From contig OX337241.1 of the NCBI GenBank assembly GCA_946965045.2, positions 1,798,001-1,862,000 of the forward strand: a stretch of DNA of 64,000 bases, given 5' to 3'. The notes beneath the pieces are model-generated. The model did no database searches, was not told where the DNA came from, and saw only the letters and a program-made list of their open reading frames with translations. Numbering within the stretch: position 1 is the stretch's first letter; the number at the start of each line of letters is the position of its first letter. The stretch is from Epithemia pelagica (taxonomy: Eukaryota > Protista > Bacillariophyta). The position numbers and the translations under genes are program-made. This document shows, one piece after another, positions 1 to 64,000 of the stretch.

Positions 1-37
1 CGCAACGCTCATCAATGTCAATGAATTCGAATCTTAC

Positions 38-474
38 ATGTCAAAAAAGTGTTCTTCAAAGTGCGACGATCGGACCAACAAAGGGTGCTTTTCCAGCAAG
101 GCTGCCAATGCCGTTGTTCCACATTTTTGTGCACCAATTAAAACAAAGTCAGGGACTTGGAATGGCTGAGCACCATTACGATCAGAAGGGCAAACCAACT
201 TCGAGGCCATTCCTGATTTTAGTCTTTCTCTTGATTCTTTGGAGGATGAGATTGGAGGAGCGATGCTGGGGGGCGTGGCCAGTTGCCACCATACGATACT
301 GGACCACTGTAAAACCAACCAGAAGAAGGATATCAAACCCAAGAGTCGACTCGGAAATCTATGTATCCATTGCGTTAGACGTTGCCTGTTTGAAGCAGAT
401 TGGATGCATTTCTCAATGTTTCCAACCGCTGCTTCTAGAGTAAGTATAGCATTTCGTTTGGGTCTTACGATCAT
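38..474 (-). CDS. Sulfotransferase-family type II membrane protein, first exon (gene continues beyond window start)
   Basis: ATG at 474. Hydrophobic anchor LLGLISFFWLVLQWSSIVWW, then PDFVLIGAQKCGTTALAALLEKHP (PAPS-binding 5'-PSB loop KxGTT) and EEHFFD. The apparent ORF stop (TAA 34-36) lies inside a GTAAG splice donor starting at 37. Confidence 0.8.
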
Positions 475-1194
475 TGTGAGTTGTGAGCGCGCAAGAACGA
501 AAACGCCTGGCACACAACTTGGATCCGAACTCGGAACCGACAAGTAGTCAGTGGCAGTCTATATGAGAGTGAATGGAGGCATAAACTTTATAAAATAAGT
601 ATGGACTATACCAGGGAGTGATCCACAGATCCACAGCTTTGGACTAAAGGGCACAAACGAAGAAATACTATTCACCAAGAAAAAGCGTAAGGTAACGACT
701 GGTTTCCTCCTAGAGTTCTAAGCGTAGCTTATATACTGACTCCTTCTACACCAGGAAGGGCCCGTTTAACGCAACAAGCAAGTGCCAAGAATTACCTATA
801 TTTAAGTAGTTTTCTGCGTCTTGATACATACATAGCCAAAGAGTTGTCTTTGCTTGTTGTGTCCGAACAAAACTCTCAATCGTAAAATGGTCTCGGTATT
901 GGAGGGTTCTTTCATCATGCGATCAAGGTTTGGTAATGCGATCCATCTCCATCAATCCAATAAGATCCAGAACCTGTTTCTAGGTAGATATGTCGAAACA
1001 CTCTGCGTTCCGCAGGTCGTGAATGCACCAAAAGATACCGCTGATATTTTCCAGTCCATTCAAAAATAATCATGTTCGTTTCCGCCAAACTGGTGGTTTT
1101 TTATAGACTTTCCAAGGCATACTTGAAGATGGACCGTACAAAGTGGAGTCTGTCCGCAACAATGGGTTCCGGGGCGAGACAACCTGAACGGTAA

Positions 1195-1641
1195 CTAAGG
1201 AATCGCCCAGGACGGTAGATCCAGAGAGGCTGGATTCCAATCTTTCAAGGAATTCTTATCATCTTCCATTTCTCCCTGTTTTGCATTGTCCATATCATCA
1301 TCTTCTTCGGCATCTTCTTCATTGGGTGCAATCCAAAACCCCACTGAGGCAAGATTGTGTTGTTGGACCGACCACTCCCAGCAATTTTGAATCACATTTT
1401 CGTCAATTACAAATTGTCCACCTGGATCGGCAAAGGAAGATGGTTGTCGCGGGTACGGTTCCTGGGCAAACAACTCTTGCAAACGAGGATCGTCGTCATC
1501 AAACCCAGAGGACGACTCGTCGTCTGGATCTTCATCTCCCGCTATGGATGTCCTTTCTTGAGATTCTTCTTGTACGACGCCGCCCATTTTCTCAGCACAG
1601 TAACTGGGGTCCTCCTCATCGTCGCTCATGCATGCATTCAT
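1195..1641 (-). CDS. Hypothetical acidic protein (148 aa)
   Basis: ATG-initiated ORF with D/E-rich blocks flanking a Trp-rich core (CWEWSVQQHNLASVGFWIAP). No family recognised. Confidence 0.5.
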   Translation of the reverse strand: MNACMSDDEEDPSYCAEKMGGVVQEESQERTSIAGDEDPDDESSSGFDDDDPRLQELFAQEPYPRQPSSFADPGGQFVIDENVIQNCWEWSVQQHNLASVGFWIAPNEEDAEEDDDMDNAKQGEMEDDKNSLKDWNPASLDLPSWAIP

Positions 1642-2208
1642 GGTTCATGGGTCCCGATGATCTATGGCAAATGAGTAGGGGTCGGTGTCGGTCAGTAACC
1701 GTTGGAGTAGAAGTCAGTAAACGTTGTCAGTCTGAATGTCTGTAGTGTCTGTCTATAGGCCTTTGGATCTTGCAGCCATCTTATTGGGAGCCATTGGGGG
1801 AGCAGAATGCAACTCTGCTTATCTGCCGAGGAGTATTGCCATGGGTGTGTTCAAGAAGAGGCTTAATAAATTGTTTGCTGTGGAGAGTCATTCTATTGCT
1901 CCAATTTTAAATGCTTTCGGTAGGGAGAAACCCACACATACGGCGTCTTGTCTCTCGTTTTCGGTTGATCGTACAAGGTCACCAACTCTATCAGGAAACG
2001 AACGACAACACAAGGCAAGTCCTCTCCAATCTACAAATCTGTGCTTTGGCAGACGTCCTGCGGGCAATAGAGATACGAAGCAGGTACCTGGGGACTGTGG
2101 AAGATCTTTGAAAAAAGAAAAGAAGAAACGTAGGGAAAATCACTGCTTGTGTGTTTGTTGTTGGTGTTTGTGCTAGTGGTGTCCTTTAGAGGAATAGAAA
2201 TTGTCAGG

Positions 2209-5200
2209 ATGAATCATCCGTCCGTATTGGCGGCGTCTAGCACGCCTCATCAGCAACCGCCCCAACCGGGTCAGTCCTCGGGAGGAGTGTTTCTCGACAT
2301 GGAGGAGGCCACCAAATTACAATTGGCGGAGGAAATCACACGGATTGAAGAAGAAATTGAACGTCAGCGTTTTGAAGAAGAAATTAAGCGCATGGAAGAT
2401 CAAATCCATGTCAATCACAAGTCACCAACCACCGCAACCACCAGTCCAGAGGCGACGGACGAGAGTGGAGCCGAAGAGGAAGATGTCACTGCAAGTTACG
2501 ATGCCTCCGAATCGCACTATGATTATGGCTACGAGGCAGGAGATTATTACGAAGAAGAAGAAGTCGTCATTGAGGATGACGATTACGACGAGGACGACAT
2601 GAGTTACGAAGAGGAAATTGTGGAAGAAATCGTTGAGGACGACCCGTACGGTGATGAGTATGAGGAATACTACGAAGAAGAAGAAATTATTGAAGAGTAC
2701 GATGATGAAGAGATTGTAGAATACGCCGTAGAAGAGGACGATTACGATGAGGGATACGAGGATTTTGGCGGTCATGAATCATACATGATGCAAGATGGCC
2801 AAGATTTCAATGCTTCTGCAGTTTGGAATACCGGGAATGAGGCCGATTTTCGTGGCAATGCCTTGCCGAGCCTCTTAGCACCAACCATGAGTACAGACGA
2901 ACCCGAACTGACAACACCTCCTCCCCGAAAAGGGCCTAGTTTTTTGGGCGACATTGCCTCCGCCGCATCCAAGCATAGTAGCAAGGCTACGGTCGTGGTG
3001 GCAAGTGGTCAGCAAGCACCGGCTCCACCTAAACCACAACCGGCCCGGGTGACACCACCCTCCTCCCCAGAAGACAATGCCCCTCGACCCATGCCCATGA
3101 AAGGAGGAAGTTTATTGGGTGACATTGCCTCGGCGGCCAATGCTCGTGCGGAACGACTGGGTGATGACAATGCCGAGTTGCGAATGAAAGAGGTGGTACC
3201 AGAAATTGAAGCTCCTGTACGACCCATGGATGCCTTTGATTTGACGGCAATGGTATCCAAAAAGGCACGGGAACGTGAGACACGGTTACAGGCTGGTGGA
3301 GAAAAGAAAATGACACCCATCAAGTCCAAAACGGAATATAAACAAGATTTCAAATCGATTGTGTTGGAGGCAGCACAATTGGGACGGCTAACACGTTTGA
3401 ACGAGCATGTCGTGGAAGCGGTGGCTCTGGAAAAGACGCAACAAGAAGAATGGCGATCCAAAGGTTTGCTCGCCATTCAGTGGAGAAATCAAGCCATGGC
3501 TGTCATTCATGAGGCAGCTCGAGCTGGACAGGCTTCCAAACTACCAGAAAAGATTGTTTCCAACTGTGCCGAAGAAGAGCAAGATCCTGAATACGACGAG
3601 CACAATGCCACGCAAAAGCGGATATCGGATCGAATGAAACAGTTATTGGAATTGTCGACAGAAGTAGGTACAGGCCAACACAAGGTTGATAGTCTCATCA
3701 TGGGACGAAAGGAAGAAAAGGCATTGGACGGTCGTGACAAGGTTGTACGGTCCATGGACTACTATGCGGATGCTCACGATGTCAAATTACCGCGCCGAAA
3801 GGCGCCAAAGATTGATCCGGCCAAGGAATATGAAAAAATCACGGCCAAGTTCAAAGGAACCTACCGTCAAGACAAACCTCTCAGCAATATCTCGAATGAA
3901 GTTGCAGAACGCGCGTGGTCTCGTCGAACACGTTTGGATCGACCGGGTTCCATGCCTCGCGTGACAGAGATTTGCAACTGTCCCTACTGTTTGGACCCAT
4001 CGCCCTATCAAACTCATGCCTATAAACAAAAGGATTTGGAACGGAAAGTGGAAGGATACGAAAGTCCTGATTCAGAGGAAGAACGTCAAAAAGCTCGACA
4101 GTTACGGCGCTTGGAACGACGCAAGAATCGTCCACAACGGGGAGCTCCCCGACCACCACCAGGTTCGGACACTATGGTATGCACCCTTGCATCGAGCACT
4201 CCTGTGCAGCACAACATTTCGGATGGTGGAGGACCTGTCTCGGTAGGAAACAGAGCTCGTTCGTACAATGGAACCGGAACTCCCTCTTTGCCACCCAACG
4301 CGATCGCACATTCGCGGGGCCCTCCGCGCCCCCGACCTGCTGGTGGAGATGAAACGAATCCCCGGACTCGCGCTCCAGGAGCCTCTCCAACTGGATCAGG
4401 AACAACAGTAGTCAAGCGACGAGTTCGCCCCCGCGGAGCTGCCCCCACGTCAGGAGGAGCTCCAGGAGGAGCACCTGGATCTCCTACAAATGGCAATGGA
4501 GTTGTACGCAGAAAGAGGGCCCCTGGTGCACCCGGGACCGCTCCTCGTCCTACGAGAGCCACAGGAACAGGAGGACCACCGTCACCGCGTCAAGGGACTG
4601 GCAAGATTGGCGTGGCGGCCCGTAGGCTTTCCACTGGAGCAGGTCCACAAAACAGCGCTGGTCCTCGTGTTGCGGGTCCTGGTGGTGAACCAGGTACCGC
4701 CGTTCCTGCTCCAGGAACGCGAAAGGTGGTTCGTCGTCGACGTAAAGTTGGAGTGGATCAAAATGGAAAAGGTCCGACGGAAGGTACAGCTTCACCGACG
4801 GCCGGCAAACCAGCGACCGGGGCGCCTGGAACCACCAAAGTCGTCACTCGCCGTCCGGCACGTGGTGCTCGTCCCGGTGCTCTGGGCAACGCCCAACGTG
4901 CCCCTGCCGCTCGACCGGTACAATCCTCTGCAAGTGGTGCCGCCCCGGCTCCCAACAAAGGAGGAACAGCACCACCTCCTCCCCCGCCGCCACCCCCGCC
5001 CGGTGCATCACCAGGAAAGGTTGTATCGACTCCCAATGGTGGACAAGTTTCCGAACAGGTGATCATACGACCCGACGGAACACGTGTGGTCCGTAAACTT
5101 GTGACCCCCACCATGACAACCAAAAAGTCAATAACGAAAAAAGTTGTGGTGCGATCTGGCAATGGCCGTAACAGAGTTGTTTCCAGTACAATTGTCAGCG

Positions 5201-5643
5201 ACGGGCCACAGTCTCTCTCGTCTCCGGCTCCTCCGACAAACAAAACTGCCGCAACCACCACGACCACCACGAGACCCATTGCTCGGAGACAACAAGCGCC
5301 TCGAGCTTCTGCTGGTCGCACTGAAACTGCTTCGTTGGTATCCCAAAATACACCCCAAACGTCTGCGCCGGCGCCACCTCCACCTACCGCTGGTGGTACC
5401 CCACGACCTCCTCCTCCACCACCTCCTTCGGCGGCCCCTTCGCCCATGATTGGGACTCCAACGGTCACAGTCACAAGGGAAGGAACAGGTAGGGTCGTGA
5501 CTACCACTACAACCACCACTACACGAAAGACCGCATCCTCGACTCCAACTACGACAACGGTAAAACGAGGACTCTTTGGCCGGAAAAAGCAAGTGACCAA
5601 ACCAGCTGCTGCTGTTTCCGCACCGGAATTGGCCGAAGTATAA
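2209..5643 (+). CDS. Large low-complexity protein: acidic E/D/Y block, repeated WH2-like helices, Pro/Gly/Arg-rich tail with polyproline runs (possible actin regulator)
   Basis: Uninterrupted 3.4-kb ORF, first ATG at 2209. Repeats SFLGDIASAAS / SLLGDIASAANARAERL; polyproline PPPPPPPPP near 4972-5000 and 5400-5430. Confidence 0.8.
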   Translation: MNHPSVLAASSTPHQQPPQPGQSSGGVFLDMEEATKLQLAEEITRIEEEIERQRFEEEIKRMEDQIHVNHKSPTTATTSPEATDESGAEEEDVTASYDASESHYDYGYEAGDYYEEEEVVIEDDDYDEDDMSYEEEIVEEIVEDDPYGDEYEEYYEEEEIIEEYDDEEIVEYAVEEDDYDEGYEDFGGHESYMMQDGQDFNASAVWNTGNEADFRGNALPSLLAPTMSTDEPELTTPPPRKGPSFLGDIASAASKHSSKATVVVASGQQAPAPPKPQPARVTPPSSPEDNAPRPMPMKGGSLLGDIASAANARAERLGDDNAELRMKEVVPEIEAPVRPMDAFDLTAMVSKKARERETRLQAGGEKKMTPIKSKTEYKQDFKSIVLEAAQLGRLTRLNEHVVEAVALEKTQQEEWRSKGLLAIQWRNQAMAVIHEAARAGQASKLPEKIVSNCAEEEQDPEYDEHNATQKRISDRMKQLLELSTEVGTGQHKVDSLIMGRKEEKALDGRDKVVRSMDYYADAHDVKLPRRKAPKIDPAKEYEKITAKFKGTYRQDKPLSNISNEVAERAWSRRTRLDRPGSMPRVTEICNCPYCLDPSPYQTHAYKQKDLERKVEGYESPDSEEERQKARQLRRLERRKNRPQRGAPRPPPGSDTMVCTLASSTPVQHNISDGGGPVSVGNRARSYNGTGTPSLPPNAIAHSRGPPRPRPAGGDETNPRTRAPGASPTGSGTTVVKRRVRPRGAAPTSGGAPGGAPGSPTNGNGVVRRKRAPGAPGTAPRPTRATGTGGPPSPRQGTGKIGVAARRLSTGAGPQNSAGPRVAGPGGEPGTAVPAPGTRKVVRRRRKVGVDQNGKGPTEGTASPTAGKPATGAPGTTKVVTRRPARGARPGALGNAQRAPAARPVQSSASGAAPAPNKGGTAPPPPPPPPPPGASPGKVVSTPNGGQVSEQVIIRPDGTRVVRKLVTPTMTTKKSITKKVVVRSGNGRNRVVSSTIVSDGPQSLSSPAPPTNKTAATTTTTTRPIARRQQAPRASAGRTETASLVSQNTPQTSAPAPPPPTAGGTPRPPPPPPPSAAPSPMIGTPTVTVTREGTGRVVTTTTTTTTRKTASSTPTTTTVKRGLFGRKKQVTKPAAAVSAPELAEV

Positions 5644-6379
5644 AAGAACCATGGGAAACACAATCGTTTTTCAAAAATCTTGTCATGTTGTTGTGCATTA
5701 CAACATGGCAGAACACAACATTTGGTGGTAGAACTATATTCTCCTCCTATTTTTCTCGATAGAGTACTTGCCTGCTTCGTCAAAGTATTATAAGAGAGCT
5801 AGAACGTTTGAGAAATACCAGAAACTAGGGACTCTGATAGCATTTGGAAAAACAAGTTGGAGAAGAAATTGTAAGCACCTCTCGCAAGTCGTTTGTTTTA
5901 TAACTAAATTGGGAAGGAAGACACAAAGATGCGCTGATAACGTCCCGTTCGTGGTTCCCTCAACTTTGACTGAAAGTGCACATTTTTCTCTTATGGTCAT
6001 TTCCACATTTGGTCCTTTTTTTTACTTCGGGAACCGCCTGGATCGCCAATTCACCACTAGCATGGTCGTCAAAATACCGTGGACTTATATTTTCCAACAA
6101 TGTTAGATTGTTTCTGACCTCCAGGTATGATCTTCGAGGCAACATTTGCAGACAATCAACCTCATGGAGTAGTTTATCCTTTGAGATTCTCCGCACCCTC
6201 TTTTCGAGACAGCGAAACAAAAAGTCCTGTTGCATCATTTCTCAGCAGAAATACGAATAGGCGAGGAGAGGAAAGAATGCAACCGAGTGGACCTCTGGAG
6301 TAAACATGATTTCATACCTTGGAGGAGCGACTGATCCACAGGTTCAGACCAGTGTCTTTTGGTTCTTTCGTGGCTGTTG

Positions 6380-7525
6380 TCATGTACGAATATAGTCTTG
6401 CAAAGATGCATAAACCATCATGGAGGCTCCATTGGCCACAAAGGATCGAGAGGCTCCCGGAGCAAACCCTCGATACCAACCCTTGATGCCAAACTCTTGA
6501 TACAAGAGGTACAAGACTCGAAAGGTATGACTTCCGGGGAACAGTGCCGACGAGTTGGACGTCATTTTGTTATATCGTCCCGTCGTGTCGGTTTGAATGA
6601 CAGATTTGGCAGTTTCCAAGGGGAAGGCAATGACCCAGGCGGCAGTGGCACAAATGCCACCCTTGAAAAAGGGTCCCCACACGGGTGCCGTGACAACCTG
6701 TGGCATGTACCGGACCGAATAATCACACAAGACAAAAAAAGATCCCAACAAGCCCATCGTCCGCCATAAGGTGGCACCAAAGCCATGATACAATTGTCCG
6801 ACCGAACGCAGTGCCGTCATGGACGATGCGGTTGCCGCCGAAACGGATGGGACCGGTTTCGTGGCGGACAATACTGTCGTAGTGGTCTTGGCACTGCGTC
6901 CTGCTGGCTGGTTGCTGTTCTGATTGTGAGACGCAACTTTTTGTGACAAGGATGATTCTGGTGATGTTGTCGATACAGTCGTTGTATTGGAAAATGCATC
7001 TTGTCCGACCATATATCGCACCTTGAGGTAATCAAAAGGACTTTCAATGCAGGCCCGAGCTACCGATGCCGCCATGGCCCCCAACAGGACACTGGGTCGC
7101 AATCCACCCGTATAGGGAATAGGTTCCGATAAGGTAGGAACCTCTTGACAGGCTGCAAAAGTTCCGGAATAGGCACTAAATAACACACTTCGAAAGGCCA
7201 TGGATCCAATCAGGGGTGGAAGAAAGCCACGATAAAACCCGCGCCATCCTTCTTGCCGATAAATGAGTTGCACTGTATCGGACACTGTGCTGTTGGTGGT
7301 CATTTTGCCGGCTGTAGCGTTCACGGCTTGCATCCGCGTCTTGACGGTATCAAAGGGATGACCCACAATGGGAGATACGGCTCCAAACACACCGCCGCAC
7401 ACCAAACCCAACAAGGCTTCGTATTGCGACGAGCCGCTGCCAGCCATGGCACCGCCGCTCGGAGGACTGGTTGCTAACAACATTTTGCAAGACAGTTCCG
7501 AACAAGACGAGGCAGGCACCATCAT
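6380..7525 (-). CDS. Mitochondrial carrier family (SLC25) protein
   Basis: Three Px[DE]xx[KR] signatures (PFDTVKTRMQ, PFDYLKVR, PLETAKSVIQ) plus GWRGFYRGF and GIKGWYRGF. An S/T-rich insert lies in repeat 2. Substrate not assignable by eye. Confidence 0.93.
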   Translation of the reverse strand: MMVPASSCSELSCKMLLATSPPSGGAMAGSGSSQYEALLGLVCGGVFGAVSPIVGHPFDTVKTRMQAVNATAGKMTTNSTVSDTVQLIYRQEGWRGFYRGFLPPLIGSMAFRSVLFSAYSGTFAACQEVPTLSEPIPYTGGLRPSVLLGAMAASVARACIESPFDYLKVRYMVGQDAFSNTTTVSTTSPESSLSQKVASHNQNSNQPAGRSAKTTTTVLSATKPVPSVSAATASSMTALRSVGQLYHGFGATLWRTMGLLGSFFVLCDYSVRYMPQVVTAPVWGPFFKGGICATAAWVIAFPLETAKSVIQTDTTGRYNKMTSNSSALFPGSHTFRVLYLLYQEFGIKGWYRGFAPGASRSFVANGASMMVYASLQDYIRT

Positions 7526-7943
7526 GGTTGCTTTTATGGTTTATGGTGTTGTTGGAGAAGATAATTGTGTGGTTGGTAGTATTCATCGGCACACCCGGGC
7601 GGTTCCAAACCCTACATAGAACAGTACTCTACGCTGTACACTGACTGAGGACTTTGGGCCCATTTTTGACCTGGTGGGGAGTGGGGGCCCTTTTTCGACA
7701 CGTCATTGGCGGATGACAGAGATGAAGATACTAGTCCCCAGCGAGTTTGAGTCATGACAATTAGTGATTCGATGGTGTGCAACGAACGTAAACCTTACCT
7801 AAGATTTTGTACACCAAAAACACGACACACACGCGACCCAACTTCTCGCCCATGCTGGGGAGTACAGAAGAGACCAAAAGCAGAAAACATTGGCCCCGGT
7901 ATTCTTGCGGAGTCGTAACCAATCTATTCTCTTAAAACTTGCA

Positions 7944-8384
7944 ATGCTGACTGAAACGCTCTCGGCCACGAAGCAACCGCCTACTAGCCCTGCTCAGGCG
8001 AAGGCTGAGAGTAAGCTTCGTGAAGTGATCCAGGAATACGAGGGTTTCGAGGATCCGCTGGTGCGTGTCCGATTCAGCGGGGCCACCACTACAGCAGCGG
8101 AACGTACGGACATGTACCGCTCCGCTCTTGTCTTTCAGAGCAAGGGACCCAACACGCTACCACCTCCCTGTCCCGTCGGTCTTTCCGTGCAGACGGCTGG
8201 ATTTGTCGTCCCTCCCGATGCGGAGTTTGAACCTCGCTTCAGTGGGGCACAACAGGTCGCACATTGGGTTGCCGATGTCCAGTCACGTCCATTTACGACA
8301 GCCGGCCCGCAAGTTCGGATGACGATCCAGCTGACATTGGACAATGATCGAAATTGGTCCGCCACTGTCGATATTTATGCTTAG
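7944..8384 (+). CDS. Hypothetical protein (146 aa)
   Basis: ATG at 7944, divergent from the SLC25 gene, globular-looking composition. No motif recognised. Confidence 0.55.
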   Translation: MLTETLSATKQPPTSPAQAKAESKLREVIQEYEGFEDPLVRVRFSGATTTAAERTDMYRSALVFQSKGPNTLPPPCPVGLSVQTAGFVVPPDAEFEPRFSGAQQVAHWVADVQSRPFTTAGPQVRMTIQLTLDNDRNWSATVDIYA

Positions 8385-8844
8385 CTGCACAAAAGCTGGA
8401 ACTTGCAGGAGATACTATTAGCCTTTGCCATCATGCAAGAGATTGACACCTGCTCGCATGGATTGTAGAATAACGGCATTGCAGTCTTGATTTGACCTGT
8501 CGTGCAATGGACGGACTGTATTTACTGCAACAGATGCGAATGTTGCTATTAATATTGTTGTTGCCATTGTTGTTCAACGTGGCAATGGAAAGTCACACAC
8601 CTTGTGACAAAGTTCCAAGGGCAAGCTACAAGTCCATAGTCAGTTACAAGAGAAGGGTATCTCACATTGAGATGGGAAATGGTGAAGATGAAGATTTAAC
8701 TTGCACAAAAGTTGACATTATGAAGGAAATGGTTACCACTCCCCCTTGGCTGTACAGTATCTGTCCAAATCCGCTAAATCCTAGCTACCTAATCGGTCAC
8801 GATACGATGTGGATCTGGTGTTTGAATGAAGCGGAAGCCGTATC

Positions 8845-9229
8845 GACCGATCTCGTCAATACGACACCAACTTGGTTGGTCTATAGCTAGCCGAATCGGC
8901 GATGGTTTACCTCGCTGACCGATTCGGTTGATAGATAGACAAGCAAACAGACTTTACAAAGATTACCAAAAAAACAATGAAGGTGTAGTATGGACCGATT
9001 CGGTCGAGTTTCCGGACCAAATCGGTCGGGTTTCCAACTCGGAGGATTTCACTGGTCTCCTCCATTCACCGGGAGGCTCTAGTCCACTCACGGGTCGACC
9101 GATTCGGTCACCTTTGGCACTACGACTGCTTCTAGAAGTTCCACATGGCTATCGACTTGAGTCTCGAACGGATTCGGTTACCTTGTGATGGGCATACCGA
9201 TTCATTCTGAAGCACCTCACCGAATTGGT
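8845..9229. repeat. Cluster of about 8 copies of an interrupted palindrome (core CCGA-N-TCGG)
   Basis: GACCGATTCGGTC at 8993 and 9097, ACCGATTCGGT 8918, GCCGAATCGGC 8890, ACCAACTTGGT 8866; degenerate copies at 8845, 9015, 9167, 9219. Confidence 0.75.
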
Positions 9230-9576
9230 TGGATTACTCATAGGTGTCCTTCCCTTGGTGCCATACTGAATCGTGCCATAGTGTTTGTCATCGAACTGGT
9301 ACAAGAGAAACGGAGCACTGAGGCTCATCACCCGACTTTGCACTATTCTCTATCCGGAAGTTATTCTGGAGATCTGGTAACATTTTTTCATAGTTGCCGT
9401 TTTCAACTTGATTTACCCCTCGATGATGCGTTTTCTGCATAGAAAGGATCAAATCGATGCAGTGAGAGCCGAGGGCCGTGATGACTGCGTGGCCGAAGGC
9501 GAAGAGAAGCGAATTTTGGGAGCGACAGCTGGGTGGAGTCGTCAGTGGCGGGGGAATGTTGATCCTCTCCAAGCAA

Positions 9577-11568
9577 TTACGGACACGGTCCATCACGACT
9601 CGTTTGCCGGGGAATGCATTGTCGCCCATGTTCGGTGGCCGCCAAATGGACAATGCCACTCCCTTGATCCAATCGTATCAGCTGATAGTGTTCCAAACGT
9701 TGATGGACTTGTCGAATCAAGGTGGTATTCAGGACAGGGTCTTTGTCGCTTTGTTGTTTTTGTTGTCGTTGTGGTTGCTGCTTCTCGAGAGTTTGTCTCT
9801 GCCTTTGCTGCTTCTGTTTCCGTCGTGTTTGTTGTTTCTGTACATCTTTGGCCACGGCAGATCGACGAGAACCACCGACAAAGCCACACAAGTACCAAAA
9901 GCTTGGACATTTTGGATACGACTGGTGTACGTAGGGTTCTTTTTGGCCAGCATCGCAACAGGCATCGTCCATACCTTGGAGTTGTGTCACATGATTCCAG
10001 GGTGGAATGGCTGGGACCAGGATGGAAACGGGAGGATCCTGGTATCGTCGTCGCATATCTCCTTGTTCAGGTTGTGGTTTTGATGGTTGCTTACCGTTGT
10101 TGGTCCATTTCGCGTGGTGATTCTGGTGGTCGTCATTACTGTAAAAATCGTACTCGTGTGGCAGGGGTTGCAACCTATGAGGAATCAGAATCTTGCCCTC
10201 ATTCAAAAGTGTTCGAAAGGACTGAAACAATTGGCGATTCGACGATTGTTGTTGTTTGGTGCTTTTGTAAAGCAAGGAATCGTATTCGGTATAATACAGA
10301 TATTCCCATTGCTTGACATCTGCCGAACCACCCAGAAGAATTTGGCGTTCTTGTAACGTGTCCTGGTCCCCAGGGTGGTCCTTTGGTGGATTGCCATGAG
10401 GGAAGAACGCTTGGTGTAGTTTGGACAATGCCAATCGGGGGACATTTCTGGTGGGTCCAGCAGATCCGGAAAGAAGCACAATGTCTGTACCGTGAATGCG
10501 ATCCTGGTGATTCCTGGAAACCATCGTTTCCGTCTCATTCTGGATTCCTACCGCGGGCTGCGTCATTTGGTGATCCTGAACCATTGCTTGCCATGACCAA
10601 TCGGTACGATTCTTTGGCAAAGGACCATGTGTCAATAACAGATTCCGACACAAGGGCCACACAGTCGACGACAAGTGGGCCCAAAACGAGTCATCCGTCA
10701 CAATGACCAGTCGGCCAATTCCTTGTCGAAGCAAGGAATGCAAGGTAGCCGAGAAAACTACCACCTCCAACATGATTGCACGATCCACATTGATATTGGA
10801 ATGAATGGGGGCATAGGCGAGGACTCCCACCGTGTCCTTCATGGGACTTGTAGAACCAGACTGCAATCTCTCATGTTTGATATCACGATGAGTGTAGTGC
10901 CAAAGAATGTCCACGATACGGTCAAAGGTGCGAGGCAGTTTGGGATTGTCAAATTCCAACACTTTCCACCATTTGGATAAATGTTCCACACTCAAATACA
11001 ACCAATCCTTGGTCATGCGAATGTCGTCCAGGGAATGGTTCTGGTTGTTGTTAATCACGGTTTCAAACACGGCCCCTTCTGGATTTTGAATGGCTGTGAG
11101 ATTGACTTGCTGGAATCGATCGACGGATTGCCACCACGCGGCCGAATAGGCATTTTTCAATTCGACAAAATCTTGAGAGGAAAGGTACTGGATGGATGGT
11201 GGTGCTGGTGGTGGATCCACAGTCACTGTCGTTGTGGTGTGAGGTCTTGTGTTCTGAGAGCCAGAGGCGGCATGTACGGTCGTGGATTTTCGTGGTGGTG
11301 GTGATGTGCGGTTTTGGTTCGTACGACTGCTATGGACCATGGAGCGTGCGGTTCGACCGGATGAAATTCCATAGTAGTGATGACTGTCCACTCGTCGCCG
11401 TGTGGATGCGGCATCGTAGTCCTCTTGCCGAGTCCGAAAAGACAAGTTCAGTATTCGTGCATGAAGCACGAGAAGCAACACGAGACATGTGCACAGAAAA
11501 ACATGAGGAGGACGACGACAGCGGCAACCACCATGGCCCTTTGGTTTCGGTACCACCATGAATGACAT
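9577..11568 (-). CDS. Type II membrane protein of unknown function (possible glycan-modifying enzyme)
   Basis: ATG 11568, single N-terminal TM (VFLCTCLVLLLVL), S/T/P-rich stem, then a globular region with EYLYYTEYDSLL, ILIPHRLQPLPHE and Cys-rich CCDAG..CPSFWYLCGF. Confidence 0.8.
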   Translation of the reverse strand: MSFMVVPKPKGHGGCRCRRPPHVFLCTCLVLLLVLHARILNLSFRTRQEDYDAASTRRRVDSHHYYGISSGRTARSMVHSSRTNQNRTSPPPRKSTTVHAASGSQNTRPHTTTTVTVDPPPAPPSIQYLSSQDFVELKNAYSAAWWQSVDRFQQVNLTAIQNPEGAVFETVINNNQNHSLDDIRMTKDWLYLSVEHLSKWWKVLEFDNPKLPRTFDRIVDILWHYTHRDIKHERLQSGSTSPMKDTVGVLAYAPIHSNINVDRAIMLEVVVFSATLHSLLRQGIGRLVIVTDDSFWAHLSSTVWPLCRNLLLTHGPLPKNRTDWSWQAMVQDHQMTQPAVGIQNETETMVSRNHQDRIHGTDIVLLSGSAGPTRNVPRLALSKLHQAFFPHGNPPKDHPGDQDTLQERQILLGGSADVKQWEYLYYTEYDSLLYKSTKQQQSSNRQLFQSFRTLLNEGKILIPHRLQPLPHEYDFYSNDDHQNHHAKWTNNGKQPSKPQPEQGDMRRRYQDPPVSILVPAIPPWNHVTQLQGMDDACCDAGQKEPYVHQSYPKCPSFWYLCGFVGGSRRSAVAKDVQKQQTRRKQKQQRQRQTLEKQQPQRQQKQQSDKDPVLNTTLIRQVHQRLEHYQLIRLDQGSGIVHLAATEHGRQCIPRQTSRDGPCP

Positions 11569-11904
11569 TTTATCAACCGACTGAAACGACTTGGATGAAA
11601 TGGATGCCAAACTCTGTTTGGTTTCTTGGACTGGAACTTTGTTTCGACAGGCGAACTCCTTGCTCTTTATCGAAACTCATGCGTTGGTTTGAAAAAAATG
11701 AGGACTGTACCTTACACCTTTTGTTGTAGCTCTATAACTATAATCGTCCAATACGATACGGAGTTTTGTCAAATACTCCGCTGAGAATTATTTGCATCAA
11801 AATCTGAATTTCCGTCTACCAAATCGCTTTTTGGTAGCGTTTGTGTCTGAAAAATCTTTTTGATTGACAAACCATCAATTCGAACCCACAAAAAGGTTGT
11901 CGCC

Positions 11905-12876
11905 ATGAGGAGGAAACCGAACATTGTTGCTTTTGCTTGTCGCTGTATCCAGTACGTAGTCCTTCTGCATCAAGTCAAGACCGCACAGTCGTTCTCGGGT
12001 ACCCTTTTGCGGTGGAAGATGCCGAGTCGGGAAGGACCATGGATGCCAGCATTCTCATCACGATCGACTGCAACCGCTCGAGCAACGACACCATCGTTTG
12101 GACACTCCATTGTACCGGAAGCTCCCAGGAACGACGATTTTCGGCGTGTACCTGATTCTAGTAGAGAAACATGTACACACCGACGATGGATCTGTCAGAA
12201 CCTTGGAATCATGGTACCATTGCTCCTGACAATACAAACATCATCAACAACAAGTGCTTCGGGTTCGCTTTTTTAAAGACGACGTTCGCAACAACTACAG
12301 ACAAAAATTAAAGAAAACCAAGTGAACATGAATATCCACACAAGTCCTACAAATCGTGTCTTGCCTAATGAGAGCTCTCAGATATTACAGACAACCATTA
12401 CAGAGACGCCCCATTCGCCGTTCCAATTCTCGTCCACGGCCTCACCACTCACAACAACAGCCACACAGCACCAGCAACAACTCGACGAAATTCAGCTGGC
12501 CCTCCAGGGTGGCAAGGATACCATGATTGTCGATGTACGAAGTATGCAAGAAATCGTGGCAGACAAGTCATGGAACTTGGGTGGATGGGCAAGACGGTGT
12601 CAATGGGCTCATGCACCTGGTATAAGCCACGACAATCCCTTGTTGCAAGTGGCAGCTCATGCTCTCCTACCCCATTCCTCCACACCCGTTCTCATTTACA
12701 GTGGATCATGCTCTGCCACAAAAAAGAAGAAGAAGAAGAATGGTACTCGAACCGCCGCCGACCGAGCCCGACAAGTGTTGAATGAACAAGGCTACCACAA
12801 TGTTTGGACGGTAGATCATGTCTCACACTTGTTGTGGTGGCATCCAGCTCCCACTGCCACCATTGTCTCCAAGTAG
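11905..12876 (+). CDS. Plastid-targeted rhodanese-like protein with one in-frame stop (12274-12276)
   Basis: Signal peptide ending TAQS-F (ASAFAP-like), then an RR + hydrophobic segment. Rhodanese motifs MIVDVRS and PVLIYSGS..RARQVLNEQGYHNV. ORFs 11860..12276 and 12322..12876 share a frame and are separated only by TAA at a T6/A3 homopolymer junction. Confidence 0.65.
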
Positions 12877-12968
12877 GAGGCACGTAGCATATGGTTTCAC
12901 ACACCAGTACTTGTTTCATGTTATAGGTACAGCATTATGGAGAGAGTAACCGTTGGTAGCATTGGATG

Positions 12969-15900
12969 TTACAACGACGAATCTTGTCGATACAGGACCA
13001 CGTGTACCATTTTGTCCGCCGCCTCTGTGGATCTCAAGGCATTTGTCGCAGTTGGTTCCGTTTCTCTGTACTCGGGAGCATGATCTATTAGAGTGTTGTT
13101 CCTGTCCAGTTCCACAGAGAGGGTCTCTTCCGTACCATTTGTGTCGTCGGGCAAGGATGAAGAGGACATCGAATGAAGCACGACTTCAATCCCTTGTGCC
13201 TCGTCTTGTCCACTCGACTCGTTCGCCATGGCATCGCGGATATGTTGGTCATTCATGGAATACAAGTCTTGTGCCAACGTAGTTTGCAAGTTTGTCACTT
13301 GACGTCTCGACGACAAGTCGGGTTGATCTACCAAGACTCGATGCGTGGATCCTATCGAGAAACTGGAGGCTGTTGATATCCGATTGGGGATTGGTATAAT
13401 ATGTGCAGTATCTTGCTTTCCCAAACCCGAGACGTCGTGCCCTCGTGTTTGACGACGGTCTTGTCGATCCACGTTTGAGTTCGAGCCCTGCTCAACAGAC
13501 GCAGCGCTTGATCGCACAGCAGCATACAGCTCTGGAGCAGATCTCACTCGTGGCAAATCGACGCCTCGTCTTGTATCCAACAGTCGTTCCCTACAGCCGC
13601 CATCCAAAAGGTTCGGTTCGACCAGATTTGTCCGTTCGGTCGGAGTAAGACTGGAACTTGTTCGCGTACTACTGTCATCTGCAACAAGGGATGGGTCTAC
13701 AATGTCATGTTCCTCAGCAACTTGGTCCTCCACTAACGTACCGGCCGTCATTAGTTTTCCTTGATAAAGAGTGGACGGGTCGTAATGAATCATTTCATAG
13801 CCGTAACGGAGAGATTTGCGACGACCACCACTACTTCCACCCTCCTCATAAGAGGAAAAGCGTCGCTCAAAAGATAGCACTGCCACTTGGGCATTTTCGT
13901 CAACTTCCAACGATGCCGAAGAATTCACTGAAACAGGAGTTTCGGCCAAAAGAGGAACCGGTTGATTCTGTTCGCTTGCTCCACTGTGGTCTTGGTTGTC
14001 ATGGTTTGTCATCGAGCAGCCTGAAGGAAGCATTTCGTATCCAACCTCTGCGGGTACAGAAGATCGAAGCGTTTCTAATCGTGCCAAATTCATGCACTGA
14101 CTTTTGCGAGAATGACTCCCCTTGCCGTCCCTAGTCTTGATGATGCGGTCCATGCATTCTTTTGTCTCCATCGCCCTGGCTTTTAAGATTGGGCGCTCTT
14201 TTTCAAATGCAATCGCACCTTGTTCGAACCGGGGAACCATGACACCAAACAATTGTTGACCGGGGACTGAAAAGTTGTCAACGGTAGAGGAGTCATTCTC
14301 GATGAAAGGCGAAGGACTGTCTCCAGAAGAAAATGAAACGGGCAATGGTCGGTCAAAGTGGCGACTCAAATTAAAATTGGGGACACGTGTACTGTAGTTT
14401 CCAAATAGCATGGACTTAACTTCCTCGTGTTTGGCGGTTTGTTGTGCTTTTAGCAATTCTCGTTTACTGAGTTGATTGAAGCGATCAAACGTATTCTGCA
14501 AGAAGAGTCGTCGCCTTTTCACTTGACCCGAGGAATCATTCTTGCCATTGCTTTGTGAATTAGGCAGATGAGGTTGCTGTGTTTTGTAGGCATCGACAAT
14601 CATCATATGAGGACCCAGGAGTCCCCAAACAAGAGCGCGCCCCACCCAGGTAAGAATCCAACCCCAGGGCAAGAACAGGGCAACAAAGCCTGAAAACAAA
14701 AAACAAACAGTGACCCAAAAGGATATCACACTTTCTTCCCATGTTACAATGATTTTGGCCAGGCGCATGTGTCTAAGATAGACGGCGATTCCCCCTTGCC
14801 AGACTCCCAGTCGGGCCAACCATTCCACAGGAATCAGCCGTTCTGCCAAATGATGGTGGTTAGTACTCGGAAGGGTTCCCGAATGAGCCTTGTGCGTATT
14901 ATCGGGATCTGAGGAGTTTCGTCCAATGCCATGCTTCAACTGTTGCAAAATGCGCACTCGCTCCAGGGCTTCTTCCGTATCTTGTTGATGTCGCTCCACG
15001 AGTTCTTGCCACTCGCGCTCCAAGGCTACGGTTTCACTGTGCCCTTCCCACGGTAAAATAGGTCGCTGCTGATCTCGCCATGACGATGATCGCACTGGGT
15101 CTTGATTGCCGCATAGCAAAATATACAAGTTTTGCCAGAAAGAGGGACAGCGATGCCACGGTGACGGATGGGATTGTCGCTGTGCTCCAGTGACCAACAA
15201 TATCCATCCAATGGACAAGAGGAAAAGGGCAGGAAACAATTGAGGACGTTCCACCAGCGTCGACGCCATTCCAAAAAATATGAGAGAATACAGTGGGACG
15301 TGGACACCTCCCCCGACGTGTACTTGGCCTCTCCAAAACACCAATGACCTCCAGGCCTGGCCTATGGAAAGCGTGGCGTGAAGTTTGTATTCTCGCAATT
15401 CGTTCAAGTACGATCGAATCACAGTCAAATCAAATTGCTGCTGCTCATCTTGTTCATCTCCGTATTGTCCAAAACAGGTATAACACAAGACTTGCAAACT
15501 GGCGTCTTTGTGCACATTGACATGAAAGGTGGGTCGCGGTTGAAGAAGGATGGCCCAGAGGGCAGCCTGCTCATTAGGAATTTCAACGCGGATCCGGATG
15601 GTCACGGTCCCATAGACGGTTTTGCGTTCCGTAACGTTGGAACTGGGGTGCCAATGATACTGTAAGGTATGATCGACGTTGCGTTGCAAGTTGCACAAAT
15701 TGACCGCGACTCGTCCAATGGCATCGTGCGGTTGATGCGGTTGTTGTGTTCCGCCCGCAGCTTGGAGTGTAGATAGAGGACTCGTGGAATCCCAGTCAAA
15801 ACATCCCAAATACAACATACTTGCCGGATGCAAAATACCAAAACAAAACGCTCGTTTCGTCCAAGGAAGCCAATGAGGACTAAGTTCATTGTCAATCACA

Positions 15901-17324
15901 TCGGTTTGGACCATGGCATCTTCCAACACGGCCGTGACAAAGGCATCCGTGACATCACCACCCACGGATTGTCCAGCCACGACGGCATCCAAATTGGGCA
16001 AGTCATGACAAGACAAGATTTCCAAGTATACCTTGCCCAAACTGGTTCGATCACGTCCAACAGTAGTGGACGAGGTGACACCTCCTGATCCAGCCTTAAT
16101 CCAATGGTGAGATGGTTTTTGTGTTTCTTCTTGGATTTGCTCCTTGGACAAAAATGTCGTGGTGGAAATATGTTTGGGGTCGGGATACGGTTTGACACGG
16201 TGTTTGATTTGCCCCGTGACTTCGTCTCGTACCGAGTTGGATTGAAAGGCCGACGACAAGGCATGAATCAAGGCCACCGGAGAGGATGAGGATCCTGCAC
16301 CAGAGAATCCTGTCGCAAGTTCTGTTTCATCTACCTCTGTCACCAAAAGACTGGGCCGCGTGGCTCGTTTGGATTGTTTGGTATGCAAGAGTGGTGGGGA
16401 TGGAGCGTGTTCTTGTCTAGGATGATTGAGTAAGGTCCACAATGTGGTTGGATCCATCTCACGTCTGGGAGTGGAATGGAACAGTTCGTCGAGACGATTC
16501 ACCACGACTTGATCCGACTTGCCGGCATGACGAAAACGCAATGTTACAGAGCCGCGAATTTTATCAGAAGCATGTCGACTCCGCAACAAGGATTGTAATG
16601 ATGATGCCTGGTATCGCCTGTGAACACTATTCTTGTTTTCGTTCTGTTCATCATCCTCACCATCAAGGTTTTTGTCCTCATCTGGATTGTTCCATTCATC
16701 AACCAAATCCACGGTGATGCGTTCTTCGTTGCATTTTTTCAAGACTGTGGATACAGGCACTCGCGCCTTTCCCAAAAATACATGGCCGTGTGGATGATTT
16801 GGTTCCTCTTTCTGTTTCTGTTGTTGTTTATTTTTGTCGTAACTCGAATGATGGGAAGATTTGGTCGTCCACACGGTAAGTTTCAGAAACGGTTTGCGTT
16901 GCAATTCTTCCAAGGTTGCGGAAAGGACAAAGAGAGAATGAGTGGAACAAGGTGTCCACAAGGGATTTCGTCCTCGATTCGTACAGGGTTCTGTTTGATG
17001 AATGACCTTGGATCCCCAAGAAACGGTGCAAAAGGGTTCCATGGCATTATGAGGATCTACGGCGTCTGCACTATCCTTCGGGCTATCACCACTGTTGTTG
17101 TCCGGTCCATCATTCTGGTTGGAATGAATCGAGGCTGAGGTTTCTTTTGGAGGGTGTAACCAGAGTCCATTGGCACCCACAATTTCTCCCAAGAGAGTGA
17201 CTTGTTCCTTCAAAAATTCCTCTTGTTCCAGAAAATTAGGTTGTGGCTTGGTACAGAGCGATTGGATGTTTGTCATAGCGAGAGTGCGTTTTCGCTTCGA
17301 GAACTGTGGGCCTGTGGAATCCAT
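12969..17324 (-). CDS. Multiple C2-domain and transmembrane protein (MCTP-like)
   Basis: C2-like segments PFCTVSWGSKVIHQT..NPLW and GKVYLEILSCHDLPNLD..TDAFV..QTDVIDNELSPHW..YLGCFDWD..IGRVAVNL. Hydrophobic hairpins near the C-terminal third. First ATG at 17324 (ORF track begins at GTG 17417). Confidence 0.85.
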   Translation of the reverse strand: MDSTGPQFSKRKRTLAMTNIQSLCTKPQPNFLEQEEFLKEQVTLLGEIVGANGLWLHPPKETSASIHSNQNDGPDNNSGDSPKDSADAVDPHNAMEPFCTVSWGSKVIHQTEPCTNRGRNPLWTPCSTHSLFVLSATLEELQRKPFLKLTVWTTKSSHHSSYDKNKQQQKQKEEPNHPHGHVFLGKARVPVSTVLKKCNEERITVDLVDEWNNPDEDKNLDGEDDEQNENKNSVHRRYQASSLQSLLRSRHASDKIRGSVTLRFRHAGKSDQVVVNRLDELFHSTPRREMDPTTLWTLLNHPRQEHAPSPPLLHTKQSKRATRPSLLVTEVDETELATGFSGAGSSSSPVALIHALSSAFQSNSVRDEVTGQIKHRVKPYPDPKHISTTTFLSKEQIQEETQKPSHHWIKAGSGGVTSSTTVGRDRTSLGKVYLEILSCHDLPNLDAVVAGQSVGGDVTDAFVTAVLEDAMVQTDVIDNELSPHWLPWTKRAFCFGILHPASMLYLGCFDWDSTSPLSTLQAAGGTQQPHQPHDAIGRVAVNLCNLQRNVDHTLQYHWHPSSNVTERKTVYGTVTIRIRVEIPNEQAALWAILLQPRPTFHVNVHKDASLQVLCYTCFGQYGDEQDEQQQFDLTVIRSYLNELREYKLHATLSIGQAWRSLVFWRGQVHVGGGVHVPLYSLIFFGMASTLVERPQLFPALFLLSIGWILLVTGAQRQSHPSPWHRCPSFWQNLYILLCGNQDPVRSSSWRDQQRPILPWEGHSETVALEREWQELVERHQQDTEEALERVRILQQLKHGIGRNSSDPDNTHKAHSGTLPSTNHHHLAERLIPVEWLARLGVWQGGIAVYLRHMRLAKIIVTWEESVISFWVTVCFLFSGFVALFLPWGWILTWVGRALVWGLLGPHMMIVDAYKTQQPHLPNSQSNGKNDSSGQVKRRRLFLQNTFDRFNQLSKRELLKAQQTAKHEEVKSMLFGNYSTRVPNFNLSRHFDRPLPVSFSSGDSPSPFIENDSSTVDNFSVPGQQLFGVMVPRFEQGAIAFEKERPILKARAMETKECMDRIIKTRDGKGSHSRKSQCMNLARLETLRSSVPAEVGYEMLPSGCSMTNHDNQDHSGASEQNQPVPLLAETPVSVNSSASLEVDENAQVAVLSFERRFSSYEEGGSSGGRRKSLRYGYEMIHYDPSTLYQGKLMTAGTLVEDQVAEEHDIVDPSLVADDSSTRTSSSLTPTERTNLVEPNLLDGGCRERLLDTRRGVDLPRVRSAPELYAAVRSSAASVEQGSNSNVDRQDRRQTRGHDVSGLGKQDTAHIIPIPNRISTASSFSIGSTHRVLVDQPDLSSRRQVTNLQTTLAQDLYSMNDQHIRDAMANESSGQDEAQGIEVVLHSMSSSSLPDDTNGTEETLSVELDRNNTLIDHAPEYRETEPTATNALRSTEAADKMVHVVLYRQDSSL

Positions 17325-18308
17325 TTCAGTGGCTTGGATAGCGTGACCGTACTGTTCACCTTTACCTGGGTAAGTGGGAAGAGAGAAGCGTTTGCAGTCC
17401 ACTGGCTGCGGAATCACTTCATTCCTTTCTCTTATCAGACAGTCAACGAAGCTCGAATGTGTGAGGACTATTAGTTGCCGCGAATAGGGACAGGTCGTCT
17501 TCCGTCGGTCGTGTTACCAGAATAGGCATCGCATTTGCAAGCACCAACGGATCGATTGCTGTTGTGGTGGCTGCTTTTCCCTCCATCATCTACAATAGAG
17601 CGTGTATGGTGTACTCGTGTGAGTGTGTCAGCTAAAGCGAAGGTGCGCGCGCAACGACGGACATTCTTGTCCACGACCACGACTTTATACTCTTATGGTT
17701 GTCTCGTACTCGTACAGGAGTACAGCTACACTACGAAAAATACTTAATTATTAAATATTGGTGAGCATGCGACCCAGCCACCTGCCACGCGAGGGGAGAA
17801 TCTCGAAAAGTAATAATAGACAATTCTCATTATTTGGTGTCCAAAGTCCAAGATCCCAGAAGCGTCCCCAATTTCATACTTGGTGCCTGAGAGCTCTCGC
17901 CCTGGCTACTAGTCTGGATTAGCACCACTTTGTCAATCAAACACCTCCTACCACCAACGGCGTAACCAAGTAGTTGTTCACCTCCACATCAAAATCAGTC
18001 TAAAGACTAAAAGAAAACATTCTTTACTCTTTCTACTTCCCTACTCCGGCATGGTTGGTAATCCGGATCCCGCCATCCAGTATCCAGTTCCGTCACTCCG
18101 AGTCGGAGTGAACCCCAATTCTCAACATACGTTCTGTGTGCTCTAGCTAAGACTATGGCGATATGTGTGGCTAAACTACGCTAAGCTACCTACTTCTTAT
18201 TATGAGCGATACAAAGGCGATCGAATCTTCATCTGCCTCTTCCGACATTTGGCAACGCAAGGAGCAAGGACCATGGTGTTCATGGCATGATCCACGTCCT
18301 CCTCTTCG

Positions 18309-21156
18309 ATGGCCTTGTTACTTTCCTCCAATGCTCAATCCTTTATTAAAGTACCCTTGCCGGATCATGACAAGGAGGAATTTTGGTTGACGGTATGGAT
18401 ATTCCTGGCATTGCCAATTGTTTGGTTCGGAATTGGTGCGTCATGCTACGTCATCAGTCGTCGTCCTCGGGTTCGGAGCTCCAAGGACACTCAGGCAAAC
18501 GTCAAGCACAATGAGCTATTGTCGAAACAACAAATCAGTCACAACACACAGAATACAGTGGATACTGTCCAAACCAAGTTGCAATCCAAGTCCAAGAGAA
18601 CTTTGCTATTACGACGACCTCCATCATTAGTCGCCAACAACGTTCGGGTGGATCTGTACCTGATACTGGGCATCGTCGTTGGTTACAGTATCTCCAGTGC
18701 GTGGATCCTGTTGACGAAATCGCCTCACAACGCGGGGACAGCCCGGAGTGTCTTTGTCACACCTCTCTTGACAACCGACGAATGTCAAGCGATTCAACAA
18801 CAGGTGTCGTCGCACCATTCGTCGTCGTCGTCGTCATCGTCTGCTTTCTCTAGGGAATCGGTCGCAAAATTTATACCGCTGAAAGACATTAACCCAACGT
18901 TCTTGGTAACTGTCGACGACACCAATGAGACAAGAACGGCTGCTGCCGCCAACACTAGCTCTTCCGAGAATAGTACTACTACTACAGCATGGGACTGGAA
19001 GACGGTCTTGGTACAAGCTCGATTGCGACCCATGGTGGAGCGCATTTATGGAATTCCAACCACCGCTGGAACACGGACATTGCAGAAGGAACCCTTACCA
19101 CGATTGCACATTGAATCGGACCATTGGTGGATTGTGCACTACTCCAGTTCAACCCCATCCTGTTCTTCTTCTTCTCTGAAAGAAAGTAGAGAATGGCAAC
19201 TCGCAGAGGATCCTCCTGGTCTTTTGTCGCCGCCATCGTCTTCTTCTTCTTCCGTGTCGTATTTACACGTTCGCATTGTACTGAGCCATGGCGATGAAGA
19301 GGAAACCACTGGTTGCTCCATCTGTTGTGGCGATGATTGGCAATTTTGGAATAGGTGGACGAAACAACCGTTTGGGAAGGATTCATGTGACACCAGTACA
19401 AGTCTAATCAAATCACATGCAGAAGTTTTGGCAACACCCAGTATGACATGGCCTGTCGGATCTGGAATGATCTATTCCTCGCACCTGGAACGTCGCTTCT
19501 ACTCTTCACCACAAACACAACAACAACCACCAGAGCAAGATGATGGCATGAACGAAGACTCGATGGGTTGCTGTATGAACGGCAGGATGGAGTTGGTGGG
19601 ATCCATTTCCTTGCTCCTGTCCAAGCAGGACAATCATGACGAGAACCCCTCTTCACCGCCAACGTCGTTTTCGGGGCGTCCGCGACCAGTTGGACGACAG
19701 GAGGCCCTCGTGACCACAACAACGCAGTTGAGAAAGTACGACGTTCAATGGTGGAGTATCAATACGTGGGCGTCATATTTTCAGAATGCGCACCTTCGCA
19801 TCGAAGCTTGGTTGGTTTCTCGAGAAACTACAGATGACGTCGTCGATGACGCCATTCATACCAAGGATTCCTCATCTCGGCAAACGAATGACCTGAACGC
19901 CAAGAGCCCAAGCAGAGACAACAACAATAAAAAGTTGGATCAACAACAACGACAACTGGGAGAGCTCTATCAACTCTTGTGGAACCTTGTCGAAGCTCTG
20001 GGTGATGCTTTGATCCCTCATTGCATCCATATGTTGGTACCAGAAAAGGATTCTCTAGCCTTTCTACAAACATTGGACCGTGAGTTCTTCTTGCTCCATC
20101 AATCACAGTACGACATGAAGTTGGACGGAACATGTGATGCATCGAATGATATGACATGCCAGAGCGACCATGATACGGATACTACCCGTGACCATTCTTG
20201 TGCACCTCGTCCAGAGGACCCCGTCGCTTGGAAACCAGCCGATCTGGATCACATGTTTGAACGCATTATACAAACATTCGACCACGTGAAAGTATGGTCC
20301 TGTACTTTGACCGCGACCAATCAATTCAAGGCAACACAAACAAGCACTCGTGGTTCAGGTACGGAGGATGCTGATGGTAACAAGCACTATCCCCTGGTGG
20401 GACCCTGGATCATCACCATTGACAATTTCATTTCACCTGCCGAGGCACAACACTTAATCGATTGGGGTAAACAGCTGGGTTACGAACGAAGTCAGGGAGT
20501 GGCCCAAGACTTGGACCACGAAGAACTGGACCGTGACGGAGCATTATCTTCTGTGGGAGTGGTCAGTGCCGATCGCACATCCACCAATACATGGTGTGAA
20601 GAAGGCTGTCATGACGATCCCGTCGTTGTGAATGTGAAAAATCGCTTGGAAAACCTGACCGGTATTCCCATGGATAATGCCGAACTGATCCAACTTCTGC
20701 AATGTACGTATGGACATTTTTGTGTTGGATAAGCTGTCGCAGAGGTGTCCTGAAAGTGTTGCTAACCTGCCTTTCGCTTACCGCCAACAAATGATGACTA
20801 CGTCAGATGAGGAGGGCCAATTCTATCGAATGCACCACGACTATGTCGACCACGAAAGAGATAGAGTTGAAGGTCCTCGTATCTTGACGGTTTTTCTCTA
20901 TTTAAATACAGTGGAAGAGGGTGGGGAAACTCGGTTTCAGTGGTTTGAAAGCAACAATAGCGAGAAAAAGTCGCTTCGCATTCAACCTCAGTTGGGACGA
21001 GCAGTCATATGGCCAAATGTTTTGAATGAATATCCGCTAGAACGGGACGACCGTACCGAACATGAAGCAATGCCAGTAATCAAGGGACGTAAGTTCGCGG
21101 CCAATGTGTGGATTCACTTAAGAAGTATCGTCATGGCGGTTGAACGAGGATGCTAA
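18309..21156 (+). CDS. P4H: Membrane-anchored prolyl 4-hydroxylase-like 2OG-Fe(II) dioxygenase; join(18309..20703,20807..21156)
   Basis: Intron 20704..20806 (GTACGT donor, GCTAAC branch at 20761, CAG acceptor). Splicing restores QLLQYEEGQFYRMHHDY..RILTVFLYLNTVEEGGETRF..EHEAMPVIKGRKFAANVW, with the H-x-D...H iron ligands and the 2OG-binding Lys. Confidence 0.9.
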
Positions 21157-21670
21157 GTTGCAAGGGGAAACGAAAGAAAGGTTCAATACTGACAGTGGGC
21201 TTGAATATTCCGGCGTCGCAAGGAACAAGCGAATCTACACAAGTCTGGAATGTGAAAGTATGTTTGTTGGAGCAGCATGGTAGTAGGGAACATACTTCAC
21301 ATGACTTTCTTCCTCTCGTGTTTGCAACGTGATCAACCCTGGTAGTTTGAACGCTTCACGAAGCAGTATCACGATTCATCGCACGGTATGTATTGCGGAC
21401 ATACGTCCAAAGTAAGAGGTACAATGACCTCATGTAGAGGGCCAATTAGGACCTTCCAAGCAATATTGTTTCAGTTGGGCCCCATGGTGCGTGAAACGGA
21501 GTAGGAGTAGCTAGAGAGCGCTTCTGCTCCCAATCGATAGTGCACATAGCTACGACCCCTCGTGAAACGCTGAGAAACGCGTCACCTACGAACTTCTGAA
21601 ATGGTAACTTACGTAATCCTAGCGGTCGGCATATTTTAAGCTCGTACGCGCAACACAGCCCAAGATCACC

Positions 21671-22714
21671 ATGTGGATGCAATGCAACGGCAACGGCATT
21701 CCCAATTGCATACCGTTCAGAGTTGGAATCATCGGCGCGTTGTTTCTTTTTACTGCAGAAACTACGATTGCATTTGGCTTCCCTGCCGACTCGCACAACC
21801 CGAGTTACTGTGCGTCTCGCTGGACATTGTTGACTTCGTCGTCCCTGTCGCTTTCTCGGGCAGACGAGAAGAAAAATCTTCTCGCATTGTCGGCTAGTCC
21901 TGGGGCCATCAACGACCAAGCGGATACACCAAACACTATGGAGAACGGAATCGCTAAAAATGTGAAAAAGGGTATTATTTTCGATATTGACGGTACATTG
22001 GCAGACTCATGGCAATTAGGATTTGATGCGACCAATAAGGTATTACGGAATAACGATATTGAAACAATCTCAGAGGAAACGTATCACCAAGGAACGAAGT
22101 TCACGACGCCAAATCGGCTGGCTCGACATGCAGGCTTGGAACCCGCAGACGGCAGTTCATTCGAGACCATGGGGGAGAAACTGGCAAAGGAATTCGATGA
22201 ACTCTACATTGGATTGGTGTCAACGGAAACGGCAAGATTTTATCCTGGGATTGGAGATTTGTTGTTGCGTGTTCCCAGTGATATTGCCTTGGGGGTTTTG
22301 ACGAATGCTGCCGTGGATTATGCTCATGCGGTGCTGAAAGTGAACAGTATCCCACTGTCACCTTCTCCTGGTTCAGAGGACAAAATGCAGTTGTACCACC
22401 GGTTTCAATCGATTCGGGGAGCAGACAATGTTCCTCAAGCCAAACCAGAACCAGATGGATTGTGGACCGTATGTGATGACTTGGGTGTAGCTCCCAGCGA
22501 TTGTGTATACATTGGAGATTCTCCCAGTGATGGCAAAGCTGCACTCGCAGCAGGGATGTCGTTTGTGGGTGTATCATGGGGGAGTCATAGTCGAGAAGCC
22601 CTCTCCGGCATTGTTGATCCAGGAAACAAAAACGAAATCAATGATCCAATTAAGATTTGTGATACAGTGGAAGAACTGAATGAAGTTCTTGCAGGTTACT
22701 TGGTTGAGAGATGA
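21671..22714 (+). CDS. HAD-superfamily phosphatase (phosphoglycolate phosphatase-like), probably plastid-targeted
   Basis: Motif I IIFDIDGTLADS, motif II LGVLTN, motif III AKPEPD, motif IV YIGDSPSD. N-terminal signal peptide ending TIA-F. Confidence 0.9.
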   Translation: MWMQCNGNGIPNCIPFRVGIIGALFLFTAETTIAFGFPADSHNPSYCASRWTLLTSSSLSLSRADEKKNLLALSASPGAINDQADTPNTMENGIAKNVKKGIIFDIDGTLADSWQLGFDATNKVLRNNDIETISEETYHQGTKFTTPNRLARHAGLEPADGSSFETMGEKLAKEFDELYIGLVSTETARFYPGIGDLLLRVPSDIALGVLTNAAVDYAHAVLKVNSIPLSPSPGSEDKMQLYHRFQSIRGADNVPQAKPEPDGLWTVCDDLGVAPSDCVYIGDSPSDGKAALAAGMSFVGVSWGSHSREALSGIVDPGNKNEINDPIKICDTVEELNEVLAGYLVER

Positions 22715-22947
22715 ACTGAGCTTAGTAAGCCTTTTGTGGAGTCCCGAAAACCCGAAGCATTTCAAGATCAAGGGTTGACATTAGCTTTCTCCGTTGAATC
22801 ATTGGTAGCCTTCCCGAGAATATTGGCAACAAGTACTCCTGAACTGGACAGCTTTTCCTATTCATTTTCCAAGCTCTTGTTGTGGCATCTCGTCTCACCG
22901 CAAAAAGTCAAATATCAATGCATGTCTAATCTTAATATGTATGTATT

Positions 22948-25900
22948 CTAAACGACGCTCAGGATGGCAGAGATTCCCGCGTTCAGGATTCGCTCCTTGA
23001 CTATCTCTGCGTCTTTGTACGAATACGCATTCATGCCCTCGAGAGGGTAATCGACCTCGAGCATGGAGTACTTTTCACGCCCGAGTTCATGATACGGAAT
23101 AAGCTCGATTGTACGGAATGCTGTGCCCAATTCTTTGGCAAAAGCAACCAAAGCGTCCAATTCCGAGTCGGTATCAGTCATATCCTTGAGCAGAACCCAT
23201 CGCAGCGTCAACTTGATCGTTGGATAGTTGTCTCGAATGTAGCGAGCAAATTCCTTGGACTTCGCCATTTCGGCGGGAGACACTTGCGCAACTTTCGCGG
23301 CAACATCATTGTCCATACCTTTCATGCATAGTAAGACATGGTCGGTCACCGGAAGAACTTTGTCCCAGCGGCGCTTGTTTCCAAAACATGCGGTATCGAG
23401 GCAAGTTGTCAACCCTTTCGCATGGACACGCTCAAAAACGTCGCGGACAAAATCGGGTTGGAGCATGGCCTCTCCTCCAGAAAGCGTGATACCACCTCCT
23501 CTGGGCTTGAGCCAGTCTTTATACTTTCCGACCAACGAAGCAACCTCAGCGGACGACATCGCGAACTCGGGGTGTTCTTTGGGGTCAGCCATTGCTTGTG
23601 TCTCAGGATTGCAACAGAAGACGCACTTTTTGGGACATCCTTGCAAGAAGACGTTCGTACGGATTCCAGGACCATCTGTTGTTGAAAAAGTCTCGAGAGC
23701 GTAAACAGATCCCAATTTGGCACCCTCGTCGTCAACGCCTTCCATTTCCTCTGGATGGGTTTCTTTCTTTTCATCATTCGGGTCAAAAACGAGGCCTTTT
23801 CCGTATACGGCGGTGTCCTTTTTCTTTTGGGCCATGGTTGTTACATTTGTCGAATGCATCGTTCGCGCCATCACTTCCTCTCGTTGTTCGGGTGTCAGGC
23901 GATTGAAACGGACAGCATATCCACTGACACGGATTGTCAAGTTCGGATACTTCTCAGGATGTTCATGTGCATCAAGAAGAATGTCTCGACTAAGAACATT
24001 GATGTTAATGTGGTGGGCATTTCGGTTGAAGTATCCGTCGAGAATTGTGGCCAAATTCACCGGACGCTTGGTTTCTTGTCCCAATGCATTGGGAAGGAAG
24101 CAAAAGGTATTGGAAATACCATCCATGCATTTCGCGTAAGGAAGTTTGGCGACTGAAGACAAAGACGCTAGAGCTCCGTTCTTGTCACGTCCATGCATGG
24201 GGTTCGCACCAGGAGCAAATGCCTCTCCAAAGACACGTCCGTCAGGTGTGGCTCCCGTTGCTTTGCCGTACACCAAATTGGAAGTAATTGTTAGGATGGA
24301 CAGGGTGGCCTTGGCATTTTTGTACAGCGGATGTTTGTCAAGTTCCTCGTGGAATCTGGAGCACACCTTGACGGCGATCGAATCCACACGATCGTCGTCG
24401 TTTCCAAATTGAGGAATTTCTCGGTTGGGGTGACCACGGCGGAAACTGGTGGTCAAGCCATTCTCATCACGGATTGGGTATATGTCATCATACTTCAAAG
24501 CAGCAAGAGAGTCTGCGACCACACTGAGACCTGCAGCCCCGAAAGCCATCAGTCGATTGACATTCGAGTTGTGGAGAGCCATTTGGATGTTTTCGTAGTT
24601 GGTGCAATCATGGGAATAGTGGATGCAGTTCATTGTTTCCGCGTAGAGTTTGGCCATCCAAGGAATGGCAATATCAAAATACAAGCGCTCGACATCCTCG
24701 AAGTTGATGGGTTTGTTTTCGTCACCAGCACCAATGCCAAGCTTTTCGCATTCTTCGCCAAGTGCCGGGCATAGTTTCTCGCCGTGTATTTCATCTCGTC
24801 CTCCGTTGAGGCACATCAGAAGTAACTTAACCATTTTAGTGCGAGCTCCAAAAAACTGCATGTCCACTCCAACCCTCATGCCGGACACACAACAGGCGAT
24901 GGCATAATCGCTTCCAAAAATTGACCGCATGAGGTCATCGTTCTCGTACTGAATTGAGGACGATTCAATCGATTGCTGAGCGCAATAAACCTTGAAATTG
25001 TCGGGGAGATTTTGTGACCAAAGCACCATCAGGTTTGGCTCTGGGGCAGGACCCTGGTTCGTCAATGTGTGCAGGAAACGGAAGGTGGTTTTGGTCACCA
25101 TGCTCTTGCCCTCTTCTGTGCATCCCCCAAGGGCAATCGTCAACCACGTAGGGTCTCTGGAGAAGAGTGCGTTGTAGGCGGGGGGTCGAAGATGACGAAC
25201 AAGACGCATCTTGATCACAACGTCGTCAATTACTTCTTGAAGGTCTATTTCCGTGGATGTTCCTTCTGCGAGCTCTCGTTCAGCATAGATATCAAGGAAC
25301 GCATCCCACCGTCCAACGGACATGGCAGCCCCGTCTTGTTCCTTAAGGGCAGCAGTGTGACCCAGCCACATGGCTTGCACTGCTTCTTGGAAGGTCTTTG
25401 CTGGTAGACGAAGGTCCACACCATAGCTGTCACCCATTTCTGCCAACTCTTTAAGACCTTTAATTTGTTTTGAAATTTCGGCTCGAAGTTGCATGTTCTC
25501 AACGGAGGCACCGGGAACTGCTGCATAGTCGGCTTTCTTTCTCCGAATGAGCTCATCAACACCATACAGAGCAAGGCGTCGATAATCTCCAATGATTCTA
25601 CCGCGACCGTAGGCATCCGGCAGACCTGTAAGCAAGTGCGCATGTCGAGCTGCACGCATCTCTTTGGTGTACATGCTGAAAATCATGTCATTGTGTGTTT
25701 GGACATCCTGTAGTCGAAGAAACGTTTGTGAGGGAAAGCGAAGCAATTAAATCAAAGGCTAATTCAGCACAACCATACGTACCTCAGTGTAGGTTTTCTT
25801 CATTTCTTCGTCAGGAGTAAAACCGTAGCTCTCGAGTGCCTTTCGCACGACATTGAAGCCCCCACGAGGCTTGCATGAACGCTTCAAAGGTTCATCGGTT

Positions 25901-26334
25901 TGGAGGCCACAGACAACGTCTTCTTCGGGAGAGAGAACGTAGCCCGGCCCATGACTTGTAATTGTGGAAGGCGTCTTTGTATCAACGTCCAAGATACCAC
26001 GTTGACGCTCCAATTCCATTAGTTCTTCGCAACGCTTCCAACTCTTGAGTGTTCTTTCGGTCGGTCCTTCCAAAAAGGACAAATCTCCGCGGTACGGAGT
26101 CACATGTTCCAGAACGTAGTCCTTGACTGAGCAATCACCAGGAAGTGGAGCAGGTGTTACGACCGAAGGGAGGTCATGGATTTGCGAAAGTTTCGACTCC
26201 AACTCATCGCATGAACTCCGAAAAGATGGGAAAGAAGCATGGTTGGATCTCAAATGATGCTTCAACTGCTTCTCTCGAGGCTCCTCCGAATAGGAAATCT
26301 TGATAGTTACTTTGGGACGCACCGGGCGGAACAT
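22948..26334 (-). CDS. pflB-pflA: Pyruvate formate-lyase fused in frame to PFL-activating enzyme (radical SAM); complement(join(22948..25707,25783..26334)), about 1103 aa
   Basis: Intron 25708..25782 (GTACGT..CTACAG) joins KKTYTE/DVQTHND. PFL motifs [17 protein letters not shown], catalytic IACCVS (24889-24894) and glycyl-radical RVSGYAV (Gly codon 23920-23922). A 47-aa linker (23713-23853) leads to the activase [21 protein letters not shown] (CxxxCxxC 23614-23637), SGGEA, DT and ELIPYHELG motifs. Confidence 0.96.
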
Positions 26335-27447
26335 TGTTGTTGCTTTCGGTGTTTTGTTGTTGTTGTTGTTGTTGTTGATGTGTTTTCGTTTCAATGAATT
26401 GAATGTTTCAGTTCAGGGATGATTTGATTTTGTGAGACCATGAAGAATGGCGAAAAATCATTCCTTTTCCAATCAACCTATTCGTGATTCGCTTTTTGAC
26501 ACCAGAATTCGGGCTTTGGGAAATCGACCAAATGCGAAGCTGTACTTTTTGGGCCACAGTTGTGCGATTCGGGTTGGGATCGAGATATGCCAGTTCCAAA
26601 CGCACATGCCGAATGCCGACATATTCCATGAGAATTCGACAGTATTCTCGACGGACCTATCAGTTGGGTCATTCTGGACGGTGGTTTCTCGTCTTGCTAT
26701 ATCTCGGAGGCGAGAACAGAACTCATCATGGAAGACTCCGATGGGCTCACAATGCATTCAGCAAGAGAGCCCATAGCCCATTGGCAAAGATTAGAAAATA
26801 GAAGAAGGTGAAGTTGGTTCTGAGATTCTTGATGCGGTGAGGGGACTCGAGACAGTCGAGAATCTCGCGTGTCAAGAGACGACCACCTAATTCATCCGCA
26901 ATATAAAATCAGTGCTTCGACTTCGGCTGGTACTTCGTAGTATGTTATCATTCCGTTCGCCTCCCCTTGCTCCATGTCGATAAGGAGGACAACGACGACA
27001 GTAAGCTTGACTCTTCCAATTGCAATGGGAAAGCGGCATCGTTGAATTCAAATGCATCATCAGTTGGCATTCTAAGACATTCTCGTCCCCTTTCCCTGAC
27101 TTTTCGGGCAACGGGCACCCCAATAGAGTTATTAGCAAGCAGACCGAAACTTGTTTCGTTCCTCTCCGATAAACGTTTACGATTATACAGTCACAACGAC
27201 ACTAGATACAGACGAGGTATGCCCATTTCTGGGTCTTCAATGCTTCTAGCAATTCAGTCATTCGTCTTCAAATGGTTCCACACATTGGGAGGCACGTCAA
27301 GCTCACAAAGCTCAATGCCATATATGGCTCCATTTAAAATCAGTTGTTGCTAGCCTGATGTGAGAAAAATGTTGAAACATTTTGCTCTATGATCATGTGT
27401 TTCGATGTCCTTTATGGTTCCCTAGACTGTAGAGATGGGCTTTGCGA

Positions 27448-29096
27448 TTACCCAGACTGTACAGCTCCAAGTCCCCGCAAATGTCGAAATCCAAACAATC
27501 GTGGGATCAATCGCAACCAAAGCAAGTCTCCACATAGTTCGACGATGCTCAGAGCCGAAATCCCCAAGAACAAGCCCATGGATCCTCCGACAGAACCCAA
27601 CAGCTGCGCAAAAGTAACGGCCTTGGACTCCGTGAGTCGATGTGACTGAATTTCATCGTAATTCAGCTGCATCCAAACTATATTTTGTAGTACAAAGTCT
27701 TGTGGCAACCCAAGTTGTTCCTCCATCTCTTCTAGGACCGTTACAGAGAGATCCAGCTCTGAAATGGTACCTTTGTACAAAGTCTGACGACAGGGTGGTA
27801 ATTCACACATGGCACAGGCAGGAGAATTTTGCAATACGTGTGATTCCATCTCAAGAAAATCTTCGAGACACTCACTATCATGAGTCATGGTGCAGTAAAG
27901 AAGATTCTCTGTCCCATTTCCGTCATTTGTCTGCTCTTGCTGTTCGTTGATATTCTCTAAAGCATGGTCATCTCCCCATGTTCTACACTGACATGCTTCT
28001 CGTTGAGCAGCCTGAATGCATTCGACGCGGCATTGAGCTTGTGTATAGCTCGGAGACTCGGAATGGCAACGAGCCCATGGAGCTTGCTTCTCGCGGACAA
28101 ATTCCGTCATCGATATACGGGCAAGAACATTCTTGCCAGGCGAGGCCGTCAAGTATGGTAATTGCGTATTAATGGGTGTGCCTGGTTCCTGTACAAAGAC
28201 CAAGGCACCGGCAATTTCTGTTGCATTGATTTCATAATCGTATTGATTCAAAAAGGCCAGGATTTCTAAACCCCCGTCCAATCCGGGTTGCATAATTTCG
28301 TCTGTCGTTTGAAACGACCAGCACAATCCGAAATTGGTCATTCGAGGTTGCCATACCTCGGTCGTGTTCTTTTCGATACCATTGAATTCTGTTGAGAAGA
28401 TGAAATCATCCACTGTGGTAGCGGATACGACAAGTGCCAGCTCTTCAGGTGTTGTGGGTTCGTCAATTTCATAGATGGTCAAGGATGTTTGAGACAACGG
28501 ATTACTGTTGCAGATTGTCACTTCAGGAAAGGGAAGCGATGTTGGAACAATTGTTTCCCTATCAGTCACGACATCGTAGTCACGATATTCACTTATCAGT
28601 GTTTTGATCTGCCATAGCATGAAAAGGCCGGAAGTACAAATTAACAGCAACCACAAGATTCTCTTCCACAGTTTCCATGACAGGGGATCAGACATGTTTG
28701 CAACCCCATGGATTGTTGTACCTTGGGCCCACTCATTCAAGACAAATTGCACGGGAGCGTCACGTTCGTCAAAGTCGGGATCGCCTGGTACCGGATGATG
28801 GACTCTGTCTTGCGCATGGTCGTGCCTGTCGTTGTCGCTCGATGGATCACTTCTCGTGGTGTCACTACCGCTCTTGCGCAGATGAAGCGTTTCTTGCAGG
28901 GGGATTTCGTATCCTGTCTTTTTTTGGTTCCTTGGATGGATGGAGATGATAGCGATTGTGAAATGAGCCGACTGGAGGATTCGCAAAGAGGAGTACTTGC
29001 GGGCATTTCTTCGTCGGCTCCATGTGTGACATAGTGGTCGGATCCCCTAATTTGATCAGTACTGTCCATTGGAGTAGGATCAGAAGCAGCGGTCAT
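27448..29096 (-). CDS. DEG/ENaC (ASIC/ENaC superfamily) two-TM cation channel; N-terminus offset by a 1-nt frameshift at an A7 run
   Basis: Pre-TM1 TTIHG motif, TM1 RILWLLLICTSGLFMLWQI, FPEVTICNSNP, FGLCWSF, Cys-rich thumb (YTQAQCRVEC..ACQC..C..C..PPC) and TM2 LLGSVGGSMGLFLGISALSIVEL with a GxS filter. The only ATG upstream of the HG motif (29096) is in another frame, rejoined by adding one A at 28919-28925. Confidence 0.9.
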
Positions 29097-29396
29097 GTTG
29101 TAGCTGTACAGGTTCTCCAGCTTTTGCCTCCCTTCGAGTGATTGTTATGCTTGTGCACGCAGTCTTCGAATTTTCCAAAAAATGAGACGAGATACATGTG
29201 GGTCGACGCGCGCTCTGGTGTCACATATTATTTGCATTTTCGCATGCGGGCCGGGTTTCCAGAGGGAGTATATCGTGACGATACTCTGAGTAGTAGAAGG
29301 ATTACCTATATTTTGAGTCCATTACCGGAAGTTGCTGCAGCAACTGACCGAACAACAGACAATATAAAGGAGAACGAACAAAAGGATGCGCCCATC

Positions 29397-32300
29397 ATGC
29401 CTCCTTCCGTTCCACTCCAGAGTAATCCGGGGACGACAAGACTTGTAGTCGGACGACGAGTACGAGCAGTAAATCGATCCACCACCCACCATTGCGTGTC
29501 ATTGTTGCGGCGGATTCGCTCCACCACACAACGATCGAATATCTACCGCAACCATCGCACCCTTGACGACAACTACTACAAGCGTCAGTCGTCGTTGGAC
29601 TGTCGTTGGAGTCCTGGGGTGTTGTCCTGGTGGGGGAACCATGGCAGGAATCACATTTGGACCGTTTCAAGAATCCAGAGTCTCCATTCGTGGAGTACTG
29701 GCACTCGGCCTCCACCAAACCAGTATCGATGGTTGTCCTCGACGACCACCACCACCACCGAGAACAATGACAATGGCTCTCTGAATGGAAAATTCGCAAA
29801 GGACGAAGCTTCATCATCCTCTTTTCGAGAACCCACTGCAACGCCTCTTTCCCAAGACGGAACAATCACATCATCATCGTCATCATCATCCTTGGAACCC
29901 CATTCGAACGACGATGAGTACATGACAGACTGGTTTCAACGGACCCGTCGACTCTTGGCCAATCCAGAGTTTTCGGATGATTCATGGAGACGAGCTCATG
30001 CCTTGCTCAATGTCATTCGACGTGACAAGGTGGGAGAGGACGAACCAGGACTGGTGTGTCTCTTTGATATATTGAATTGTTTGTGTCGTCAACTCGAGGC
30101 ACATCAGGCTCCAAAGACCATGACGACGACCAGCAGCAGTGCCAAGCAAGAGGACGAGGAGGACTACTATGCAGACATGTACCGCCCTCGTATACCCTTT
30201 CAGCAACGCATTCTCGAAGATATTTTGGGAAAATGGCGGTCCTACATGTACTCCATCACACCGCTCCATACGACGTCCACAACCTCCTTTTTGTTGAAAC
30301 AACGTTGGAATCAAGTGCATCCTGCGCCAACGGATCCGCGACTTGGTCCAGCGGCGGTTCTTGGCTGTGTCCAAGACTGTTTCAAGAATGGACTCTTTCT
30401 CCCATCGTCTGGTTGCTATGATGTTATTCTTGCCGTCCTGGCCCGCACCAGTGCAACCTCCTCCAAGCAAAAGGCGGCGGCAGCAGCCCACGAGGCCCAT
30501 CAACTCTACCAATCCATGGTGACCGCAGCAAGAGGGAAGAATCCCAATGAACATGGACCTTTAATGTCGGGCTTGCATCCTACCGCACAAACAATTCAAC
30601 ATTTGGTGGAAATCTGGTCCAAAAGCAAGCTCCCCGAAGCGTCGGATCGAGTGGAAGACTATCTGCGTCAGTTGCAACAGTGGTATGAGGAGAAACGGAC
30701 GCACGAGTATTGGCCCACTTCCTTCCTTTATTGTGCCATGATGGAGACACACAGCCAATCCACGCAGTATCGGAGGGCCTTTGGTCGGATTCAAGAGCTC
30801 TTGGAGGAAATGATGGACAACTGTGATGCATCCGAGCTCGATTCCAAGGCCTTGACCCGAGTCTGTCGTGCCTTTGCCAACTGTCAGCATCCACATGCAC
30901 CGGATGCGGCGCGACGCATCCTCGACCACATGTTGAGGCCGAATCAACCGGCGAACGGAAAACCCACACAACATACCTTCTCGACCGTTATGACAGCTTA
31001 TGGTCGTGCGGGACGGGTGGAGGAAGCCGAAGCCCTCCTTACCGTTATGGAAGACTTGTCAAAGAGTACGGGAGATCCAAATCTTCGACCGAATGCCATT
31101 TGCTTCAATGCCTTGATCTGGGCCTGTGCCAGAGCCGGAGATGCCTCTCGTGCCGAAGCCATTCTTCCTCGTATGGCCGCAGCCATTGACACAATAGGGA
31201 CCGATGGAAGTGGAAATGAACTGCTCCTATACCAGGAAACCTTGACTGGTGTCTTGACTTCCTGGGCACGCTCCGGGAAACCAGATGCCGCCCGTCGTGT
31301 GGCCGAGATTATTCAACAATTGGAAAAATACTTGAAAGAGCAACAGCGCGATATGGACAATCCGGCCTTTGCTGGCATTTACAATACGCTCTTGACGTGC
31401 TACAGTCAACAAGAAAATCCCATCTTGGGAATACGCTTGGCGAGCGACTTGATCCAATGGATGGAAGAACAAGACAATACGAACGCAAAGCCGAATGGGC
31501 AAAGCTATTTGAATATGATGTCCGTCTGTTGGAATGCGAAACAACCGGAAGACTGTGAAAAATGGCTTCGGCGGTTGATAGACAAGGTTCGTGAGGGCGA
31601 GATGAGCTCTGAGGTGCTCACGACACAACAGTTCAATGTGGCTATTGCAGCCTGGTCCAGTTCGAAATCCAAAAAAGCGGCCAAGAAAGCCACAGCTCTC
31701 TTTGAACTTGCAAAGCAGTCGAAGATTGCACCAGATATAATTACCTACAACTCGTTGCTAACAGCCTTGGCAAACTCGGTGGAACAAGACACCGATCAGC
31801 AAATGGAGGGTATACTCGATGAAATGCTACGTCAGTCAAGAGAAGGGAATTCGTCGGTGGAACCAGACCAGCACACGTATAACTGTTTCTTGTCCCGATT
31901 GTCTACCAACAGACGAACCAACCTGAAAGATGTGATTGTTGAGAAGCGGTCGGCCTCCATTTTTGAGCAAATGAGAGATCGAGGCGTACCGCCCAACAAC
32001 GTGAATTACAATACGGCAATGAAACTCTGGTCCAGGAGAATGCGGCCGGACCGTGTCGAAGGTCTCTTTCAAGAAATGAAACATGGATATGATTTGGGGG
32101 ATGAAAACCTCAAGCCTCATTATGAAGCGTTTATCACTCGCTTACAAGCCTGGTCGGCCGCAGGAAATCCGCAAATGACTGCCATGGCACTCCGAGAGCT
32201 TGCAGCTGCCTCCGAGGAAGGCTTGTTTGTTGATTCACGGCGACCAGGAACACGTGAGTTTAATGCTCTTATCCAAGCTTGGTTACGATCCAATCTTCCA

Positions 32301-64000: not shown

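Follow-up and report, generated by a model that had tools for sequence, protein, structure and literature searches.

A nuclear gene of the diatom Epithemia pelagica, located in a window of 64,000 nucleotides, encodes pyruvate formate-lyase (PFL) and its radical S-adenosylmethionine (SAM) activating enzyme ("activase") joined in one polypeptide. At a probability of roughly 80%, the product acts as a single-chain, bifunctional glycyl radical system. The gene is a correctly read orthologue of an existing fusion family and not a discovery. PFL, an oxygen-sensitive enzyme of fermentation, turns pyruvate and CoA into formate and acetyl-CoA. Its activating enzyme employs a [4Fe-4S] cluster together with S-adenosylmethionine to remove a hydrogen from a glycine of PFL. 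The pair is the textbook two-protein system, and structural debate about the activation step continues. To structural and EPR studies, a natural covalent pair offers a complex of fixed stoichiometry that is ready for use. It also provides a module of one gene with which the production or assimilation of formate could be engineered, and it bears on the survival of diatoms in dark anoxia.

Gene structure and transcription

The gene is composed of two exons and one short intron (Table 1). The sequence and the list of open reading frames (ORFs) reveal a minus-strand ORF at 22948-25746 and a second ORF upstream of it, which meets a stop 8 codons past the GT at 25782. Excision of the intron fuses the two into a 1,103-residue frame whose only stop is terminal; left unspliced, the frame is interrupted at residue 191. 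The GT-AG intron and the frame running without a stop from PFL to activase had both been proposed in a preliminary description of this DNA, and both are borne out. A 937-nt contig from an RNA-like run (X5) lacks exactly these 75 nt, between 25707/8 and 25781/2, with a CT..AC joint on the plus strand corresponding to GT..AG on the strand of the gene. Two DNA runs of the same organism (X2 and X3) display the unspliced locus with the intron kept. The X5 contigs cover all bins from 22964 to 26395, with zero depth upstream of 26396, the AAC repeat at 26345-26391 having been left out of the read matching. They are short, derive from one run, and none spans PFL, linker and activase together. The intron is their sole joint; the linker, for which the preliminary description had sought RNA confirmation, harbors none.

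The gene model extends to related diatoms. In one related-diatom contig (L001), the intron is found at the identical codon, with conserved exon flanks and a diverged intron sequence, and a related-diatom contig of 1.15 Mb shares both the intron position and a convergent HAD-hydrolase neighbour with the gene of the window. The orthologue from Epithemia clementina (P0003, 1,104 aa) possesses the same MFRPVRPKV start and reads through the same splice junction. These observations support a real, spliced and expressed nuclear diatom gene.

Table 1. Features of the PFL-activase fusion gene, in window positions and in residues of the spliced product.
Feature	Positions	Strand	Description	Basis
Whole coding region	22948..26334	-	PFL-activase fusion gene; 2 exons, 1 intron, 1,103 codons + stop	
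Start and stop codons	ATG at 26334; stop at 22950-22948	-		
Exon 1	25783..26334	-	184 codons; N-terminal extension and first part of the PFL domain	
Intron	25708..25782	-	75 nt, GT..AG (GTACGT...CTACAG)	sequence and spliced contig
Exon 2	22948..25707	-	919 codons + stop; remaining PFL, glycyl radical domain, linker, activase	
N-terminal extension	26146..26334	-	residues 1-63, ahead of the PFL fold; predicted disordered	
Conserved N-terminal motif	26221..26253	-	11 residues (28-38); candidate regulatory short linear motif	
Pyruvate formate-lyase proper	23854..26145	-	residues 64-802, interrupted by the intron; includes the C-terminal glycyl radical domain	PDB, Pfam, NCBIfam
Catalytic cysteine pair	24889..24894	-	Cys456-Cys457 (E. 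coli Cys418-Cys419)	alignment to 1h16
Glycyl radical motif RVSGY	23917..23931	-	residues 777-781; Gly780 (E. coli Gly734) at 23920-23922	
Charged linker	23713..23853	-	47 residues (803-849); short EEMEGV motif at 23734-23751	
PFL-activating enzyme domain	22951..23712	-	residues 850-1103; radical SAM	PDB, Pfam, NCBIfam
DGPGIR	23659..23676	-	residues 862-867; motif of glycyl-radical activases	identical in E. coli PflA
CX3CX2C [4Fe-4S] motif	23614..23637	-	CPKKCVFC, residues 875-882 (Cys875, Cys879, Cys882)	
GGE	23470..23478	-	residues 928-930; S-adenosylmethionine-binding motif	

The two enzymatic halves

Judged by their sequences, the larger domain is a genuine pyruvate formate-lyase and the C-terminal domain a genuine PFL-activating enzyme, and the preliminary description was right to call the former intact and the latter complete; all the motifs that it named are there. 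The PFL half matches the Pfam family PFL-like (PF02901) in both exons, with 487.7 bits (8e-146) for exon 2 and 56.9 bits (2e-15) for exon 1 at a gathering cut-off of 24.3, and the exon-2 ORF matches Gly_radical (PF01228) with 120.1 bits (8e-35, cut-off 22.2). The best PDB match is E. coli PflB (1h16, E 1.9e-198, chain residues 142-755). RVSGY lies within a 13-residue stretch identical to E. coli PFL. A 20-residue block and an MQFFGAR block also align with 1h16, and the catalytic cysteines and the pyruvate-binding Arg176 and Arg435 are kept (E. coli numbers being counted from the printed alignment). TIGR01255 is the best NCBIfam match, the next family reaching 209 bits. The gene was scored against it in two pieces, of 812.8 and 101.2 bits, which stay below an equivalog cut-off of 994.2 that was set on bacteria; exon 1 covers profile positions 13-129. 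In 45 fusions, the cysteine pair, the pyruvate-binding arginines and RVSGY are invariant.

The activase half aligns nearly end to end with E. coli PflA (3c8f, E 3.6e-39, chain residues 3-233 of 245), with DGPGIR and GGE identical, and it also carries PYHELG (residues 1055-1060). The exon-2 ORF matches Radical_SAM (PF04055) with 45.9 bits (9e-12, cut-off 29.5), and Fer4_12 (PF13353) is found with 42.1 bits (cut-off 22). The Pfam scan of the activase returns no Fer4-type domain other than Fer4_12, and hence the ferredoxin-like insert with two clusters, a mark of the activases of other glycyl radical enzymes, is absent. Among NCBIfam families, TIGR02493 (PFLA; 190.2 bits in one stretch) is the best match and outranks TIGR02494 (PFLE_PFLC; 165 bits in two stretches), and this score stays below an equivalog cut-off of 231.75 calibrated on bacterial proteins. 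Across the 45 fusions, the three cysteines of CX3CX2C, the GGE, and the D, G, P and R of DGPGIR are invariant.

Linker and N-terminal extension

The linker starts ~22 residues past the radical glycine and contains 11 acidic and 7 basic residues; its length and charged nature are exactly as first described. Linkers of the 45 fusions range from 27 to 80 residues (median 41) and are poorly conserved in sequence. They share no conserved cleavage motif, only a short acidic-hydrophobic patch. An AlphaFold2 model, computed on the full-length Epithemia clementina orthologue rather than on the protein of the window, displays pLDDT values below 50 over residues 805-835, in the linker, and over residues 1-48.

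The N-terminal extension begins with 16 residues of basic character, followed by three acidic residues. Its maximum Kyte-Doolittle hydropathy is 0.33, and it possesses no hydrophobic signal peptide. When 14 diatom fusions are aligned, Arg29 never varies and the consensus reads LRxNHGSFPTFR; the motif LR-S/T-N/Q-H-G/A-S-F-P-S/T-F is common to pennate and centric diatoms. Such conservation across diatoms makes the extension unlike a presequence. Mitochondrial targeting, which the preliminary description had suggested from the R/S-rich N-terminus, is therefore not supported, given this motif, the acidic residues after the basic start, the predicted disorder and the lack of a signal peptide. Since a signal peptide is lacking, the protein is most likely cytosolic, a mitochondrial location being less probable.

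Distribution and phylogeny of the fusion

The same architecture (PF02901 + PF01228 + PF04055) is found in 91 protein clusters. Named sources include Epithemia, Fistulifera, Seminavis, Cyclostephanos, Cyclotella, Thalassiosira, Conticribra, Prymnesium and Chromera, with examples in Fistulifera solaris (GAX28273.1), Prymnesium parvum (KAL1522014.1) and Chromera velia (A0A0G4FZB3). The fusion as such is thus no novelty, since it is spread over diatoms, the haptophyte P. parvum and the chromerid C. velia; the early caveat, that fusions had been mentioned for a few algae and that novelty needed checking, was well placed. Public entries bear generic names, such as "formate C-acetyltransferase". Several fusions are assembled transcripts, and in other species the fusion is present in full on complete MMETSP transcripts. 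The domains follow one another in one open frame as PFL, glycyl radical domain, linker and activase. From the glycine motif to CX3CX2C, the protein of the window counts 98 residues, within a family range of 72-191. Its nearest named relative, Epithemia clementina, is 84% identical over exon 2.

A tree was built for each half, as proposed at the outset, and the two are congruent. All six groups delimited with the PFL half reappear with the activase half: in its tree, which contains no unfused eukaryotes, a branch sets off each of five groups, and the AU test does not reject the sixth (p 0.41). The protein of the window is sister to Epithemia clementina (SH-aLRT 97-98), inside a 12-row group with a support of 98-99 in both halves. 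In the rooted PFL tree, all fused proteins belong to one clade (SH-aLRT 100), unfused eukaryotic PFLs (Chlamydomonas, fungi, amoebae) being poorly sampled there and the search for unfused PFLs being dominated by bacterial sequences. The nearest unfused PFLs are clostridial, with 55-60% identity. Within the single fused clade, PFL and activase have a joint evolutionary history as one unit. Nested inside this clade are two unfused PFL transcripts (P0275 and P0279), which indicates that some relatives can dispense with the fusion.

Free-standing close activases were also considered. Nearly all matches above 45% identity either start at an internal Met after RTMH or carry a glycyl radical domain, which identifies them as fragments of fusions. 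The two best stand-alone candidates, P0172 and P0177, immediately follow PFL pieces that lie on their own strand.

The fusion is said to be mentioned for Thalassiosira pseudonana by Stairs, Roger & Hampl 2011 (Mol Biol Evol 28:2087) and, reportedly, also by Atteia et al. 2013 (BBA 1827:210). The searchable full-text literature, a scope outside which both of these articles fall, contains neither a description or characterisation of a natural PFL-activase fusion nor activity or EPR measurements on one, in line with the initial statement that no biochemical characterisation was known. A table in a 2021 review flags other algal gene fusions and not PFL-activase, and a 2026 proteome paper on Thalassiosira under anoxia discusses PFL and never mentions the activase. 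The architecture hence seems under-appreciated, though it is plainly in public proteomes.

Proposed mechanism and alternatives

The mature protein would remain in one piece, with a flexible, acidic tether of 47 residues between the two enzymes. Under anoxia, reduced flavodoxin or ferredoxin would serve as electron donor, and the activase domain would install the radical on Gly780, either of its own chain or of the partner chain in a PFL dimer. With both enzymes on one chain, the activase would be supplied 1:1 and in the same compartment, and no second gene would be needed. Self-activation by the fusion is plausible, and a putative suitability for anoxic sediment can reasonably be inferred. In E. 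coli, O2 cleaves activated PFL at the radical glycine. Oxygen damage to the fusion would, on this model, split the PFL body from a piece comprising the tail, the linker and the activase. A more elaborate proposal portrays the protein as an obligately self-contained machine: the tethered activase would act at 1:1 on its own or its partner's Gly780, the disordered 11-residue N-terminal motif would be a phosphorylation or binding switch gating activation, and the O2 cut at the glycine would free the activase, a design that algae with red plastids would have retained over hundreds of millions of years. This complete scenario is possible but doubtful.

Alternatively, the product might be a polyprotein, the disordered linker of which is cut by a protease to release separate PFL and activase, so that the fusion would only ensure co-expression and co-targeting from one gene. 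Disorder together with variable length and sequence is what a cleavable spacer would exhibit, and the unfused PFLs nested in the fused clade indicate that the enzymes work apart in close relatives. However, the 45 linkers have no cleavage motif in common. Furthermore, E. coli PFL still acquires its glycyl radical and works with a bulky C-terminal fusion partner (PMC8872734), and cleavage is therefore not required. Processing of this kind appears unlikely.

An uncleaved, tethered pair also has to be set against a gene with two products, in which free activase comes additionally, or even chiefly, from an internal promoter or an alternative transcript, the long read-through being a minor product. 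The summed depth of the X5 contigs is indeed higher over the 3' part (~8,700-36,000) than over the 5' part (~2,000-3,000). Contig depth is a poor measure, however, and it falls gradually, still reaching 14,000-16,600 at 23888-24151, upstream of the linker, with no step at the domain border. Selection for separate products would not require a frame that is open across the linker in 45 species, nor does a minor read-through fit the whole fusions on the complete MMETSP transcripts of other species; two products are considered very improbable. Finally, a bacterial contaminant or a mis-assembly joining a pflB-pflA operon, which might be suspected from the clostridial affinity of the nearest unfused PFLs and from the adjacency of pflB and pflA in E. 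coli in the same order as the fused domains, has a negligible probability and is refuted for practical purposes by a spliceosomal intron that is removed in RNA, by the intron position and HAD-hydrolase neighbour shared with the 1.15-Mb contig, by an orthologue in a diatom that is far closer (84% identity) than bacterial sequences (55-60%), and by the presence of the locus in three independent runs of the organism.

Comparison with known systems

The single-chain system finds its closest structural references in E. coli PflB (PDB ID: 1h16, 2pfl) and PflA (PDB ID: 3c8f, 3cb8), which align nearly end to end with its halves. The fusion retains the Cys-Cys pair, RVSGY and the pyruvate-binding arginines of the one, and DGPGIR, CX3CX2C and GGE of the other. 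In E. coli, however, the two are separate proteins and the activase acts catalytically at low abundance, whereas the fusion supplies it 1:1 on one chain. The 47-residue tether, the 63-residue N-terminal extension and the intron further distinguish the protein of the window and its gene.

The fusions of other diatoms, P. parvum and C. velia are identical to it in architecture and domain order, group with it in one clade in the trees of both halves, and vary only in linker length and sequence, intron content and N-terminus. Some fused relatives possess a second intron after GCPKKC. Paralogues of Thalassiosirales harbor a signal peptide with an A|F site, and the Prymnesium protein has no N-terminal extension.

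In Chlamydomonas reinhardtii, PFL1 and PFLA form an algal PFL system for dark anoxic fermentation (PMC8003979, PMC3660698). PFL1 shows dual targeting, and a plastid location is predicted for PFLA (PMC8003979). The chemistry is the same as that of the fusion, but the two enzymes are separate proteins encoded by separate nuclear genes, in contrast to the protein of the window, which is fused and displays no recognisable targeting signal.

Single chains combining a PFL-like barrel, a glycyl radical domain and a radical-SAM activase also exist in prokaryotes, as exemplified by a "pyruvate formate lyase family protein" of Smithella sp. (~1,100 aa) and a protein from a Promethearchaeota MAG. Their activases are 23-30% identical to that of the window, and most have the opposite order, with the activase at the N-terminus and the glycine motif at about residue 1,075. 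They represent independent fusions in other subfamilies of glycyl radical enzymes. Chlamydomonas HydEF offers an analogy only, as an algal fusion with a radical-SAM protein that matures an oxygen-sensitive enzyme of anaerobic metabolism (PMC8003979). It joins a maturase to a maturase, unlike the PFL fusion, which joins a maturase to its substrate enzyme, and homology between the two is limited to the radical-SAM fold.

Gene Model and Splicing

The gene encoding the fusion of pyruvate formate-lyase (PFL) with its activase is split over two ORFs. Once 75 nt are excised, 184 and 919 codons form a continuous frame of 1,103 residues with a single terminal stop; the unspliced frame ends at residue 191. 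The locus is present in four sequencing runs, the contigs of which were compared over window positions 22700-26650. Contigs of runs X2 and X3 keep the intron and include intergenic DNA. Those of run X5, from the same organism, behave like RNA: depth is zero upstream of 26396, every bin from 22964 to 26395 is covered, and one 937-nt contig lacks 75 nt exactly at 25707/8-25781/2, a stretch delimited by CT..AC on the plus strand, i.e., GT..AG on the gene strand. The 75-nt GT-AG intron proposed in the preliminary description is thus confirmed, and the gene is spliced and expressed with an intact fused frame. No splicing within the linker is found in the X5 contigs over this interval, and the intron is the sole joint reported, so that nothing is excised from the linker as far as the contigs show; its frame is open, as had been claimed. 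That PFL and activase are carried by one mRNA in this organism is well supported, although short of proof, since assembled contigs may miss rare transcript forms and none spans both domains.

Coordinates of the gene, its intron and the protein motifs
Feature	Position	Strand	Source
ORF, 932 codons	22948-25746	-	ORF list
ORF, 211 codons	25759-26394	-	ORF list
Start ATG	26334-26332	-	sequence
Intron GT, just after ...TACACTGAG	25782-25781	-	sequence
Intron AG, just before GATGTCC	25709-25708	-	sequence
Conserved N-terminal motif	26221-26253	-	alignment A2
Cys456-Cys457	residues 456-457	-	sequence
RVSGY	residues 777-781	-	sequence
Linker, 47 residues (803-849), 11 acidic and 7 basic	23713-23853	-	sequence
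EEMEGV patch in linker	23734-23751	-	linkers in alignment A1
CPKKCVFC	residues 875-882	-	sequence
GGE	residues 928-930	-	sequence
PYHELG	residues 1055-1060	-	sequence

Relatives support the gene model independently. The Epithemia clementina orthologue (P0003, 1,104 aa) has identical first nine residues and reads ...YTEDVQTHND... across the same junction. A related-diatom contig (L001, 1.15 Mb) displays the same two-ORF split (194 and 909 codons), with an intron at the same codon whose exon flanks are conserved and whose interior has diverged. In both, a HAD-family hydrolase gene (window 21671-22714, plus strand; 9309-10724 in L001) converges on the 3' end of the fusion gene, and local synteny is therefore conserved. 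A 1,430-nt X5 contig extends from 23113 through 22700 and further towards this neighbour, so the 3' ends of the two genes may overlap. Directly upstream of the start codon, likely in the 5' UTR, lies an (AAC)n microsatellite (26345-26391), which was passed over as a repeat when the runs were compared. At 24964, 13 nt are absent from one X3 DNA contig, 29 nt before its end; either an artefact of the contig end or a second, disrupted allele is the probable cause. In X1, a "subsurface metagenome" metatranscriptome, two 151-nt contigs align within the PFL part (24574-24938), one perfectly and the other with 2 differences. This hints that the environmental library contains RNA of this gene or of an almost identical one, but is too slight a basis for assigning a habitat.

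Catalytic Domains and Linker

Pfam analysis places the start of the PFL-like domain in exon 1, and PFL-like (8e-146), Gly_radical (8e-35), Radical_SAM (9e-12) and Fer4_12 domains in the exon-2 ORF. Exon 2 aligns with chain residues 142-755 of E. coli PflB (1h16, E 1.9e-198), and the C-terminal 255 residues with residues 3-233 of the 245 of E. coli PflA (3c8f, E 3.6e-39). NCBIfam ranks the PFL and PFLA equivalogs highest, with next-best families scoring far lower; neither score reaches its curated bacterial cut-off (812.8 + 101.2 for PFL, cut-off 994.2; 190.2 for PFLA, cut-off 231.75). The Cys-Cys, RVSGY, CX3CX2C, GGE and PYHELG motifs are all found where first reported, and with the domains and alignments they bear out an intact PFL and a complete activase in one frame. 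The named catalytic and cofactor residues of both halves are invariant across 45 aligned fused homologues, which argues that both are under selection for catalysis.

The charged linker of 47 residues lies exactly at the coordinates first given. In the 45 fusions, linkers range from 27 to 80 residues (median 41). They are mostly acidic and not conserved except for a short acidic-hydrophobic patch, which is EEMEGV in pennate diatoms and DIEDL-like or SVDLAL elsewhere. The AlphaFold2 model of the Epithemia orthologue obtained with this alignment (pTM 0.83, mean pLDDT 78) has pLDDT values below 50 in residues 1-48 (the N-terminal extension) and 805-835 (the linker). Model confidence climbs again from the patch onward, and the patch may be a docking element.

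N-Terminal Extension

The preliminary description suggested mitochondrial targeting, a proposal that is not supported: the extension has a basic start of 16 residues and then turns acidic, and it carries a conserved motif, both unlike a presequence. The motif, LR-S/T-N/Q-H-G/A-S-F-P-S/T-F, in which the arginine is invariant, is common to pennate and centric diatoms: of the 14 diatom fusions aligned, 12 keep it, and P0038 and P0041 retain the Arg alone. Given this degree of conservation, a regulatory short linear motif fits better than a presequence. Its Ser followed by x-Pro, with Arg upstream, resembles a phosphorylation or 14-3-3-type site.

The extension contains no hydrophobic stretch, its maximum hydropathy being 0.33 against 1.25-2.2 in Thalassiosirales paralogues in which an A|F site follows a signal peptide, and a diatom plastid location is thus unlikely. 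These paralogues (P0121 from Conticribra weissflogii, P0081 from Cyclotella atomus, P0079 from Thalassiosira profunda, P0066 and P0057) form a separate fused clade. Their hydrophobic signal-peptide-like segment and A|F site (e.g., SSIA|FVRTP) follow the diatom plastid-import pattern, so diatoms may possess a plastid-targeted paralogue besides the non-plastid fusion.

Distribution and History of the Fusion

A search using the activase region as query, with a whole-protein length window for which only long proteins qualify, maps the fusion to 91 clusters harboring PF02901, PF01228 and PF04055. Named members include Epithemia clementina, Fistulifera solaris (two copies), Seminavis robusta, Cyclostephanos tholiformis, Cyclotella atomus, Conticribra weissflogii, Thalassiosira profunda and another Thalassiosira and, beyond diatoms, the haptophyte Prymnesium parvum and the chromerid Chromera velia. 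For several of them an assembled MMETSP transcript carries the complete ORF, which proves the fusion at transcript level in other species. In 120 of 142 proteins (search matches and cluster members), the glycine motif is followed 72-191 residues on by CX3CX2C; the distance is 98 residues in the window protein. The called ORFs of P0094, P0096 and P0098-P0100 end directly after GCPKKC, which implies that a second intron interrupts the CX3CX2C motif in these species; the window gene, unlike these close relatives, is without it. In EukProt, the kleptoplastidic foraminifer Nonionella stella is given as the source of a fusion (P0400, 840 aa) that falls within the diatom plastid-type group, so the PFL expression reported for this foraminifer (PMC11736642) might derive from diatom prey or a kleptoplast source.

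Trees were built for each half, and their groups agree. The PFL-half tree resolves six groups and places the window gene beside Epithemia (SH-aLRT 97). Five of the six each form one side of a branch in the activase-half tree, and the sixth is not rejected (AU p 0.41), indicating that the two halves have travelled together. Rooted on clostridial sequences, the PFL tree gathers all fused proteins into a single long-stemmed clade (support 100). Nested within it, adjoining fused P0067, are two unfused PFL transcripts, the P0275 cluster (MMETSP, 776-778 aa) and P0279 (786 aa), which end 33-38 residues past the glycine motif. A single fusion with one or more later fissions is the simplest reading, inferred from a tree with few unfused eukaryotic PFLs. 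Among unfused PFLs, the search places clostridial ones closest (55-60% identity), in agreement with the firmicute origin in the title of Stairs et al. 2011.

Proposed Mechanism

PFL activase uses a [4Fe-4S] cluster and SAM to abstract a hydrogen from the PFL glycine, and activated PFL is destroyed by O2 at the radical glycine. Both halves of the fusion have their full catalytic equipment and have co-evolved, as their residues and trees show. The tether begins ~22 residues past Gly780, and its length would let the activase reach the flipped-out glycine loop of its own chain or of the dimer partner. E. coli PFL bearing a C-terminal fusion partner still acquires the radical (PMC8872734). The main rival reading is a polyprotein cut within the linker. 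A lasting fusion would instead fix a 1:1 stoichiometry and bring both activities into one compartment from one gene, and oxygen cleavage would split the PFL body from a tail-linker-activase fragment.

Novelty and Comparison with Known Systems

The architecture is not new, being already in public proteomes, usually named just "formate C-acetyltransferase", and Stairs et al. 2011 and Atteia et al. 2013 reportedly mention the fusion. As the preliminary description had supposed, no biochemical characterisation was found, nor any description of a natural PFL-activase fusion, in the full-text literature searchable here. A 2021 review table marking other algal fusions leaves it unmarked, and a 2026 Thalassiosira anoxia proteome preprint nowhere mentions an activase. 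The reading is correct; it would be of little surprise to a specialist in eukaryotic anaerobic metabolism.

Prokaryotic fusions (Smithella, a Promethearchaeota MAG) are distant and, unlike the window protein, most have the activase first; they are therefore independent fusions of the same type of glycyl radical enzyme-activase pair. In P0095, P0097, P0101-P0103, P0105 and P0107, from Smithella and other MAGs, the activase comes first and the Gly motif lies near residue 1,075; in P0104 and P0106 the order resembles that of the eukaryotic fusions. Compared with the separate E. coli enzymes, the window protein conserves the PflB blocks around Arg176, Cys418-Cys419, Arg435 and Gly734, and its activase retains DGPGIR, CX3CX2C, GGE and PYHELG of PflA.

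Follow-up and report, generated by a model that had tools for sequence, protein, structure and literature searches.

Most accounts treat DEG/ENaC channels as belonging to animals, and only a few homologues from protists have appeared in print. Deg/ENaC homologues have been described in the heterokont Cafeteria roenbergensis, in Symbiodinium, and in Tunicaraptor by Elkhatib et al. (2023, PMC10507113), who left open whether these represent an ancient origin with loss or gene transfer and who did not report diatom sequences. A heterokont DEG/ENaC is thus already published, and a first-pass annotation of the locus studied here agrees with that paper in holding that stramenopile homologues are known and functionally unstudied. 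For the diatom clade described below we found no paper, the matches to "diatom" in our literature search being either reference-list entries or unrelated. The locus lies on the minus strand of a 64,000-nucleotide stretch of Epithemia pelagica contig OX337241.1 (positions 1,798,001 to 1,862,000), hereafter the window. Like the Cafeteria homologue, it concerns a non-metazoan DEG/ENaC in a stramenopile, and the question of origin is alike. Unlike the published cases, the diatom clade is large, with 48 representatives and about 13 loci in this genome. An expanded and well-supported clade of this kind bears on the origin of the family. The copy in the window has a start codon that is out of frame with its channel domain, and it is therefore probably a recently disabled duplicate.

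The family and fold of the encoded protein are settled by motif alignments, a structural model, and the match of that model to solved structures. The channel domain is carried by an ORF at 27448-28986, which comprises 512 codons counted from a TTG, ends at a TAA (27448-27450), and encodes the HG motif, the first transmembrane helix (TM1), the ectodomain, the second transmembrane helix (TM2), and a short C terminus. This frame continues without stops up to 29046, giving 532 codons in all, and is bounded upstream by a TAG at 29047-29049. It matches Pfam ASC (PF00858) with an E value of 1.6e-61 and 209 bits (curated cut-off 23.6), covering profile positions 3-93 and 145-453 and skipping approximately positions 94-144; a protein-atlas search of the channel protein gave the ASC assignment again. 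A sequence search of the PDB retrieved ASIC2 (6l6p, E 3.8e-21) and ASIC1 (7cfs, E 7.4e-20). An AlphaFold2 model built from 20 clade sequences (mean pLDDT 73, and 85-96 in the ectodomain core) has helices at residues 101-135 and 459-497 flanking a large ectodomain, and a Foldseek comparison with the PDB matched it to human and chicken ASIC1 (E 7e-28, TM 0.53/0.65). A two-copy complex prediction for residues 99-512 scored 0.02, a result that says nothing either way about assembly. We place the locus firmly in a diatom DEG/ENaC (Pfam ASC) clade, and the family assignment made in the first-pass annotation is confirmed.

All of the hallmark motifs named in that annotation—HG, FPEVTICN, a Cys-rich thumb, and a GIS filter—are present in alignments to ASIC1 and ASIC2. 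The HG motif reads TIHGV, as opposed to TLHGI in ASIC, and lies at 28702-28716 in the re-entrant loop that precedes TM1 (residues 104-134, 28585-28677), 5' of the first in-frame ATG, and so may fall outside the translated protein. The post-TM1 motif FPEVTICN (28507-28530) aligns with FPAVTLCN of the solved ASICs. TM2 (residues 459-485, 27532-27612), which aligns with ASIC TM2 as LLGSVGGSMGLFLGISALSIVEL, contains LLGSVGGSMG and the GIS filter (27556-27564). Also shared with ASIC1 and ASIC2 (6l6i, 2qts, 6l6p), besides the fold, the two transmembrane helices, the HG and FPxVTxCN motifs, the thumb, and a GxS filter, is the TM2 glutamate (Glu483), which is invariant in the clade alignment. There are differences, too: the diatom protein is only 20-23% identical to ASIC1 and ASIC2, its finger falls short of theirs by about 35-40 residues, and its tail, unlike that of ASICs, carries a clade-specific cytoplasmic motif, GDLxxLRLIPRxFGxRxLxGxG (27466-27531). 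The ectodomain has 12 cysteines, all at clade-invariant columns, against 14 in ASIC1. The thumb of this copy, and of no other, contains an acidic insert of 25 residues (27898-27972), which is modeled with low confidence.

The short finger is real, in keeping with the minimal finger proposed from the first reading of the locus. Between aligned blocks, it spans 26 residues in the diatom protein against 65 in ASIC2, and the model builds it (residues 161-195, 28402-28506) as three short helices flanked by strands 155-160 and 196-201. Shortening is, however, a trait of the whole clade rather than of this gene: 66 residues separate FPxVTxC from xGxC here, and the median for this spacing is 65 (range 60-86) in 34 clade members, whereas in 73 relatives outside the clade the median is 101 and the minimum 69. 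The diatom clade therefore offers a compact, natural short-finger variant for structure-function work. A second proposal, that the pore is altered, stood only in part. Relative to ASIC TM2, the Asp at the Asp433 position is indeed replaced by Ser, along with Gln437 by Ser and GAS by GIS. Glu425 and Asp432 of rat ASIC1a are the acidic pore-mouth residues tied to Ca2+ block, and both positions are non-acidic in the diatom protein (Thr and Ser, in KAVTFAQLLGS, where ASIC2 has KAYEVAALLGD). These features are not special to this gene, since they are found across the clade: GIS is present in all 26 members with a readable motif and GGSMG in 21 of these, while the residue equivalent to Asp433 is S, A, T, N, or G. 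Nor is the pore especially altered for the family, because animal members also vary at Asp433 and use GIS; relatives outside the clade, of which all named ones are animal, have D, N, T, S, K, E, or G at the Asp433 position, and some of them use GIS.

The extent of the clade became apparent from several searches. A word-based protein search with the window protein returned clade members alone down to an E value of 4e-65—from Entomoneis paludosa, Epithemia clementina, MMETSP transcripts, assemblies, and this genome's own paralogues—followed after a gap by animal ASIC-like proteins (E 4e-19, 23% identity). The Entomoneis and Epithemia homologues are annotated as uncharacterised or hypothetical. 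An exhaustive profile search collected 12,670 family members. In a FastTree phylogeny of 135 rows, the 48 representatives (at the 50% identity level), the named ones being from Entomoneis and Epithemia, form one clade with support 100, and in a quick IQ-TREE run of 53 rows the 20 sampled clade rows do so with the same support. The clade forms its own branch, which falls outside the mollusc ASIC-like group and among ENaC-beta-like and rotifer sequences in a poorly resolved region with a weak backbone; a place within the ASIC subfamily is thus not what the trees show. The likeness to animal ASICs put forward in the first-pass annotation accordingly holds for the best-matching solved structures and fails for the tree, in which the diatom proteins do not group with ASIC-like proteins. 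The trees do not include the Cafeteria sequences; being unrooted, they allow no direction of transfer to be inferred.

Within the genome of the window (60.5 Mb in 23 pieces), a scan for ASC gave 26 exon-level matches corresponding to about 13 loci: clusters on C8 and C3, a tandem pair on C10, and one locus each on C2, C18, and C17, where C17 holds the copy described here. Its nearest relative is the C2 paralogue P0002 (52% identity). The copy resembles the intact paralogues (P0002 and those of the C8 and C3 clusters) and the Entomoneis and Epithemia proteins in its motifs, short finger, and tail motif. Unlike it, these paralogues and proteins all read without interruption from an ATG that is in frame. 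Three paralogues on C10 and C18 (L010, L011, and L012) share one intron at the same place in the ectodomain, after ...GYPE, with a GAG/GTACGT or GAG/GTAGGT donor; L011 and L012 are nearly identical through this intron, and are therefore recent duplicates on different assembly pieces. Two of the approximately 13 loci (L001, G000:C3:3522255-3523625, and L008, G000:C8:693697-694731) have stops inside the match. These may be further pseudogenes or contain unrecognised introns, and they suggest birth-and-death turnover in the family, which is also what the copy in the window mainly illustrates.

The start of the gene is broken. The span given in the first-pass annotation, 27448-29096, is not a single reading frame, as the ATG at 29096 opens a different frame. 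This ATG, the only well-placed one, begins an ORF of 119 codons (28737-29096), from which the channel frame is displaced by -1. Within the channel frame, the earliest ATG is Met98 (28693-28695), 3' of the HG motif, so that a product made from it would have no HG loop, and all eight ATGs 5' of Met98 are out of frame. By comparison, six intact paralogues and the named homologues have an in-frame ATG approximately 50-135 codons before HG, with proteins that mostly begin MT.... The ATG at 29096 (MTAAS...) looks like the ancestral start when set beside these sequences, and the 119-codon ORF is probably this start followed by an out-of-frame tail. Codon usage favours the ATG frame to approximately 29006 and the channel frame from approximately 28931, and channel-frame homology to the paralogues begins at approximately 28935. 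The peptide in the ATG frame has no detectable homologue and matches no Pfam family.

Could the break be an assembly error in a homopolymer, the true gene being a continuous ORF from 29096? The coding signal switches frame at a run of seven A's (A7, 28919-28925), and homopolymer A-runs are a classic site of long-read indel errors. However, the alternate haplotig L013 encodes this 512-codon frame too and matches the window base for base over 28560-29172, and the contigs of three runs with differing assembly characteristics (X1, X2, and X3) are concordant with both, containing no indel or joint over the region. This agreement means that the frame break is not an error, and we regard such a misassembly as very improbable. 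The contig of run X3 is of particular interest, since it is probably a transcript. It is 2423 nt long (26711-29133), is colinear with the genome, and comes from a run with 39 Mb of contigs only; the next X3 contig begins at 29333, with nearly four-fold different depth, while the presumed DNA runs are continuous through 26400-29254. From these contig ends and the uneven depth we infer that X3 is probably RNA, the run record being silent on its kind. If so, the locus is probably transcribed, colinearly with the genome. A frameshift fixed in reads and transcripts had been named beforehand as the sign of a pseudogene, and this is largely what we see, the break being present in both haplotypes and in the probable transcript contig.

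The interpretation toward which we lean, if only modestly, is that the locus is a young, still-transcribed, frame-disrupted duplicate. Probably, a one-base contraction of the A-run at 28919-28925 threw the ancestral ATG at 29096 out of frame; loss of one A from a run of eight would give exactly the present arrangement. Both the site and the nature of this mutation are inferred; a metagenome contig search yielded no close orthologues by which to locate the indel. On this interpretation, no full-length subunit would be made. Inactivation would have to be recent, or not to have occurred at all, given that the 532-codon frame is open and that a single column deviates out of 80 that are highly conserved in the family, a figure that fits a young pseudogene and a working gene equally well.

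That same intact domain, with 79 of 80 key columns conserved, is among the points in favour of a different explanation, which is possible but appreciably less probable than a disabled copy: the gene is functional, and splicing out a weak intron of 83 nt (28996-28914) links the ATG at 29096 with the channel frame in a protein of approximately 521 residues. Among the joins checked by script for open frame and length, this was the best in-phase GT..AG candidate (28914-28996, CAA/GTACTC ... AAAAAAAGACAG/G). It begins with GT and ends with CAG/G, its ends coincide with the frame change in the coding signal, its length is near that of the 75-nt first intron of the neighbouring PFL gene (GAG/GTACGT...CTACAG/G, L013 6193-6267), and three paralogues carry an intron. 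A GC-AG intron from GCAAGT at 29000 was also considered and rejected, its sole in-phase acceptor giving an intron of 29 nt, which is too short. The splice signals of the 83-nt candidate are poor. Judging by frame and homology, three introns in this genome (those of PFL, L010, and L011/L012) have GAG/GTACGT or GAG/GTAGGT donors, a pyrimidine-rich tract, and a YAG/G acceptor, whereas the candidate donor GTACTC has neither the GT at +5/+6 of the GTACGT donors nor the G at -1 that is present in 3/3 real introns, and its acceptor follows the A7 purine run rather than pyrimidines. Moreover, the nearest paralogues lack an intron here, and no spliced joint was found in the contigs of four runs, the probable RNA contig included. 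If the gene is spliced, the unspliced contig would represent intron retention; a caveat to our preference for a frameshifted copy is that contigs drop minor isoforms, and a spliced form may be among them.

A protein could also be made without any splicing, through initiation at Met98 (28695) without the HG loop, through a non-AUG start in the channel frame, or through a -1 ribosomal slip on the A-run. This too has some appeal: there is an A at -3 of Met98, the shift from the ATG frame to the channel frame is exactly -1 with A7 at the overlap of the two, and the HG region contains no allelic differences. Against it, eight out-of-frame ATGs precede Met98 and the 119-codon upstream ORF ends 42 nt before it, A7 does not fall in the phase that a classical X XXY YYZ slippery heptamer requires, and no homologue has such an arrangement. 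From established work on ENaC and ASIC, a Met98 product without the HG loop would be expected to gate poorly. We consider translation by any of these routes decidedly unlikely, and continue to favour a frameshifted copy.

Comparison of alleles bears on the same issue. While the haplotypes do not differ over a 613-nt stretch at the gene's 5' end (28560-29172), there are 7 differences in the rest of the ORF (1112 nt) and approximately 8 events in 835 nt of 3' flank. The ratio of non-synonymous to synonymous differences is 5:2 in the channel frame of this copy, which counts against a functional spliced gene, as opposed to 9:18 and 11:16 in two intact paralogues that, unlike it, show purifying selection between alleles. 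The contrast between 5:2 and the paralogue total of 20 to 34 is weak (Fisher one-sided p = 0.09), and points, weakly, to relaxed constraint on this copy.

What the channels do can at present be approached only by analogy with animal members, and for intact members of the clade. These would assemble as trimers with a pore lined by TM2, with its GIS belt, and by the re-entrant loop that carries HG, and on sensing a stimulus the ectodomain would shift conformation, opening the pore to Na+ or other cations. The first-pass suggestion of an uncharacterised Na+/cation channel is, on this analogy, reasonable for the family and doubtful for the locus itself, in view of the frame break. The existence of the clade suggests fast Na+-based sensing in benthic diatoms. 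A more ambitious picture, rather improbable as a whole, is that the clade, marked by a shortened finger, a GIS pore, and the LRLIPR motif in the tail, consists of functional, lineage-expanded, Na+-permeable sensory channels of raphid pennate diatoms responding to a stimulus unlike that of animal members; that the family arose before animals or was exchanged in an ancient transfer between animals and stramenopiles; and that even this copy could still function, by way of an unusual intron or of a -1 shift at the A-run. For functional study, the intact paralogues, such as the C2 copy and those of the C8 cluster, are better genes than the copy in the window.

Several minor observations concern the surroundings of the gene. 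The probable transcript contig extends 737 nt past the stop codon (26711-27447), which would be a 3' UTR long for a diatom or could represent an overlapping unannotated transcript, and ends approximately 370 nt before a pyruvate formate-lyase fusion gene. X3 carries a third combination of the variants, suggesting recombination within the gene. At the other end, the haplotypes break at 29254-29338, 121 nt 5' of the probable transcript start: 5' of 29254, L013 and the X1/X2 contigs are wholly different from the window for at least 2.7 kb, and the window version includes a short element (29285-29337) whose k-mer depth runs into the thousands. This break looks like a repeat or mobile-element insertion polymorphism.
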